A DNA stretch of 64,000 nt from Dehalococcoidia bacterium. Lineage in GTDB: Bacteria > Chloroflexota > Dehalococcoidia > Bin125. The notes beneath the pieces were generated by a model. The model was not told the DNA's origin, searched no databases, and worked only from the letters and a program-made list of their open reading frames with translations. A program made the position numbers and the translations under genes. This document shows positions 1 to 64,000 of this stretch, in pieces. Location of the stretch: NCBI GenBank assembly GCA_965242565.1, contig OZ251457.1:451891-515890 (forward strand). The letters run 5' to 3'. The first letter of the stretch is position 1. The number at the start of each line of letters is the position of its first letter.

Positions 1-261
1 AGCGAGTTCCTGTACTACGCGTTGCTCCATTCCGTCAGCGATCTGCGCGCACTGGGCACGGGCGCGACATTTGCTGAAGTCAGCAAGCGGACATTGGCCG
101 GATTCCGTATCGCCGTCGGGCCAGCCGAAGAGCAGCGTCGCATTACAGACCAGATGCGCGCCGTGCAACGCGCTCGGTCATCCGCAAACTCACAGCTTGC
201 TGCCCTTGAAGATCTATCCGCGTCACTTCTCAAGCGACTCTTCAGCCCCGCCACCGGATGA
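1..261 (+). CDS. hsdS: Type I restriction-modification specificity subunit (HsdS), 3' fragment; 5' end lies outside the window
   Basis: Frame 1 is open from nt 1. The C-terminal segment (...GTGATFAEVSKRTLAGFRIAVGPAEEQRRITDQMRAV...) has the conserved EQRRI-type HsdS C-terminal helix, and it lies immediately upstream of hsdM. Confidence 0.55.
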   Translation, partial: SEFLYYALLHSVSDLRALGTGATFAEVSKRTLAGFRIAVGPAEEQRRITDQMRAVQRARSSANSQLAALEDLSASLLKRLFSPATG

Positions 262-265
262 CCAC

Positions 266-1798
266 ATGACCACCGCCGATACCTTCAACGGCAAGATCTG
301 GGCGATCTGCGACATCATGCGCAGCGCCAACTACAGTGGCGTGATGGGCTACATCGCCGACCTCACCTGGCTGCTGTTCCTGCGGCTGTTGGACGAGAGC
401 GAAGCGGCAGCGGCGGAGAACCGCAAGGCCCTCGGTCTGCCGGTGCGGTTCTCGCTGAAGCCGCGCTATCGCTGGTCGAATTGGGCTGCGCCCGACGGCA
501 AGCTACGCGCTGAGCTCGCTGTCGGGCCGCGGAATGCGATGATCGACTTCGTCGATTCTGAGCTCTTGCCCTATCTGCGCAACCTACACGCCGGGCGCCA
601 GGCGACCGACAGCCAGCGCACGATCAGCCGGATCGTCTCCGGCGTCGATGAGATCGGGATGGACGGGAACAAGAATCTGCTGGATGTGCTGGACCTGCTG
701 CACGAGATCCGAACCGATCGGTCAGACCGAGCGACCGTCTTCGCTCTTTCGCAGGCCTACGAAGGTCTGCTGCTGGAGATGGGGCAGACGAACAAAGACG
801 CGGGCCAGTTTTTCACGCCTCGCATCGTCGTTTCCGCCATCGTGCGGGCGCTGAATCCGGAGCTCGGCGAGACCGTCTACGACCCCTGCTGTGGCACGGG
901 CGGTTTCCTCGCCCAGACCTATGAGCACATGCGCGGCAACCTGGGCGACAAGGTCACCGGCCGACAGCTTGAACAGCTGAGCTCGGAGACATTCTACGGT
1001 CGCGAGAAGGCTGACCTCGTCTACGCCATCGCCCTTGGCAACCTCATCCTGCACGGCATCGAACAGCCCAGGATCTGGCACGGCAACGCACTGAGCCGCA
1101 GCGAGTCCTATGGCGACCTTTACCAGTGCGCCCCCGAGCTCTTCGACGTGATCCTGACGAATCCGCCCTTCGGCGGCAAGGAGGGAGCCGACGCGCAGGA
1201 ACGCTTCGTGTACAAGTCCCGCGAAACACAGCTGCTCTTTCTACAGGAAGTGATCGACAGCCTCAAAGACGGCGGGCGCGCCGGGATGGTGATCGACGAG
1301 GGCACGCTCTTCAAACAAACCAAGGCCCACCGGCAGGTCCGCCAGAAGCTGTTGGACGAATGCGACCTCTGGTGCATCGTCAGCCTTGCGAATGGGGCTT
1401 TCACCGATGCCCACACAGGCGTCAAAACCGATCTGCTGTTCTTCACGAAGGGCAGGCCGACGGAGAAGGTCTGGTACTACGAGGTGTCCCCGCCGGCCGA
1501 CGCGCCAGGAGCGGGCGGATCGGGCAACCAGCGGACGTTCAACAAAGGCTATCCGCTTACGCACGCGCACTTCGACCACTTCCTCAAGCTGCTGCCCAAG
1601 CGTCGCAAGTCTCCACATTCCTGGACGGTCACACGCGCGGAAATCGAAGAACGCGACTACGTTCTGACAGCCGTCAACCCGCACCGCGTCGCGCAGGTCG
1701 ACACCCGCACCCCCGCCGAGCTGCTCGCCGAAATCGAGCAGCGCAACACCGAGCTCAACGCCGCCCTCAAGGACCTGCGCAAGGCGCTAAAGCGCTAA
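266..1798 (+). CDS. hsdM: Type I R-M DNA methyltransferase subunit HsdM (N6-adenine methylase)
   Basis: N-terminus MTTADTFNGKIWAICDIMR...; NPPFGG catalytic motif; SAM-binding CCGTGGFL; 511 codons; start 4 nt after the hsdS stop. Confidence 0.85.
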   Translation: MTTADTFNGKIWAICDIMRSANYSGVMGYIADLTWLLFLRLLDESEAAAAENRKALGLPVRFSLKPRYRWSNWAAPDGKLRAELAVGPRNAMIDFVDSELLPYLRNLHAGRQATDSQRTISRIVSGVDEIGMDGNKNLLDVLDLLHEIRTDRSDRATVFALSQAYEGLLLEMGQTNKDAGQFFTPRIVVSAIVRALNPELGETVYDPCCGTGGFLAQTYEHMRGNLGDKVTGRQLEQLSSETFYGREKADLVYAIALGNLILHGIEQPRIWHGNALSRSESYGDLYQCAPELFDVILTNPPFGGKEGADAQERFVYKSRETQLLFLQEVIDSLKDGGRAGMVIDEGTLFKQTKAHRQVRQKLLDECDLWCIVSLANGAFTDAHTGVKTDLLFFTKGRPTEKVWYYEVSPPADAPGAGGSGNQRTFNKGYPLTHAHFDHFLKLLPKRRKSPHSWTVTRAEIEERDYVLTAVNPHRVAQVDTRTPAELLAEIEQRNTELNAALKDLRKALKR

Positions 1799-1800
1799 CT

Positions 1801-2030
1801 CTCCCCCCCTGCGGGAGGAGATGCCGTCGGCTTCTGTTTTCTCCCCCCCTTGGGGGGAGATGCCGAAGGCAGAGGGGGGTGCGCGCGCAGCGCCGGCGCG
1901 CGCGCCTACCGCTCTCCTGCGCACGGGCGCCCCCCCTCTGTCGCGTTGCGACATCTCCCCCGCAAGCGGGGGGAGAAAATTTTTGGTTGCGCGTTTCTCC
2001 CTGTCGAGAAAAGGGGGATGTCTGCGGCGT
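1801..2030. repeat. Cluster of four GC-rich hairpins (TCTCCCCCC-N3-6-GGGGGGAGA). The third is followed by AAAATTTTT, so it is terminator-like between the convergent hsdM and MBL-hydrolase genes
   Basis: Inverted repeats read directly from the sequence; a fifth copy lies at about 41041-41070. Confidence 0.5.
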
Positions 2031-2039
2031 TTTGGGGCG

Positions 2040-2882
2040 TCAGGACGCGGCGAAGATGCGCTTGCCGTCCACCCGGGCGGCGCGGCCTACGCCGGGGAAC
2101 TTGAAGTGGCCGCTGGCGATCAAGGCATTTTCCCGCTCGATGCGGTCGAAGAGGGCGCGGCGGCTGGCGGTGCTCGTTGTGGGATCCACATCGGCGCTGG
2201 GGCACCAGTCGGTTTCGGTGAGTTGCACCATATGGTGGGCGGCGTCGCCGAGCACGTAGGCGCTCTCGCCGCCGCTGTTGACGGCGAACGAGACATGGCC
2301 GGGGGTGTGGCCGGGCGTGGGGATCGTGGTCACCTCGCTGGTCAGCGCGCCCTCGCCTTCGACGAAGTCGATCAGGCCCGCGTCGAGCACGGGGGCGAGC
2401 ACGTTGTCGTAGTTGGCGCCCTGCTTGAGCTCGTCGGAGCTGGTCCAGAAGTCCCACTCGGCCTGCTGTACGATGTGGCGGGCGTTGGGGAAGAGCGGCT
2501 GCGGTTTGCCGTCGACATCGGTGGTGTTCCAGCCGGTGTGGTCGAAGTGCAGGTGGGTGAAGGCGACGACGTCGACCTGGTCGGGGGGGACGCCGGCCTC
2601 GCGCATCACCTCGGGCAGGGCGGGCGGTGCCTTCAGCGGCAGCATTTCGACGGGGCGTCCGCCGATGCCGCTGTCGACGAGGATGGTGCGCCCCTGGCTG
2701 ATGATCAGCCAGGAGCCGAGGTTGAGGATGATGTTGCCGTCGTCGTCGAGCAGGTCGCCGTAGGCGTCCCAATCGGACGCCTGGGTGGTGGTGAAGAATC
2801 CGGTGGGGGGCACGACGGCCCAGGAGTCCTGGAGCGAGATCAGTTCGGCGTTGCCGACGTTGATGCGGTGGATCCGTGCCAT
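2040..2882 (-). CDS. MBL-fold metallo-hydrolase
   Basis: THLHFDHTGW (HxHxDH) motif plus downstream His and Asp ligands. Confidence 0.8.
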   Translation of the reverse strand: MARIHRINVGNAELISLQDSWAVVPPTGFFTTTQASDWDAYGDLLDDDGNIILNLGSWLIISQGRTILVDSGIGGRPVEMLPLKAPPALPEVMREAGVPPDQVDVVAFTHLHFDHTGWNTTDVDGKPQPLFPNARHIVQQAEWDFWTSSDELKQGANYDNVLAPVLDAGLIDFVEGEGALTSEVTTIPTPGHTPGHVSFAVNSGGESAYVLGDAAHHMVQLTETDWCPSADVDPTTSTASRRALFDRIERENALIASGHFKFPGVGRAARVDGKRIFAAS

Positions 2883-2938
2883 TGCGAGCCTCCCTAGGGC
2901 TGAGTGCCAGTCTGATGGGGTGAGGGTAGCGGAACGGG

Positions 2939-4288
2939 TTAGGGGGCGGCGTCGGCGCGGCGGTAGGACTCGTCGAGCAGTTCGATGGCGTGGGCGGTGC
3001 GGGCTGAGAGCGCGCCGGCGGCGTCGTGGCGGGCGATGCCGGCGTCGAGCTGGAGCATGCAGCCGGGGTTGGCGGTGCAGATTTGCTGCGCGCCCGTCGC
3101 CAGCACGTCCTCCATTTTCTCGGCCAGCACGCGCTGGGAGATGTCGGCCTGCATGATCGAGTAGATGCCGGCGCTGCCGCAGCAGCGGTCGGGCGCGCGC
3201 ATTTCGCGCAGCTGGAGTCCGGGGATGGCCCGCAGCAGCTGGCGCGGCGCTTTGCGCACCTCCTGGGCGTGCGAGAGGTGGCAGGAGTCCTGGTAGGTGA
3301 CGGCGCGGTTCAGCTCGCCCCGGGGCGGCTCGAAGCCGAGCTCGACCAGATACTCATGCACATCGCGGACGCGCGAGGCGAAGTCCGCCGCGCGCTCCGC
3401 CCAAGCCGGATCGTTGCGCAGCAAGTGTCCGTATTCCTTGAGGTGCGAGCCGCAGCCGGCGGCGTTGATCAGGATCGCGTCTGGCGGCTCGCCGTCCTCG
3501 GGCAGGAACGCGGCGATGTTCTTGCGCGCCAGCCGGCGCGCGGCCTCCACATCGCCGCCGTGCGCGTGGAGCGCGCCGCAGCAGACCTGCTCGCGTGGGG
3601 CGCGGACGGCGACGCCGTTGCGGGCGAAGACGCGGACGGTGGCGCGGTGGGTTTCGGGGTAGGCGAGCGGCATCATGCAGCCGGTCAGCAGGGCGGCGCG
3701 GGCGCGGAGCGGGGCGGTCGGCGCGACGCGCTCGGCCTCCCGGTTGTCGTAGAAGCGGGCGCGCGCGTCGGGCGAGAGCGCCTCGACGTCGGCCAGGCCG
3801 GGCGCGAGGCGTCGCAGCAGCCCGCTCTTGCGGACGAGCGTTTGCAAGCCGAGCCGCTGGTAGAGCTTCAGCCCGTAGCCGGCCAGCCGCAGGCGGCGCG
3901 GCGAGGGGAAGACGCCGCGCATGACGATGCGCCAGAGCAGGCGTCGGCGGCGCGGCCAGCGCTGCTGGGCGAAGGCTTCGGCGCGGGTCGCCTCCATTAG
4001 GCGTCCGTAAGGCACTTTGGAAGGGCAGGCGGTTTCGCAGGCGCGGCACTGGAGGCACTGATCGAAGTGCTGCTGGACGCGCGGCGTCCAATCGATGCGG
4101 CCGTCGTCGAGCGCGCGCATCAGCGCGATGCGCCCGCGCGGGGAGTCGGTTTCGAGTCCGAGGTCGAGGTAGGTGGGGCAGGCGTTGAGGCAGAAGCCGC
4201 AGTGGACGCAGAGGCCGAGTTCGCCCGGATCGGGGCGATCTTCGGTCAGCCAGATCGGCTCGCCGGCGGGAGCGGGAGCGTGGGTCAT
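2939..4288 (-). CDS. glcF: Glycolate oxidase iron-sulfur subunit-like (Fe-S)-binding protein (GlcF family)
   Basis: Two 4Fe-4S ferredoxin motifs (CVHCGFCLNACP, CLQCRACETACP) plus C-terminal Cys-rich CCG domains; 4-nt overlap with the upstream FAD subunit. Confidence 0.7.
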   Translation of the reverse strand: MTHAPAPAGEPIWLTEDRPDPGELGLCVHCGFCLNACPTYLDLGLETDSPRGRIALMRALDDGRIDWTPRVQQHFDQCLQCRACETACPSKVPYGRLMEATRAEAFAQQRWPRRRRLLWRIVMRGVFPSPRRLRLAGYGLKLYQRLGLQTLVRKSGLLRRLAPGLADVEALSPDARARFYDNREAERVAPTAPLRARAALLTGCMMPLAYPETHRATVRVFARNGVAVRAPREQVCCGALHAHGGDVEAARRLARKNIAAFLPEDGEPPDAILINAAGCGSHLKEYGHLLRNDPAWAERAADFASRVRDVHEYLVELGFEPPRGELNRAVTYQDSCHLSHAQEVRKAPRQLLRAIPGLQLREMRAPDRCCGSAGIYSIMQADISQRVLAEKMEDVLATGAQQICTANPGCMLQLDAGIARHDAAGALSARTAHAIELLDESYRRADAAP

Positions 4289-5592
4289 ATGCCGTCCACG
4301 AAGCGTCCGGGGTTGAGCGTGCGTTGGGGGTCGAATTCCTGCTTGACGCGATGCATCAGGCGCGCGCCCTCGCCGGCCGGGCCCCAGATGTCGAGGCGAT
4401 GTTTCAGTTCGGGCGGTGCCTGCTCCACGGTCAGGTTTCCTCCCAGCGGCGCGAGGGCGGCGCGCGCGGCTTCGATGCCCTGCGCCGCCGCTTCGAGCTC
4501 GGCGCAGGGCGCGTCCACGAAGAGTAGGCCCGAGTCGGCGGCGGCGATCCAGCGCGCCGCGCCGGGCACGCTCGCCCGCAGGTGTCGCACGGCGTCGGCC
4601 AGCGAGGCCGGCGGGACGCCGAGCCGCAGGCGCAGTTGGTCGGCGGGCGTAGCCAGCTCGAGATCGAAGATCGCCTGCCAGGTTTCGATGATGCCCTGGT
4701 CCGTGGCCGCGCCGTCTGTTGCGCCTGTTGCACGCGCGGCGTCGGTGGCGCGGGTCAGCGATTCGACCACCGCCTGCTCCAGGCCCGACATACGCAGCGC
4801 GATTGCTGCGCCGCCGGCGAATGCTCCGCCGAGCTCGCCTGCGGTATCCGCGGAGAGCGCGACGGCGGCCTGGAGCGACGGTTCGGCGCGCATCGCGGCG
4901 CGCCCGGCTTCGAGCGCGGCGGCGAAATCGGCCGCTGCCAGAATGGCCATCTGGTCGCTGGTCGGCAGCGGGCGGAGCTTAAAGGTGACTTCGACGATCA
5001 CGCCGAGGGTGCCGAGCGAGCCGCAGAAGAGTTTGGGCAGGTCGTAGCCGCTGACGTTTTTGACGACGCGCCCGCCGCCTTTGATCGGCGTGCCGTCGGC
5101 GCGGATCATGCGCATGCCGATCACCCAGTCGCGGGGGTAGCCGAAGGCGCGCCGGCGCAGTCCGCCGCGCCCGACGGCGGCGATGCCGCCCACGGTGGCG
5201 CGCTCGAACTGCGCCTGATCGAGCGGGACGAATTGCTCGTGCTCGGCCAGTTGCCGCTGGAGCGCGGCGAGCGGCATGCCGGCTTCGACGGTGATCGTGA
5301 AGTCGTCGGGCTCGTAGGCGACGACGCCGGTCATGGCCGAAAGATCAAGGGCGAGGTCGTAACGCTCGGGCGGCATGCCGAGGGCGGTCATGGTGGCGCC
5401 GCCGATCGGCGCGACGGCCAGTTCGTGCTCGTGCGCCAGCGCGAGGATGGTCTGGACATCGGCGTCGGAGCGCGGGCGCGCGGCGGCGTCCGGCGTTCGG
5501 CCGTCGATCAGCGCGCGCGGCTGGGCCGGATCGGCGAGGGCCGATTCCGGCAGGGCGGCGGCAAGCACATCGAGCGTCGTTTGAGTCATCAC
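4285..5592 (-). CDS. glcE: FAD-binding oxidoreductase, GlcE-like subunit
   Basis: FAD_binding_4 (PCMH) type N-terminus; operon position between the glcD-like and glcF-like genes. Confidence 0.65.
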   Translation of the reverse strand: MMTQTTLDVLAAALPESALADPAQPRALIDGRTPDAAARPRSDADVQTILALAHEHELAVAPIGGATMTALGMPPERYDLALDLSAMTGVVAYEPDDFTITVEAGMPLAALQRQLAEHEQFVPLDQAQFERATVGGIAAVGRGGLRRRAFGYPRDWVIGMRMIRADGTPIKGGGRVVKNVSGYDLPKLFCGSLGTLGVIVEVTFKLRPLPTSDQMAILAAADFAAALEAGRAAMRAEPSLQAAVALSADTAGELGGAFAGGAAIALRMSGLEQAVVESLTRATDAARATGATDGAATDQGIIETWQAIFDLELATPADQLRLRLGVPPASLADAVRHLRASVPGAARWIAAADSGLLFVDAPCAELEAAAQGIEAARAALAPLGGNLTVEQAPPELKHRLDIWGPAGEGARLMHRVKQEFDPQRTLNPGRFVDGI

Positions 5593-5662
5593 GGTGAATG
5601 CACCGCCAGCGTACTACCGCGCCGCGGCGGGCACGTGCATCGCATCGCGGCGCGCGTCGATC

Positions 5663-6118
5663 TCACAGGTTGCGGAAATCGACCGCGGCATCGACATCTA
5701 TCCGCCGGGCTTCCGCGAGGAGCAGAACGTCAACGGTGAGCAGCGGTCGGTCGGCGCTGATCACCGTGAGCAACGCGGCGTCCGTCAGCCCGACATATGT
5801 GTAGGCTGCATGCGCAGCGGCGTCGGCGCCCAACACGATCAATTCGCGGCTTTCATGAATGAGCGCGGCGAGTGTGTCCGACAGTTCGGATCTGCCCGGC
5901 TCCGCGTACTGGCGCAACAAGTTCGACGCTTCGGTCAGCGTGTTCGGGGTGACGTACACACCACCGCCGCTGTCAGAGATGAACCGGCGCAAACGGAAAT
6001 AATCTTCAACGCTGAAGCCCTTGAGCCGCCTGTGGCGCGCGATGATCCGCGGGTCTGTGTCGCCGGCCGCGAGTAGGACGAGCAGGTTGGCGTCAATGGC
6101 GTGGCCGCTCGGAGGCAT
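5663..6118 (-). CDS. vapC: PIN-domain toxin (VapC-like)
   Basis: 151 aa; LLD(A/T)...acidic-residue pattern of PIN (VLLAAGDTD...LTVDV...); 4-nt spacing from the upstream small ORF. Confidence 0.7.
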   Translation of the reverse strand: MPPSGHAIDANLLVLLAAGDTDPRIIARHRRLKGFSVEDYFRLRRFISDSGGGVYVTPNTLTEASNLLRQYAEPGRSELSDTLAALIHESRELIVLGADAAAHAAYTYVGLTDAALLTVISADRPLLTVDVLLLAEARRIDVDAAVDFRNL

Positions 6119-6122
6119 CGGC

Positions 6123-6407
6123 TCAGGCCAGGGGCGTCAGCAGGCGATCGGTGACGCCTGCGAACTCGCTGGTGCGATCCGCGATGTGTACCACCTTGTA
6201 CTGACGGTCGCCGAAGAGCCGCCCTCTCGCGAGGGGCGTCGTGGGCTGCGGAGTTGGGCGAGTGTGCGCAAAGCTGACCGTGATCAGCCATTCGTCCTTG
6301 TCAGGATCGAAGTTGAGCTCTTCGAGCAGAATTTCCGAGATGTGCTCATCGGCGAAGAGTTCCTTTGCGTACTCTTTCGCCGCCTGCACTGCTTCGACGC
6401 GATCCAT
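6123..6407 (-). CDS. Putative antitoxin partner of the PIN toxin (family not recognised)
   Basis: 94-aa ORF directly upstream of and co-oriented with the PIN gene; no RHH, AbrB or Phd signature seen. Confidence 0.4.
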   Translation of the reverse strand: MDRVEAVQAAKEYAKELFADEHISEILLEELNFDPDKDEWLITVSFAHTRPTPQPTTPLARGRLFGDRQYKVVHIADRTSEFAGVTDRLLTPLA

Positions 6408-6446
6408 GTTGCAGTTCCTCGCTCCCGTCTCGCTTGTGCGTCGATT

Positions 6447-7901
6447 TTAGACGAACGCCTTGGGGCCGAACTTGGCGATGGTCTGCTGCGCGTGCGCCCC
6501 GCCAGCCTCGCCGCAGCCGTGGCCGGCCGGGAAGATCTTGCAGGGGTTGAAATTCTCGGTTGCGCCGAACGCGCCGCGCAGACCTTGCATCGCGGCCATG
6601 TCGTCCTCCGTGAAAATCCACGGGAGGTAGTCGCGCTTCTCGTAGCCCACGCCGTGCTCGCCGGTGATCGCGCCGCCGGCGTCGACGCAGACGCGCATGA
6701 TCTCGCCGCCCGCTTCGAGCACGCGCTCCGTCGCGCCCGGCTCGCGCTCGTCGAACAGCAGGCAGGGGTGCAGATTGCCGTCGCCGGCGTGGAACATGTT
6801 GGCGACGGGCAGCCCGTAGCGGTCAGCGATTTCGTAGACCGCGTCGAGCACATCGGGCAGTTTGGTGCGCGGCACGACGCCGTCGAGCAGATAGTAGTTG
6901 GGCATAATCTGCCCCAGCGCCCCGATCGCTCCCTTGCGGCCCGCCCAAAGACGCTCGCGCTCCTCCGGATCGGTCGCCGAGCGGATCTCGCGCGGCTCGA
7001 AGCGGCGCAGAATCGATTCCACGATCCCGCCTTCGGCGGCGACCTGCGACTCCGGGCCGTCCACCTCGACCAGCAGCACAGCTTCCGCATCCAGCGGAAA
7101 GCCGGTGTGCAGGACGGGCTCAACCGCGGCGATCGTCGTCTTGTCGATCATCTCCAACGCAGCGGGCACTACGCCCGACGCGACCACGGCGCTGACCGCG
7201 TTGCTGGCTTCGCGCACGGAGTCGTAGATGGCCAGCAGCGTGCGCACCGAGGTCGGCGCGGGTACCAGCCGCACCAGCGCTTCGGTGACGATCCCGACCG
7301 TGCCCTCGCTGCCGACCACGCAGCCGACCAGGTCGTAGCCGGGCCGGTCGCGCGTCGCGTGGCCGATCCGCTGCACCTCGCCGTCGGGCGTGACCAGCAC
7401 CAACTCCAGCACGTGGTTGGTCGTTGTCCCCCAGGCGAGCGTGTGCGGCCCGCCCGCGTTCTCGGCGACATTGCCGCCGATCGTGCAGGCGCGCTGGCTG
7501 CTCGGATCGGGCGCGTAGGCCAGCCCGTAGGACGCGGCCGCCGCGCCGAGATCGAGGTTGACCACGCCCGGTTGGACGCGCGCGGTCTGGTTCTCCGCGT
7601 CGATCGCCAGGATGCGGCGCATGCGGTTCATCCCGAAGACGACGCCGCCCCGGGTGGCGAGCGCGCCGCCGCTCAGTCCGGTGCCCGCGCCGCGCGGCGT
7701 GATCGGCACGCCGTGCCGGTTGCAGATGCGCATCAGCGCGACGACGTCCTCGGTTGAGGCGGGCAGCGCGATCGCTTCCGGCTTCCCACGGTCGATCGTC
7801 GCGTCGTATTCGTAAACCAGCAGATCTTCGGGCTGCCAGACGACCGCCTCCTCGCCGATGGCTTCGATCAGTTCCCGCACCAGCGGCGACGGCTGCGTCA
7901 T
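6447..7901 (-). CDS. glcD: FAD-linked oxidase, GlcD-like subunit
   Basis: FAD_binding_4 plus FAD-oxidase C-terminal domain; real start MTQPSPLVRELIEA (485 codons) inside the longer ORF 6447..8015. Confidence 0.8.
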   Translation of the reverse strand: MTQPSPLVRELIEAIGEEAVVWQPEDLLVYEYDATIDRGKPEAIALPASTEDVVALMRICNRHGVPITPRGAGTGLSGGALATRGGVVFGMNRMRRILAIDAENQTARVQPGVVNLDLGAAAASYGLAYAPDPSSQRACTIGGNVAENAGGPHTLAWGTTTNHVLELVLVTPDGEVQRIGHATRDRPGYDLVGCVVGSEGTVGIVTEALVRLVPAPTSVRTLLAIYDSVREASNAVSAVVASGVVPAALEMIDKTTIAAVEPVLHTGFPLDAEAVLLVEVDGPESQVAAEGGIVESILRRFEPREIRSATDPEERERLWAGRKGAIGALGQIMPNYYLLDGVVPRTKLPDVLDAVYEIADRYGLPVANMFHAGDGNLHPCLLFDEREPGATERVLEAGGEIMRVCVDAGGAITGEHGVGYEKRDYLPWIFTEDDMAAMQGLRGAFGATENFNPCKIFPAGHGCGEAGGAHAQQTIAKFGPKAFV

Positions 7902-7923
7902 GATGTGCCCCTTCCGCCCGCGA

Positions 7924-8724
7924 TCATACCGCCGCCGACCAGCGCCGCCCCAGAAAGTCGAGCACGGCGGCGTTGAAGCGCTGCGGCTGCTCGAAGTAGA
8001 CGGAGTGTCCCGCATCGGGCACGCAGACGTACTCGCTGCCCTGCATCGCGCGGTGCGACGCCTCCATCGCTGTCGCCGGCACGATTCGGTCGTGCTCGCC
8101 GATGATGAACAGCAGCGGCATGCCGAGCTGCCGCATCATCGGCATCGTGGAGCCGCGCCAGGTGGCGAGCCCGGGCGTGGGCGCGAGGAACGTGCCGGGG
8201 CGCGGCGGATTCCAGCCATTCATGCGGCGGTAGAGCCAGGTTAGTTCGGGGCGCTCGCGCTCGGTCGCCGGTGCCAGCGCGCGCTGGCGCAGCGTCTGGC
8301 CGCGCACTTCCTCGTAGTGGCGGGCCTGAATGGCCCGTACCTCGTCGTTGACCAGCCCGGCCAGCGTGCCCGACAGGATCAGCGCGCGGATCCGTCCCGG
8401 GAAGAGCATCGCAAACGGGGTGGCGGTGCGCCCGCCCATCGAGTGGGCGATCATCGCAAAGTCCTCAATGCCCAGATGCTCGAGCAGCGCGTGCAGGTCG
8501 TAGGGGAAGGCGCGTCGTCCGGGTCCGCCGGGCACATCGCGGCTCAGCCCGAAGCTGCGGTGATCGAACGTCACGACGCGGTAGCGCTCCGCGAACGCGG
8601 GTACCTGCTGCCACCAGACGAGGTGGTTGCCGCCCGCGCCGTGCGCGAGCACCAGCGCCGGCGCGTCCTCCGCGCCGTGGCATTCGTACCAGAGGTCGAT
8701 CTCGTTGCAGCGCAGAAACGGCAT
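7924..8724 (-). CDS. Alpha/beta-hydrolase fold protein
   Basis: HGAGGN...AHSMGG nucleophile elbow (GxSxG); start MPFLRCNEIDL inside the 392-aa ORF. Confidence 0.75.
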   Translation of the reverse strand: MPFLRCNEIDLWYECHGAEDAPALVLAHGAGGNHLVWWQQVPAFAERYRVVTFDHRSFGLSRDVPGGPGRRAFPYDLHALLEHLGIEDFAMIAHSMGGRTATPFAMLFPGRIRALILSGTLAGLVNDEVRAIQARHYEEVRGQTLRQRALAPATERERPELTWLYRRMNGWNPPRPGTFLAPTPGLATWRGSTMPMMRQLGMPLLFIIGEHDRIVPATAMEASHRAMQGSEYVCVPDAGHSVYFEQPQRFNAAVLDFLGRRWSAAV

Positions 8725-8738
8725 CGAGCGAGCGCCGC

Positions 8739-9221
8739 TCAGCCCGCCTGGGCGGCGGCGAGCACCATTTCGAGCGCGCGGATCGCGGTCAGCCGCTTGT
8801 TGCCCTCGCGGTCTTCCGCCCAGACATGCCGCTCCGCCGCGATGCGGTCGCCCGGACCGACCGCCGCGATCCAGACGGTGCCGACGGGACGCTCCTCGTT
8901 GCCGCCGGTCGGTCCGGTGATGCCCGTCTCCGCCACGCCGATATCGGCGTTGAGCGTGTCGCGCACGCCGCGCGCCATCGCCACCGCCGCCTCTTCGGAG
9001 ACCGAGCCGTGTTCGCGCAGCAGCTCGCGATCGACGCCGATCAGGTTGATCTTCGGATGATTGTGATAGGGCGACGCGCCGCCGATCCAGGCGCGGCTGC
9101 AACCGGGAATGTCGGTGATCCAGTGTCCGATCAGGCCGCCGGTGTCGGTCTCGGCGGTGGCGAGGGTCAGCCTCCGCTCGGTCAGCGTGTCGACGACGGT
9201 TTGCGCCAGCGCTTCGGTCAT
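8739..9221 (-). CDS. CinA-family C-terminal domain protein (PncC-like nicotinamide-nucleotide amidohydrolase)
   Basis: 160 aa with the typical CinA_C motifs (LATAESCTGG-like: TLATAETDTGGLIGHWIT). Confidence 0.75.
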   Translation of the reverse strand: MTEALAQTVVDTLTERRLTLATAETDTGGLIGHWITDIPGCSRAWIGGASPYHNHPKINLIGVDRELLREHGSVSEEAAVAMARGVRDTLNADIGVAETGITGPTGGNEERPVGTVWIAAVGPGDRIAAERHVWAEDREGNKRLTAIRALEMVLAAAQAG

Positions 9222-9225
9222 CGGA

Positions 9226-9546
9226 TCAGTCCTCGTCCTCGCCGATGCCGGCGTGCGAGTCCCACTTGAAGATCAGGATCAGGATGAAGGTGACGAGCAC
9301 CAGGAACGGTGCGAGCATGATCGAGAACTCGAACCACTCCTCGCGATCGAAGTTGTTGACGCCGGTCCCGCCCTCGTCGGGCGCGGCCTGGAGTGCGAGC
9401 TCCGCCGTCGGTCCGGCCGGCGGCGCGTCGGCCGCCAGCGCATCGCCGGCCGCCAGCGCGCCCAGCGCGACGATCATCACCGCCGCAGCGGCGAGCGTCA
9501 GCGCCACGCGCCGCGCAGCTGCTGCGAACATCGTCCGAATTCTCAT
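9226..9546 (-). CDS. Small hypothetical membrane protein
   Basis: 106 aa; N-terminal hydrophobic segment and a C-terminal TM helix (FLVLVTFILILIF). Confidence 0.35.
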   Translation of the reverse strand: MRIRTMFAAAARRVALTLAAAAVMIVALGALAAGDALAADAPPAGPTAELALQAAPDEGGTGVNNFDREEWFEFSIMLAPFLVLVTFILILIFKWDSHAGIGEDED

Positions 9547-9578
9547 CACGGCCGCTCCTCCCTCAAGATCGTCCGCGC

Positions 9579-10880
9579 TTACTCCAGCGCGCCTTCGGCG
9601 GTCAGCGCGTCGATTCGCTCCTGATCGTAGCCGAGCATGCGGCTGAGCACGAAATGGGTGTCTTCGCCCAACCGCGGCGAGGGCGAGACGATCTCGGCGG
9701 GTGTCTCCGAGAAGCGCCAGGGCGGCGCGAGCACGGTGCGCTGGCGCGTCTCCGGCGGGCGGATCGGCACGCCGGCGCCGCGCGCCTGAAACTGCTCCGA
9801 GGCGTGGATGTCCGCGCCCCACATCGAGGGGCTGGCCGGCACGCCCGCTTCACGCAGCGTTTCCGACGCGGCCAGCGCCGACTGCTCGCTCGTCCACGCC
9901 TCAATCGGCGCGCGCAGCTCTTCGCGGTGCTTCCAGCGCCGCAGACCGGTGCGGAAGCGCGGATCGGCGCGCAGGTGATCCAACCCCGCCGCGTCGCACA
10001 GACTCTCCCACTCGGCGTCGTTGCGGCAGGCGATCGCCAGCCACGCTCCGTCGCTGCCATCATCGGAGCCAGACGCGCCGTTGGGCTCGCGCATTGCGGC
10101 GCAGCGGTAGACATCGTGCGGCGCCCAGGCGCGGTGGCCGTTGCCCAGCCGCTCGCCGTCGTCGCCCAGCAGCGAGACGCGTAGAAACTCCTCGCCCATA
10201 TGCATCGCGATCGCCTCGCGCGATGAGGCATCCACAAACTGCCCCAGCCCGGTGCGGTCGCGGTAGTGCAGCCCTGCCAGCATCGCAAACGCGGCCGCCG
10301 TGCCCGCGCGCAGATCGATCGAGCCGCCCATCGTCAGCGGCGGCTCGTCGGGCGCGCCGGAGAGGTAGGCGAGCCCGGCCAGCGCGGCGAAGGTCGGCGC
10401 GTAGCCGGTGTAGTTGCGCTCCGGCCCCGACGCGCCCAGCGCGCTGGCGGAGACCAGCACGATGTCTTCGCGCTGCTCGCGCAGCGACTCGTAGCCCAGC
10501 CCCAGCTTGTCCAGCGTGCCCGGGCGGAAGTTGTCGATCGCGCCGTCCGCCGTCGCCGCCAGATCGCGCACCACCTGCTTCGCGCCATCCTCTTTGAGAT
10601 TGAGCTGAATGGAGAGCTTGTTGAGGTTAAGTTCGTTGAACATCGGCGCCTGGTTGACGCCGCCGCGGAATGCGCCCATCGCCAGCGAGCGCTGGCGGCT
10701 GTGGTCGATCCGCGTGCGCGACTCGACCTTGATCACCTCCGCGCCGAGCAGCGCCAGCAGCATCGCGCCGTACGGTCCGGCCCAGGCCCAGGTGAAGTCA
10801 ATGATCCGCCGCCCCGCCAGCGGGCCGCGATGCGCGATCGACGCGAGCGGGAACTGGCCGTTGGCTCCGTTGCTGGTCAT
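9579..10880 (-). CDS. CoA-transferase family III (CaiB/BaiF) protein
   Basis: RIIDFTWAWAGPYG...AEVIKVE N-terminal signature; 4-nt overlap with the next paralog. Confidence 0.8.
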   Translation of the reverse strand: MTSNGANGQFPLASIAHRGPLAGRRIIDFTWAWAGPYGAMLLALLGAEVIKVESRTRIDHSRQRSLAMGAFRGGVNQAPMFNELNLNKLSIQLNLKEDGAKQVVRDLAATADGAIDNFRPGTLDKLGLGYESLREQREDIVLVSASALGASGPERNYTGYAPTFAALAGLAYLSGAPDEPPLTMGGSIDLRAGTAAAFAMLAGLHYRDRTGLGQFVDASSREAIAMHMGEEFLRVSLLGDDGERLGNGHRAWAPHDVYRCAAMREPNGASGSDDGSDGAWLAIACRNDAEWESLCDAAGLDHLRADPRFRTGLRRWKHREELRAPIEAWTSEQSALAASETLREAGVPASPSMWGADIHASEQFQARGAGVPIRPPETRQRTVLAPPWRFSETPAEIVSPSPRLGEDTHFVLSRMLGYDQERIDALTAEGALE

Positions 10881-12091
10881 GCGATCACTCCCGCCCGCCG
10901 CGCCTGCGCCGGCGTCCAGGGCGCGAGCTGCGGCGCGGTCAGCTCGTTGGTCGCTTCGCCGAGTTGCGGCGCAGGCGCGCGCGCCGCCCTCGGCGTCTCC
11001 GTCCACTCCGCCGCGAACTGCGCGTAGGACGCCGGACCGACCGCTGGATGCTCAAGCGTCTCGAAAAAACCGCGCAGCTGTTCCTGCTCGGAGACCATCA
11101 CCTCCGAGGGGCGCAGCACCGGCCCGGCCGGGGCGCTTTCGGCCTGCAACAGGCGGTAGACCTCGTCGCGCGTCCGGGCGCCCGCCCACTCGTCGATCGC
11201 TTCCTGCGCCGTATCCGCCATCTCCAGCCGATCGCGCAGCTTGCCCTCTTCGTCGTAGGCCCAGGCCGGATCGCCCATCGCGCTCAGCAGCCCGCGCCAC
11301 TGGTGCGGCTGCGGCGTCACTGTGATCACGTGCCCGTCGGCGCAGTCCATCCGCCCGCCGAACGAGGTGCGCCCGCTGCGCATAATCGGCGGCGGCCCGC
11401 CGTCGTTGGCCGCGATCGAGATGTCCACCCGATCGATCGTCATCATCGCCTCCGTCGCCGCCACATCCACGATCTGCCCCTCGCCCGTGCGATCGCGCGC
11501 GATCAACGCCGCCCAGACCGCCAGCGCGAGCGCCAGCCCCGCGTCCGCCTCGTGGACGCGCGCGCCGGCCATGATCGGCGAGCCGCCGTCCGCGCCCAGA
11601 TTGCGCCGCACGCCGGCCGCCGCGCCCGAGGCGTGCGCGCGCGTCAGCGCGCTCGACGGCCATTCGGCGGCGGGTCCGTCCAGCCCCCACGGCGTGAGCG
11701 CGGCGATGATCAGCCGCGGATGCGCCTCGCGCAGCGCCTCCAGTGCCAGCTCCGCCTCTTCCAGGCAGCTGGGCGGCCAATCGGTGACGAGCACATCCGC
11801 ATCGCGCAGCAGCGCCTGGAGGACTCGCTTCCCGGCGGCGGTGAGCAGATCGAGCGCCACGCTGCGCTTCGAGGTGTTGTAGTGCAGGAAGACGGTCGAA
11901 GTCTCGCGCCCCGGCCCGGCGCCGGCAAACGGCGCCATCCGACGCGCCGGATCCCCGCCCGGCGGCTCCACCTTGATCGTCTCCGCCCCCGCGTCGGCGA
12001 GCAGTTTGCCGGCAAACGGCGCAGCCACCTCGGTCGCCAGCTCGACTACGCGCAGCCCGTCCAGCAGCGTCGGTTTCGGAGCGTTCGTCAT
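10877..12091 (-). CDS. CoA-transferase family III (CaiB/BaiF) protein
   Basis: LDGLRVVELATEVAAPFAGKLLADAGAETIKVE signature. Confidence 0.8.
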   Translation of the reverse strand: MTNAPKPTLLDGLRVVELATEVAAPFAGKLLADAGAETIKVEPPGGDPARRMAPFAGAGPGRETSTVFLHYNTSKRSVALDLLTAAGKRVLQALLRDADVLVTDWPPSCLEEAELALEALREAHPRLIIAALTPWGLDGPAAEWPSSALTRAHASGAAAGVRRNLGADGGSPIMAGARVHEADAGLALALAVWAALIARDRTGEGQIVDVAATEAMMTIDRVDISIAANDGGPPPIMRSGRTSFGGRMDCADGHVITVTPQPHQWRGLLSAMGDPAWAYDEEGKLRDRLEMADTAQEAIDEWAGARTRDEVYRLLQAESAPAGPVLRPSEVMVSEQEQLRGFFETLEHPAVGPASYAQFAAEWTETPRAARAPAPQLGEATNELTAPQLAPWTPAQARRAGVIA

Positions 12092-12195
12092 GCCAACAGC
12101 CTCACCGATGCGCAGTCTACGCCCCACCCCCACCCAGGCGACAGCCACCCGGCGATTGGTAGGCTGCGAACAGGACAACGACAGCGAGGCCCACG

Positions 12196-12702
12196 ATGGT
12201 GAGGATGAGGCAAATCGCCCATGAGTTGCTGAAGACAGTCGACGCGTCGGAGCTGCGCGCCGACCCGGCCGCGCTTGTGGCGCAGCTGGAGAGCTTCGAC
12301 GATCGGATCACGATCATGCGCAACGGCAAACCCGCTGTCACCCTCTGGGGCTACGAGCCGACCCCGATTCACAACTGGAAACAGAACGACGAAGGCGAAT
12401 GGGTGGAATACACCCACGACTGGCGGGAGAGTGCGTTCGGGCGCATCGTGCAGCTCGGCGATCTGGCGGCGAAGTTCGACGCGCTCGCCGATGATCTGGA
12501 GGCCAACGCCGGCGGTGCGCTGATCAAATCAGGCGACGAGCGGGTGGCGGAGTTGACGCCCTACCGGCCGTCATGGTTCGGACGTTCGCTCAGGAAGCAC
12601 CAGTTCCTCGACGAACACAACGAACGCATGGACGCTGATCTGGACGCTGATCTGGACGCTGAGCGGGAGGCAAGGGCTGCGGCGTCGGGAGATGGGAGTT
12701 GA
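12196..12702 (+). CDS. Phd/YefM-like antitoxin with a long C-terminal extension
   Basis: N-terminal ...RITIMRNGKPAVTLWGYE beta-strand signature of Phd/YefM; 4-nt overlap with the downstream PIN gene. Confidence 0.5.
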   Translation: MVRMRQIAHELLKTVDASELRADPAALVAQLESFDDRITIMRNGKPAVTLWGYEPTPIHNWKQNDEGEWVEYTHDWRESAFGRIVQLGDLAAKFDALADDLEANAGGALIKSGDERVAELTPYRPSWFGRSLRKHQFLDEHNERMDADLDADLDAEREARAAASGDGS

Positions 12703-13097
12703 TCCTCCTCGACACGCAGACACTGGGCTGGCACGACCAGGCCGACCGCCGCCTCGGTCCACGTACGCGGGCCATGATCGAGCGGCACTGGCGGCAGAGG
12801 GAAGTCGCTGTCTCCGCGCTCTCGTTCTGGGAAATCACGATGAACCGCGACGCCCGGGAATTCCGCCGAATCCCCGACATCCGAGTGTGGCGGAACGATC
12901 TGCTCAAAGACGGGCTGATCGAGATTCCTGTAGATGGTGAGATCGCGATCGCGGCGGGCCGGATCACTGGCATGCACGGCGATCCCGGCGATCGGATCAT
13001 CGTGGCGACCGCGTTTCGCGCCGAAACGCTGGTGACCTCCGACGAGCGGATTATGCGCTGGGGTGGACAGCTCGATCGCGTCTACGCCTACGACTGA
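12699..13097 (+). CDS. vapC: PIN-domain toxin (VapC-like)
   Basis: MILLDTQTL...FWEI...IIVATA...TSD PIN acidic-residue pattern. Confidence 0.75.
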   Translation: MILLDTQTLGWHDQADRRLGPRTRAMIERHWRQREVAVSALSFWEITMNRDAREFRRIPDIRVWRNDLLKDGLIEIPVDGEIAIAAGRITGMHGDPGDRIIVATAFRAETLVTSDERIMRWGGQLDRVYAYD

Positions 13098-13174
13098 GCG
13101 GCCGCCGACGCCCGCGCCCATCCTCCTAAAGGCCTGCCAGCTATTGGTACGCTGGCAACGGATCGGAGCCAACC

Positions 13175-13663
13175 ATGGTGATGGCGGAGGACACAGCCCT
13201 CGCAGGCTTGACGGTGCTGGACGCCACGGAACTGGCGACCCGCTGCCAGGAAATCGTGGATCAGGCTGTGCGCAGCGAGGACCGGCTCGTGCTCACCGGC
13301 GACGGCCGCCCCATCGCCTACCTGGAGCGCTACGAACCGCCGCCGCGGCCGTTCTACGTGCGCCCGTCGCCTGAGGGCGGCGGCGCATCCGAGCGCGTCT
13401 ACCGCGAGGTCGTTGAGACCATCCATCGGTCCGTCAAGGTGGCGGAGTTGCAAGCGCAATCGCCCGACCTGGTCGAGCAGGCCGCCGCCAACGACTGGCG
13501 GGTGTTGATCTGGAACCGCAACGGTCCCGACGCGATGCTCATCCGCTACGCCCGGCGCGGCCGTCAGACCTCGCCTGTCACCGCGGTCAACGACATTGAC
13601 TGGGATGTCGGCGAAGTGTGGAACGCCACCCTCGACGGTCCGACGGCGGGCGAGTTGCTGTGA
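13175..13663 (+). CDS. Phd/YefM-like antitoxin (extended, 162 aa)
   Basis: LTVLDATELATRCQEIVDQAVRSEDRLVLTGDGRPIAYLERYE matches the Phd/YefM fold pattern; stop overlaps the GTG of the next PIN gene. Confidence 0.55.
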   Translation: MVMAEDTALAGLTVLDATELATRCQEIVDQAVRSEDRLVLTGDGRPIAYLERYEPPPRPFYVRPSPEGGGASERVYREVVETIHRSVKVAELQAQSPDLVEQAAANDWRVLIWNRNGPDAMLIRYARRGRQTSPVTAVNDIDWDVGEVWNATLDGPTAGELL

Positions 13664-14058
13664 TTCTGTCCGACACGCAGACGCTCTACTGGTGGCGCGA
13701 GGATCGCGGGCGTCTTGGTACGAACGCGCTCGCGGTGCTTGATGCGGCGTGGGATGCACGCAACCTGGCGGCCTCTGCAATCTCATTCTGGGAAATCGGG
13801 ATGCTCGAGTCGAAGGGGCGGCTGTCGCTTCCTGTCAACGCCGACCAATGGCGGCTGGACCTGCTCAACGAAGGGCTTGCGGAGATACCCGTCGATGGCG
13901 GAATCGGCCTCCGCGCGGCCTACCTCGCCAACTTCCATGGCGACCCTGCGGATCGCATCATCGTCGCGACCGCCCTCAACGACCATCAACTCCTGACCAC
14001 AGATCGCGAAATCCTGGATTGGGATGGCCCGCTTCAGCGCATCGACGCTCGGCGATAG
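13660..14058 (+). CDS. vapC: PIN-domain toxin (VapC-like), GTG start
   Basis: VILSDTQTLYWW...FWEIGM...IIVATAL...TTD. Confidence 0.7.
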   Translation: MILSDTQTLYWWREDRGRLGTNALAVLDAAWDARNLAASAISFWEIGMLESKGRLSLPVNADQWRLDLLNEGLAEIPVDGGIGLRAAYLANFHGDPADRIIVATALNDHQLLTTDREILDWDGPLQRIDARR

Positions 14059-14106
14059 CCGCTGCCATGGAAAGCTCGGTACGCTGACGGCGGATCGGAG
14101 CCGAGC

Positions 14107-14607
14107 ATGGTGATGGCGGAGGACACAGCCCTCGAAGGTTTGACGGTGGTGGACGCCGCGGAATTGGCGACCCGCTGCCAGGAAATCGTGGATCAGGCCG
14201 TGCGCAGCGAGGACCGGCTCGTGCTCACCGGCGACGGCCGCCCCATCGCCTACCTGGAGCGCTACGAACCGCCGCCGCGGCCCTTCTACGTGCGCCCGTC
14301 GCCTGAAGGCGGCGGCGCATCCGAGCGCGTCTACCGCGAGGTCGTCGAGACCATCCACCGGTCCGTCAAGGTGGCGGAGCTGCAAGCGCAATCGCCCGAC
14401 CTGGTCGAGCAGGCCGCCGCCAACGACTGGCGGGTGCTGATCTGGAACCGCAACGGCCCCGACGCGATGCTCATCCGCTACTTCTGGGACGGGATGCATC
14501 GCAACTCCGGGATCGACAACGGCGACCTCGTCACGGCGGTCCGCGAGCTGCGCGACGAGATGGCCGCGGAAGCCGAGCGGTCAATGAACCGAAGGTTCCC
14601 CCCATGA
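14107..14607 (+). CDS. Phd/YefM-like antitoxin. Residues 1-125 are nearly identical to the 13175..13663 paralog; the C-terminus is unrelated
   Basis: Direct comparison of the two translations: only three substitutions in the first 125 aa, then complete divergence after ...DAMLIRY. Confidence 0.55.
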   Translation: MVMAEDTALEGLTVVDAAELATRCQEIVDQAVRSEDRLVLTGDGRPIAYLERYEPPPRPFYVRPSPEGGGASERVYREVVETIHRSVKVAELQAQSPDLVEQAAANDWRVLIWNRNGPDAMLIRYFWDGMHRNSGIDNGDLVTAVRELRDEMAAEAERSMNRRFPP

Positions 14608-15002
14608 CGATGTTCGACACACACACGCTGCTCTGGTGGCGGTTGGAACCTCATCGGCTGAGCCCGGAGGCCAAGCGAGTCAGCGGCAGTGCTTTCCTCC
14701 GCGGCGAGCTGGCGGTGTCGGTGATCTCGTTTCAGGAGATCGGACGCTTGGTCAGGCGAGGCCGCGTGACGCTGCCGACCGATCTGCGGACTTGGCGTCG
14801 GCAGCTGTTGGACGAAGGTTTAGTGGAGTTGCCGGTCGACGGCGAAATTGTCCTGCGAACGCACGAGCTTGCCAATCTGCCGGCCGATCCCGCTGATCAG
14901 CTGATCGTCGCGACGGCGGCGGAGCGTCACACGCTGATCACCGCCGATGACGAAATCTACGATTGGCTGGGCCCGCTTGACCGCGTCCGCGCCGACGATT
15001 AA
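14604..15002 (+). CDS. vapC: PIN-domain toxin (VapC-like)
   Basis: MTMFDTHTLLWW...FQEIGRL...LIVATA...TAD. Confidence 0.7.
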   Translation: MTMFDTHTLLWWRLEPHRLSPEAKRVSGSAFLRGELAVSVISFQEIGRLVRRGRVTLPTDLRTWRRQLLDEGLVELPVDGEIVLRTHELANLPADPADQLIVATAAERHTLITADDEIYDWLGPLDRVRADD

Positions 15003-15029
15003 CCCCTGCACGTTAGACTCAACGCCAGC

Positions 15030-16241
15030 GTGACTGACACCAACACCCCCCAGGACACTCCCCGCCCCTTTGACGGCGTCCGCGTGCTCGAGCTCGCCGA
15101 GGGCATCTCCGGTCCCTTCGCCGGGCGCTGGCTCGCCGCGCTCGGCGCTGACGTCGTCAAAATCGAGCGCACCACCGGCGACCCCTCCCGCGCCTTCGGA
15201 CCCTGGCCCGACGACCTCCCCGACGACGAAACCAGCGGCCTCTACCTCTACCTCAACGGCGGCAAGCGCAGCGTCACGCTCAACCTCGACACCTCCGACG
15301 GGCGCGCGATCCTCGAAGAGCTGGCGGCCGACGCCGAAATCGTGATCGAATCGTTCGCGCCCGGCTACCTGGCCGAGCGCGGACTGGACTACGACGCGCT
15401 CTCCGCACAGCGCCCCCAGCTGGTGATGATCTCAATCACTCCCTTCGGCCGGACAGGCCCCAACGCCGACCTGCCCGCCACCGAACTCACCCTCTTCGCC
15501 GCCTGCGGCCAACTCTGGCTAACCGGCGACCCGGCCCGTACCCCGCTCAAAAACGGCGGCTCGCAGCCCTCCTACCAGGCTGGCCTCAACGCACTCGCCG
15601 CCGTCGCCGGCGCCTACTACGGCGCGCTCGCCCACGGACAGGGCGCGCACATCGACCTGGCCATGCAGGAAACCTACGCCGCCATGGCCGAAGCCTTCAT
15701 GACCCGCGCCTCCCAACTCGGCATCGAGACGCTCCGCTCCGGCAACAACCTCAACGCCCTCTGGGGCATCTACCCCACCGCCGACGGCTACGGCGGCGTC
15801 TGCGCCCTCCCGCGCAACTTCCCCGGCCTCGTCGAAGCGCTCGACATGGAGGAAATCCGCGATCCCCGCTTCGCCGAGCCCGCCGGCCGCCTCGAACACA
15901 ACGACGAGCTGATCGCCCTGCTCTACGGCTGGTTCGCCCAGCGCACCCGCGAGGATCTGACCGAACTCGGCCTGCGCCACCGCGTCCCCTTCGGCTACGT
16001 CGCCTCGATCGCCGACCTCGTCGAATCCGAACACCTCAAACAGCGCGACTTCTTCATCCAACAGGACCACCCCCGCGCCGGCGCGCTCACCTTCCCCGGC
16101 CGCCTCTGGACCAGCAGCGAGCACGACTGGCGCAGCGACCGCGCCCCCGAACTCGGCGAACATAACGTCGCCGTCCTCCACCAGGAGCTCGGCTACGACC
16201 TCGAAGACCTCGTCCGCCTCCGCGAACTCGACGCCATCTAG
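15030..16241 (+). CDS. CoA-transferase family III (CaiB/BaiF) protein (GTG start)
   Basis: FDGVRVLELAEGISGPFAGRWLAALGADVVKIE signature. Confidence 0.8.
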   Translation: MTDTNTPQDTPRPFDGVRVLELAEGISGPFAGRWLAALGADVVKIERTTGDPSRAFGPWPDDLPDDETSGLYLYLNGGKRSVTLNLDTSDGRAILEELAADAEIVIESFAPGYLAERGLDYDALSAQRPQLVMISITPFGRTGPNADLPATELTLFAACGQLWLTGDPARTPLKNGGSQPSYQAGLNALAAVAGAYYGALAHGQGAHIDLAMQETYAAMAEAFMTRASQLGIETLRSGNNLNALWGIYPTADGYGGVCALPRNFPGLVEALDMEEIRDPRFAEPAGRLEHNDELIALLYGWFAQRTREDLTELGLRHRVPFGYVASIADLVESEHLKQRDFFIQQDHPRAGALTFPGRLWTSSEHDWRSDRAPELGEHNVAVLHQELGYDLEDLVRLRELDAI

Positions 16242-16254
16242 GGAGCGCCGCATC

Positions 16255-17541
16255 ATGCCCGACCCCGGCCGACCCCTCAGCGGCGTCCGCGTCGCCGACC
16301 TCACGATGATCTGGGCCGGCCCTTACGCCACCAAAATCCTCGCCGACCAGGGCGCGGAGGTGATCAAAATCGAATCCCCCCGCGCCTGGGACAACATCCG
16401 CACCCTGCTCCCGCCGCCCACCGCGCCCGGCGAGCGCTGGTGGAACACCAACTTCTACTTCCACGAGTACAGCCGCAACAAAAAGTCGCTCAGCCTCGAC
16501 CTCGCCGCGCCCCGCGGCAAGGAAATCTTCGCCCGCCTCGTCGCCGAGTGCGATGTCGTGATCGAGAACTACCGCACCGACGTGATGGACAACCTCGGCC
16601 TCAGCTACGACTGGCTGCGCAAGCAGCGCGAGGACATCATCGTCGTCGGCATGGCCGGCTTCGGCAAAACCGGCCCCGAGCGCAACGCCGTCGGCTATGG
16701 GCCGATCATCGAGATGATGTCCGGCCTCACCTCCACCAGCGGCTACGGCGACGACGGCATGCCCTACAAGAGCGGCATCTCCTACGGCGACCCCATCGCC
16801 GGCGTCACCGCCGCCGCCGCCGTCGCCACCGCCCTCATCCACCGCCGCCGCACCGGACGCGGCCAATACATCGACCTCTCCCAGCGCGAAGCCATGTCCA
16901 CGATGCTCGGCGAGTTCTATATGGACTGGTCGATGAACCGCCGGCTGCCCGAGCATCAGGGCAACGGGCACGACTGGATGGCCCCGCACAACATCTACCC
17001 CTGCGCCGGCGAGGAGGAGTGGATCGCCATCTGCGTCCGCACCGACGCCGAGTGGGAATCACTCAAGCAGGTCATGGGCGCCCCCGCCTGGGCGGACGGC
17101 GAGGAATACTCAGACCAAATCTTCCGCTGGGAGCACCGCGAACAGCTGGACCGCGCAGTCGCCGAGTGGACCTCGACGCGCAGCAAAACCGAGCTGTTCG
17201 GGTCCCTGCGCGACGCCCGCATCCCCTCCTCACCCGTCTGGAAGACGCTCGAAGTGATCCGCGACCCGCACCTCAAGGCCCGCGGCTACTACGAGCCGCT
17301 CCACCACCCCGAAGTCGGCATCTGGAACGTCCACGGCTGGCTCTGGCGCACCGCCGGCGCAGGTCCCTGCGTGCTCGCCCCCGCCCCCGACTTCGGTCAA
17401 CACAACGACGAAATCCTCGGCGGCCTGCTCGGCCTCAGCGCCGAAGAGCAGGCGGCCCTCGAAGCCGCCGGCATCACCGCCGCCCGCCCCGAAGGCATCC
17501 CCTTCGCCTCCGAAATGCCCGCCCAACCCTCCCTCATCTAA
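16255..17541 (+). CDS. CoA-transferase family III (CaiB/BaiF) protein
   Basis: LSGVRVADLTMIWAGPYATKILADQGAEVIKIE signature. Confidence 0.8.
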   Translation: MPDPGRPLSGVRVADLTMIWAGPYATKILADQGAEVIKIESPRAWDNIRTLLPPPTAPGERWWNTNFYFHEYSRNKKSLSLDLAAPRGKEIFARLVAECDVVIENYRTDVMDNLGLSYDWLRKQREDIIVVGMAGFGKTGPERNAVGYGPIIEMMSGLTSTSGYGDDGMPYKSGISYGDPIAGVTAAAAVATALIHRRRTGRGQYIDLSQREAMSTMLGEFYMDWSMNRRLPEHQGNGHDWMAPHNIYPCAGEEEWIAICVRTDAEWESLKQVMGAPAWADGEEYSDQIFRWEHREQLDRAVAEWTSTRSKTELFGSLRDARIPSSPVWKTLEVIRDPHLKARGYYEPLHHPEVGIWNVHGWLWRTAGAGPCVLAPAPDFGQHNDEILGGLLGLSAEEQAALEAAGITAARPEGIPFASEMPAQPSLI

Positions 17542-17565
17542 GCCCCGTCCACCAACCCGCCATAC

Positions 17566-17728
17566 CCCCGCCCCCTTTTCCCCGTCATTCCCGCCCCCTT
17601 TTCCCCGTCATTCCCGCCCCCTTTTCCCCGTCATTCCCGCCCCCTTTTCCCCGTCATTCCCGCCCCCCTTTCCCCGTCATACCCCCACCCCCTTTTCCTC
17701 GTCATTCCCGCCCCCGAGCGGGAATCGG
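17566..17728. repeat. Tandem array (about 6 units) of a 23-bp repeat (GTCATTCCCGCCCCCTTTTCCCC) ending in a GGGAAT hairpin (CATTCCCGCCCCCGAGCGGGAATC)
   Basis: Perfect direct repeats visible in the sequence; no spacers, so not CRISPR. Confidence 0.7.
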
Positions 17729-17760
17729 CCCCGAGTCCCCCTCCAACGTCGCGCTACATC

Positions 17761-17975
17761 ACTCCCCCACTCCGTCGCCCCAGACTTGATCTGGGGCCCA
17801 AACCCAACTCTCTTCACGCGCCAGAGCCCCGACCTGCCCCCCAACGCCCGCACGCAGGACCGCCCAACGCCCCACCCCACTAACCCACCATCCCTGACCT
17901 CCGCCATCCCCGCGCACCTCTCCGTCATACCCGCGCTTGCCGCGGAGCCTGCCCCCGGCCCGAACGGGGGTATCT
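17761..17975. repeat. MITE-like mosaic repeat (CCGTCGCCCCAGACTTGATCTGGGGCCCAAACCCAAC ... CCGTCATACCCGCGCTTGCCGCGG...GGGTATCTCGACG)
   Basis: Same modules recur at about 21841, 25840, 32420, 35570 and 36450. Confidence 0.55.
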
Positions 17976-18186
17976 CGACGTGAACAGCGCCAACGCCGCA
18001 CTCTCTTCCCTAACCTTCGCCTACGCGCATGAGCCGCGCCGAATCATCATCAGCATAACCCCTTATCAAACACTATTGACATCCTACGCGCAAATCTGCC
18101 ACCCTTCCCCCACCGGTCCTCATCTCCGCCCCGAAGCCGCCGAACAGTCGGCCGCCCGCATGCGCGGGGGTGGGAAGGGGGAGCAC

Positions 18187-20388
18187 ATGGTCCATCTGCC
18201 GCCGCCGCTCATGCACGAGCGACCGCACCTGCCGCACGCCGTCAGCGAAGCCTTACGACACCGCCCCCACATCGTGCCGCTCATCGCCGACTCCCCCCAG
18301 CACCACCCACGCATCTTCAGCGCCGCCGCGATCGGTGCCAGCTTCCTGCTGCTCCTCGTCGCAGCCATCACCGTCTACAACAGCATCGTGCGAGCGCCCG
18401 ACGCTCAAAACGGGGCGCTGACCGAGGCGCTGCTGGCCTCCGGCACGACGGCCGACTGGCACTGGGGCGGCGGTCCGCCCGATGCGGAAGCCGCCGCCGC
18501 GCGAGACGGCGAACTCCAGCCCGGCAACCTCTACATCAACACCGACAACGGCGACATCTACCTGCGGCTCGAAGACGGTTGGAGCGACGATCCCGTCGGC
18601 AGTCTGGGCAGCGCCGCTCAGCCGATCATCCTCGAGCAGCCCGCCGCCGCCGGTGTTGATCGGGCGTCAATTGTCGGGGGGGGGGGGGGTAAAACCGGTG
18701 ATTCTTCCGCCGACTACAGCACATCGGGCGCTCCGGGACCCGCCGGACCGCCCGGTCCGCGCGGCGAAGCGGGGCTGCAAGGACCCGATGGCGAACGCGG
18801 TCCCCGCGGCCTGATCGGACCCACCGGCCCGCAAGGATTGCAAGGCGAGCAGGGCGAACCCGGCCCCGCTGGTGCAATCGGCCCGCAAGGGCTGCAAGGC
18901 GAACAGGGTGAGCGCGGCGAACCCGGTCCCGCCGGTGCAGTCGGCACGCAAGGACTGCAAGGCGAGCGCGGCCCCGCTGGTCCTGCCGGCGCAGTCGGCG
19001 CAATCGGTCCGCAGGGTCCTGTCGGCCCCGCCGGTCCGCGAGGATTGCAAGGCATCCCCGGACCTCCCGGCGCACAAGGCGAGCGCGGCGAGCAGGGCCT
19101 CCAGGGACCCACCGGACCGGCCGGGGGTCCGCCCGGACCGCAAGGCGCTGTGGGACCGTCCGGACCTCAAGGCGACGACGGCCCGCCCGGTCCGCGCGGC
19201 GAACGCGGACCGCAGGGCGAGCGCGGACCCGCCGGTCCGCAGGGTATCCAGGGACCGCCCGGACCCGCCGGCGGCCCGCGAGGAGCCACCGGCGCGGTCG
19301 GCCCCCAAGGTCCGCAGGGACCGCGCGGCCCACAGGGCGAACGCGGCTTCACGGGCGGCAGCGGCGCGCCCGGCCCGCAGGGCGCGACGGGCGAACGCGG
19401 CCCCGCCGGACAGCGCGGCGGCCGCTGGTTCACCCACGCCGGCGGCCACGCCTCCTACAGCTGGACGGGCATCGCCCTGCAATCCGGCGACATGTTCATG
19501 AACACCGCCAACTCGCAGATCTTCAGCTACGACGGCGCAGCTTGGGCGCTGGTCGGCACGCTGACCGGCATCCGGGGATTGCAGGGGCCGCAGGGCGCGG
19601 TCGGTCCGCAAGGCCCGCAGGGAGCGACCGGCCCGCAAGGCGAGCAAGGCCCACAAGGAAACATCGGCGCCGCCGGCCCCACCGGCTCGGTAGGCCCGCA
19701 GGGCGAAGCGGGCAACCGCATCTACCACCACACCGCCGCCCCGCCCGCCGTCGGCGACGCCTACTGGAGCGCCTACGGCAACCCGACGCTGCAACGCGGC
19801 GACCTGCTGATCAACACCGGCAACGGCGACCTGCACTGGTACGGCGGCAGCGCCTGGTCGCTGCTCGTCAACCTCCGTCAGGGACCGCAGGGACCGGCCG
19901 GTCCGACCGGACCGCAGGGCGACCAGGGCGCGACCGGTCCTCAGGGCGCGCGCGGAATGGGCTGGCACTTCGGCACCGACGACGTGCCGGCGCCCGTCGG
20001 TCCGGTCGCCGGCGACCTCTACTTCAACTACCAGAGCTTCGACGTCTACGCCTACCGCTCGGCTCCGGGTACGGGCACGAGCTGGAATCGGGTCACGTCG
20101 CTGCGCGGGCCGCAGGGCGAGGTCGGCCCGCAAGGCTCCCAGGGCGAGATCGGTCCGCAAGGCGCGCCGGGCGCAACAGGAGCAGCGGGCGCGACCGGCC
20201 CCGCAGGCGCGCCGGGCAACCAGTGGTACCACGGAGCCGGTGAGCCGACGAGCAACCCGCCCGCCGCGCGAGCCGGCGGCTTCCGCGCCGGCGACATGTA
20301 CCTCGACACCTCCAACCACCGCATCTGGAGCCACAACGGCTCCGCTTGGACCCAGATCGCCAGCCTCGTCGTCACCGCCCAGCCCTGA
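18187..20388 (+). CDS. Membrane-anchored collagen-like repeat protein (about 250 aa of G-X-Y triplets plus five interspersed about 25-aa repeats)
   Basis: SD-like GGGAAGGGGGAG precedes ATG 18187; TM helix [22 protein letters not shown]; uninterrupted [23 protein letters not shown]... triplets; recurring GD(L/M)(Y/F)xNTxNxx(I/L)(Y/W)xYxGxxW motif. Confidence 0.75.
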
Positions 20389-20447
20389 CCGGTCCCCGCG
20401 GAGCGGTCCGCCGCGCCCGTCGACGGGCGCGGCGGACCCGTTCCGCA

Positions 20448-20906
20448 TCACTCACGTTCTCGCTCCACCACCGCGTCCCCCAGCGCCTCGCGGAAATACC
20501 CCGTACGCCCTTCCAGCGACTCCCCCACCACCTCCGCCCACGCCGCCGCCGGACCCAGCCGCCGCGCAATCTCCTCTATATCCGTCCACCACTCCCAGCC
20601 GCGCGGCAGCGGCGCCGGCAGCTCCAGCCGCAGCGCATCCTCCTCCTCAGGCAGCCAGAAACGGCAATACCACGCCCGCCGACGCACAATCCCCGCCTGC
20701 ATCATCAGCGCATAGGTCGTGCGCCCCGCATCGTCGCGCCGCTCCGGTTCCTCCGCGCAACGCAGCAGGAAGTTGAAGATCGAGAACTGCCCCGACTCGA
20801 CGCCCGTCCGCGCCGCGCCGATGCGCCGCACCCCGTCGGCCACCGCCAGCAGCAGCGCCGCCCGCTCCACCGACAGGTTCGCCTCCTCCAGCGTCGTCGC
20901 CCTCAC
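20448..20906 (-). CDS. Hypothetical protein
   Basis: 152-aa ORF whose start overlaps (ATGA) the stop of the upstream enoyl-CoA hydratase gene; no recognisable domain. Confidence 0.35.
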   Translation of the reverse strand: MRATTLEEANLSVERAALLLAVADGVRRIGAARTGVESGQFSIFNFLLRCAEEPERRDDAGRTTYALMMQAGIVRRRAWYCRFWLPEEEDALRLELPAPLPRGWEWWTDIEEIARRLGPAAAWAEVVGESLEGRTGYFREALGDAVVERERE

Positions 20907-21721
20907 CGCTCGCCGCGCTGAAACTCGTCAAGCGTCGCCCGCAGCCCGTGCTCGCGGATGCTCCGATTCATCGCCAGCACCGGCTCCGAAAAGTGCGCAA
21001 TCGTGTCGATCTCCACCCCGCCCAGCAGCGCCTCGCGGAAGCCTTGCACCTCCTGCGTGCGGTTGATCGCCTTCTTCTGTAGCACCAGAATCTCTTTCGG
21101 CGTCCGCGCCGCCCGCTGCGCGTACTCCTCCACGAATTCGTCCAGCTGATCGGGTGGCAAACTGCGGTTGAACAGCCCGATCTCCGCCGCCTCCGCGCCC
21201 GAAATCATCGAGCCGACCGGAAAGAAGAACTCCTTCGCCCGCTTCGCGCCCACCTGCCAGGCCCAGAACGAGGCCACGAAGCCCGCGCCCAGCGGCAGCT
21301 GTGGCGCGCCCACCCGCGCGTCGTCCGCCGCGAATGTCACATCGCAGATCGTCGCCAACTGCGTGCCGCCGGCCAGGCAGTGCCCGTGGACTTTGGCGAT
21401 CACCGGCAGCCGCAAGTCCCAGATGCGCAGCCAGTTGCGCAGCAGCTCCTCCAGCCCGTCGCGGTCCCGCGAGATCGCCGACGCCTGCTCCGCTGCCACA
21501 CCGCCGCCGCCCTGAAGGTCGTAGCCCGCGCTGAACGCCCGTCCCGCCCCGCTCAGCAGCGCCACATGGACGCCGTCGTCGCGCTCCGCCTCCGTTAGCG
21601 CCTCGATCAGCTCGCGCTGCATCGCCCGCGAGATCGCGTTCAGCTTCTCCGGGCGATTGAGCGCAATCCGCGCCACCCGCCCCTCGCGCTCCACCCGAAT
21701 CGTCTCCCACTGCTCAGCCAT
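20903..21721 (-). CDS. Enoyl-CoA hydratase/isomerase (crotonase) family protein
   Basis: IALNRPEKLNAI...LSGAGRAFSAGYDL crotonase signature. Confidence 0.8.
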   Translation of the reverse strand: MAEQWETIRVEREGRVARIALNRPEKLNAISRAMQRELIEALTEAERDDGVHVALLSGAGRAFSAGYDLQGGGGVAAEQASAISRDRDGLEELLRNWLRIWDLRLPVIAKVHGHCLAGGTQLATICDVTFAADDARVGAPQLPLGAGFVASFWAWQVGAKRAKEFFFPVGSMISGAEAAEIGLFNRSLPPDQLDEFVEEYAQRAARTPKEILVLQKKAINRTQEVQGFREALLGGVEIDTIAHFSEPVLAMNRSIREHGLRATLDEFQRGER

Positions 21722-21785
21722 CGCCCACCTCCTAACTCACCCCTGATCGTACGCCCTTCACCTCGCACTCCCCCCACTCCGCGCC

Positions 21786-22060
21786 CCCTGGCAACCTCCG
21801 ACCACCGCTTGACCCCCATCACAGTTGCTCCGTCGCCCCAGCACACCCCCTTTCCGTCGCCCCAGACTTGATCTGGGGCCCAAACCCAACGTTGCGCGCG
21901 ACACCAAGCTCCCGCGCCGTCCCCACTTCCGTCATACCCGCGCTTGCCGTGGGTATCTCGCCGAGAGCAGCACCACCGTTGCATCCCCCTCCCTCCCGTC
22001 ATTCCCGCCTCCGAGCGGGAATCAGCCCCGCGCATCCTCCTAACGCCCCTCCCTACCCGA
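21786..22060. repeat. MITE-like mosaic repeat; begins with a 55-bp segment identical to the 3' end of the IS110-type remnant at 36408-36462
   Basis: CCCTGGCAACCTCCGACCACCGCTTGACCCCCATCACAGTTGCTCCGTCGCCCC is present at both sites. Confidence 0.5.
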
Positions 22061-22322
22061 TCCGACCATCCCGACCAGATAGAAACCCCACTCACACCCC
22101 AAGACTCACCCGACCACCCCCATCGCGCCATCTGTGGACCACTCAGACTCCCCCAGTTGCCATCGACGCTTGAATGTTCTAGATTTCTGTTTGGAACTCA
22201 CGTTCCCGGCGGCGTGGACGACATCCCAGGAAAACCCCAATGACCATCGCACTGATCCTGATCACCATCGCCCTCGGCCTCTGGCTCGTGCGCCAGTGGT
22301 CCCGCGGCGACCTCGCCTCACC

Positions 22323-22455
22323 CTCCCGTCATTCCCGCCGCCCCAGTTCCCGTCATTCCCGCCAGCCCAGTTCCCGTCATTCCCGCCGCCCCAGTTCCCG
22401 TCATTCCCGCCGGCCCAGTTCCCGTCATTCCCGCCCCCGAGCGGGAACCCGCCCA
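22323..22455. repeat. Tandem array (about 5 units) of a 23-bp repeat (CCCAGTTCCCGTCATTCCCGCCG) ending in CCCGAGCGGGAAC
   Basis: Direct repeats in the sequence; the apparent ORF 22240..22536 (SRHSRRPSS...) is just a translation of the array. Confidence 0.65.
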
Positions 22456-22614
22456 ACCCCGTTCCATCTGCCCGTTTCGCCCGCCCTGCCCGCCGCGAGC
22501 ACCACAGACCCTCCCTCCAACCGACGAGCGGCCTGACCCTCGGACGCCCCTTGCCTCACAACCCCGCACAACGCTTAGACTGCCATTCGCGTAGCTCGCG
22601 CGCGTGAGGACGAC

Positions 22615-23340
22615 ATGGCTCAAACCCCAGACAACGTCGACGCTGCCCGCTCCGACCCGGCCGCCCTGCTCGAGCGCGTCGTGCTCTTCCGCAATATGCC
22701 CTCCGACATGCTCCGCGAACTCGGCCACCAACTGCGCTCCGTCACCTACCGCGCGCAGACCGACATCTTCCACGCCGGCGACGAAGGCGCCACGATGTAC
22801 ATCATCCTGAGCGGCGCCGTCAAAATCTTCGTCCCCGCCCTCGACGGACGCGAAGTCGTCCTCGCCGTCCACCGCTCCGGCGACCTCTTCGGCGAAATGG
22901 CCCTGCTCGACGACGAACCGCGCTCCGCCTCCGCCAGCACCATGGAAGACACCGAGATGTTCAGCCTCAACCGCGCCGACTTCTCCAACGTGCTCAACAG
23001 ACACCCCGAAGCGCTGCGCGCCATCATCGATGTGCTCGTCGAGCGCCTCCGCGCCACCAACCAGTCCATCCAGGACGCCTACCTGCTCGATGTGCCCGGC
23101 CGCCTCGCCCGCCGCCTGCTGCTGATCGCCGACGAACACGGCGCCGACACCGAGCGCGGACGCGACATCGGCCTCCGCGTCAGCCAGCAGGAATTGGCCA
23201 GCATGATCGGCGCCAGCCGTGTCGCCGTCAACAAGCAGCTCCAGGCCTGGCGGCAGCGCGGCATCGTCGAAGTCACCCGCCAGCGCGTCGTGCTTCTCGA
23301 CCCCGCCGCCCTCCAACGCGAGTTCACCCTCTCCCCCTAG
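22615..23340 (+). CDS. Crp/Fnr-family transcriptional regulator
   Basis: cNMP-binding domain (MYIILSGAVKIF...GEMALLD) plus C-terminal HTH (SQQELASMIGASRVAVNKQLQ). Confidence 0.8.
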   Translation: MAQTPDNVDAARSDPAALLERVVLFRNMPSDMLRELGHQLRSVTYRAQTDIFHAGDEGATMYIILSGAVKIFVPALDGREVVLAVHRSGDLFGEMALLDDEPRSASASTMEDTEMFSLNRADFSNVLNRHPEALRAIIDVLVERLRATNQSIQDAYLLDVPGRLARRLLLIADEHGADTERGRDIGLRVSQQELASMIGASRVAVNKQLQAWRQRGIVEVTRQRVVLLDPAALQREFTLSP

Positions 23341-23416
23341 CCGCCCAACGTGACCGAACAGGGCCGAACGCAACCGAACAAACCCGAACGCAGCCGAACA
23401 GCGAACAGGACGACCC

Positions 23417-24127
23417 GTGCCCGACACCCTCAACCCCGACCAACTCGCCGCGCTCCGCGCCTGGCCCTCCCCGGCCGTCGCCAACGCCATCGAAACCTTC
23501 GACATCCGCAGCCGCGCCTTCGGCTTCATGACCCCCGACATCCTCTGCCGCTTCCCCGACATGCAACCCATCGTCGGCTACGCCGCCACCTGCAAAATTC
23601 GCGCCAGCATCCCGCCCGGCGACGACCCCGAAACCCAGGCCGCGCCCGACTGGTGGGCCCACATCGAATCCATCCCCGAACCCCGCATCATCGTCATCCA
23701 GGACCTCGACCAACCACCGATCGGCTCTTTCTGGGGCGAGGTCAACGGCAACATCCACAAGGCGCTCGGCGGCATCGGCCTGATCACCGACGGCGGCGTC
23801 CGCGACCTCGACGAGGTTGAGGAGCTCGGCTTCCAGTTCTTCTCCCGCGAAATCCTCGTCTCCCACGCCTATGTCCACATCGTCGAAATCGGCCAGCCCG
23901 TCACCGTCGGCGGCCTCACCGTCTCCCCCGGCGACCTCCTCCACGGCGATAAGCACGGCGTCGTCCAAATCCCCCACGACATCGCCCCCCAGGTCGCCGA
24001 CGCCGCCCAGGCCGTCGAAGACCGCGAGCGCGTGATCATCAACTACGCCAAATCCGCCGACTTCACCCGCCAGGGCCTGCTCAACATCATGCGCCCCACC
24101 CCCAGCGCCGAGGAGGAAACGCCCTAG
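23417..24127 (+). CDS. RraA-family protein (RNase E inhibitor RraA / 4-hydroxy-4-methyl-2-oxoglutarate aldolase-like), GTG start
   Basis: RraA-like fold motifs (GDLLHGDKHGVVQIP, GGVRDLDE). Confidence 0.65.
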   Translation: MPDTLNPDQLAALRAWPSPAVANAIETFDIRSRAFGFMTPDILCRFPDMQPIVGYAATCKIRASIPPGDDPETQAAPDWWAHIESIPEPRIIVIQDLDQPPIGSFWGEVNGNIHKALGGIGLITDGGVRDLDEVEELGFQFFSREILVSHAYVHIVEIGQPVTVGGLTVSPGDLLHGDKHGVVQIPHDIAPQVADAAQAVEDRERVIINYAKSADFTRQGLLNIMRPTPSAEEETP

Positions 24128-24130
24128 GGC

Positions 24131-24310
24131 GTGTTCACACTTCCGCCATACCGCCCCCCCTCCGTCATTCCGGCGCACGCTGAGCCTGCCCCCGGCTCGA
24201 ACGGGGGAATCCAAACCCAACTCCGCTCGCAGCGCCGGAAGCCTCGAATTGCCCGCCAACATCCGTTCGTAGGGCATCTCGGCGCACCGCGCCGCCGGCG
24301 ACCGCCGTAT
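24131..24310. repeat. MITE-like repeat (TAGGGCGTGTTCACACTTCCG...) with a TTCCAGCGTGCGCTGGAA palindrome at its right end
   Basis: Terminus shared with copies at 25621, 32262 and, in reverse orientation, 37690-37716. Confidence 0.5.
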
Positions 24311-25634
24311 GGATTCCAGCGTGCGCTGGAATGATGGGCAGAAGCGCGCGCGCCGCCTCAGACGCCGACTCACCCCCCGCCGTCGCGGCGCATTCGCACC
24401 CTTCCTCGCCCGCGACTTCCGCGTCCTCTGGGCCGTCATCTTCCTCCGCTCCTCCGCCCTCTGGCTCGACCAGGTCGCACGACCCGTCCTCATCGCCGAA
24501 CTCACCGGCTCCGCCCTCCTGCTCGGAGCCGTGCTCGCCGCCCGCATGGCCCCCAATCTCCTGCTCGGCGTCTTCGCCGGCGCAATCGTCGACCGCTACC
24601 CCCGCCGACGCATCCTCGTCCTCTCCCAGACCGGCAACGTCCTCGCCGCCGCCCTGCTCTGCATCCTGCTCGCCGCCGGCTGGGTCCAGGCCTGGCACGT
24701 GATCGCCCTCGCCGCCGTCTCCGGCGCGAACATCGCCTTCTTCCAACCCGCCCGCCAGGCCATCCTCCCCGCCATGGTGTCCTCCTCCTCAATCCGCAGC
24801 GCGGTCGCCCTCTCCCAGACCGCCAACACCGTCACCCGCATCGGCGGCGCGCTGCTCGCCGGCCTCCTGCTTGAATTCGCCGACTTCAGCGCCATCTACG
24901 GACTCATGGCCGCCGTCTACGCCGCCGCCGCTCTCTCCGCCCTCCTCATCCGCGCCGACGTCGAAGCCCCCGCCCAGCGCGAACCGAGCGACGGCTCCCT
25001 CCTCTCCCAAACAGCCGACGGCTTCCGCTGGGCTGTCCGCACCCGCCGACCCCTCGCCGTGCTCGGCGTCTCCGTCCTCCTCTTCATCTTCATCGTCCCC
25101 TACCAGGGCGTCTTCCTCCCCCTGCTCGTAATCGACGAACTCCGCGAGCACGCCTCTTGGGTCGGCTACATGATGGCCGCCGGCGGCGCGGGCGCAGTCG
25201 CCGGCTCCCTGATCCTCGCCGCCGCCCGCCAACTGCCCGCTACCGGACGCCTCATGGCCTCCCTGCTCGTCGCCGCCGGTATCGTTCTCGCCCTGCTCTC
25301 CTTCGCCCCCAACCTCCCCCTCGTCGCCCTCTGCGTCTTCGCCGCCGCCGCCTGCACCACCAACGTCATGTCCCTCGCCAACCTCGCCCTGCTCCGCCTC
25401 GGACGCGAAGGCATGGCCGGACGCGCCGTCAGCCTCATGAACTTCGCCCGCGGCATGATCCCCCTCGGCGCCCTCATCGCCGGCGCGCTCGCCGACGCCC
25501 TCGGCCCCCGTACCGGCCTGCTCGCCGTCGCCGCCGCCGCAACCGCCGTCAGCCTCGCCGTCCTCCTCTCCCCCATCGCCGGCCAAGCCTCCGAAACGCC
25601 TCCCGACTCCGCCCCCGATCAGCCCCGCGCCTAG
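24309..25634 (+). CDS. MFS transporter
   Basis: 12-TM-like hydrophobic periodicity; MFS motif GxLxDRxGRR-like (IVDRYPRRRIL); the exact start is uncertain because its first codons overlap the MITE. Confidence 0.7.
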   Translation: MDSSVRWNDGQKRARRLRRRLTPRRRGAFAPFLARDFRVLWAVIFLRSSALWLDQVARPVLIAELTGSALLLGAVLAARMAPNLLLGVFAGAIVDRYPRRRILVLSQTGNVLAAALLCILLAAGWVQAWHVIALAAVSGANIAFFQPARQAILPAMVSSSSIRSAVALSQTANTVTRIGGALLAGLLLEFADFSAIYGLMAAVYAAAALSALLIRADVEAPAQREPSDGSLLSQTADGFRWAVRTRRPLAVLGVSVLLFIFIVPYQGVFLPLLVIDELREHASWVGYMMAAGGAGAVAGSLILAAARQLPATGRLMASLLVAAGIVLALLSFAPNLPLVALCVFAAAACTTNVMSLANLALLRLGREGMAGRAVSLMNFARGMIPLGALIAGALADALGPRTGLLAVAAAATAVSLAVLLSPIAGQASETPPDSAPDQPRA

Positions 25635-25635
25635 C

Positions 25636-26030
25636 GCGTGTTCACCCTTCCGTCATACCCGTGCCACCCCCACTCCGTCATACCCGCCCCACCCCTACTC
25701 CGTCATACCCGCCCCACCCCTACTCCGTCATACCCGCGCTTGCCGCGGGTATCTCGACGTGACCAGCACCGACCCCTCGCCAGCCTGCCAGCCATGCCGC
25801 GCGCCCCCCGCGCACCAATCCGTCGCCTCCCGCACCAATCCGTCGCCCCAGACTTGATCTGGGGCCCAAACCCAACCCCACTCGCAGCACAAAGCCCCGA
25901 GCCCGTCTGCCCACACCTGTTCGCAGGCCAGCCCGATATGCCGCGCCGCCGACAGCCAACGTATGGATTCCCGCTCGGGGGCGGGAATGACGGTGGAGGC
26001 GGGGCGGGAATGACGGAAGGGGTGAACAGA
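25636..26030. repeat. MITE-like composite repeat including a 25-bp tandem array (CCCACCCCTACTCCGTCATACCCGC x3-4)
   Basis: Direct and inverted repeats in the sequence, shared with other intergenic copies. Confidence 0.55.
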
Positions 26031-26032
26031 CC

Positions 26033-27145
26033 CTAGCCCCCGTCGCCCGGCAGACCCGTCGGCGTCCCGATCTGCGGCCACGCCTCCAGCTCGATCTGCC
26101 GATACCAGGTCGCCCCCCCGCGCCGCACCTCCACCGTCACCGTCTCGCCCACCCGCAGCGTCTCCAGCGCCGCGATCAGATCGCCCAGATCGCTCACCGC
26201 AATCCCGCCGATCCGGCGCATCACATCGCCCACCCGCAGGTCGGCCCGGTCCGCCGCGCTGCCCTCCATCACGCTGCTGATCTCCAAATCAGCCTCCAGG
26301 CTCACCCCCAGCCGCGGGTGACGAATATGCTCGCCCGCGATCATCCGCGGCAGCACCCGCTGAATCGTGTCTACCGGAATCACCAGCCCCACCCCCGTAA
26401 ACGCGCGAATCGGACTCTCGATCCGGAACGGCGCGCCCAGCAACGCCCCCGTCCGATCCACCAGCACGCCGCCCGAGTTACCCGGATTCAGCGCCGCGTC
26501 CGTCTGCAACACCCCGAAATGACTCCGCCCCCCGAACCTGGTCGACCCCACCACCCGCTCCAGTCCCGAAATGATCCCCGTGCTCAGCGAGTGGTTGAAC
26601 CCGTGCGGCGCGCCGATCGCCGCCACCGGATCGCCCACTCGCGCCGCCGACAAATCCGCATATTCCAGCAACGCAATCGTCACCTCGTCCGGATCCACCT
26701 TGATCACCGCCAGATCGTTCGCCCGATCACTGCCGATCAACTCCGCCCGCACCGTCTCCCCCGCCCAGCTCCGCGCCAGGATCCGCTGCGCGCCTTCCAC
26801 AACATGGTGGTTGGTCAGAATGTGCCCCGCGTCGTCCACGAAAAAGCCCGATCCGCCGTTGCCCGTCTCACTCGCGATCGTCAGCACCGCCGGCGCGACC
26901 CGCTCATAGACCCCGGCCGGGTCGAACGCCGCCGGCGCAGCTCCGTCCTCCGCCGTCGGCTCTGGCGGCAGACTCGTCACATCGCGCACCTCCGCCGCCG
27001 TCGCCGCGACCGGCTGCGCCGTCGCCGCAACCTCGCTCGCCGGCGGCGCAACCTCCGCGCCCGTACCCGTCGTCAGCAGAATCGCCGCCGCGGTAATCGC
27101 CGACATCACCCCGCCCGCCGCCGCGGAAATCAGAAACGTTCGCAT
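26033..27145 (-). CDS. HtrA/DegP-family (S1C) serine protease with PDZ domain
   Basis: Catalytic triad context (HILTNHHVV, D, GNSGGVLV) plus C-terminal PDZ. Confidence 0.8.
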   Translation of the reverse strand: MRTFLISAAAGGVMSAITAAAILLTTGTGAEVAPPASEVAATAQPVAATAAEVRDVTSLPPEPTAEDGAAPAAFDPAGVYERVAPAVLTIASETGNGGSGFFVDDAGHILTNHHVVEGAQRILARSWAGETVRAELIGSDRANDLAVIKVDPDEVTIALLEYADLSAARVGDPVAAIGAPHGFNHSLSTGIISGLERVVGSTRFGGRSHFGVLQTDAALNPGNSGGVLVDRTGALLGAPFRIESPIRAFTGVGLVIPVDTIQRVLPRMIAGEHIRHPRLGVSLEADLEISSVMEGSAADRADLRVGDVMRRIGGIAVSDLGDLIAALETLRVGETVTVEVRRGGATWYRQIELEAWPQIGTPTGLPGDGG

Positions 27146-27302
27146 CTCTCACGCCTCCTCCGCCGGTCGCGCAGTGAACTGGCGCCCATGTGTGCAGCCT
27201 ATCGCCGCCCCGCCCCGCGCGCCCGCCTGAACACCCACCTGCGCGCCGGCTCCTTACCAACTCATTGCCGAATCATTGCCCAATTCTTACGGCCCGCCCC
27301 GC

Positions 27303-28238
27303 TCACTCTGGCCCCGCTAGCACCTCAATCAGCACCGGCACCCGCCCCTCGGGCAGCGTCGCCAGACGCTGGAATGCTGCTTCTGAGAGGTCTACGTGGT
27401 TGACGCCGAGCAGCCCTGTGTCTTGCACGATCACGTCCACCGAGCGCTCGCCGCGCCAGAGGCGCAGGCGGGTGCCGCACGGCCAGGTCACGGCGGCGGC
27501 GATCTGCGGATCCTGCGGGTCGTAGGGATTCCAGGGCGGGCAGTACATCGGTCCGCCGGCCAGCGACGGGTGGTAGTAGGTGATCTCGCCCGGCACCACC
27601 CGCGAGGCCAGATCGCCCGGCTGCACGCCCGAGGCCGGATTCCAGGTTGCGCCCGCGACCCGCGTGCGCACCCAGACCGCGTCGCCGGGATGCAGCACCG
27701 CGAACAGCTGTTGGGCGCTCTCGCCGGGCTGATAGGCGTACCAGCGCTGGTCGTCGGGCCACCAGCGCCGCGCTTCTGCGACCGGGCCCCACGGATCCTC
27801 GCCGAACGCCGTCCAGACCGGCTCGTGCAGGCCGGACCAGCCGAGGTACGACCAGCCGACCGGCAACTCGATCGGCGGCGGGAACGCTCCTGCGGTTTGC
27901 GGCTGCCGCCACACCGCCGCGTCGCTGAGCTCAAACCAGAGCGGCTGCCCGTGGCGCAGCTCCGTCAACGTCGGCCCAGGCAGTCCGGGTGCCCAGCCTT
28001 GCCAGCGCTGCTCCGCAACTTCCCAGCCCCAGGCGGCGCGCAGCGGCAGGCCCGTCAGCGCCTCCGCAATCGGCGTATCCGGACCGCACCAGGTCGCCGA
28101 ATTCCAGCCGGCGACCAGCTCGATCGCCCGCGTCTCTCTGGCGACGATTCGCGGTGGCGCAGCTGCGCCGACGGCGAGCAACGCCGCGCCGCCCGCGGCG
28201 GCGCGAAGCAAGGCGCGGCGGCTGAGCCGGCGCGTCAT
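27303..28238 (-). CDS. Tat-signal secreted protein with a C-terminal RlpA-like double-psi beta-barrel domain
   Basis: MTRRLSRRALLRAAAGGAALLAV twin-arginine signal; C-terminal YYHPSLAGGPMYCPPW...VDLSEAAF DPBB signature. Confidence 0.5.
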   Translation of the reverse strand: MTRRLSRRALLRAAAGGAALLAVGAAAPPRIVARETRAIELVAGWNSATWCGPDTPIAEALTGLPLRAAWGWEVAEQRWQGWAPGLPGPTLTELRHGQPLWFELSDAAVWRQPQTAGAFPPPIELPVGWSYLGWSGLHEPVWTAFGEDPWGPVAEARRWWPDDQRWYAYQPGESAQQLFAVLHPGDAVWVRTRVAGATWNPASGVQPGDLASRVVPGEITYYHPSLAGGPMYCPPWNPYDPQDPQIAAAVTWPCGTRLRLWRGERSVDVIVQDTGLLGVNHVDLSEAAFQRLATLPEGRVPVLIEVLAGPE

Positions 28239-29260
28239 AACGCTGCCCGCCGCTCGCGCCAGCCGCGCCAGGCGTACATCGCCACCGACGCGGCCACCGC
28301 CACGTTGAGGCTGTCGATCTCGCCGTAGACGGGGAGTTCGACTTGCAGCGCCGCCGCATCGAGGAACGCCTGCGGCAGCCCGTCGCCCTCGTTGCCCGCC
28401 ACGATCAGCGGGCGCTGCGGCCACTCCGCCGACCAGACAGGCTGCGCCTGTCCGCCCTGCTGGAGCGCGACGATCTCGTAACCCTCCGCTTTCGCCCGCT
28501 CAATGCACTCGTGCGGCGTCGCCAGCACCTCCACCGGCAGCCACCAGTCGGCTCCTTTCGTGGAGGGGCGATAGTAGAAATCGCGGCCCACGATCCAGAC
28601 CGCCTCCGCGCCCGCGGCCTCCGCGCTGCGAATCAGCGCGCCCAGATTGACGCCGTAGGAAAAGTTGAACGCCGCGATGGCGAACGAGCGCTCTCGCGCC
28701 GGCCTCTCGCCCGCCGGCGGCGCAAGCCCGAACGGGCGCACCGACGACAGCGCGCGGTCGCCCGCGTCGGGCCCGCGCGCCTCGATCGTCTCAATCGCCC
28801 GCTGCGCCCGCCCGCGCACCGACTCGTCGACATCCTCCGCCAGCCCGCGCAGCAGCGGCAGCGCCGCGGAACCGACCGCGGCCAGCGCGACGCAGGCCGC
28901 CCGCCGCGACGGTTGCGGGGCGTCGCTCAGCGCCGCGCCCAGCTGCCGGCAGACCTCGTCCGGATCCAGACGCGGCAGCAGCGTCATCGCTCGCCGTCGC
29001 GTCCGCCGATGCTCCGAGAGCAGCGCCGGAATCAGCGCCGCCACCGCCTCCGCCGCCGGCGCGAGTTGCAACGCAATCCGCGCCTCCCCGCGCGGGAACC
29101 CGTGCGCGGCGCTCAGCGCCGTCTCGGTAGCCAGCCGCACCCAGCCGTCCTCGCGCCGCTCCGCAGCCCGTCGCACGGCAAGGCCGAGCGCGTGCGCCTC
29201 GGCGTCCGCTGTGTCCAGGGCCGGGATGGCGTCGAGATCGGCGGTCATTCCGTAGATCAT
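28235..29260 (-). CDS. TrmH/SpoU-family RNA 2'-O-methyltransferase with an N-terminal HEAT-like repeat region
   Basis: C-terminal SpoU motifs (IVAGNEGDGLP, GEIDSLNVAVAASVAMY); start MIYGMTADL. Confidence 0.6.
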   Translation of the reverse strand: MIYGMTADLDAIPALDTADAEAHALGLAVRRAAERREDGWVRLATETALSAAHGFPRGEARIALQLAPAAEAVAALIPALLSEHRRTRRRAMTLLPRLDPDEVCRQLGAALSDAPQPSRRAACVALAAVGSAALPLLRGLAEDVDESVRGRAQRAIETIEARGPDAGDRALSSVRPFGLAPPAGERPARERSFAIAAFNFSYGVNLGALIRSAEAAGAEAVWIVGRDFYYRPSTKGADWWLPVEVLATPHECIERAKAEGYEIVALQQGGQAQPVWSAEWPQRPLIVAGNEGDGLPQAFLDAAALQVELPVYGEIDSLNVAVAASVAMYAWRGWRERRAAL

Positions 29261-29295
29261 CGCACGGCTATCCTGAGACGGCGAAAGGATCCCGA

Positions 29296-30192
29296 ATGGC
29301 GAAGCCATTCTCCCTACAGATCTTCCTCCCCTTCGGCGAGCCCGCCGGGCTGCGCATCGTCGACCGCGCCAACTGGACCGGTCAGGGAATCGCGTTCCCG
29401 CGCGGTCGAGTGCAGCAGGCGTTGAAGACCGAGGAGCTGCAACGCACCGGCGTCTACATCCTCTGGAATCGCGATGAGGCGCAGCCCGCACCGCAGGTCT
29501 ACGTTGGCCAGGGTGAGCGGGTCAGTGACCGCATTCGCAGCCACGACCGCGAAAAAGACTTTTGGACCGACGCGGTCGCGTTCACGACCAAAGATGACTC
29601 GCTCAATCGGGCTCACGTGCTGTATCTCGAGTCTCGTCTGATACAGATCGCGGCCGAAGCGGGGCGCTGCACACTGGAGAACGGAACCACGCCCACGCTT
29701 CCGAACATCGGGCAGGCGGCGACCGCCGACACGGAACGGTATCTCGATGATCTACTCGCCTGCCTGCCGATCATCGGGGTGCGTTTCTTCGAAGCCTCCG
29801 TTGCGGCGAGCACCGAGAGCGGTGTCCCCGACGGTGCGATCGAGCTGTTTTTCAAGGACTACAAGGGTTTGGCCGCTCGCGCCTATCAGTCCGCCGACGG
29901 GTTCGTCGTTCTCAAGGGCTCCTACGCCAACGTGAACGAAGTTCCTGCGGTTGCAAAGTTCTTTCCCGGCTACTCAGCTGATCGCCGGCGACTCGTGGAG
30001 CAGGGCATTCTTGTCGAGTCGAAGACCTTGCCCGATGCGTACGAATTCGCCCGCGATTACGAGTTTTCGTCACTCACTCGCGCCGAGACGGTCATCAAGG
30101 GCATGGCAGCAGCTGGGCGAAAAGCGTGGAAAGACAAGGACGGGCGCTCGCTCGTCGATTTGGCCGAACTCGACGCGGAGAGCGGATCATGA
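29296..30192 (+). CDS. GIY-YIG nuclease-domain protein with a DUF4357-like C-terminal domain
   Basis: GVYILWN...QVYVGQGE...R...H resembles the GIY-YIG core. Confidence 0.5.
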   Translation: MAKPFSLQIFLPFGEPAGLRIVDRANWTGQGIAFPRGRVQQALKTEELQRTGVYILWNRDEAQPAPQVYVGQGERVSDRIRSHDREKDFWTDAVAFTTKDDSLNRAHVLYLESRLIQIAAEAGRCTLENGTTPTLPNIGQAATADTERYLDDLLACLPIIGVRFFEASVAASTESGVPDGAIELFFKDYKGLAARAYQSADGFVVLKGSYANVNEVPAVAKFFPGYSADRRRLVEQGILVESKTLPDAYEFARDYEFSSLTRAETVIKGMAAAGRKAWKDKDGRSLVDLAELDAESGS

Positions 30193-30575
30193 CCGTCCGC
30201 GACGTCCAAATCAACGCCGAGCCGATCGACGCCTACGAGGCCGCCTGCGAGGTGCTCGAAGACGCCACCACCCGCGGCGCGTTCAGAGTCGTCCTCGACG
30301 AAGAAGCCCACCGCTACTCCATCGCCTGGCAGACGCGGCTGAGCGGCTCGCGCTACGACTTCCGCTTCGAGCGGCTCGGCGCGACGCTGACCCGCGTCGA
30401 GGTCGAGCTCGACTTCTCCGGCGCCGTCGGCGGGCTGATCCGCCTGCTCCGCGGGCGCGGCAACGGGCCGCACCTCGAACGCATCCTCGACGACATTCGC
30501 CAACTCGCCGAGTCCGAGGAGTTCTATCAGGACGGCGAGGACGACGACGATCCCGAAGACCACGAACCTGTCTGA
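30189..30575 (+). CDS. Hypothetical protein with a highly acidic C-terminus
   Basis: 128 aa; ATGA overlap with the preceding gene; C-terminal DGEDDDDPEDHE. Confidence 0.4.
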   Translation: MTVRDVQINAEPIDAYEAACEVLEDATTRGAFRVVLDEEAHRYSIAWQTRLSGSRYDFRFERLGATLTRVEVELDFSGAVGGLIRLLRGRGNGPHLERILDDIRQLAESEEFYQDGEDDDDPEDHEPV

Positions 30576-30596
30576 CCACACGAACAGGAGAACGCC

Positions 30597-31418
30597 ATGC
30601 AACTCACCGGTCTCGAAAACAAGGTCGCCGTCGTCACCGGCGCAGGACGGATGCGCAGCATCGGACGCCCAATCGCCGTTGAACTGGCCGAGGCGGGCTG
30701 CGACATCGTGCTGACCGGCACCGGGCGCGCGCCCGAACACTACCCCGACGACGAAAAGGCCGCCGGCTGGCGCGATATCCACTCCGTCGCCGCAGAGGTC
30801 GAGGCGGCCGGCCGCCGCGCGCTCGCTGTCGTTTCAGATGTCGCCGACTACGCCGCCGTCGAAGCGCTGCTTCAGCGGACCATCGACGAATTCGGGCGCG
30901 TCGACTTCGTGATCAACAACGCCGGCGCGGCGCGCGGGGCGGACCGCGTGCCCGTCGTTGAGATCGACCCCGAACTCTGGCGCGTCGTCATCGATGTCAA
31001 CCTGACCGGCGCGTTCTACATGAGCCAGGTCTTCGGGCGACGGCTGATCGAGCAGGGCGAGGGCGGCGCGATCATCAACATCTCCTCGATCGCCGGCAAA
31101 ATGCTCGGCCCCAACACCGCCGCCTACGCCGCCTCCAAGGCCGGTTTGCAGGCCCTGACCGCCTCAATGGCGCAGGAGATCGGGCGGCACGGCGTGCGTG
31201 TCAACGCGATCTGCCCGGGCATCATCGACACCTCGCGGATGGACGACCTGGGCCGCGGCGAGACGTGGGAGGGCATGATCCGCACCCGCATCCCGATCGG
31301 GCGCGCCGGCGAGGGCGAGGACATCGCGCACATCACCACCTTCCTCTGTTCCGAGCAGGGTGAGTGGATCACCGGGCAGTCCTACAATGTGGACGGCGGC
31401 ACCTGCGTGCAGCACTAA
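30597..31418 (+). CDS. SDR-family oxidoreductase (FabG-like)
   Basis: TGAGRMRSIG Rossmann motif; YAASK catalytic motif. Confidence 0.85.
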   Translation: MQLTGLENKVAVVTGAGRMRSIGRPIAVELAEAGCDIVLTGTGRAPEHYPDDEKAAGWRDIHSVAAEVEAAGRRALAVVSDVADYAAVEALLQRTIDEFGRVDFVINNAGAARGADRVPVVEIDPELWRVVIDVNLTGAFYMSQVFGRRLIEQGEGGAIINISSIAGKMLGPNTAAYAASKAGLQALTASMAQEIGRHGVRVNAICPGIIDTSRMDDLGRGETWEGMIRTRIPIGRAGEGEDIAHITTFLCSEQGEWITGQSYNVDGGTCVQH

Positions 31419-31468
31419 GCGCGCGCCGGACCGCCGCGCAGCGCGACGAGACAACGAGGGAGACTCGC

Positions 31469-32260
31469 ATGGCCTACGAATTCATCACCTACGAGCAGGA
31501 CGAGCGGATCGTGACGATCACGATCAACCGCCCGGAGCGGATGAACTCGATTCATCCGCCGACCACGGCCGAGCTGGCGGACGCCTGGAACACGTTCGCC
31601 AACGACGACGACGCCTGGATCGCGATCCTCACGGGCGCGGGCACGCGGGCGTTCTCGGCCGGCAACGACCTGAAGTACACCGCCGAGATGTCGCGCGAGG
31701 CCAACCCGCCGCGCTTCGCGCCGGTGGCCGGCGGCTTCGGCGGGATCACCGCCGAGTTCGACTGCCCGAAGCCGATGATCGCCGCGGTCAACGGCTTCGC
31801 GCTGGGCGGCGGCTGCGAGATGGCGATGGCCTGCGACATCATCGTCGCGGCCGAGCACGCCGTGCTCGGCCTGCCCGAGCCCAAAGTCGGCCTGATGGCC
31901 GGCGCGGGCGGCGTCCACCGGATGCCGCGCCACATCCCGCTCAAGATCGCGATGGGCTACATGCTCACCGGCAAGCACGTGCCGGCCGCCGAAGCGCACC
32001 GCTGGGGGCTGGTCAACGAGGTCGTCCCCGCCGAGGAGCTGATGTCCGCCGCCCGCCGCTGGGCGGAGGAAATCCTGCTCTGCGCGCCGATTTCGATCCG
32101 CGCCAGCAAGGAGTCTGCCTACAAGGGCCTCGAACTGCCGCTGCCCGCCGCGCTCACCCACAGCTTCCACCAGCAGCGCCTCATGTCGCAGTCCGAGGAC
32201 CTGATCGAAGGCCCGCGCGCGTTCGCCGAGAAGCGCACCCCCAACTGGAAAGGCCGCTAG
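31469..32260 (+). CDS. Enoyl-CoA hydratase/isomerase family protein
   Basis: ITINRPERMNS...FSAGNDL crotonase signature. Confidence 0.8.
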   Translation: MAYEFITYEQDERIVTITINRPERMNSIHPPTTAELADAWNTFANDDDAWIAILTGAGTRAFSAGNDLKYTAEMSREANPPRFAPVAGGFGGITAEFDCPKPMIAAVNGFALGGGCEMAMACDIIVAAEHAVLGLPEPKVGLMAGAGGVHRMPRHIPLKIAMGYMLTGKHVPAAEAHRWGLVNEVVPAEELMSAARRWAEEILLCAPISIRASKESAYKGLELPLPAALTHSFHQQRLMSQSEDLIEGPRAFAEKRTPNWKGR

Positions 32261-32261
32261 G

Positions 32262-32588
32262 GCGCGTTCCCACAAGCCCGCCTACCATTGGCGCACATAC
32301 AAGTCCCGTCGCGCTGCCCCAGCACACCTTCCCGTCGCACCCCAGCGCACCTTCCCGTCGCACCCCAGCGCACCTTTCCGTCGCGCCCTAGCGCATCGTT
32401 CCGTCGCCCCCGACTCCCTCTCCGTCGCCCCCGACTTGATCGGGGGCCCAAACCCAGCCCTGCTTGCAGCACAGGGGCTCGGCTTCCTGCCGACACCCGT
32501 TCGCAGATCGACTCGGTATGCCGCGCCGCACGGCAGCCGCCGTCTGGATTCTCGCTCAGGGGCGAGAATGACGGAAGTGTGAACACGC
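32262..32588. repeat. MITE-like mosaic repeat (TAGGGCGCGTTCC...CCGTCGCCCCCGACTTGATCGGGGGCCC...GCCGCCGTCTGGATTCTCGCTCAGGGGCGAGAATGACGGAAGTGTGAACACGCCCTA)
   Basis: Both termini match the other copies; fills the whole intergenic space. Confidence 0.55.
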
Positions 32589-32589
32589 C

Positions 32590-33174
32590 CTAATCGGGCG
32601 GTGCCCACGGCGGCGACGCCGACAGCTCCGCCATCAGCCGCGCCGAATCCGGCACATCGTGCCCCAGCTTCTGCCCGTACTCCTCCGCCCACGACGGCGG
32701 CAGCAGTTGCTGTACCTCGTGCCAGCGAATCGGCTGCTCGCCGCTGCAACGCTCCGCCTCGAACACATCCGCCAGCCAGATCGCCATATCCCCCCCGTCC
32801 ATCCGGTTCACCACCCGGCACGCCAGCCAGCCCACCACGCCATCGAGAATCGGCAGCCCCTCCGGTCCCTCGCGCCAGCCCACATCCGCAAACTTGTCCA
32901 CCTCGGTTTGCGAGCGGAAGCCCCAGTGCCGCACCCACTCCCACTGCGCGCGGCTGATCACATGCACCGCGAACCGACCCGACGCCTCAATCAACCCGTT
33001 AGTGTGATTGCGCTTCTGAATCTGCACCAGCAGCCGCGGCTGCGCCGGCACGATCGAGGCGGCGAACGCGCCCACCGCAATCTGCCCGCCGCGATGCTCC
33101 CCGTCGGCGGCCGTCACCACCGTCAGCGGCGACCACAGCAGCGTCAGCAGCGAGGGTGCCTCCTGGATCGTCAT
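32590..33174 (-). CDS. Flavin reductase family protein (NADH:FMN oxidoreductase-like)
   Basis: Flavin_Reduct domain pattern (PLTVVTAADGEHRGGQIAVGAFA...). Confidence 0.7.
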   Translation of the reverse strand: MTIQEAPSLLTLLWSPLTVVTAADGEHRGGQIAVGAFAASIVPAQPRLLVQIQKRNHTNGLIEASGRFAVHVISRAQWEWVRHWGFRSQTEVDKFADVGWREGPEGLPILDGVVGWLACRVVNRMDGGDMAIWLADVFEAERCSGEQPIRWHEVQQLLPPSWAEEYGQKLGHDVPDSARLMAELSASPPWAPPD

Positions 33175-33857
33175 GACTCGCGCAGGCTATCGCGCCGCTC
33201 GCGCCGCCGACGCCACCAGACCCAGCCCAGCGGGACGGCGAAGAACAGCAGCAGACCGCCCGCCGCGCCCGCCAGCAGCCGCCAGTCCCCCACCACGCCC
33301 TCGCCCAGCACCGCCGCGATCCCCAAAATCGGCGCGCTCGCCAGCACCGAGACCACGATGTAGATGCCGAACCGCATCTGCGTCAGCCCCGCCGCATAGG
33401 AGACATAATCCACCCCCGCAATCGGGAACAGCCGCAGCACAATCAGCAGCCGCAGCCCCAGCCGCTCGCCCAATTCGTCCACCTTGTCAACCGCCCCCTG
33501 CGACATCAGCCGCCGCAGCATCGGACGCCCCAGCTTGCGCGCCAGCCAGAAGCAGATCGCCGAACCGATCGCCGTTCCCGTCAGCGTGTAGAGGAAGCCC
33601 AGCGCCCCGCCGAAGACCGTCGCCGCGATGATCGGCGCGGGCGCCGTCGGCACCGGCGCGAACAGCATCGAGCCCGCGAAGAACGCGATGTAGGCGATCG
33701 GCCCCCATGGCCCCAACTGCTCAATCCAGTCCGCGACATCCGTCTCGATCCACTCCTGCAGCTCGTCGCGGAAGAGGATGTAAGGCGTGATCAGCGCCGC
33801 GCCCACGATCAGCGCCGCGACGACCAGCAGGATGATGCGGTTGCGGGTGAGCTCCAC
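33171..33857 (-). CDS. TVP38/TMEM64 (DedA/SNARE-associated) family membrane protein
   Basis: Multi-TM protein with the conserved SNARE_assoc core. Confidence 0.65.
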   Translation of the reverse strand: MELTRNRIILLVVAALIVGAALITPYILFRDELQEWIETDVADWIEQLGPWGPIAYIAFFAGSMLFAPVPTAPAPIIAATVFGGALGFLYTLTGTAIGSAICFWLARKLGRPMLRRLMSQGAVDKVDELGERLGLRLLIVLRLFPIAGVDYVSYAAGLTQMRFGIYIVVSVLASAPILGIAAVLGEGVVGDWRLLAGAAGGLLLFFAVPLGWVWWRRRRERRDSLRES

Positions 33858-33907
33858 GCAGGCGATGGTACGCGCCGTACGCTAATGTCAAACGGGCGGA
33901 GCGAACC

Positions 33908-35257
33908 ATGACCACCAGCATCGACCGCGAGTTCTTCGAGCGGCACCGGACCTCGGCGGAGCGCGCCGCCGAGGCGCGCGAGCTGTTTCCCAGCGGCGTC
34001 ACTCACGATGTGCGCTTTTTCGACCCCTTCGGGCTCTTCATCGACCGCGCCGTCGGCCCGCGCAAGTGGGACGTCGACGGCAACGAGCTGATCGACTACG
34101 TGATGGGCCACGGCGCGCTGCTCTTCGGCCACAGCCACCCCTATCTGGTCGAGGCGGTGCAGCAGCAGGTCGCGCGGGGCACCCATCTGGGCGGCTCCAA
34201 CGACTACGAGGCGCAGTGGGCGCGCGCCATCCAGCGCCTCATGCCCAGCGCCGAAAAAGTCCGCTTTACCTCCTCCGGCACCGAAGCCACGATGATGGCC
34301 GTCCGCCTCGCCCGCGCAGCCACCGGACGCGATCGCCTGCTCCGCCTGCGCAACCACTTCCACGGCTGGAACGACAGCGTGATGGTCGGCGGCCGCACCT
34401 CCGCCGGCCGAATCGGCGACAGCGGACTCTCCCGCGCGATCGGCGAAACCATCGCCGTCTTCGACCAGATAGACCTCCCCGGCATCGCCGACGCGCTCGC
34501 CGCCCGCGACATCGCCGCCGTGATCCTCGAGCCGACCGGCTACTCGTGGGGAACCTGCCCGCTGCCGCCCGAAATCCCCCAGCAACTCCGCGCCCTCACC
34601 GAGCAGTCCGAGACGCTGCTGATCTTCGACGAAGTGGTGACCGGCTTCCGCGCGAGCGAGGGCGGCGCGCAGCAGCGCCTCGGCGTCCGCCCCGACCTCA
34701 CCACACTCGCCAAAATCGCCGCCGGCGGCCTGCCCGGCGGCGCGGTCGTCGGACGCGCCGACCTGATCGACCAGATCGCCTTTGAGGCGGGCGCGGAGCG
34801 CGTCGCCCACCCCGGCACCTTCAACGCTAACCCGCTCAGCGCCGCCGCCGGCGCGCGCGCCCTCGCCGCTGTGGCCGAGGAAAACCCCGTCGGCGTCGCC
34901 GCCGAGCAGGCCAAACGCCTCACCCGCGGCTTCAACGACGCCCTGCGCAGCGCCGAAATTCCCGGCGCGGCCTTCGCCGACATGTCGATGGTGCATATCG
35001 CGCTGGGTACCGACCTCCCCCGCCCCGACGACGGCGTCACTTGGAGCTGGGAGCCGCTCGGCGGCCCGCAGCCCGAGCTCGCACCCACGCCGCCGGCCGT
35101 CGCCTGGCCATTCCGCCGCGCCATGGCCAATCACGGCGTCGACCTGATGGGCATGGGCGCAATCGTCTCCTGCGTCCACAGCGACGCCGAGATCGACGCC
35201 ACCATCAACGCCTTCGCCGCCTCCCTCGCCGACCTCCGCCGCGAACAACTCCTCTAG
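33908..35257 (+). CDS. Class-III (GSA-aminomutase-like) PLP-dependent aminotransferase
   Basis: Class-III aminotransferase layout: GHSHPYLVEAV, TSSGTEATM, DEVVTGFR. Confidence 0.8.
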   Translation: MTTSIDREFFERHRTSAERAAEARELFPSGVTHDVRFFDPFGLFIDRAVGPRKWDVDGNELIDYVMGHGALLFGHSHPYLVEAVQQQVARGTHLGGSNDYEAQWARAIQRLMPSAEKVRFTSSGTEATMMAVRLARAATGRDRLLRLRNHFHGWNDSVMVGGRTSAGRIGDSGLSRAIGETIAVFDQIDLPGIADALAARDIAAVILEPTGYSWGTCPLPPEIPQQLRALTEQSETLLIFDEVVTGFRASEGGAQQRLGVRPDLTTLAKIAAGGLPGGAVVGRADLIDQIAFEAGAERVAHPGTFNANPLSAAAGARALAAVAEENPVGVAAEQAKRLTRGFNDALRSAEIPGAAFADMSMVHIALGTDLPRPDDGVTWSWEPLGGPQPELAPTPPAVAWPFRRAMANHGVDLMGMGAIVSCVHSDAEIDATINAFAASLADLRREQLL

Positions 35258-35660
35258 CCCCCCCTAACACCAACTCGCCCCAACCTGCCAGGCGCACACC
35301 GCTCGTCCAACCCCCAACCGCCCGCCCATTTCTCCTCGTCGTTCCCGCCCCCACCTCCCGTCATTCCCGCCCATTTCTCCTCGTCATTCCCACCCCCACC
35401 TCCTGTCATTCCCGCCCATTTCTCCTCGTCGTTCCCGCCCCCACCTCCCGTCATTCCCACCCCCACCTCCTGTCATTCCCGCCCTCACTCTCCGTCATTC
35501 CCGCCTCCGAGCGGGAATCTGCCGCGAGCCGCCCCTTCCCGGTCATTCCCGCCCCACCCTCCCGTCACACCCGCGCCGAAGAATCCGTCATACCCGCGCT
35601 TGCCGCGGAGCCTGCCCCCGGCCTGAACGGGGGTATCTCGACGAGAGCACCCCCAACCCC
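35258..35660. repeat. MITE-like composite repeat with a 45-bp tandem array (CCATTTCTCCTCGTCGTTCCCGCCCCCACCTCCCGTCATTCCCGC x3-4) and GGGAAT hairpins
   Basis: Direct repeats in the sequence. Confidence 0.6.
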
Positions 35661-35879
35661 CGCGCCCCCCTTGTATGTTGCGACGGCCTTGGGGATGGGA
35701 CCTGAGGCGAAGCGGGGTGCGGCAGGCCGAAGCCCCCTGGGTCCTGACGAGACCGCGACGGAACCTGGGCCGCCGCACCCCATTCCGCACGAGAGTCCGA
35801 ACAATTGAGAGGGCGCGCCGTCCGCAGGCGGCGCAGCCCGCATTGCACAAGGCCGGGCCGGGTGCAGGATAGGGAGAGC

Positions 35880-36434
35880 GGAGCTGACGGAGCAGCGGTT
35901 TATCGGGATCGACGTCTTGAAGTGTTGGCTGGACGCGGCGCTGCGTCCGGGTGGTCGCACCTGGCGGCGGCCAACACCGAGCAGGGCGCGGCGCGGTTGG
36001 CGGTCGAGTTGGCCGCGCTGCGGCTGGCGCTGGTCGTGCTGGAGCCGACCGGCGGGCTGGAGGCGGAGGTCGTCGAGGCGCTGGCCGCCGTCGGCCTGCC
36101 GGCGGCGCTGGTCAATCCCCGCCGGGTGCGCGGCTGCGCCCGGGCGACGGGGCGCTCGGCCAAGGCCGACGCGCTCGACGCGGCGCTGCGGGCGTTGCTC
36201 GTCCGGCGCCGCCAGTTGGTCAAGCTGCTGACCGCGGAGCGCAACCGGCTGCGCCGCGCCGCCGCCGTGGTGCGCGACGGGCTGGCCGCGCACATCGCCT
36301 GGCTGGAGCGGGCGGTCGAGCGGCTCGAGGCCGAGTTACGCGCCGCGCTCGTCGCGTGCATGCGCACATTGCTCACCATCCTCAACGCCGTCCTCCGAGA
36401 CCGCACCCCCTGGCAACCTCCGACCACCGCTTGA
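35880..36434 (+). pseudogene. IS110-family (DEDD) transposase remnant: frameshifted and internally deleted
   Basis: N-terminal GIDVLKCWLDAAL motif in one frame, then ...LVVLEPTGGLEAEVVEALAAVGLPAALVNPRRVRGCARATGRSAKADALDA... in another; the product ends with the typical IS110 C-terminal tail (ILNAVLRDRTPW) after only about 200 aa. Confidence 0.5.
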
Positions 36435-36624
36435 CCCCCATCACAGTTGCTCCGTCGCCCCAGACTTGATCTGGGGCCCATACCCAACGCCGTTCGCAGC
36501 GCGAGGCCTCGGGGTACTCCGCCAACGCAGTGCGCAGGACTTTCCGGCGCTTGCACTGCCAACGGCCGCCGTATGGATTCGCTACGTTCCAATCCGAAGC
36601 AGGACGGCAGTTGGAGGTGTGCGC

Positions 36625-37716
36625 ATGGGACAGCGGTACCGTCAGCTTTCTGAGGCGGAGCGGAAGCGGATCGCCGAGCTACACGGCGCGGGCCGCTCGA
36701 CGCGGCAGATCGCAGCAGCTCTAGATCGCTCGTCATCGACGATTGCGGCGGAGTTGAAGCGCAACGCGCGCAGCGACGGCGGCTACGACCCGGTCTACGC
36801 CCAGGAGCGGACCTGGGCGCGGCGTTTCCGCGGCTCGAAGCTGGACGGCGACGACGCGCTGCGCGAGCGGGTCACGGCGCTGCTCGCGCAGGGCCTCTCG
36901 CCGGAGCAGGCCGCGGGCCGGCTGAACCGCGAAGCGGGCCGCACGCTGGTCTGCCATGAGACGATTTACCAGTTCATCTACGCCCAGGTGCGGCGCACCA
37001 AGGACTACGCCTGGGCGCGGCTGCCGCCCAGCGGGCGCGGGCGCCGCCGCGCGCGCGGACAGCGCCGCCCGCGCGTCGCGCGGGCGGTCGGCGCGATCCG
37101 CCGCCGCCGCCCACTCTCCGAGCGCCCGCGCGAGGCCCAGACCCGCTCCCAACCCGGCCACTGGGAGGCGGATCTGATGCACTTCGGACGCGGCGGCCGC
37201 TCGCTGCTGGTGCTGCAGGAGCGCCGCCGCCGCGCGCTGCTCGCCCTGCCGCTGGCGAGCAAGGCCGCCGCTCCGCTGAGCGAGGCCCTGAGCGGGCTGC
37301 TCGCCGCCCTGCCCGCCCCGCTGCGCCGCAGCGTCGCCTTCGACAACGGGGCCGAGTTCGCCCGCCATTACGAACTGCACGCGCTCGGCGTCGAAACGTT
37401 CTGCTGCGAACCCCACGCGCCCTGGCAGAAGGGCGGCGTGGAGAACGCGATCGGGCGGCTGCGCCGCGTCCTGCCGCGCCGCGCCCAACTCGCCGAGCTG
37501 CCCCGCCAGCTGCTCAACGAGATCCTGCGCGCCGCCGACAACACCCCCCGCAAGTGCCTCGACTTCCAAACCCCAGCCGAAGTGCTCCGTGCCCAACTGT
37601 CCGGCTTGCAACTCGAATCCACATTCCAGCGTGCGCTGGAACGACGGCGCGCAGCGCGAGAACACCAACGCTCCTTGCCCGCTGCGACACCGCGCGTTTG
37701 CGTGAACGCGCCCTAG
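36625..37716 (+). CDS. IS30-family transposase
   Basis: N-terminal HTH (LSEAERKRIAELHGAGRSTRQIA); DDE core (GHWEADLM ... FDNGAEF ... HAPWQKGGVENAIGRLRR); the last codons run into a reverse-oriented MITE terminus (GTGAACGCGCCCTAG). Confidence 0.75.
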   Translation: MGQRYRQLSEAERKRIAELHGAGRSTRQIAAALDRSSSTIAAELKRNARSDGGYDPVYAQERTWARRFRGSKLDGDDALRERVTALLAQGLSPEQAAGRLNREAGRTLVCHETIYQFIYAQVRRTKDYAWARLPPSGRGRRRARGQRRPRVARAVGAIRRRRPLSERPREAQTRSQPGHWEADLMHFGRGGRSLLVLQERRRRALLALPLASKAAAPLSEALSGLLAALPAPLRRSVAFDNGAEFARHYELHALGVETFCCEPHAPWQKGGVENAIGRLRRVLPRRAQLAELPRQLLNEILRAADNTPRKCLDFQTPAEVLRAQLSGLQLESTFQRALERRRAAREHQRSLPAATPRVCVNAP

Positions 37717-39323
37717 CGAGCGACAGCCGCCTGCTCCCCCTCCTGCGGAGCACCCGTCTGCTGGTCGAACACCGTGAAGCGACGATGCAGCTCCGCGAAG
37801 TAATCGCGCACCGCCTGCTCCCGATGTTCGTCGCTCCACTTCAGCCGCTGCTGCATGATCTCCGCCGTACGCGGCGCCGCGCTGCGGCCCAGATCATGCG
37901 TCAGACCCACAGCCGTGCGGCGCAGCAGCACGTCCGCCACCGTCCGCGCCCCCTCGTGCTCGACCGCGAAGGCCGCCTGCGCGCCGATGTCGCGGTGATA
38001 CGGCGAGAGCGGCTCCGCCAGCACCGCATCCGCCGCCGTGTAAGCCGCCACCTCCGGCGCGCGCGGGCCGTAGGTGCGGCGCAGATGCTGCTCCGTCGGC
38101 GCCGGCAGAAAGCTGGCGCGCGCGTGCGGCTCCGCCGGCAGCGCCCGAATCCCCCGCGCCCGCGGACGCCCGATCTCCCGCCGCACCCGCTCCGACACTT
38201 CCCGCCCCAGCGGGCGCGCCGTCGTCAGCTTCCCGCCCACAATCGAGAACAGCCGCTCCACCCCCTCGCGCTCGTGATCGACGATGAACGAGCGTCGCGT
38301 GATCGCCCCCGGCGACACGCCGTCCGCCGCGTGCGGCAAGGGCCGCACCCCGGAATAGGCGTAGCGCACGTTGCGCCGCTCAATCCCGATCCCCGGCAGC
38401 GCCCGCGACGCCTCCGTCAGCAGATAGTCGATCTCCCAGTCCGCGATCCGCGTCGCGCCCGGATCGCCGTCGTCGTGAACATCCGTCGCGCCCAGAATGT
38501 GGTGATCCAGCCACGGCACGACGAAAATCGGACGTCCGTCCGAGCGCGCCGACAGCAGCACCGCATGGCGCGGCCCGCGGCGCTCCAGGTCCAGCACCAG
38601 ATGCGACCCCCGCGTGCCGCCGATCCGCCGCTCCAGACTCCGCCCCGTCGCCTCCAGCACCGCGTCCACCCACGGTCCCGCCGCGTTGATCACCAGCCGC
38701 GCCGCCGCCGACGAGCGCTTGCCCGTCAGCACATCGTGAAAGTCCACCCCGCGCGCCCGCCGGCGGTCGACGATCACGTAGTCGACCGCTGCGTAGTTGC
38801 GCAGATCCGCACCCGAGCTGCGCGCCTCCGCCAGATACTCCAGCGTCAGCCGCTCCGGCATCGCCACCTGCGCGTCGTAGAAGCGGTACGCAGCCGTCAG
38901 CTCGTCGGTCGAGACCGCAGGCTCGATCCGCTGCAACTGCCGTGTCGAAAACGAGCGGTGCCACGGCGTCACCTTGCGCGGCGAGAGCAGGTCGTAGAGC
39001 AGCAGCCCCGCCCGCACCACGGCCGCCGGCCGCGGGTCGCCGCGGTAGACCGGCAGCAGGAAACCGAGCGGCCGGACGAGGTGCGGACGCTTACGCAGCA
39101 GCCGCTCGCGCGACTGGAGCGACTCATGCACCAGCCCCGCGTCGCCTGTCGCTAGATAGCGCAGCCCCCCATGAATTAGCTTCGTTGACGCTGAGGTCGT
39201 GCCCGACGCGAAATCGCCCTGCTCGAGCACCAGGGTGCGATACCCCCGCGCCGCGACCGCCGCCGCAATCGCCGCCCCGTTAATCCCGCCGCCGATGATG
39301 ATCACGTCGTATTCGGGTGTCAT
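37713..39323 (-). CDS. glpD: FAD-dependent glycerol-3-phosphate dehydrogenase/oxidase
   Basis: YDVIIIGGGINGAAIA dinucleotide-binding motif; GlpD/GlpA family length; adjacent to the glycerol kinase gene. Confidence 0.8.
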   Translation of the reverse strand: MTPEYDVIIIGGGINGAAIAAAVAARGYRTLVLEQGDFASGTTSASTKLIHGGLRYLATGDAGLVHESLQSRERLLRKRPHLVRPLGFLLPVYRGDPRPAAVVRAGLLLYDLLSPRKVTPWHRSFSTRQLQRIEPAVSTDELTAAYRFYDAQVAMPERLTLEYLAEARSSGADLRNYAAVDYVIVDRRRARGVDFHDVLTGKRSSAAARLVINAAGPWVDAVLEATGRSLERRIGGTRGSHLVLDLERRGPRHAVLLSARSDGRPIFVVPWLDHHILGATDVHDDGDPGATRIADWEIDYLLTEASRALPGIGIERRNVRYAYSGVRPLPHAADGVSPGAITRRSFIVDHEREGVERLFSIVGGKLTTARPLGREVSERVRREIGRPRARGIRALPAEPHARASFLPAPTEQHLRRTYGPRAPEVAAYTAADAVLAEPLSPYHRDIGAQAAFAVEHEGARTVADVLLRRTAVGLTHDLGRSAAPRTAEIMQQRLKWSDEHREQAVRDYFAELHRRFTVFDQQTGAPQEGEQAAVAR

Positions 39324-40804
39324 GCGTCCGTCGTCCCCGCTTCAGCGTATAGATTCGCACCGCCGTGCAGCGAGCGCCAGCGTTGAAAAGCCGCCTCAAG
39401 ATCGGCCCGCGGCTCGACCCTGGTGTAAGCGAGCTCGCAGGGCGGCGGCGTGCCAAGATCGGCCTCCACCGCCAGCCGCGCCGCGCCGAGCGCCGTCGTC
39501 TCCAGATTCGCGGGCCGTAGCACCGGCCGTTGCAGCGCGTCGGCCTGAATCTGCAGCAGCGCGTCGCTGTTGGCCAGACCGCCGTCCACCCGCAGCTCGC
39601 CGATCGGCGACGGAAACGCCTCCACAATCTCCCGCACCCGAAAGGCGATCGCCTCCAGCGCCGCCCGCGCAATCTGCGCCCGCGTGGTCCCCGCCGACAG
39701 CCCGGCGATCATCCCCCGCGCCCGCGGCTCCCAGTGCGGCGCGCCGATCCCGGCCAGCGTCGGCAGAATCGCAACCCCGCCGCTGTCCGACGCCGACGCC
39801 GCCAGACGCGATAGCTTGGCTGCGTCGGCGGCAATCCCCAGCTCGGCCACCATCCAGTCGATCAGCGCCCCGACGGTGAAGACGCCGCCCTCAAGCGCCA
39901 GCGCATCGGGCGCATCGGCCGCCGCTGTGAGCAGCAGCCCCGGCGGCGGTTCGCCCGTGCCGTCTGTGCCGTCACTGCGAGCGAGCACGAACGCGCCGGT
40001 GCCGTAGGTGCATTTCGCCGCATCGGGCGAGCGGCAATCCTGACCGAACAGCGCCGCCTGCTGGTCCCCCGCCACCGCCAAAATCGGCAGCGGCTCGCCC
40101 AACAGCTCCGCCGCCGTCTCGCCGAACAGCCCGCGGCTGGGCCGCACCTGCGGCAGCGCCGCTTCGGGCACATCCGTCCACTCCGCAAGCTGCGGATCCC
40201 ACGACTCCGTCCCGAGGTTGTAGAGCAGCGTGCGCGAGGCGTTGGTGCGGTCCGTGACGTGCGCCACGCCGCCCGTGAGCTTCGCGATCAGCCAGCTATC
40301 TACCGTGCCGACCGCCAGCTCGCCCCGCTCCGCCCGCTCCCGTGCGCCCGACAAACGTGCGCCCGGCGTCTGATCGAGTATCCAGGCCAGCTTGGGCGCC
40401 GAAAAGTAGGCATCGGGCGTGAGACCCGTGCGCTGCCGAAACTCAGCCTCGTGCGCAGCAGTCAGCGCCGCCGCCCGATCCGCCGTGCGACGGCAGTGCC
40501 AGACGATCGCCGGCCCGATCTGCGACAGGCTTGAGCGCTCCCAGACCACCGAGGTCTCGCGCTGATTGGCGATCGCGACCGCTCGAACGCGCGACGCACC
40601 ACCGACCGCCCGCACCGCCTCGCGTGCGGCTTCTAGCTGACTCGACCAGATCGCCTCTGCGTCCTGCTCCGCCCAGCCCGGCTGCGGATGCTGCGTCGCC
40701 AGCGGACGCCGCGCCTGCGCACACAACCGCCCACGCACGTCAAAGACCAACGCGCGGCTGCTCGATGTGCCCTGGTCCAGCGCCAGGTAGAGCTCGCGGC
40801 TCAA
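39320..40804 (-). CDS. glpK: FGGY-family carbohydrate kinase (glycerol kinase-like)
   Basis: LALDQGTSSSRALVFD N-terminal FGGY motif; 4-nt overlap with glpD. Confidence 0.7.
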   Translation of the reverse strand: MSRELYLALDQGTSSSRALVFDVRGRLCAQARRPLATQHPQPGWAEQDAEAIWSSQLEAAREAVRAVGGASRVRAVAIANQRETSVVWERSSLSQIGPAIVWHCRRTADRAAALTAAHEAEFRQRTGLTPDAYFSAPKLAWILDQTPGARLSGARERAERGELAVGTVDSWLIAKLTGGVAHVTDRTNASRTLLYNLGTESWDPQLAEWTDVPEAALPQVRPSRGLFGETAAELLGEPLPILAVAGDQQAALFGQDCRSPDAAKCTYGTGAFVLARSDGTDGTGEPPPGLLLTAAADAPDALALEGGVFTVGALIDWMVAELGIAADAAKLSRLAASASDSGGVAILPTLAGIGAPHWEPRARGMIAGLSAGTTRAQIARAALEAIAFRVREIVEAFPSPIGELRVDGGLANSDALLQIQADALQRPVLRPANLETTALGAARLAVEADLGTPPPCELAYTRVEPRADLEAAFQRWRSLHGGANLYAEAGTTDA

Positions 40805-40810
40805 GGGGAG

Positions 40811-40927
40811 CTAGGCGTCTTCTTCCGCGTCGCGGCGCCGGCCCATCACGACCCGCGCGACGGCCGCGATCACCGCCAGCAGCGCCCCAATACCGATGAT
40901 TCGCCTCTTCCGCATCTGTCTGTCCAT
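40811..40927 (-). CDS. Possible 38-aa single-TM peptide
   Basis: MDRQMRKRRIIGIGALLAVIAAVARVVMGRRRDAEEDA; sits 7 nt after the glpK stop; speculative. Confidence 0.2.
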   Translation of the reverse strand: MDRQMRKRRIIGIGALLAVIAAVARVVMGRRRDAEEDA

Positions 40928-41040
40928 TCGTTGTCGGCGCTCCCCATCGCCGCAAACGACGGGCAACGCGCAAATCCGGATCATCGCTAGGCTAGCACGC
41001 CCGCCCACATCAGGCGCGCTGCCCATCCTCCAACACAGCT

Positions 41041-41240
41041 CTGAAAGTCTCCCCCCATCGCGGGGGGAGATTTAGAGGGGGGCGCGCCGCAACACCGCAC
41101 GCCCCGGAACCTCCGAAGGCGCCCCCAGATTCATCGCCCCGCCGACCCCCCTTCCATCGCCCCTCGGCCCCTTCCCGTCATTTCCGCCGACCTCTCCCGT
41201 CATTCCTGCGCAGGCAGGAATCCAGGCGCCCCCCGCCGTT
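41041..41240. repeat. Hairpin TCTCCCCCCATCGCGGGGGGAGA plus a MITE-like fragment (CCGTCATTCCTGCGCAGGCAGGAATCC)
   Basis: Same families as at 1801-2030 and 17700. Confidence 0.5.
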
Positions 41241-41371
41241 CGTTTACCCTGCGAACCATCAACGGCTCTCAAAATGCCGCTTCGGGGGGCTTCGGAGCAC
41301 CGAAGAGGTCATGAGCGATCGGCTGCGGCGGGAGGGGCTGTAGACTCGCTGGGCGTTCGAGGAGGACCCCG

Positions 41372-42556
41372 ATGGTCGGATGGCGGCGGGCCGCATCGCT
41401 CGTGGTGATCGCGCTGGCCGCCCTCGCGGCACTGGCGCTGACCGGCGCCGCGAGCGCCGACGATGGCGAACAAGCGGCCACCGCGCCTACGGTCTTGCAG
41501 CCGACGCAGGTCGTCGCCGCGATCCCCGAGGGCTACAACCAGCTCTTCCCGCTTCAGTGGGGCGGCGGCTCGCTCTTTCAGCTCAAGGCGCGGCTGGCGA
41601 CGATGGGCTGCATCGCGAACACGATCTGGAATCACGACGGCGGCGAATGGCGCGGCTACAACCAGTACAATGTGCCGTCGACCCTGAACGCCGACTGGCT
41701 GTCTGCGTACGGGGAGTTCGTGCCGGCGGGGAGCCTGTTCGCAACCTGCTTCGATGTCTGCGAGTTCAGCTACTTTGAGGTGCCGAGCGGCGATTTGCCG
41801 TGTCAGTCATTGGCTGAGTTCCGCGAAAGGGACTTCTACGGCATCCTCCCGTACCCCATCGATGACTCGTCCGCATGCACAGACGACTTCGACGAGCGCG
41901 TGAAGGAGCATGTCCTGCCGTCGATGCCGCTGTACCCGGACACATGCATCATTCGACAAAGCACTCCTCCCGGGGGAAATCCACAAGGGTTCACAGGTCA
42001 CCCGATCGCCTTGAGACGCAACGCCGCTACGTACCCGTACTACCCGAGCTTCGTCGTGGTCTACACGACGACGATGCCGCCGGTGAGCGAAAGGGAAAAG
42101 GTGGTGGCTCTGAACACGGAGATACACGAGCTCTGCCACACGAACCAGAGCTTCCACTTCATCGAACAGATGAAGCCTGATCTATTAATCGCGGTACCAG
42201 GGCCATCGAGCAATAGGTGGGCAGCAACTACGCCGGGCAACACCTTCATCGATCTGGTCGGATTCACACGCGACGACGACGGTGAGTGGTCGCTCCCTGC
42301 TGGCACATATGAGGGGATTTATGGCCAGCACGCCCCCACGGAATTGGCGGCCGAGATCTGCTCGATGTACTTCATCCACAGGCTGGGAGAGCGAAGCGAC
42401 TACGCCGGCAGGACGTACAACTTTGAGAAGCGAGGTTTTGAGCGGTTGCCGGACACCAGGGAGTTTGATCCGATGCAGTACCTCACAGACGAGATTGTGG
42501 AGTGGATCGAGACTTGGGTCGCGCTGCCGGCGATCACCGCTGCCGAGACGGACTGA
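41372..42556 (+). CDS. Secreted protein with an HExxH (HELCH) zinc-metallopeptidase-like motif, in a low-GC patch
   Basis: N-terminal signal peptide (AALAALALTGAASA); HELCH; GC visibly lower than the flanks (about 57%). Confidence 0.5.
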   Translation: MVGWRRAASLVVIALAALAALALTGAASADDGEQAATAPTVLQPTQVVAAIPEGYNQLFPLQWGGGSLFQLKARLATMGCIANTIWNHDGGEWRGYNQYNVPSTLNADWLSAYGEFVPAGSLFATCFDVCEFSYFEVPSGDLPCQSLAEFRERDFYGILPYPIDDSSACTDDFDERVKEHVLPSMPLYPDTCIIRQSTPPGGNPQGFTGHPIALRRNAATYPYYPSFVVVYTTTMPPVSEREKVVALNTEIHELCHTNQSFHFIEQMKPDLLIAVPGPSSNRWAATTPGNTFIDLVGFTRDDDGEWSLPAGTYEGIYGQHAPTELAAEICSMYFIHRLGERSDYAGRTYNFEKRGFERLPDTREFDPMQYLTDEIVEWIETWVALPAITAAETD

Positions 42557-42655
42557 GGGCTGGACTGCGGCGTGTGGGCGGCTGCGGGCAAGCTAAGGTC
42601 GGCCCGGAGCTGCCACAAGCAGAGCTGTGGGCCTGGAGCGTTGGCCGACCGCCCA

Positions 42656-42847
42656 TCACTCAAAATCCTCGCTGCCGTCTCGATACCCCCCGACATCGTC
42701 AAAGCCCAATAGATCGTCATCGAGCGAGCCGAGCGCGCTGCTCTCCTGGGTCGATGGCGGCTCCTCCACACCCCGCTCCCCAACCGGCTCGTCCAACCAC
42801 CCCCGCAAACGCCCAACCAGATGCCTAACAGCCGCCAAGAACGACAT
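42656..42847 (-). CDS. Small acidic hypothetical protein (63 aa), possibly co-translated with the DUF192 gene
   Basis: Starts 7 nt after the DUF192 stop; no other support. Confidence 0.2.
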   Translation of the reverse strand: MSFLAAVRHLVGRLRGWLDEPVGERGVEEPPSTQESSALGSLDDDLLGFDDVGGYRDGSEDFE

Positions 42848-42853
42848 CGCCCT

Positions 42854-43456
42854 TCACTCCCCCTCAATCACCAGCCGATCCCCCACCCCAATCCCCAGCT
42901 CCGCATACCGCCCCGCCGGCATCTCCAGCGCGTAGCTGTACGGCTGCGACGGACGCCGAATCTCCCGCGAGTGCGCCTCCAGCGTCACGAACTCCAGAAT
43001 CCGCCCCTCCGCATCGAGAAACGCCACGTGCAGATCGATCGGCACATTGTTGTTCCAGAAGCCGCCATGCACGGGCGGATCGTCGAAGATGAACAGCATC
43101 GCATTCGCCGGCGGCAGCCCCGTCGCGTACATCAACCCCCGCTGCCGCCGCGCCGACGTATCCGCGATGAACACCCCCAACTCCAGCTCGCCGCCCGTCG
43201 TCTCCATCGTCATCCGCGTCCACGCGAACTCAATCGGCTCCACGCCCTCGCCGAGCTCCAGCCAGTCGGCCAGGTTCGGCGGCCCAGCCTGCTCGGTCTG
43301 CTCTGTCTGCTCAACCTGCTCAGTCTGCGCCGCCTGCCCAACCGCCTGAGCGGGAGGCGGCGTCTCCTGCGCCGGCTCGGCCTGCCGCGAGGGCCCGCAC
43401 GCCAGCGCCGCCGCGGCGACCACCAGCACGACAGCGAGATGTCGGAGCGCGCCCAT
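42854..43456 (-). CDS. DUF192-domain secreted protein
   Basis: Signal peptide plus DUF192 core (GLMY...MLFIF...VPIDLHVAFLD); start MGALRHL chosen so the gene does not overlap the tRNA. Confidence 0.55.
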   Translation of the reverse strand: MGALRHLAVVLVVAAAALACGPSRQAEPAQETPPPAQAVGQAAQTEQVEQTEQTEQAGPPNLADWLELGEGVEPIEFAWTRMTMETTGGELELGVFIADTSARRQRGLMYATGLPPANAMLFIFDDPPVHGGFWNNNVPIDLHVAFLDAEGRILEFVTLEAHSREIRRPSQPYSYALEMPAGRYAELGIGVGDRLVIEGE

Positions 43457-43485
43457 CCCGCAAGGGTAAACTGAGCGAGCCCAAC

Positions 43486-43561
43486 GGGCCGGTAGCTCAG
43501 GGGTCAGAGCAGGCGGCTCATAACCGCTCGGTCGCTGGTTCGAATCCAGCCCGGCCCACCA
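43486..43561 (+). tRNA. tRNA-Met (anticodon CAT); elongator-type acceptor stem (G1-C72). A lysidine tRNA-Ile cannot be excluded
   Basis: Cloverleaf read by hand: GGGCCGG acceptor, GCTC/GAGC D-arm, anticodon loop CTCATAA, GCTGG-TTCGAAT-CCAGC T-arm, CCGGCCC-A-CCA 3' end; coordinates +/-2. Confidence 0.8.
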
Positions 43562-43582
43562 ACCCACCGCACGAACTCCCCC

Positions 43583-46500
43583 TCAGGCCGCCGACAGCCA
43601 CAACCCCGTCAGCGCCTCCGCCTGCTCGAGCACCGTGTCCGTCGCCCGCTCCTGCTTGTCGGGCGGGTAGCCGTGCTTGCGCAGCACCCGCTTCACCGCC
43701 GTCCGCAGCTTCGCCCGCACCGCCTCCCGATGCGCCCAGTCCAGCGACGCCGAGCCGCGCACCATCTCGACCAACTCCCGCGCGATGCCCCGCAGCTTCT
43801 CGTCGCCCAACACCTCCACCGCGCTCTCGTTGTCCGCCAGCGCGTCGTAGAACGCCAGCTCATCGTCCCTCAGACCGAGCCGCTCGCCCCGCCCCTCGGC
43901 CTCTCGCAGCTCCCGCGCCAGATCGATCAGCTCTTCGATCACCTGCGCCGCCTCCACCGCCCGATTCCGGTAGCGCAGCAGCGAACGATCCAGCAGCTCC
44001 GAGAAGTTGCGCGCCTCCACCACATTCTTCCTGCGCCGCGCCGCGATCTCCCCCTTCAGCAGCTTCTGCAGCAACTCCACCGCCAGATGACGCTGCGGCA
44101 TCCCCCGCACCTCCGCCAGAAACTCATCGGACAGAATCGAGGTGTCCGGCTTGCCCAGCCCCGCCGCGGCGAAGATGTCCAGCACCCCCTGCGACGCGAC
44201 CGCGTTCGAGACCAGCCGCCGCAGCGCGTAATCCAGCTCCTGATCGGCCTGCCCCTCCGCCGGCGAGCGCTTCGACAACGCCGTCCGCACCGCCTGGAAG
44301 AACGCCGCATCGTCGCGGATGCGCCGCGTCTCCTCGTGCGGCGCCGCCAGCGCGAACGCCTGCGTCAACTCCCGCACCGCCGCCAGACACCGCTCCTTCC
44401 CGTCCTCCTGCGCCAAAATGTGCTCCTGCGCCGCCGGCAGCAGCGCCAGACGCTGCTCCGCCGTCCCCCGCCGCCAGAGCGAGCGATCAAACCCGTGAAA
44501 CAGCCCCTCGCAAACCTCGTACTTCTCGACCAGCGCCGCCACCGCATCCTCGTGGTTCAATGTCGTCCGACCCGTCCCGCCGCTCTCCGTGTAGACCGCC
44601 AGCGCCTGCTTCAGGTCGTGCGCCAGACCCAAATAGTCCACCACCCGCCCGCCGTCCTTGTCCTTGAACACCCGATTGACCCGCGCGATCGCCTGCATCA
44701 GGCCGTGCCCCCGCATCGGCTTGTCCACGTACATCGTATGCAGACTCGGCGCGTCGAAACCAGTCAGCCACATATCGCGCACCAGCACGATCCGCAGCCC
44801 GTCTTCCGGATCGCGGAAGCGGTTCGCCAGCGCCTCGCGGCCCGCCTTGTTGCGAATATGCCGCTGCCACTCCGTCGGATCCGACGCCGAGCCCGTCATC
44901 ACCACCTTGATCTCGCCCGCCTCATCGTCCTCGCTGTGCCACTGTGGACGCAACCGCGTCAACTCCGCGTACAGCTCCACGCAGATCCGCCGACTCATGC
45001 AGACCACCATCGCCTTGCCCGACAGCGCCTCCAGCCGCTGCTCGAAATGCTCCACGATGTCCTCCGCAATCTGCCGCACCCGCGGCTTCGCCCCCACCAC
45101 CGCCTCCAGCTGCGACCAGCGCGTCTTCAGCTGCTCACGTTCCGCCGACTCCTCGCCCTCCGTGATCTGCTCGAAATTCGCATCCAGCAGCTCCCGATCG
45201 CCGCGAATGCCCAGCTCCACCAGCCGACTCTCGTAATAGATCGGCACCGTCGCCTTGTCCTCCACCGCCCGCTGAATGTCGTACACGCTGATGTAATCGC
45301 CGAACACCGCCCGCGTATCAGCGTCCCGCTTCTCGATCGGCGTTCCCGTGAAACCCACAAACGACGCCCGCGGCAGCGCATCCCGCATATGCCGCGCGAA
45401 CCCGTCGATGAAATCGTACTGACTGCGGTGCGCCTCGTCCGCTATCACCACGATGTTCCGACGCTCCGACAGCGCCGGCTGCTCCCCGCCCCCGCGCTCC
45501 GGAAAGAACTTCTGAATCGTCGTGAAAATCACCCCGCCCGACGCCCGCCGCAGCCGCGACCGCAAATCCGCCCGACTCTCCGCCTGCTCCGGCCGCTGCC
45601 CCAGCACATCCGCGCAGCGCGAAAACGTCGTGAACAACTGGCTGTCCAAATCGTTGCGGTCCGTCAGCACCACAATCGTCGGATTGCCCATCCGCGCATC
45701 ACGCGCTATCGCCCCAGCGTAAAACGCCATCGTCAGACTCTTCCCCGAACCCTGCGTGTGCCAGACCACCCCGATCCGACGATCCCCCCGCTCCCCGCCC
45801 GCGCGGCCCGTCTCGTAACGCCCGCCCGGCTCCGCGAAGCCCGCCTCCTCCGAAGCCCGCACCGTCTGCTCCACCGCGTGCCGCACCGCGTGAAACTGGT
45901 GATACCCAGCCAACTTCTTCGCCGTCGCCCCGCCGTCGTCCTCGAACACGATGAAATCGCGCACCAGCGCCAACAGACGCGACGGCTCGCACACCCCCTC
46001 CAGCAGCACCTGCAACTCCGGCATATGCGGATCATGCAGCCGCTCGCCCGAAATCGTCCGCCACGGCTTGAACCACTCCATCCCCGCCGTCAGCGTCCCT
46101 AGCCGCGCCCACACCCCGTCCGACACGATCAGTAACTCATTCATCGCAAACAGCGACGGCAACTCCGCCTGGTACGTCTGCAACTGCCGCCACGCCGCCC
46201 ACACGTCCGCCTGCTCGTCGGCCGGATTCTTCAGCTCGATCACCCCCAGCGGCAGGCCGTTCACAAACAGCGCGATATCGAGCCGCCGCAAGTGCTTCTG
46301 CTCCGACACCGTCAACTGGTTCACCGCCAACAGGTTATTCGCCTCCGCCTCCTCGAAATCGAGCGCCCGCGCCTGCGCCCCGCGCACCCGCCCCTCATCG
46401 TCGCGGTACTCCACCGGCACCCCGTCCACCAGCATCCGGTGAAACGACCGGTTGCGCGCCTCCGTCGTCGCCCCCGCCGGCCGCGTCAGCCTGGCCAACG

Positions 46501-46705
46501 CATCCTCCAGCGCCGAGTCCGGCAGCTCCGGGTTCAACTCCGCCAGCGCATCCCGCAGCCGCTGCTCCAACACCACATCCGAAAAATCCCCGCGCTCCGC
46601 CGTCCCCTCCGGCCCAAGCTCCGGCCCGTGCGCCGCCTCCCAGCCCAGACCGCGCAGCCAGCCCAGCGCCGCCGCCTCCACCGTCCCCTCATTGAACGCG
46701 CTCAC
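43583..46705 (-). CDS. hsdR: Type I restriction endonuclease subunit HsdR
   Basis: 1040 aa; helicase motifs ([10 protein letters not shown] Walker A, DEAH-like [10 protein letters not shown]); GTG start overlapping (GTGA) the stop of the upstream 140-aa gene. Confidence 0.9.
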
Positions 46706-47124
46706 GACCCGCCGCCAACCTGACAGGTGTAGGAGATGTCCGCCACCCGCACCGCGCCCAGCGCCACATTGAGAATCAGGAACGGTAGTTGGCCGATCTC
46801 CGTCGTCCGCGCGACCAGCTCCACCTCATCGCCTTCCAGCCGCAGCGAACGCCGCACATCGGCGATCAGCGACAACTGGTAGTCGGTGAGCTCGTCAAAG
46901 CACCGCGCGCGTCGCAGCCAGTCGTGCGCATCGCAGTAGTCGGTCACGACATACTCCCCGTCGCGCTCCAGAATCCAGACTTGCACCTCGTCGCAATCCG
47001 GGTAGAGCAGCGACGTGTTCACGCCGACTGCCCCGTCCGGCGCGGGGAAGAACTCGAACAGATCCGACGCCTCCAGGCGCATCTCCGTGCTCAGCGCATC
47101 CAGCAGGGCCGGTTTGGTCACCAT
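46702..47124 (-). CDS. Hypothetical 140-aa protein 'P1' (cassette gene, copy 1 of 3); no recognised domain
   Basis: [12 protein letters not shown]...[17 protein letters not shown]; paralogs at 47687..48109 and 48669..49091. Confidence 0.55.
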
Positions 47125-47600
47125 CTCGTGCCCCCTTCCGCTCCGTGCAGAATACCCCGATGCGTGAGGTTGATCTCTGCACAGAACTGCCGCCAGACCT
47201 CGCTTGGATCGCCGGCATCGGCTGTGATGTCCGGCGGGACATAAACCCACTGGTCGCCGAACTGCTCCGTCCAGCGGTGCTTGTGGACGCCGCGCGGGCA
47301 GTCGCAACGAAGTTTGGACACGCCAGTGCTGTCGCAAAGCGGGCCGTGGTGGACGACGCCGGGGCCCAGACAGACCCCGACCACTCGGCCTGCGCTCGGG
47401 TGGATTACGTGATAGCCCAGCGCCGCCGAAGCCGGCTTCCGCCAGCCGTACACCCGCAAGCCCCGATCAGGCGTCGAGCCGACGGCCGCCGTGAACCGCT
47501 GCGACCCGCGGTAGCCCGGTGCGAGCGTCCAGCGGATGTCGCCGACGATCTCCTTCGTCGGGTCGGCCAGCATTTCCGCGAACTCTTGCTCAGTGACCAT
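47118..47600 (-). CDS. Hypothetical 160-aa Cys/His-rich protein 'Q1' (cassette gene, copy 1)
   Basis: M(V/I)TEQEFAE(M/L)LADPTKEIVGDIRW ... HH.P.C ... RC.CPRG.HKHRWTEQF; its end overlaps P1's start codon. Confidence 0.5.
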   Translation of the reverse strand: MVTEQEFAEMLADPTKEIVGDIRWTLAPGYRGSQRFTAAVGSTPDRGLRVYGWRKPASAALGYHVIHPSAGRVVGVCLGPGVVHHGPLCDSTGVSKLRCDCPRGVHKHRWTEQFGDQWVYVPPDITADAGDPSEVWRQFCAEINLTHRGILHGAEGGTRW

Positions 47601-47609
47601 TGGGCAAGC

Positions 47610-47690
47610 TCAGCGCGCCGTCTCCCAGCCCAGACCGCGCAGCCGGCCCAGCGCCGCCTCCTCCACCGTCCCCTCATTGAACGCGCTCAC
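47610..47690 (-). pseudogene. hsdR 5'-end fragment (26 codons: [26 protein letters not shown]), copy 2
   Basis: About 90% identical to the first 24 codons of hsdR at 46705; GTGA overlap with P2, exactly as at the P1-hsdR junction. Confidence 0.6.
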
Positions 47691-48109
47691 AACCCGCCGC
47701 CAACCTGACAGGTGTAGGAGATGTCCGCGACGCGGACGGCGGCGAGCGCCACATCGAGGATCGCGTAGGGAATGTTCTCCACTTCCTGCACGCGCGCGAC
47801 CAGCTCCACGCCCTCGCCCTCCAGCGTGAGCGAGCGGCGCACCCCGTCGATCAGCGCCAGCTGCTCTTCAGTCAGCTCGTGGAAGCAACGCGCGCGGCGC
47901 AGCCAGTCGTGGCCCGCGCCGCGATCTGTCACGACGTACTCGCCGCCGCGCTCCGACACCCAGACCTGCACCTCTTCGCGATCCGGATAGAGCAGCCTGG
48001 CATTGACGCCCACATCGTCCGGCGGGACCGGGAAGAACTCGAAGAGATCCGTGAGCTCGACGCTCCGCGAGCTGGTCAACTCGTCGATCAGGGCGGGCTT
48101 GGTCGCCAT
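47687..48109 (-). CDS. Hypothetical 140-aa protein 'P2' (cassette copy 2)
   Basis: MATKPALIDELTS...[17 protein letters not shown]. Confidence 0.55.
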   Translation of the reverse strand: MATKPALIDELTSSRSVELTDLFEFFPVPPDDVGVNARLLYPDREEVQVWVSERGGEYVVTDRGAGHDWLRRARCFHELTEEQLALIDGVRRSLTLEGEGVELVARVQEVENIPYAILDVALAAVRVADISYTCQVGGGL

Positions 48110-48582
48110 GGTTCGTTCCCCTCCGGTTCCACCAGAATACCCGAGTGGGAGACATCGATCTCAGCGCAGAACTGCCGCCAGACGGCCGTCGAGTCGGTCA
48201 CATCAGCCGTGATGTCCGACGGCGCGTAAATCCACTGGTCCGCAAACTGCTCGGTCCAGCGATGCTTGTGCGTCCCGCGCGGGCAGGCGCAATGCCGCTT
48301 CCCCGCGCGGGTGTCGCGGCAGTCTGGCAGATGGTGGACCTCAATGCCCAGACAGAGCCCGACAATCCGCCCGACGCCCTCGTAGATGACCGAGTAGGAG
48401 AGCCGCGCAAGACGCGGGTTTCGCCACGCTTCAACCCGCAGCGGCCAATCGGACTGCGAGCGCACGTGCGCAGTGAACTCGTGCGCGCCGGGATGAGATA
48501 TGCTGGCCGCCCACCGAATGTCGCCGACGATCTCCTTCGTCGGGTCGGCCAGCAGCTCGGCGAACTCTTGCTCAGTGATCAT
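48088..48582 (-). CDS. Hypothetical 164-aa Cys/His-rich protein 'Q2' (cassette copy 2)
   Basis: About 55% identical to Q1 with the same Cys/His spacing; 22-nt overlap with P2. Confidence 0.5.
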   Translation of the reverse strand: MITEQEFAELLADPTKEIVGDIRWAASISHPGAHEFTAHVRSQSDWPLRVEAWRNPRLARLSYSVIYEGVGRIVGLCLGIEVHHLPDCRDTRAGKRHCACPRGTHKHRWTEQFADQWIYAPSDITADVTDSTAVWRQFCAEIDVSHSGILVEPEGNEPWRPSPP

Positions 48583-48591
48583 TGGGCAAGC

Positions 48592-48672
48592 TCAGCGCGC
48601 CGTCTCCCAGCCCAGACTCTCCAGCCAGCCCAGCGCCGCCGCCTCCACCGTCCCCTCATTGAACGCGCTCAC
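48592..48672 (-). pseudogene. hsdR 5'-end fragment ([26 protein letters not shown]), copy 3
   Basis: Same junction structure as copy 2. Confidence 0.6.
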
Positions 48673-49091
48673 GACCCGCCGCCAACCTGACAGGTGTAGG
48701 AGATGTCCGCCACCCGCACCGCGCCCAGCGCCACATCGAGGATCGCCGTCCCCACATCGTCGACATCCGTCACCCGTGCGACCAGCTCGACGCCTTCGCC
48801 TTCCAGCACCAGCGAGCGTCGCACCTCGCCGATCAGCGCCATCTGCCGCTCGCCCAGCTCCTGAAAGCACCGCGCCTTGCACAGCCAGAGCCAGGCGTCG
48901 CCGCCGTCTGTCACCACGTACCCGCTGTCCTGCTCCGTCACCCAAACCTGCACCTCATCGCGATCCGGGTAGAGCAGCGATGTGTTCACGCCGACCGACC
49001 CGTCCGGCGCCGGGAAGAACTCGAACAGGTCCGAAGCCTCCAGCCGCACCCCCGCAGCCAGCGCATCCAGCAGAGCCGGCTTGGTCGCCAT
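48669..49091 (-). CDS. Hypothetical 140-aa protein 'P3' (cassette copy 3); only a 50-nt remnant of its Q3 partner survives, overlapped by the rloC-like 3' end
   Basis: [14 protein letters not shown]...[17 protein letters not shown]; upstream remnant ...[19 protein letters not shown] matches the Q1/Q2 C-termini. Confidence 0.55.
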   Translation of the reverse strand: MATKPALLDALAAGVRLEASDLFEFFPAPDGSVGVNTSLLYPDRDEVQVWVTEQDSGYVVTDGGDAWLWLCKARCFQELGERQMALIGEVRRSLVLEGEGVELVARVTDVDDVGTAILDVALGAVRVADISYTCQVGGGS

Positions 49092-49139
49092 CTCGCGCCC
49101 CTTCCGGTTCCCACAGAATACCCCGATGCGTCACGTTGA

Positions 49140-51524
49140 TCACCTCGCAGAGCTGCCATCAGGCGGTGATCGGCTGATCTGCGTCTGTTGCGGCTTGGCG
49201 AACTCGAGAACGCGTTCAACGAAGGGCCTCAACTCGCCGTCCGAGGGCCTCTCGTCCGCGTGCTGCTGGTTTGAGTCATGATGGAACCGATGAGCGTACG
49301 TCATGAGCTCATCGAGCTCGTTGATCTGTTGCGCCGACAGGATCGGACTTCCGTGTTTAGCGCGCCTCTCGCACTCCTTAATGAACCGACCAAACCTTTC
49401 TCCCGGGCCGAAGTCGCCCGGGCAAGTGACGCGGAGGTAGTGTTCGAGGTAGGGGCGCAACGACTTGGCGACTGCCACCAAATCATCGTCGTCTGTCTCC
49501 AGGTACCGCGTCAAACGCAGATACGTTCGATCGTGATCTGTGATGAGGTCGTTATTGACATCCCACGGCCTCAGAGAGGAACCGTCGCTGCTCCGCGCGA
49601 TCTTGATTGCCGACCGCGATTCCCGGTAAGGGCGACCAGCAGTCTCCCAGATGTCGCACAGGAACCTCTTGTTGTGAGACAGTACGATCACCTGCCCGAC
49701 ACGGTCGAGAAGACCAGCGATCTCCGACACCGTCACCGAGAATCGGCTGGTGTCGAGACTGGAGATTGGGTCATCCATCACGACCGTCAGGTCGCTAGGA
49801 TTGGGATCAAGCTCGATCGCCACCAAGAACATCGAGAACGCCAACGCGTTGCGGTCACCTGCGCTCAGAGTATTGCCGAAGGAATACTCACCCGCAGGCA
49901 CGTCCTGGTTCGTGATGGGCACGAGCTTTCCGTTGATTTCGAGTGCGTAAGTTGTCGTCGGACCGCCCGTCTGGCGCGGCTTGAGGGACTTTACTCGAAA
50001 GCCGGCACCAAACCGACTCAGGTGGTGGTTCAGCCTCTCCTCGTATTGCGGAAAGATCTGATTCCGGAAAGCAGCGAGAGCTTGACTGGCGCGTTTTTGT
50101 TCGTCATTCGTTCGCGATTTGGCTGCGCTTTCGTTTAGGTAAGCGACGGCCAGGTCGACGATGTCCGGAGAGTAGCGCGCCTGAACTGCAGTTAGCCGCG
50201 CTATCTCGTCTTTGATGGTGCCGGCGTTCGTGGACGCTGCTTGGTCGAGGAAAGCCGCGATCGTGGTGTTGGCCCGCTCGATTGTGCGGTTTGCGGAGGT
50301 GACGCCCGCTCGAAGCTCGTCATAGCGAGCAAGCGCGACGCGAGCCTCGTCATCGATGGTGAGGGTGTCGAGTGGTGCAGCCTGTTTCGTGCGAAAGTGG
50401 CGGATGATCGCGGTGTAGGCCTCGTCCCACGCGCCAGCAATCGCTGGAGCGTCGACTTCGATCAGATCGACCTCACACACTTCACGCCAAAACCGCATGC
50501 GCTTGGTGGTTTCGGTCACTGTGCGCTCGAACGCGGTCTGAGCCTTTCGGCCATGTGTTTCATCGATGTGGGTTCGTTCGTCTTGGATCGATGATTTCAG
50601 GTCGCGATAGGCGGCGCTGAAGTAGGAACGGTAGTGCGCGAGCATTACAGACGAACCAATAGCCTGCAAGCAGAAGGGGCACGTCGCTACATCGTCAGCC
50701 TGCGCCGACTGTTGTAGGTACGTTGTGCCTTGGTCTAGCCACCGCTCGCCGTCCTCGCCAAGTTCATCCGCGTGGTCAGCAATTTGTTTTGCGGCATCGG
50801 CGTCGAGTTCCGATATGTCGCGACGCAAAACACGCTCTATCTCGTTGAGATCGAAAGTGGCGGTCGAGAGTCGCCCGGGCGTTGGTGCTTTGCTGATTTC
50901 GTCAGCGCGTTCTGCCGCTGCCTGTAGCTGGCGTTGATGGCGAAGTGCATCGTCGACGTTGAGCTCGTCGGTGAGGTTGCAGAAGCGTTCGATCGCGTCG
51001 CGGCCAGCGAGCGACGACCGAAGGTCGGCAGGAACGGCGTCACGGATCTGTTCCTCCAGCCGGCGTAGCTCTGCGTTGTGCTCTTTCAGCCGGTCGTTCG
51101 TTCGCTGGACGGTTCGATTCAGGCTGACGCCTTGCTCGCCCAGGATGAGTTCGTGGAGAGCTTGCCTATGGGCGTTGTGGACCTCAAGGCCAGAGCAGAC
51201 ACTTTCAGCGACAAACTGTTCATCGAAGACCTTGAGCGACGTCAACGGCGGAATTTTCCAAGCACCATCGGCGAATACTGCGCCGCCCTCTTCGCCCCGC
51301 AGCGTGATCACGACCACCGGCGGGTCACTCACGTCGATCCGTTGGCGCTCGACGATCGCTGTTGCATTGCCCTTGGCCAACGACCGAAGGACCTCGGAGA
51401 GAGTGGTCTTACCACGGCTGTTATCGCCGTAGATCACGGTCAGCCGTTTCAGGGGAAGCGAGGCACCGTCGGTCACAGCCTTGAATTGGCCGATGTTGCC
51501 GAGGAAATCAATTGTCTCTAGCAT
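49140..51524 (-). CDS. AAA_13-type ABC ATPase with a coiled-coil CxxC zinc hook; RloC-like (putative anticodon nuclease family)
   Basis: Walker [10 protein letters not shown] near the N-terminus; long helical middle containing [12 protein letters not shown] (CxxC); signature-like [11 protein letters not shown]; Walker [12 protein letters not shown]; 794 aa; embedded in a type I R-M locus; low GC. Confidence 0.5.
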
Positions 51525-52828
51525 TGTGAGACTCTCCCTGTGGACTCTTGGATCTCTCCGGCAGTCGCCAGCAGTTGTCGCGACAGCGAGTTGCGGACGA
51601 CACTGATCGCCGCCGTATCGGTCCCTGCCTTCGTCGCCCGGGCGATCAAAGGGCCGACCTCAGCCGCGAAGCGAGAAGAGGCTGGGGTGGGCGGAACGGC
51701 GACGACATAAGACGCGACCGCAGCCGGCGGCACGCGCTGCCGCCCGCTCGTGCCGGTCATGCTCTGGATGGCGAACTCGCGGAACGGCTCGCTCCGAGCG
51801 AGGCAGTAGGCGAACTCCGGCGGCAGCGGCGGCTTGGGTCGCAGCACGATGTACTCCGTTGAACCCCAGCCTACCTGACCATCCTCCAGAAAGTCCACAT
51901 AGGCCGTCTTCCCGTTCTCCAGGCACGGCGTGATCCGCGCCACGAGCGTGTCGCCGTTGATGAAGCGCGTTCCCGAGCCGAACGGCCGCTCCGTCACCGC
52001 GTGCGGCACGTGCCCGTGCGTGGGCATGTCCGCCATCGCCAGGTGCGGCGCGGCCTCGCCCTTCTTGAGCGACCGCCTCGGATTGACCTCCACCACATCC
52101 CCAAGCGCGGCCACGCGCCAGCCGGCGGGGATGGGGCCGAGCGCCGACGCCTCCAGGCGCTCGGGGAACGCCTCGTAGAGCTGCGCGGGCAGCCCCGGCA
52201 GCGACTCCCCCGAGCGCCAGCGGCCCTCCTGCTTCGCCCGCACCGGCTCGAAATCCACAAACCACGAGCGAAACAGCGCCCGCGCCATCTCCTCCAGCGT
52301 CCCCGCCATCCGACGGTTCAACTCAATCTTGTCATCCAGACACCCCAACACCCCCGCAATCCGCCGCTGCTCCCCCATCGGCGGCAAGCGCAGTTTGATA
52401 CTTTTGAGCGCCGTGCCGGACAGCTCGCGGAACGTGGAACCCGACGAGTGCCGCTCCAGTTCTTCGGTGTTCACCGAAAGCCAGTAGTACAGGTATTCAC
52501 CGAATGCACCGTCGCGAGGAATCAGCGACCGGAAGCCCTGATTGGTCGCGATCGGGTTCTTGGCGATCGCGACGTATCCAACGGGCGCTCGCGTTGAGAG
52601 CAGTACGGCGCCGGCGGGCAAAAGCTTGGCCGAACAGCTGTCGAGTCCCTGTTGCGTGAGATTCCGCTCCCCGCGAGCAATGTAGCGATCATGCGGCCCC
52701 GAAAGGTCTTTGGGCGTCACCCACGGTATGTCGCCGCCGAAGTTGTCAGGGTCTTTCGTTGACGGCGTAGAGCCGCCCACGATGTCGGCGATCTCGCCGA
52801 TGGTCACTTCAGTCCAGCTAGCCGTCAT
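51518..52828 (-). CDS. hsdS: Type I R-M specificity subunit HsdS (two target-recognition domains)
   Basis: 436 aa; two TRD halves separated by the central conserved helix ([24 protein letters not shown]...); C-terminal conserved helix. Confidence 0.8.
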
Positions 52829-53109
52829 TTGAACTCCTCGTGATCGGGCGTCCGCATGAGCGCGAGGACATCGGCTCGCTCATACTCCACATCGCGCTTC
52901 GCAGCGACCGAGCCGTGGCGTCCGAAGAACCAGTCGCCGCCGGTGTCGAGCTCGACGTTGAGCACGCGAATCCGCTCAGCCGCCACATCGTCGAAGCCGT
53001 CCTCGTACCCGTTGACCACGACGCGCATCCCGCTCGGATACTGCGAGAGGTGCTCGATCAGTTCGCCCACCGTCATCATGGCGCATCCCTCGGATGAGGC
53101 GCTCCCCAT
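52825..53109 (-). CDS. Small hypothetical protein (about 84-94 aa) between hsdM and hsdS
   Basis: Start trimmed to MGSASS / MMTVGEL so it does not overlap the upstream ORF; ATGA overlap with the hsdS start. Confidence 0.35.
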
Positions 53110-53185
53110 CGCAGCGTCGCTTGGAACGACTTTACCACGAGACACAGAATTGCGGTCGTGGACCTCCTCGTTCGGACCGACGCAG

Positions 53186-54160
53186 TCATGCGAACTTGAC
53201 CCAAGGTCCTGGGAAGCCTTGCTTCGGAAAGTCCATCGGTGGTTCCTCGCCGCGGGCCTTGCCTTCGAGATCATCGATGGCAGCTAGGTAGCTCCCTCTA
53301 CCCGACATGCAGAGCCAAGGTTCTGGGCCGATCACGTCGCCGTTCGCTGCAACGTACATCTGAGACAGGAGCCTCCTGAGCTCGCCGAACGCTTGCTCGC
53401 TCCGTTGCCAGCCTGTAGGCCGTGCGGACTGTAGACGAAACCCGTTGTCGTACACGACGCTGACGGTCGCCCAGAGCTCGTCCGTCTCTTCATGGACCAC
53501 TGGCTCCGTGCGGAGAGAGACGATCTTTGGAGCTGGATGGCGAGTGCGCATCTGGTCGGGAATGCCAAGGTCGGTCCAGCGGGCTATGCGATAACCAGAG
53601 GCTGTTTCTGTGGGGAAGATGCCCATGCAGCCGATCTGGTGTGCGAGGTCGAGGACATGCCGTGTGCTGAAGATCATCTGCTCCCCAGGTTCGAACCAGC
53701 GCAGAACTTCGCACTTGCCGCAATGCTCTTTCGTGGCCTGTCCGTGGGCATGGATGAGGTCGTTGCGGATGTGACGCAGGTCGTTCATCACGTTGATCTG
53801 CGGAGGGATGCCTACGGGACCGACAGCGGCTTTGAACTGCGGCCGGAATCCATGTTCCCAGCGGCTGTAGACCTCGACGATCCATGCGCGGTAGGCGAAC
53901 TGTTCCACTGCACCATCCCGCTCGAGATCCTCCAGCGGATGACGGTCAAGGACATCTGGTTGACAGTCCAGGTAAGACGGCTTCAGCGGGACGCGCATAC
54001 CGGCGTTTAGCGTTTCCGGAGTCATCGTGCTGTACCACTGCCGCTGTTCGTCGCGCACAAACTCGAGGCCGTGGAGAGTTGCGAAGAGATGACGGGTCGC
54101 TCTTGTGATGTCGTAGTAGAGCATCCCTATCTCCTCTCTCATTCGCTGCTCGTCAGCCAC
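53186..54160 (-). CDS. Hypothetical 324-aa protein with a HEPN-like Rx4HxH motif (RHIRNDLIHAHG)
   Basis: Motif read from the translation; lies between hsdM and hsdS, where Abi/HEPN genes are commonly embedded; low GC. Confidence 0.4.
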   Translation of the reverse strand: MADEQRMREEIGMLYYDITRATRHLFATLHGLEFVRDEQRQWYSTMTPETLNAGMRVPLKPSYLDCQPDVLDRHPLEDLERDGAVEQFAYRAWIVEVYSRWEHGFRPQFKAAVGPVGIPPQINVMNDLRHIRNDLIHAHGQATKEHCGKCEVLRWFEPGEQMIFSTRHVLDLAHQIGCMGIFPTETASGYRIARWTDLGIPDQMRTRHPAPKIVSLRTEPVVHEETDELWATVSVVYDNGFRLQSARPTGWQRSEQAFGELRRLLSQMYVAANGDVIGPEPWLCMSGRGSYLAAIDDLEGKARGEEPPMDFPKQGFPGPWVKFA

Positions 54161-54317
54161 GGCATCCTCCTTTCTGTTCGTGAGACACGCCGAGGCGTGC
54201 TACGCGGGTCATGACGCCACCTCGCAACAGTACAGCGTTGACTGGCAGATCGCACGGATTTGCGACCTGCCAGATCGGAATGTAGCGCAGGCAACATCAC
54301 CAGTTGTCATTGGCCTT

Positions 54318-55874
54318 TCACTTGCCACCCTCCGCGGGGAAGCCGAGCGACTGCAGATTGGCCTCAATCTGCGCATCGAGCCGCGCCGCCTCAGCCTGCT
54401 GCCCGCGCCACTGCGCCGCCAGCCGCCCCATCTTCTCCGCAAACGGCTCGCCGTCGTCCGCCTGCGGCTCCACGCCCACGTAGCGCCCCGGCGTGAGCAC
54501 GTAATCCTGCGCGCGCACCTCGTCGAGCGACGCGCTCTTGCAGAAACCGGGCGCGTCCTCATACGCGCCGGCGCCCTCCTCCCCTCGCCATGCGTGGTAG
54601 GTATCCGCGATGCGGCGGACATCCTCGTCGCTCAGATCGCGGTGCGTACGATCCAGCATGTGCCCCAGCTTGCGCGCGTCGATGAACAGTATCTCGCCGC
54701 GCCGGTCGCGCATCCCGCCGCCGTGCCGCCGTCGCGCCAGAAACCACAGGCAGGCCGGAATTTGCGTGGTATAGAAGAGCTGCCCCGGCAGCGCCACCAT
54801 ACAGTCGACCAGATCGTTCTCGATCAACCGTCTGCGGATCTCCCCTTCGGCTGATTGCGCCGTCGACATCGAGCCGTTGGCCAGCACGAAACCGGCCACG
54901 CCGCGCGGCGAGAGGTGATGCACCATATGCTGCACCCAGGCGAAGTTGGCGTTCTTGGCCGGCGGCGTCCCCCAGCGCCAGCGCTTGTCCGCGCTCAGCT
55001 GCGCCGCGCCCCAGTCCATATTGAACGGCGGGTTGGCCAGGATGAAATCCGCCCGCAGGTCCGGATGCCGATCGTTGAAGAACGTATCGCCCTGCGCGAT
55101 GTTGCCGTCGATCCCGCGAATCGCCAGATTGATCTTCGCCAGCCGCCAGGTCGTGTAGTTCGACTCCTGGCCGTAGATCGAGATATCGTTCTGCGCGTCG
55201 CTCGGCGACTTGCCGCCGTCGCCGTTGCCCGTCGCGTGCGCGCGGATGAACTCCACCGACTGCACGAACATCCCGCCCGATCCGCAGCACGGATCGTACA
55301 CCCGCCCCTTGTATGGTTCGAGCATCTCGACCAGCAGCCGCACCACGCTGCGCGGCGTGTAAAACTCGCCGCCCCGCTTGCCCTCCGCGCTCGCAAACTG
55401 CGCGAGGAAGTACTCGTACACGCGCCCCAGCACATCGGTCGAGCGCGCGTCCTCGGTGCCGACCGCGATGTTGCTGATCAGGTCGATCAGCTGCCCCAGC
55501 CGCCGCTTGTCCAGCGCCTCCCGCGCGTAGTCTTTGGGCAGCACGTCCTTGAGCGACGCATTGTCGCGCTCGATGGCCAGCATCGCCTGGTCGACGGTCG
55601 TTCCGATCGTCGTCTGCCGCGCCGCCCGCTGCAACACCCGCCAGCGCGCCTCTTCCGGCACCCAGAACACGTGCTCCCCGCGATACTCGTCCGGGTCTTC
55701 CGGATCGGCCCACTCTTCGTGTTCCAGCTCGGCGCGGCGCTCCTCGAAGGCGTCCGAGATGTACTTGAGGAAGATCAGGCCGAGCACGACGTGCTTGTAC
55801 TCCGCGGCGTCCATACTGCCGCGCAGCTCGTTGGCGGCCGCCCACAGATCGGCTTCGTGCTGATTCGCGCTCAC
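54318..55874 (-). CDS. hsdM: Type I R-M DNA methyltransferase subunit HsdM
   Basis: HsdM N-terminal domain ([34 protein letters not shown]); SAM motif [10 protein letters not shown]; catalytic NPPFN; GTG start overlaps (GTGA) the stop of the upstream aminotransferase. Confidence 0.85.
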
Positions 55875-57055
55875 GACGACACCTCCCGCAGCGCCGCCGC
55901 AAACCCCGCCGCAGCCCCCTCCAGCTCCCACTGTTCCACGCAGTAGGAAATCCGGAAATGCCCCGGCATCCCGAAACCGCGCCCCGGCACCACCAGCACC
56001 CCGTGCTCCTGAAGCGCCTCCACCATCCGCAGCTCATCCTCCACCGGCGACTGCGGGAACATGTAGAACGCCCCCTCCGGCTTGCGCACGCTGTAGCCCG
56101 CGTCGGTCAGCACGCCGTACAGATAGTCGCGCTTCTTCTGGTACTGCCCCACATCGATCGTCGCCTCCTGGAGATTGCGCACGAGGTGCTGCATGATCGC
56201 CGGCGCGTTGACGAAGCCCAGCACGCGGTTACAGAAGATGAAGGCGTCCATCAACTCCGCGCCGCCCTCGTACTCCGGATGCAGCGCCAGATAGCCGATC
56301 CGGTCGCCCGCCAGCCCCAGGTCCTTGGCGTGCGACGTCACCGTAATCGTCCGCCGGTACGCCTGCTGCGGAAACGGGTACTGCTGATCGTCGTAGATGA
56401 TCTTGCGGTACGGCTCGTCGCTGACCAGAAAGATGTCCGTACCGAACCGCTCGCACGCGCGATCCAGCAGCTCCGCCAGCGAGTCGATCACCGAGCGCGG
56501 GTAGATCGCGCCCGACGGATTGTTGGGCGAGTTCAGGATCACCAGCCGCGTGCGCTCGCTCAACCTCTCCTCCAGCTCCGCCAGATCCGGCGTGAAGTCC
56601 TCGCCGCAGCTGATCACCACCGGCTGCGCGTCGCGCCCCAGAATGTAGAACATGTACTCGCCGAAAAACGGCGTGAGGATCACGATCTCGTCGCCCGGGT
56701 TGCAGAGCGCGCGCACGATCACGTTCAGCGCCGCCGCCGCGCCCACCGTCATCACGATGTTGTCCGCGCGATAGCCCAGCCCGGTTTCCACCGAAAGCGC
56801 GTCGGCCACGGCCTGGCGCGTGTCGGGATAGCCCGCGTTGGGCATATAGCGGTGCGCGCCCGGCTGCGGCGTCTCCGCGAAGCGGCGCAGCTCCTCGAAA
56901 AATTCCGGCGGCGGCTCGGCCACCGGATTGCCCAGCGAGAGGTCGAACACGTTCTCCGCCCCGCGCTCCGCTCTCAGCGCGATGCCCAGCTCGAACATCC
57001 GCCGAATCCACGAGCTGTCCTCCATGTGCCGTTGTACGTCCGTTGCGATGGTCAT
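55871..57055 (-). CDS. Class I/II PLP-dependent aminotransferase
   Basis: 394 aa; [11 protein letters not shown] motif; PLP-lysine context [16 protein letters not shown]. Confidence 0.8.
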
Positions 57056-57176
57056 GGCGCTCTCCGCGTCGTCGTATCGAGTGCTGTGCGCAGCTGCCGG
57101 CGGCTCATTGATACGCTCCCCCCGGCAACGCGAGGGTATCCGACGCCGCCTGGGGCGTCGCCGGTCGGAGGCCGCG

Positions 57177-58283
57177 ATGCGCTCGTTCACGCGAGAAGAA
57201 ACGCGCCTGCTGCGTCTCGATGCGCAGGGCCTGGGCGAACTGGGTGCCAGCCGCTGGGCGACGCCGGCCGAGGTCGCTCGCGGCTGCGGCGGCGTCCAGT
57301 CGCAGGATCGCATCGGCGGCCTGCTCGCCTTCCGCGCCCGCTCCTCGGGGCTGACCGCCGCGCAGGTCGAGCGCGCGCTGTTTGAGGAGCGCTCCATCGC
57401 CCGCACCTGGCTGATGCGCGGCACCCTGCACACCGTCGCCGCCGCCGACCTCCGCTGGCTGCTCGCCCTGCTCGGCCCGGAGATGGACCGCAAGGCGCTC
57501 AAGCGCCGCGCCGACCTCGGCATCGACGACGACATCCGCGACGCCGCGCTGGCAACGATGCGAGCGGCGCTGGCGGGCGGCGCAACGCTGCCCCGCGCGG
57601 AACTCGTCGAGCGTGTGCGCGAGGCCGGGCTGCCCTCCGAGGGCCAGGTCGTCCCTCACCTGCTGCGCGCCGCCTCAATGCGCGGCCTGATCTGCTTCGG
57701 GCCGACCCAGGACGGCGCAGAGACGCACGCGCTGCTCGACGACTGGCTGGCGGACATCGCCGACACCCAGCCGCCTGATCCCGGAGCCGAACTCGCCCGC
57801 CGCTACTTCGCCGCCTACGGCCCCGCAACGCAGGCCGACTTCCGCTTCTGGTCGGGCCTCTCCGGCGCCGACGCCCGCGCCGCCTTCCGCGCCATCGAGG
57901 ACGAACTCGAAGAGGTCAAAGCCGACGGCAAGCCGATGTGGATGACGTCCGGCCGCGACGCGCCCGCCGACGCGCCGCTCTCCGTCCGCGTGCTCGGCCC
58001 GTTCGACCCCTACGTGCTCGGCTACGCGAAGCGCGAGCTGGGCGCGTCCGAGGATGCACTGCGGCTGCTGCACCGCGGCGGCGGCATGATCCCGCCGATC
58101 GTGCTGGCCGACGGCGTGCTGGTCGCCGTCGCAACCCGCCGCCGCACCGCGAGCGGCATGCGCTTCACGCTCAACCCCGTCGCCCGCCTCACCAGTCAAA
58201 TCCGCGCCAGCCTCGACGCCGAACTCGCCGACATCGCCCGTTTCCTCGGCGAACCCGCGACTTGGGAGGTGGAGTCGGCCTAG
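57177..58283 (+). CDS. Winged-helix DNA-binding domain protein of the YcaQ/AlkZ (DUF1006) family (putative crosslink-repair DNA glycosylase)
   Basis: Length and conserved ...RTWLMRGTLH... and GPFDPYVLGY segments, typical of this family. Confidence 0.5.
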   Translation: MRSFTREETRLLRLDAQGLGELGASRWATPAEVARGCGGVQSQDRIGGLLAFRARSSGLTAAQVERALFEERSIARTWLMRGTLHTVAAADLRWLLALLGPEMDRKALKRRADLGIDDDIRDAALATMRAALAGGATLPRAELVERVREAGLPSEGQVVPHLLRAASMRGLICFGPTQDGAETHALLDDWLADIADTQPPDPGAELARRYFAAYGPATQADFRFWSGLSGADARAAFRAIEDELEEVKADGKPMWMTSGRDAPADAPLSVRVLGPFDPYVLGYAKRELGASEDALRLLHRGGGMIPPIVLADGVLVAVATRRRTASGMRFTLNPVARLTSQIRASLDAELADIARFLGEPATWEVESA

Positions 58284-58397
58284 ATGCGCGTTCCTGTGGC
58301 GGACTCGCTCCGTGACGGATCGCCTGCGATACCCTGTTGACGAGGGCGGATGCGTCGCGCGCGATGAGCACGCCTCGGAATTCGAGAGAGTCGCTTC

Positions 58398-59960
58398 ATG
58401 CCAGACAGACGATTGCTCGAACTGTGGGGCCAACTCCAGGGCAAGAAGCCGCACTACGCCCACTTTCTGACTGAGGTCAGTCTGGCGAACATTCGCGGGA
58501 TCACGGACCTGCGGGTGCTGTTGGACTACCCAGTCAGCGTGATCGCCGGCGGCAACGCGAGCGGCAAGACCACGGTCTTGCTGGCGGCGGCATGTGCATA
58601 CCGTGTTCCCAACGCAGGCGTGAAAGACTTCGTGCCCTCAACGTTGTTTCCGGATTATCGACCGAAGGTCGGCGAGCGGGGAGATGAACGCCGGACGGTG
58701 ACGATTGACTTCGATTACGCCACGCCAGAGGGCCGACGCGCGATGCGTTGGCGCCGCGCGAGAAGCTGGAACCGCAGCTTCTTTGGCCGACCGGGGGGGC
58801 GCCAGCCGACCCGCCGAGTCTACCTGCGCACGCTGAGCAACCTGGCCAACCCGTCGGAAGTTCGCGGTGTGCTGGGCATGTCGCAGGCAACGACCGCACC
58901 GAACGAACAGCCGCTGACGGCGTTGCAAATCGACTTCGCCCAGAAGATGCTGCCGTTTCGTTACTCGGAAGTCGTTGACCTCACCAGCGGGCGAAAGAAT
59001 CTGCTGTTCGCCGCCCAAGAGGGCGGCGCCGCATACTCGGAGCTGCACATGGCGGCGGGTGAGCGCGCGATCCTCCGGCTGTCGCAGGAAATCGCCCAAC
59101 TGCAAGGTGCGCTCGTGCTGATCGATGAGGTGGAAGCCGGCTTGCACCCGTGGGTGCAGCATCTGCTGATGCTCCACCTGCAAGAGCTGGCTTTGCGTAA
59201 TGAACTGCAAGTCGTCGTCACCACGCACAGCCCGGTCGTGCTCGACTCGGTGCCTCGGAACGGCCGTATCTTCCTGGAGCGCGTCGACGATGGTTCGGTG
59301 CATGTCAGGCCGCCGTATCGCGATGTCGTGCAGAACGCGCTCTACGGGCGCTCCGACGACGCGCTCAACATCCTCTGTGAAGATGAGATCGCCGAGGCCA
59401 TGCTGCACGGTGTCTGCGACCGTGTCCTGCGGGCCGAACGAATTCGCCCGGAAACGGTCCGCATCGGGCGCGACACGGGAGCCGATGAGTTCCCGATGCA
59501 CGCGGCGGCCTTTCGCAAGTTTGGACAGATCGAAAACTTCGTGTTCGTTCTCGACGGTGACCGCCGCGACAGCGCGGTTGTGGATCGCGTGAAGAGCGAA
59601 GCGGGAAGCGCATTCCCCGTGCTCTTTCTGCCCAGGCGAGAGGCCCCGGAATGCTGGGCCTGGGAACGCCTTTCGGCATGCGTGGACGATCTGGCCGGGC
59701 CGCTCGGCATCGCCGCGGCCGACCTGCGCGATCTGCTCCGCCTGCAAGATCAAACCTACGCGTCGGCTACGGACAAGCCCGGCGAGATCGCCAAGGCGAA
59801 GCTGCGCGCGATCGGCGACCAGACCAATCGCTCCACAGCTGATGTCTGTCGTCACGTCGCCGCATCTGAAACCGATAAAGCGGACAGCCAAATCCAGCCG
59901 CTGGTTGCCGGGCTGCGCTCGGCGATCGAGGCTTGGCGCGCTGAGCGTGGCGGTTCCTAA
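58398..59960 (+). CDS. OLD-family nuclease (N-terminal ABC ATPase plus C-terminal TOPRIM), stand-alone (class 1)
   Basis: Walker A GGNASGKTT; signature-like MAAGERAILRL; Walker B LVLIDEVEAGLHP; H-loop TTHSP; TOPRIM-like E (ILCEDEIAE) followed by DGD (FVFVLDGDRRD). Confidence 0.6.
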   Translation: MPDRRLLELWGQLQGKKPHYAHFLTEVSLANIRGITDLRVLLDYPVSVIAGGNASGKTTVLLAAACAYRVPNAGVKDFVPSTLFPDYRPKVGERGDERRTVTIDFDYATPEGRRAMRWRRARSWNRSFFGRPGGRQPTRRVYLRTLSNLANPSEVRGVLGMSQATTAPNEQPLTALQIDFAQKMLPFRYSEVVDLTSGRKNLLFAAQEGGAAYSELHMAAGERAILRLSQEIAQLQGALVLIDEVEAGLHPWVQHLLMLHLQELALRNELQVVVTTHSPVVLDSVPRNGRIFLERVDDGSVHVRPPYRDVVQNALYGRSDDALNILCEDEIAEAMLHGVCDRVLRAERIRPETVRIGRDTGADEFPMHAAAFRKFGQIENFVFVLDGDRRDSAVVDRVKSEAGSAFPVLFLPRREAPECWAWERLSACVDDLAGPLGIAAADLRDLLRLQDQTYASATDKPGEIAKAKLRAIGDQTNRSTADVCRHVAASETDKADSQIQPLVAGLRSAIEAWRAERGGS

Positions 59961-60019
59961 CGACACGGCGTTTCCGCCCGATCGGTAGACTGTGCCACAG
60001 CAGCGACAGGAGGCGCGCA

Positions 60020-60346
60020 ATGGCCAAAGTCCACTACGACTGCACCATGCAGGAGGGGCAGGTCGGCAAAGAGACGCGGGCGCGGCTGGCCGACAGTCTC
60101 GCCGCCGTCACCGAGCAGACGCTCAGCGTGGCGGCGGACGACATCAGCGTCGAATTCTCCGACATCCCTCAGGGCTTCGCCTTCCGCGCCGGCGAGCCCT
60201 CCACCACCTCGCTCGTGCGCGGCTCGGTCGAGGGCGGGCTGGAGCAGCCCGTGCGCGTCGAGCTGATGCGCGCCATCTGCGACACCTGGATGGAAATCAG
60301 CGGCTGCACCGTTGACGAACTCGTCGTCAGCGTCCGCGACGCCTGA
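60020..60346 (+). CDS. Hypothetical small protein (possible tautomerase-superfamily fold)
   Basis: 108 aa; only a weak resemblance to the downstream gene. Confidence 0.3.
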   Translation: MAKVHYDCTMQEGQVGKETRARLADSLAAVTEQTLSVAADDISVEFSDIPQGFAFRAGEPSTTSLVRGSVEGGLEQPVRVELMRAICDTWMEISGCTVDELVVSVRDA

Positions 60347-60399
60347 GCGCGGGCTGGATCGGCTATCCTGACGGCGGACAACGACAGAGAGGATCGACA

Positions 60400-60807
60400 A
60401 TGCCGTATTACCGATGGCGGGTTCCCGAAGGCTCCGTGCCCTACGACACGCGCAGCGAGGTGGCCAAAGCGTTCACCGACATCCACTGCGGCTCGACCGG
60501 CGCGCCGCGCAGCTTCGTCCATGTCGAGTTCGCGGAGAGCAGCAAGAGCGCCGACGCCCCCGCCGGCGAGCGCTACTTCCTTGACGGCTTCAACCGCGCC
60601 GGACGCCCCGAAGAGGTCAAGCAGGCCCTGCTCAGCGACCTGCTCGATTCCTTCATCTCGATCACCGGCGTCGACCAGTCGGAGGTCGGCGGGCGAATCA
60701 ACGAAGGCCCCGCGTCCTGGACGATGGAGGGCGGCATGGTGCTGCCCGAACCCGGCGAAGAGACCGAGGAGTGGTACGCCCACGACGGCGTAGCCGCCGG
60801 CGGCTAA
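60400..60807 (+). CDS. Putative tautomerase-superfamily protein (Pro-1 enzyme, MSAD/cis-CaaD size class)
   Basis: Begins Met-Pro (MPYYRW...), 135 aa; speculative. Confidence 0.3.
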   Translation: MPYYRWRVPEGSVPYDTRSEVAKAFTDIHCGSTGAPRSFVHVEFAESSKSADAPAGERYFLDGFNRAGRPEEVKQALLSDLLDSFISITGVDQSEVGGRINEGPASWTMEGGMVLPEPGEETEEWYAHDGVAAGG

Positions 60808-60829
60808 AGCGCGGCGATCCCGCCCGAGC

Positions 60830-61321
60830 TCACTCCACCTCGTTCAGCCGCCCCGTTGCGCAGTCGTAGACGAAGCCGCGGATCTGGTCCTTGCTCGGGA
60901 CGAACGGGTTCGCCCGAATCCGCCCGATCGACTGGCGCACATCATCGTCGAGGTCGCCGAACGCCTCCAGCGCGAACGACGGGCGCAGGCCGGTGTCGGC
61001 CAGGATGCCGTCTTTCACATCGTCGTCGCGGAAGGTCAGCATCCCGCAGTCGGTGTGGTGGATCAGAATGATCTCCTCGGTGCCGAGCAGCCGCTGAGAG
61101 ATCACCAGCGAGCGGAGCGCGTCGTCGGAGACCACGCCCCCGGCGTTCCGAATCACGTGCGCGTCGCCCAGCTCCAGGCCGAGCAGGCCATGCACGTCGA
61201 GCCGCGCGTCCATGCACGCCACCACCGCCAGCTTGCGCGCCGGCGGCAGCGGCAGGCTGCCCTTGTCAAACGCCTCGGCGTAGCTCGCGTTGCGCTCAAG
61301 CAGATCGTCGGTTGCGGTCAT
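60830..61321 (-). CDS. Beta-class carbonic anhydrase
   Basis: CMDAR ... HTDCG zinc-ligand motifs; 163 aa. Confidence 0.75.
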   Translation of the reverse strand: MTATDDLLERNASYAEAFDKGSLPLPPARKLAVVACMDARLDVHGLLGLELGDAHVIRNAGGVVSDDALRSLVISQRLLGTEEIILIHHTDCGMLTFRDDDVKDGILADTGLRPSFALEAFGDLDDDVRQSIGRIRANPFVPSKDQIRGFVYDCATGRLNEVE

Positions 61322-61469
61322 TCCGGGTCCCTTTCCAGACGCGCAGCCGCATCCGGCGCGCTGCGCGCGGGCGAAATTATGGCAGATCGCGCAGCGCGGC
61401 GCACAGCCGTCGCGACCCAGCCCCCCTGCGGCACACCTACAATGCAGAGACCCGCAGCGAGGACAAGCG

Positions 61470-61916
61470 ATGACCACCGCCGACGCCGATCCCATCGAGA
61501 GCCACAGCGTTCACTGCGAACGGCTGCTGGCGCACGCCGCCCAGCTGATCGCGCAGGATGATCGTCTCCAGGCTTCGGAGAAAATCTGGGGCGCCGCCGT
61601 CCACGGCCTGAAGACGATCGCCGCCGAGCGCGATTGGCCCTACGACTACCACCCCGACGGTCGGGTGATCGCCCGCTACCTGGCCCGGCAATCCGGCAAC
61701 CGCCGGATCGCGCACCTCTTCGACATCGCCGAAGCCGCGCATCGGAATTTCTACAAGGATTTGCTCACCACCCAGGACTTGCAGGAGTACCTCGCGGAGA
61801 TCCGTGAGGCGCTCGAGCTGCTCAACGCCGCCCATCTCGCGTTGCCGTCCGACCTCTCCCCGCCGACCGACAGCCACTACCGCCGACGCCACAACCTAAG
61901 CTCCTCCGACGGCTGA
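61470..61916 (+). CDS. PaREP1-family-like protein (HEPN superfamily)
   Basis: ...SEKIWGAAVHGLKTIAAERDWPYD...AHLFDIAEAAHRNFYKD... matches the PaREP1 (PF05942) pattern KxWGAAxxAxKxxAxxRG...LHxNFYE. Confidence 0.45.
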   Translation: MTTADADPIESHSVHCERLLAHAAQLIAQDDRLQASEKIWGAAVHGLKTIAAERDWPYDYHPDGRVIARYLARQSGNRRIAHLFDIAEAAHRNFYKDLLTTQDLQEYLAEIREALELLNAAHLALPSDLSPPTDSHYRRRHNLSSSDG

Positions 61917-61988
61917 CGCTCGGCGCAGCGCGCCCGCGGGATGTCTACGCTATGCAGACCCCAAGCGAGGACGGGCGATGACCACCGC

Positions 61989-62420
61989 CGACGCCGAACA
62001 GATCGAGAGCCATAGCGTTCACTGCGAACGCTGCTGGCGCACGCTATCCAAATGATCGCTCAGGACGATCGCCTCCAGGCCTCGGAGAAGATCTGGGGCG
62101 CAGCCGTCCACGGCCTGAAGACAATCGCCGCCGAGCGCGGCTGGCCCTACGACTACCACCCCGACGGTCGGGTGCTCGCCCGCTACCTGGCCCGGCAATC
62201 CGGCAACCGCGAGATCGACCACCTCTTCGCCGTCGCCGAGCGCGCCCATCAAAACTTCTACAAGGACCAGATCCCGATCGAGGAACTGGACGAGCAGCTT
62301 GCCGAGATCCGCGAGCTGCTCGAGCTGCTCAACGCCGCCCACATCGCCCTGCCTTCCGACCTCCCTCCGCCGACCGACAGCCACTACCGCCGACGCCACG
62401 ACATAACCGCCGACATCTAG
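61989..62420 (+). pseudogene. Tandem paralog of the PaREP1-like gene, disrupted by a 1-nt frameshift after codon about 18 (intact from MIAQDD onwards)
   Basis: MTTADAEQIESHSVHCER then frame change; the downstream frame, 62052..62420, is about 80% identical to the first copy. Confidence 0.4.
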
Positions 62421-62429
62421 CTTCGCCGC

Positions 62430-62762
62430 TCACTCCTCCTCCGCACTGACCATTACCGCGTGACCGCTGCGGTGGACGCTCAGCAATCCGTTCGCCCCGA
62501 AGCGAAAGATCACCTCCAGCCCCTCAATCACCTCCGTGCGCCGCACCCCGCGCACGATCCAGCTGTGCGGCCCGCAGGTCGCATCCACCCGCGCGATCCG
62601 CGGCCAGAGCAGCAGACGCAGATTGCCGTTCTCGCTGCGGCGTTCGACCGACCAGATCGCCCCGACCCCGTCCCGATCATCCTGCTGCAACCGCGCCTCC
62701 GACCCGAACAGCGCACCAATCTCCGCGATCGCCTCCGCCGGCAGCCCGTCGTAGACGCTCAT
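62430..62762 (-). CDS. Hypothetical protein
   Basis: 110-aa ORF; 4-nt overlap with the rarA stop; no domain recognised. Confidence 0.3.
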
Positions 62763-64000
62763 CTCTCTGCGCTTTCGCCATTTGCCAAGTGATCGCGCGA
62801 TGTCGGCTCGTAGAACACCGCATCCGCCAACTCCTCCGGCAGATGCGCCTGATCCGGCGGCAGCGCATCCTCGTAGTCGTGCGCGTACTGATAGCCCGCG
62901 CCGTAGCCCTGCGCCGCCATCAGACCGGTCACCGCGTTGCGCAGATGCAGCGGCACCGGCAGCAGTCCGTGCTCTTGCACCGCCCGCGCCGCCGCCGAAT
63001 AGGCCCGCATCGCCGAGTTGCTCTTCGGCGCCCGCGCCAGATAGACCGCCGCCTCCGCCAGCGGCAGCTTCGCCTCCGGCAGCCCCACGAAATGCGCCGC
63101 CTGCTGCGCCGCCACCGCGACCGCCAGCGCCTGCGGATCCGCCAGCCCCACATCCTCGGCGGCCAGAATCACGATCCGACGCGCCACGAACATCGGATCC
63201 TCCCCCGCCTCCAGCAGCCGCGCCAGCCAGTAGACCGCCGCCTGCGGATCCGAGCCCCGCACCGACTTGATCAACGCCGAAATCAAGTCGTAGTGCGACT
63301 CCCCGGCCTTGTCGTGCCGCAGCTGCCGCTGCGTCGTCGCCTCCACCGTCGCCAGATCGATGATCCGCTCGGCGTCCGCCGCGGCGAACTCGAGCGCGTT
63401 GAGCGCCACCCGCGCGTCGCCGCCCGCCAGACGCACCAGCGCGTCCAACGCCTCCGGCTCCGCCTCCACGCCCGTCCCGCCCAACCCTCGCTCCGCGTCG
63501 CCCAGCGCCCGCTCCAGCAGCGCGCGCAGATCATCCTCCGCCAGCGGCTGCAGCGTGTACACCCGGCTGCGCGAGAGCAGCGGCGAGATCACCTCAAACG
63601 ACGGATTCTCCGTCGTCGCCCCGATCAACGTGACCGCCCCATCCTCCACCGCGTGCAGCGCCGCGTCCTGCTGCGCCTTGTTGAAGCGGTGAATCTCGTC
63701 GATGAACAGAATCGTGCGCAGCCCCGCGTCGCGCCGCGCCCGCTCCGCCTCCGCGATGATCTCGCGCAACTCCCGCACCCCCGCCGAAACCGCCGACAGC
63801 GTCGCAAAATGCGAGCGCGTCCGCTGCGCGATCACCCGCGCCAGACTCGTCTTCCCGCTGCCCGGCGGCCCCCAGAAAATGCACGACGGCACCGCATCCG
63901 CCTCAATCGCCCGCCGCAGCGGCGCATCCGCGTCCAGCAGATGACGCTGCCCCACGCACTCATCTAGTTCGCGCGGACGCATCCGCGCCGCCAGCGGCGC
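62759..64000 (-). CDS. rarA: Replication-associated recombination protein A (RarA/MgsA), 5' end outside the window
   Basis: AAA+ Walker [14 protein letters not shown], Walker [17 protein letters not shown], sensor motifs and RarA C-terminal domain; the ORF is still open at nt 64000. Confidence 0.8.

Follow-up and report, generated by a model that had tools for sequence, protein, structure and literature searches.

An RloC-type gene inside a type I restriction-modification operon of a Dehalococcoidia bacterium

In the prr locus of Escherichia coli, prrC lies between hsdS and hsdR. PrrC proteins (E. coli prr, EcoprrI, type IC) combine an ABC ATPase with a C-terminal R/E/H nuclease domain in ~340–416 aa, without a coiled-coil/zinc-hook insert. 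RloC is a widespread family in which a Rad50-like ATPase is joined to an RNA-cleaving domain that halts translation when phages attack. The RloC proteins of Geobacillus kaustophilus (GkaRloC) and Acinetobacter baylyi (AbaRloC) contain ABC motifs, a helical insert with a C-x-F-C motif, and a C-terminal R-x3-E...H arrangement. Wobble-nucleotide-excising tRNase activity, zinc responsiveness, and a nuclease-switching DNA-dependent ATPase have been shown only for these two proteins, and the hook and ATPase motifs are regarded in the RloC literature as an internal switch; hook mutants of GkaRloC are hyperactive. Davidov & Kaufmann (2008; PMC2610378) recognized RloC orthologs of 658–897 aa by their ABC ATPase motifs, a CXXC motif, and an anticodon nuclease (ACNase) triad, the last defined as C-proximal Arg-X3-Glu-X36-52-His. 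Mutation of the triad abolishes GkaRloC activity, and linkage of RloC to both type I restriction-modification (R-M) and ArdC was already noted in that study (PMC2610378). The PrrC/RloC clade of HEPN proteins has been described as atypical (PMC3710099).

We analyzed a stretch of 64,000 nucleotides from a Dehalococcoidia contig (OZ251457.1; hereafter, the window), in which a preliminary description had placed an RloC-like ATPase within a type I R-M operon. The corresponding ORF (49140..51524, on the minus strand, as are all features below) starts with ATG and encodes a 794-aa protein composed of an ABC/Rad50-like ATPase head, a helical insert with a CxxC hook, and a C-terminal HEPN-like putative nuclease domain. 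All motif strings quoted in that description were found in its translation (residues 28–49, 280–287, 553–563, and 581–591). The location within the operon was likewise confirmed, by Pfam or by sequence. hsdM (537 aa, 54318..55931) matched N6_Mtase (E = 4.5e-108) together with HsdM_N, and hsdS (436 aa, 51518..52828) matched Methylase_S (E = 1.2e-38). hsdR (1040 aa, 43583..46705) was identified from its translation and its 88.9% nucleotide identity to hsdR of a homologous locus, L081, whose product has the HSDR_N, ResIII, and T1RH-like_C domains. Along the minus strand, the genes follow one another as hsdM, two ORFs of unknown function, hsdS, the RloC-type gene, an array of P/Q cassettes, and hsdR. 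The start codon of the RloC-type gene overlaps the hsdS stop codon in a 7-nt junction (ATGCTAG) and is preceded by a Shine-Dalgarno-like GGGAGAG. A promoter/terminator scan yielded no signal exceeding the shuffle expectation. The gene thus occupies the same slot between hsdS and hsdR as prrC. Since an RloC gene inside a type I R-M operon is a known arrangement, it is ordinary in this respect, and such embedding represents a minority situation among RloC genes.

The protein matched Pfam AAA_13 (PF13166) with 151.2 bits (E = 6.5e-44) against a cutoff of 36, a difference indicating that the match is not due to chance; the family search proposed in the preliminary description was therefore positive. 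The best PADLOC profile was PDC-S06 (E = 1e-71), a computational candidate without a described mechanism, in which residues 1–698 were aligned with profile positions 1–705 of 784. Because the last ~80 profile positions remained unaligned, the C-terminal domain differs from that of the PDC-S06 seed family. The PADLOC PrrC model matched residues 554–627 only, corresponding to the signature/Walker B region (22 bits, E = 1.7e-5), and the PADLOC LmuB models also matched (8e-14). An NCBIfam search of the protein yielded no family-level match, and a PDB sequence search with the protein and the family profile retrieved only Rad50, RecF, and transporter heads, with no solved RloC or PrrC structure.

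BLASTP aligned residues 1–773 with a 770-aa plasmid protein of Rhodoferax ferrireducens T118 (E = 1e-85, 30% identity), and all motifs fell into register. We equated this protein with entry #39 in Table S1 of Davidov & Kaufmann (2008) based on the organism, length, and helicase flank, not on an accession. Conservation was evaluated over 58 homologues with 28–93% identity. All three features used by Davidov & Kaufmann are present in the window protein and invariant across these homologues, and its length falls inside the published RloC range. Furthermore, hhalign placed the W-x3-G...CPFC...HY pattern of the family on WVREG...CAFC...HF of GkaRloC (E = 2.6e-4, probability 42%), the latter being an OCR-derived fragment covering roughly residues 121–480. 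The RloC-like call of the preliminary description is upheld by the AAA_13 head, the ~390-aa helical insert with an invariant CPFC, the invariant R-x3-E...H triad, and the full-length alignment to the Rhodoferax protein taken as an RloC ortholog. Judged from its sequence, the protein belongs to a distinct RloC subfamily of ~765 aa, characterized by CPFCxQ and RFHHDTN.

The ATPase head contains a Walker A/P-loop, GDNSRGKTT (residues 33–41; 51402..51428), in which G38 and K39 are invariant. The ABC signature (residues 553–563; 49836..49868; S554, G556, and D557 invariant) is the region matched by the PADLOC PrrC model and by Rad50 PDB chains. It is followed by the Walker B motif and D-loop (residues 581–591; 49752..49784; D584, D585, P586, S589, and D591 invariant) and by the switch (linchpin) histidine of the ABC ATPase, H617 (49674..49676), which is invariant within LSH. 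The arrangement is similar to that of GkaRloC, and the triad positions are numbered almost alike, with K39, D584, and R690/E694/H749 here corresponding to K44, D572, and R692/E696/H737.

The head is split by a helical insert (residues 117–504; 50013..51176). In the AlphaFold2 model (mean pLDDT 87.4), DSSP assigned long helices to residues 117–163, 392–431, and 456–504, with shorter ones between them. The only CxxC of the protein lies in ATCPFCLQ (residues 280–287). This CPFC (C282–C285; 50670..50681), a putative zinc hook, is modelled within a hairpin loop flanked by helices; C282, P283, and C285 are invariant, and the motif aligns with ECAFC of Geobacillus RloC and CPFCGQ of the Rhodoferax protein. 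In contrast to classical RloCs, there is no His 5–8 residues ahead of the CxxC. The best PDB structural matches of the model were Rad50/SMC head-plus-coiled-coil structures, and Lamassu LmuACB and JetC were also among the matches. As in Rad50/SbcC/SMC proteins, the ATPase fold is interrupted by a helical arm bearing a CxxC. Unlike in Rad50/SbcC, the arm is far shorter and modelled as a bundle of several helices, not as one long antiparallel coiled coil, and the C-terminal nuclease-like domain is an addition. No Mre11/SbcD-type partner is adjacent, as the flanking hsdS and P/Q genes carry Methylase_S, DUF1828, and DUF6978. The insert also distinguishes the 794-aa protein from PrrC.

A C-terminal nuclease region of about 250 aa had been anticipated; the stretch following H617 measures ~175 aa. 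Within it, residues 637–778 (49191..49616) were modelled as a β hairpin plus five helices (pLDDT 83.9) and constitute a putative HEPN-type RNase (anticodon nuclease) domain. The model weakly resembles the HEPN fold. The top PDB match in Foldseek was the HEPN protein 2hsb (prob 0.98, TM 0.62 by target), but with E = 0.24; the HEPN toxin 8xdj and then Csm6 (5yjc) came next. When the isolated domain was searched against Pfam and PADLOC, the only match was a 13.7-bit fragment of PDC-S06, and PrrC was not matched.

The segment R690-x3-E694-x3-R698 (RPYLEHYLR; 49431..49457) provides the first two putative triad residues and an E-x3-R motif. All homologues have R690 and E694, at least 90% have R698, and the R690/E694 segment aligns with VRLFLEGF of the Rhodoferax protein. 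The third putative triad residue is located at H748-H749 (RFHHD; 49278..49283), where H749 is invariant and H748 is present in at least 90%. The Arg/Glu/His triad, for which the preliminary description had recommended a check, was thus found as R690-x3-E694...H749, invariant in the 58 homologues. The spacing from E694 to His (x53/54 to H748/H749) is 1–2 residues longer than the published X36-52, and the residue preceding the triad histidine is His, not Ser as in published RloC. The E694-x54-H749 spacing is identical in the Rhodoferax protein taken as the listed ortholog. The helical C-terminal domain and its E-x3-R (E694...R698) are features shared with the HEPN RNases, including MNT-HEPN toxins, Csm6, and the RloC/PrrC clade of Anantharaman et al. 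(2013), and MNT genes adjoin the close homologues L085 and L081. The domain differs in that no canonical HEPN R-x4-6-H motif can be seen (R746-F-H748-H749 gives R-x1-2-H), that the fold match falls short of significance by its E-value, and that it is joined to an ABC ATPase instead of forming a separate protein.

Based on these features, the product of this gene, internal to the type I R-M operon, is probably an abortive-infection effector of the RloC family, consisting of a Rad50/SMC-type ABC head, a ~390-aa CPFC arm, and a ~140-aa PrrC/RloC (HEPN-type) domain with R690/E694/H749. We infer RNase activity, the tRNA substrate, zinc binding, and the trigger by analogy with the RloC family. In the proposed mechanism, two protomers would share one zinc ion through their CPFC motifs, and the RNase would be kept silent by the ATPase and hook until a phage-induced disturbance flips the ATPase. 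The signals would likely be DNA ends or breaks detected by the head, and the co-encoded Hsd complex may pass them on. The RNase would then cleave tRNA anticodon loops without a metal cofactor, so that translation would halt and the infection would be aborted.

Alternatively, the putative nuclease could be held inactive mainly by binding to HsdMSR, in the manner of PrrC, and released when a phage anti-restriction protein inactivates the complex, with no autonomous sensing of DNA breaks through its own hook and ATPase. We consider this unlikely, although several aspects of the locus are consistent with it. The gene lies between hsdS and hsdR with overlapping stop/start codons, in the slot that prrC fills in the E. 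coli prr locus, and the stop codon of the L081 homologue also abuts the hsdR start. The family is a large one, comprising 2,247 clusters at E ≤ 1e-30. R-M-linked members group in clades, including that of the window, the linkage being clade-stable. HsdS is the most frequent upstream neighbour (directly upstream in 11 of the 74 sampled loci), hsd genes occur within 10 kb in ~20 of 80 sampled loci, and ArdC-like anti-restriction genes adjoin some members (ArdC-N downstream in 3 of 76); these linkages, both noted for RloC in 2008, also agree with the RloC assignment. However, only ~15–25% of the sampled members reside in type I R-M loci, and the remaining ~75–85% of loci have no adjacent hsd gene, which indicates that an R-M silencer encoded in cis is not a requirement of the family. 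The invariance of the hook and ATPase motifs, the internal switch of the RloC literature, also argues against external silencing, as does the match to the PrrC profile, which is local and of 22 bits.

Downstream, the 3' end of the RloC-type gene meets an array (46630..49097) of diverged P (DUF1828/PDC-M24B) and Q (DUF6978/PDC-M24A) cassettes, which was delineated by repeats D1–D4, Pfam, and PADLOC and extends between the RloC-type gene and hsdR. The hsdR 5' end is repeated in every cassette. A recent tandem duplication of the three P/Q units was rejected, as the copies of these units are only 72–82% identical. A remnant of a third Q gene at the end of the RloC-type gene, estimated at 50 nt in the preliminary description, is real and overlapping, but measures 65 nt (49098..49162). 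This element (repeat family D3), aligned with the Q1/Q2 tails and with loci L083, L001, and L085, repeats the 3' tail found in both full Q genes, as a third copy in register (spacing 985/981 nt, 74–78% identity). Its Q frame gives 21 residues and an in-frame stop, the Q1 counterpart being VWRQFCAEINLTHRGIL. The final 23 nt of the RloC-type ORF fall within this element, and the last four codons (SSAR*) and the stop of the ORF are Q-derived. The possibility that the element is a mere P 5' leader was rejected, as the DUF6978 and PDC-M24A profiles reach into the corresponding stretch of intact Q proteins.

It had further been suggested that insertion of the RloC-type gene truncated this third Q gene and post-dated the cassette array. 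The comparison with L081 lends no support to this scenario. L081 contains an 81%-identical homologue at the same chromosomal site, has no P/Q array, and the stop codon of its RloC-type gene directly abuts the hsdR start. Window and L081 show uniform nucleotide identity along the operon (hsdM 87.9%, hsdS plus RloC-type gene 86.5%, hsdR 88.9%), which indicates that the RloC-type gene was co-inherited with the operon and that the array is the indel. The same Q-tail-plus-P junction occurs in distant loci, namely L083, L001 (where the RloC-type protein is only 44% identical), and L085 (there, away from the RloC-type gene). The low GC content noted in the preliminary description is strong for the RloC-type gene (GC 59.1%, GC3 69.1%) and orfY324 (GC3 69.8%), but only mild for orfX149 (GC3 76.7%) and hsdS (81.7%), compared with ~88% for hsdM and hsdR. 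The homologues in L081, L085, and L001 are also low in GC, and the family gene is below the flank GC in 57 of 77 loci; being common to the family, low GC does not date an insertion here. A recent low-GC insertion was thus rejected on the basis of the uniform L081 divergence and the family-wide base composition. In these sequence comparisons, the variable element is the P/Q array, not the putative nuclease gene.

The breakpoint lies within a 12-nt microhomology, CCGTCTGGCGGC, common to the 3' end of the L081 RloC-type gene and the Q gene, which suggests that recombination or deletion took place there. A junction motif, GTCTGGCGGC, is common to the P/Q cassettes and the 3' end of the RloC-type gene. 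A more far-reaching and quite doubtful reading would treat the slot between the RloC-type gene and hsdR as a cassette-exchange site, where recombination at GTCTGGCGGC and the hsdR 5' copies adds, deletes, or swaps PDC-M24 cassettes while the overlapping stop/start chain to hsdR is kept. In that case, the nuclease, the PDC-M24 pairs, and Hsd would work together as a single co-translated defence with several layers, in which the nuclease would guard the R-M complex in the manner of PrrC.

It appears very improbable that the protein is not a nuclease but an SMC/LmuB-like DNA-sensing ATPase with a regulatory or partner-binding C-terminal domain, the effector lying elsewhere, for example in the P/Q (PDC-M24) genes or HsdR. 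The matches to the LmuB models and the presence of LmuACB and JetC among the structural matches would fit such a protein, as would the failure of curated profiles to recognize the C-terminal domain and the E-value of 0.24 for the HEPN fold match. Against this, R690, E694, and H749 remain invariant in 58 sequences down to 28% identity while neighbouring positions vary, a pattern typical of catalytic sites, and they form the PrrC/RloC triad pattern that is essential in GkaRloC. The sole near-significant fold match is HEPN, and in most of the family P/Q and hsd genes are both missing from the neighbourhood.

The RloC-type gene is intact, with a complete reading frame and every conserved motif kept. 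The notion of an inactive, decaying passenger left after recombination at the Q junction, which would draw on the remodelled 3' end with its Q-derived last four codons and stop and on the low confidence of the last 15 residues (pLDDT < 50), is scarcely credible given the intact 794-aa frame, the conserved family C-terminus (..FVxRxLxFxRP) retained upstream of the altered tail, and the identical tail in the 93%-identical homologue P0001.

Taken alone, the gene matters little, as RloC nucleases have been described and are very common, and reports from 2005–2008 already placed some of them in type I R-M loci. The analysis provides a confident annotation for a gene that standard pipelines label only "AAA family ATPase", and names a putative catalytic triad (R690/E694/H749) and hook cysteines for a ~765-aa subfamily known from sequence. 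The R-M-embedded clade may offer a convenient place to ask whether the restriction complex can govern RloC-type nucleases, as it does PrrC.

The RloC-like gene (49140..51524, minus strand) encodes, as read from its ORF and translation, a 794-aa protein with an ATG start. The other genes of the type I R-M operon lie on the same strand: hsdM (54318-55931; N6_Mtase, 4.5e-108), two ORFs of 324 aa (53186-54160) and 149 aa (52825-53274), hsdS (51518-52828; Methylase_S, 1.2e-38), and hsdR (43583-46705). The hsdS stop overlaps the start codon of the RloC-like gene (ATGCTAG), and GGGAGAG lies just 5' of that start. A scan between the operon genes found no promoter-like or terminator-like sites above shuffle expectation. 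The two ORFs between hsdM and hsdS had no family match in Pfam, NCBIfam, or PADLOC. The GC3 of the 324-aa ORF (0.70) is as poor as that of the RloC-like gene; at the same slot, L081, a locus with an 81% identical homologue, carries a HEPN (NTase_sub_bind) and MNT pair instead.

The AAA_13 assignment in the preliminary description was borne out by an HMM check against the Pfam family (151 bits; cutoff, 36). The top PADLOC profile was the candidate system PDC-S06 (1e-71, residues 1-698). The LmuB, PbeC, and PrrC profiles gave partial matches only, the last of them (22 bits) confined to the signature/Walker B stretch, and NCBIfam offered no model of its family. Among 5.8 billion proteins searched, 113 relatives were found, with identities from 93% (P0001) and 81% (P0002) down to ~28%, most of them 764-767 aa long and bearing the JGI name 'wobble nucleotide-excising tRNase'. 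When 1.84 billion cluster representatives were searched with a profile, 2,247 clusters matched at E<=1e-30, and the looser cutoff of E<=1e-3 raised the count to 11,332; the family is therefore large.

The four motif strings quoted earlier are all present, at residues 28-49, 280-287, 553-563, and 581-591, and ATCPFCLQ (280-287) holds the sole CxxC of the protein. Conservation was taken from an alignment of 58 homologues (A1). Its invariant columns coincide exactly with the functional positions: G38/K39 (Walker A), C282/P283/C285 (hook), S554/G556/D557 (signature), D584/D585/P586/S589/D591 (Walker B/D-loop), and H617 (switch histidine). The C-terminal Arg/Glu/His triad, which had not been verifiable by eye, was located at R690, E694, and H749, all invariant in A1. 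Conservation is at least 90% at R698 and H748, resulting in the pattern R-x3-E-x3-R ... H-H (RPYLEHYLR ... RFHHD).

RloC orthologs are defined as remote homologues of PrrC, 658-897 aa long, and candidates were screened for ABC ATPase motifs, a CXXC lying in a helical insert, and the triad Arg-X3-Glu-X36-52-His (Davidov & Kaufmann, PMC2610378). The key residues of Geobacillus kaustophilus RloC (GkaRloC) are K44, D572, and R692/E696/H737, compared with K39, D584, and R690/E694/H749 in the window protein. Table S1 of the same study includes an ortholog of 770 aa from Rhodoferax ferrireducens T118 with a helicase-like gene at its flank (PMC2610378). On the T118 plasmid NC_007901, a helicase-related gene is followed 3.5 kb downstream by the gene for a 770-aa 'AAA family ATPase', a protein that we take to be this ortholog, judged by organism, length, and flank rather than by an accession cross-reference. 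Residues 1-773 of the window protein align with it at 30% identity (BLASTP, E=1e-85), with Walker A, CPFC, the signature, Walker B, LSH, R-x3-E, and RFHHD in register and the same E-to-H spacing. A GkaRloC fragment read by OCR off Suppl. Fig. S1 aligned with the family profile precisely at the hook motif (W-x3-G...C-x-F-C...H-[FY]), as a modest match (E=2.6e-4, probability 42%). The AAA_13 match, the CxxC hook, the triad, and the full-length alignment with the Rhodoferax protein agree with the RloC-like identity proposed at the outset, and membership in the RloC family is well supported.

In the full-length AlphaFold2 model, which is confident (mean pLDDT 87.4), the head consists of strands and helices; long helices span 117-163, 392-431, and 456-504 with shorter ones between them, and CPFC sits in a hairpin loop. 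Its best PDB matches were the heads of Rad50, SMC, JetC, and LmuB (E 1e-8 to 1e-5); neither by sequence nor by fold was a solved RloC or PrrC found in the PDB library. Modeled separately, residues 628-794 (pLDDT 83.9) form five helices preceded by a beta hairpin, and the top PDB match was the HEPN protein AF_0298 (2hsb; probability 0.98, TM 0.62 by target, E only 0.24), with the HEPN toxin 8xdj and Csm6 (5yjc) lower in the list.

We consider it probable that the protein is an RloC-family effector with RNase function. Its C-terminal part would be a metal-independent RNase, with R690, E694, and H749 as the predicted catalytic residues, under the control of a Rad50-like ATPase that bears a zinc-hook arm. 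By analogy with GkaRloC and Acinetobacter baylyi RloC (AbaRloC), the activated protein would cleave tRNA anticodon loops and arrest translation; for the window protein, we infer the substrate, the zinc binding, and the trigger.

The main alternative is that the restriction complex encoded alongside it controls the protein in a PrrC-like manner. The operon position favors it, as does the clade-stable R-M linkage: R-M-linked members cluster in a neighbor-joining tree, where the window groups with the loci L083, L081, L085, and L001. Many family members, however, have no R-M neighbors. Among 80 genome loci from many phyla, with homologues of ~37-44% identity, type I genes lay within 10 kb in ~20 (tblastn with the window Hsd proteins), mostly in the order hsdM-hsdS-gene-hsdR. 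A Pfam census of immediate neighbors found HsdS upstream in 11/74, HsdR downstream in 4/76, ArdC-N downstream in 3/76, and otherwise a miscellany. For the published orthologs, R-M linkage was reported in 8/73 and ArdC linkage in two (PMC2610378). We regard PrrC-like control as a minority possibility. A non-nuclease, SMC/LmuB-like role is improbable because the triad is invariant, and a decaying gene is more improbable still because the reading frame is intact.

Neighbors of the hsd-unlinked members among L001-L080 include ArdC-N (3), GmrSD (2), resolvases, a TrwC relaxase, and TIR and patatin domains, which is a typical mobile-element and defense-island setting. A 124-aa minimal nucleotidyltransferase (NTP_transf_2/Polbeta; L085 9630-10004, L086 2053-2427) overlaps the start of the 837-aa homologue P0003 (56% identical). 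An MNT beside the putative HEPN-like nuclease domain of this relative suggests antitoxin-like control by nucleotidylation.

Between the RloC-like gene and hsdR lies the P/Q array (46630-49162, minus strand), ~2.6 diverged direct units of ~983 bp with 72-82% mutual identity. Each unit contains Q (DUF6978; PADLOC PDC-M24A, 2e-39), P (DUF1828; PDC-M24B, 7e-16), and a copy of the hsdR 5' end, namely its first 27 codons together with the 12 nt upstream of them, closed by a stop (mini-peptide ...R*). Overlapping stop/start codons (GTGA, ATGGTGA) chain most successive array genes.

The preliminary description held that the RloC-like gene was inserted after the array formed, truncating the third Q copy. 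The remnant is real: the last 65 nt of Q (49098-49162, minus strand), in the promoter-proximal unit, share 23 nt with the 3' end of the RloC-like ORF, and their Q frame meets a stop at the second codon. Comparison with the relatives speaks against the proposed order of events. At the equivalent site in L081, between the aminotransferase gene and DUF192, the order is hsdM, HEPN/MNT pair, hsdS, RloC-like gene, and hsdR; the P/Q array is absent and the stop of the RloC-like gene abuts the hsdR start. Nucleotide identity between the window and L081 is uniform (hsdM 87.9%, hsdS plus the RloC-like gene 86.5%, hsdR 88.9%). The gene/Q-tail/P junction recurs in L083 (93% identical) and in L001, a Dehalococcoidia MAG whose homologue is only 44% identical; L085 has an equivalent module that is not adjacent to its homologue. 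These truncated Q tails with P (L083 2650-3616, L001 12340-12843, L085 17297-17777) share a nearly identical 5' boundary with the window, which suggests that one ancient deletion spread along with the module or that the breakpoint is recurrent. The low GC is likewise real (GC 59.1%; GC3 69.1% versus ~88% in hsdM/hsdR). The homologues in L081, L085, and L001 are also compositionally distinct, and the gene falls below its flanks in 57/77 loci; low GC is therefore a family trait that dates no insertion here. Insertion of the gene after the array is not supported.

The breakpoint falls in a 12-nt identity (CCGTCTGGCGGC) between the 3' end of the RloC-like gene, in its L081 version, and an internal Q site. 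The conserved C-terminus of the family is intact, and the Q-derived sequence supplies only SSAR*. In the most economical reading, the RloC-like gene was inherited jointly with the hsd genes, and the array was gained, or lost in L081, through recombination at the microhomology and the hsdR 5' end.

The R-M island is bounded by tRNA-Met (CAT; 43486-43561, plus strand), 22 nt from the hsdR stop and with DUF192 beyond it, and by the aminotransferase gene (about 55871-57055, minus strand) at its far border. The equivalent sites in L081 and L085 hold different defense cargo, so the site looks like a variable defense hotspot beside a tRNA gene. Just outside, a 520-aa AAA_21/AAA_15 ATPase of the AbiEii/OLD-like class of ABC ATPases (58398-59960, plus strand) may be a further defense gene; it adjoins an AlkZ-like DNA glycosylase gene (56928-58283, plus strand), and the pair is kept in L085.

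RloC has already been published, as have the minority of R-M-embedded members and the assignment to HEPN, and the ~765-aa subfamily carries a generic name in annotation pipelines. Less usual than the RloC-like gene is the array of diverged PDC-M24 cassettes, which repeat the hsdR 5' end and share a junction motif: GTCTGGCGGC or a closely similar sequence is present where the Q tail starts, at the 3' end of P, and, in L081, at the 3' end of the RloC-like gene. The array may represent a recombination-driven cassette slot upstream of hsdR.
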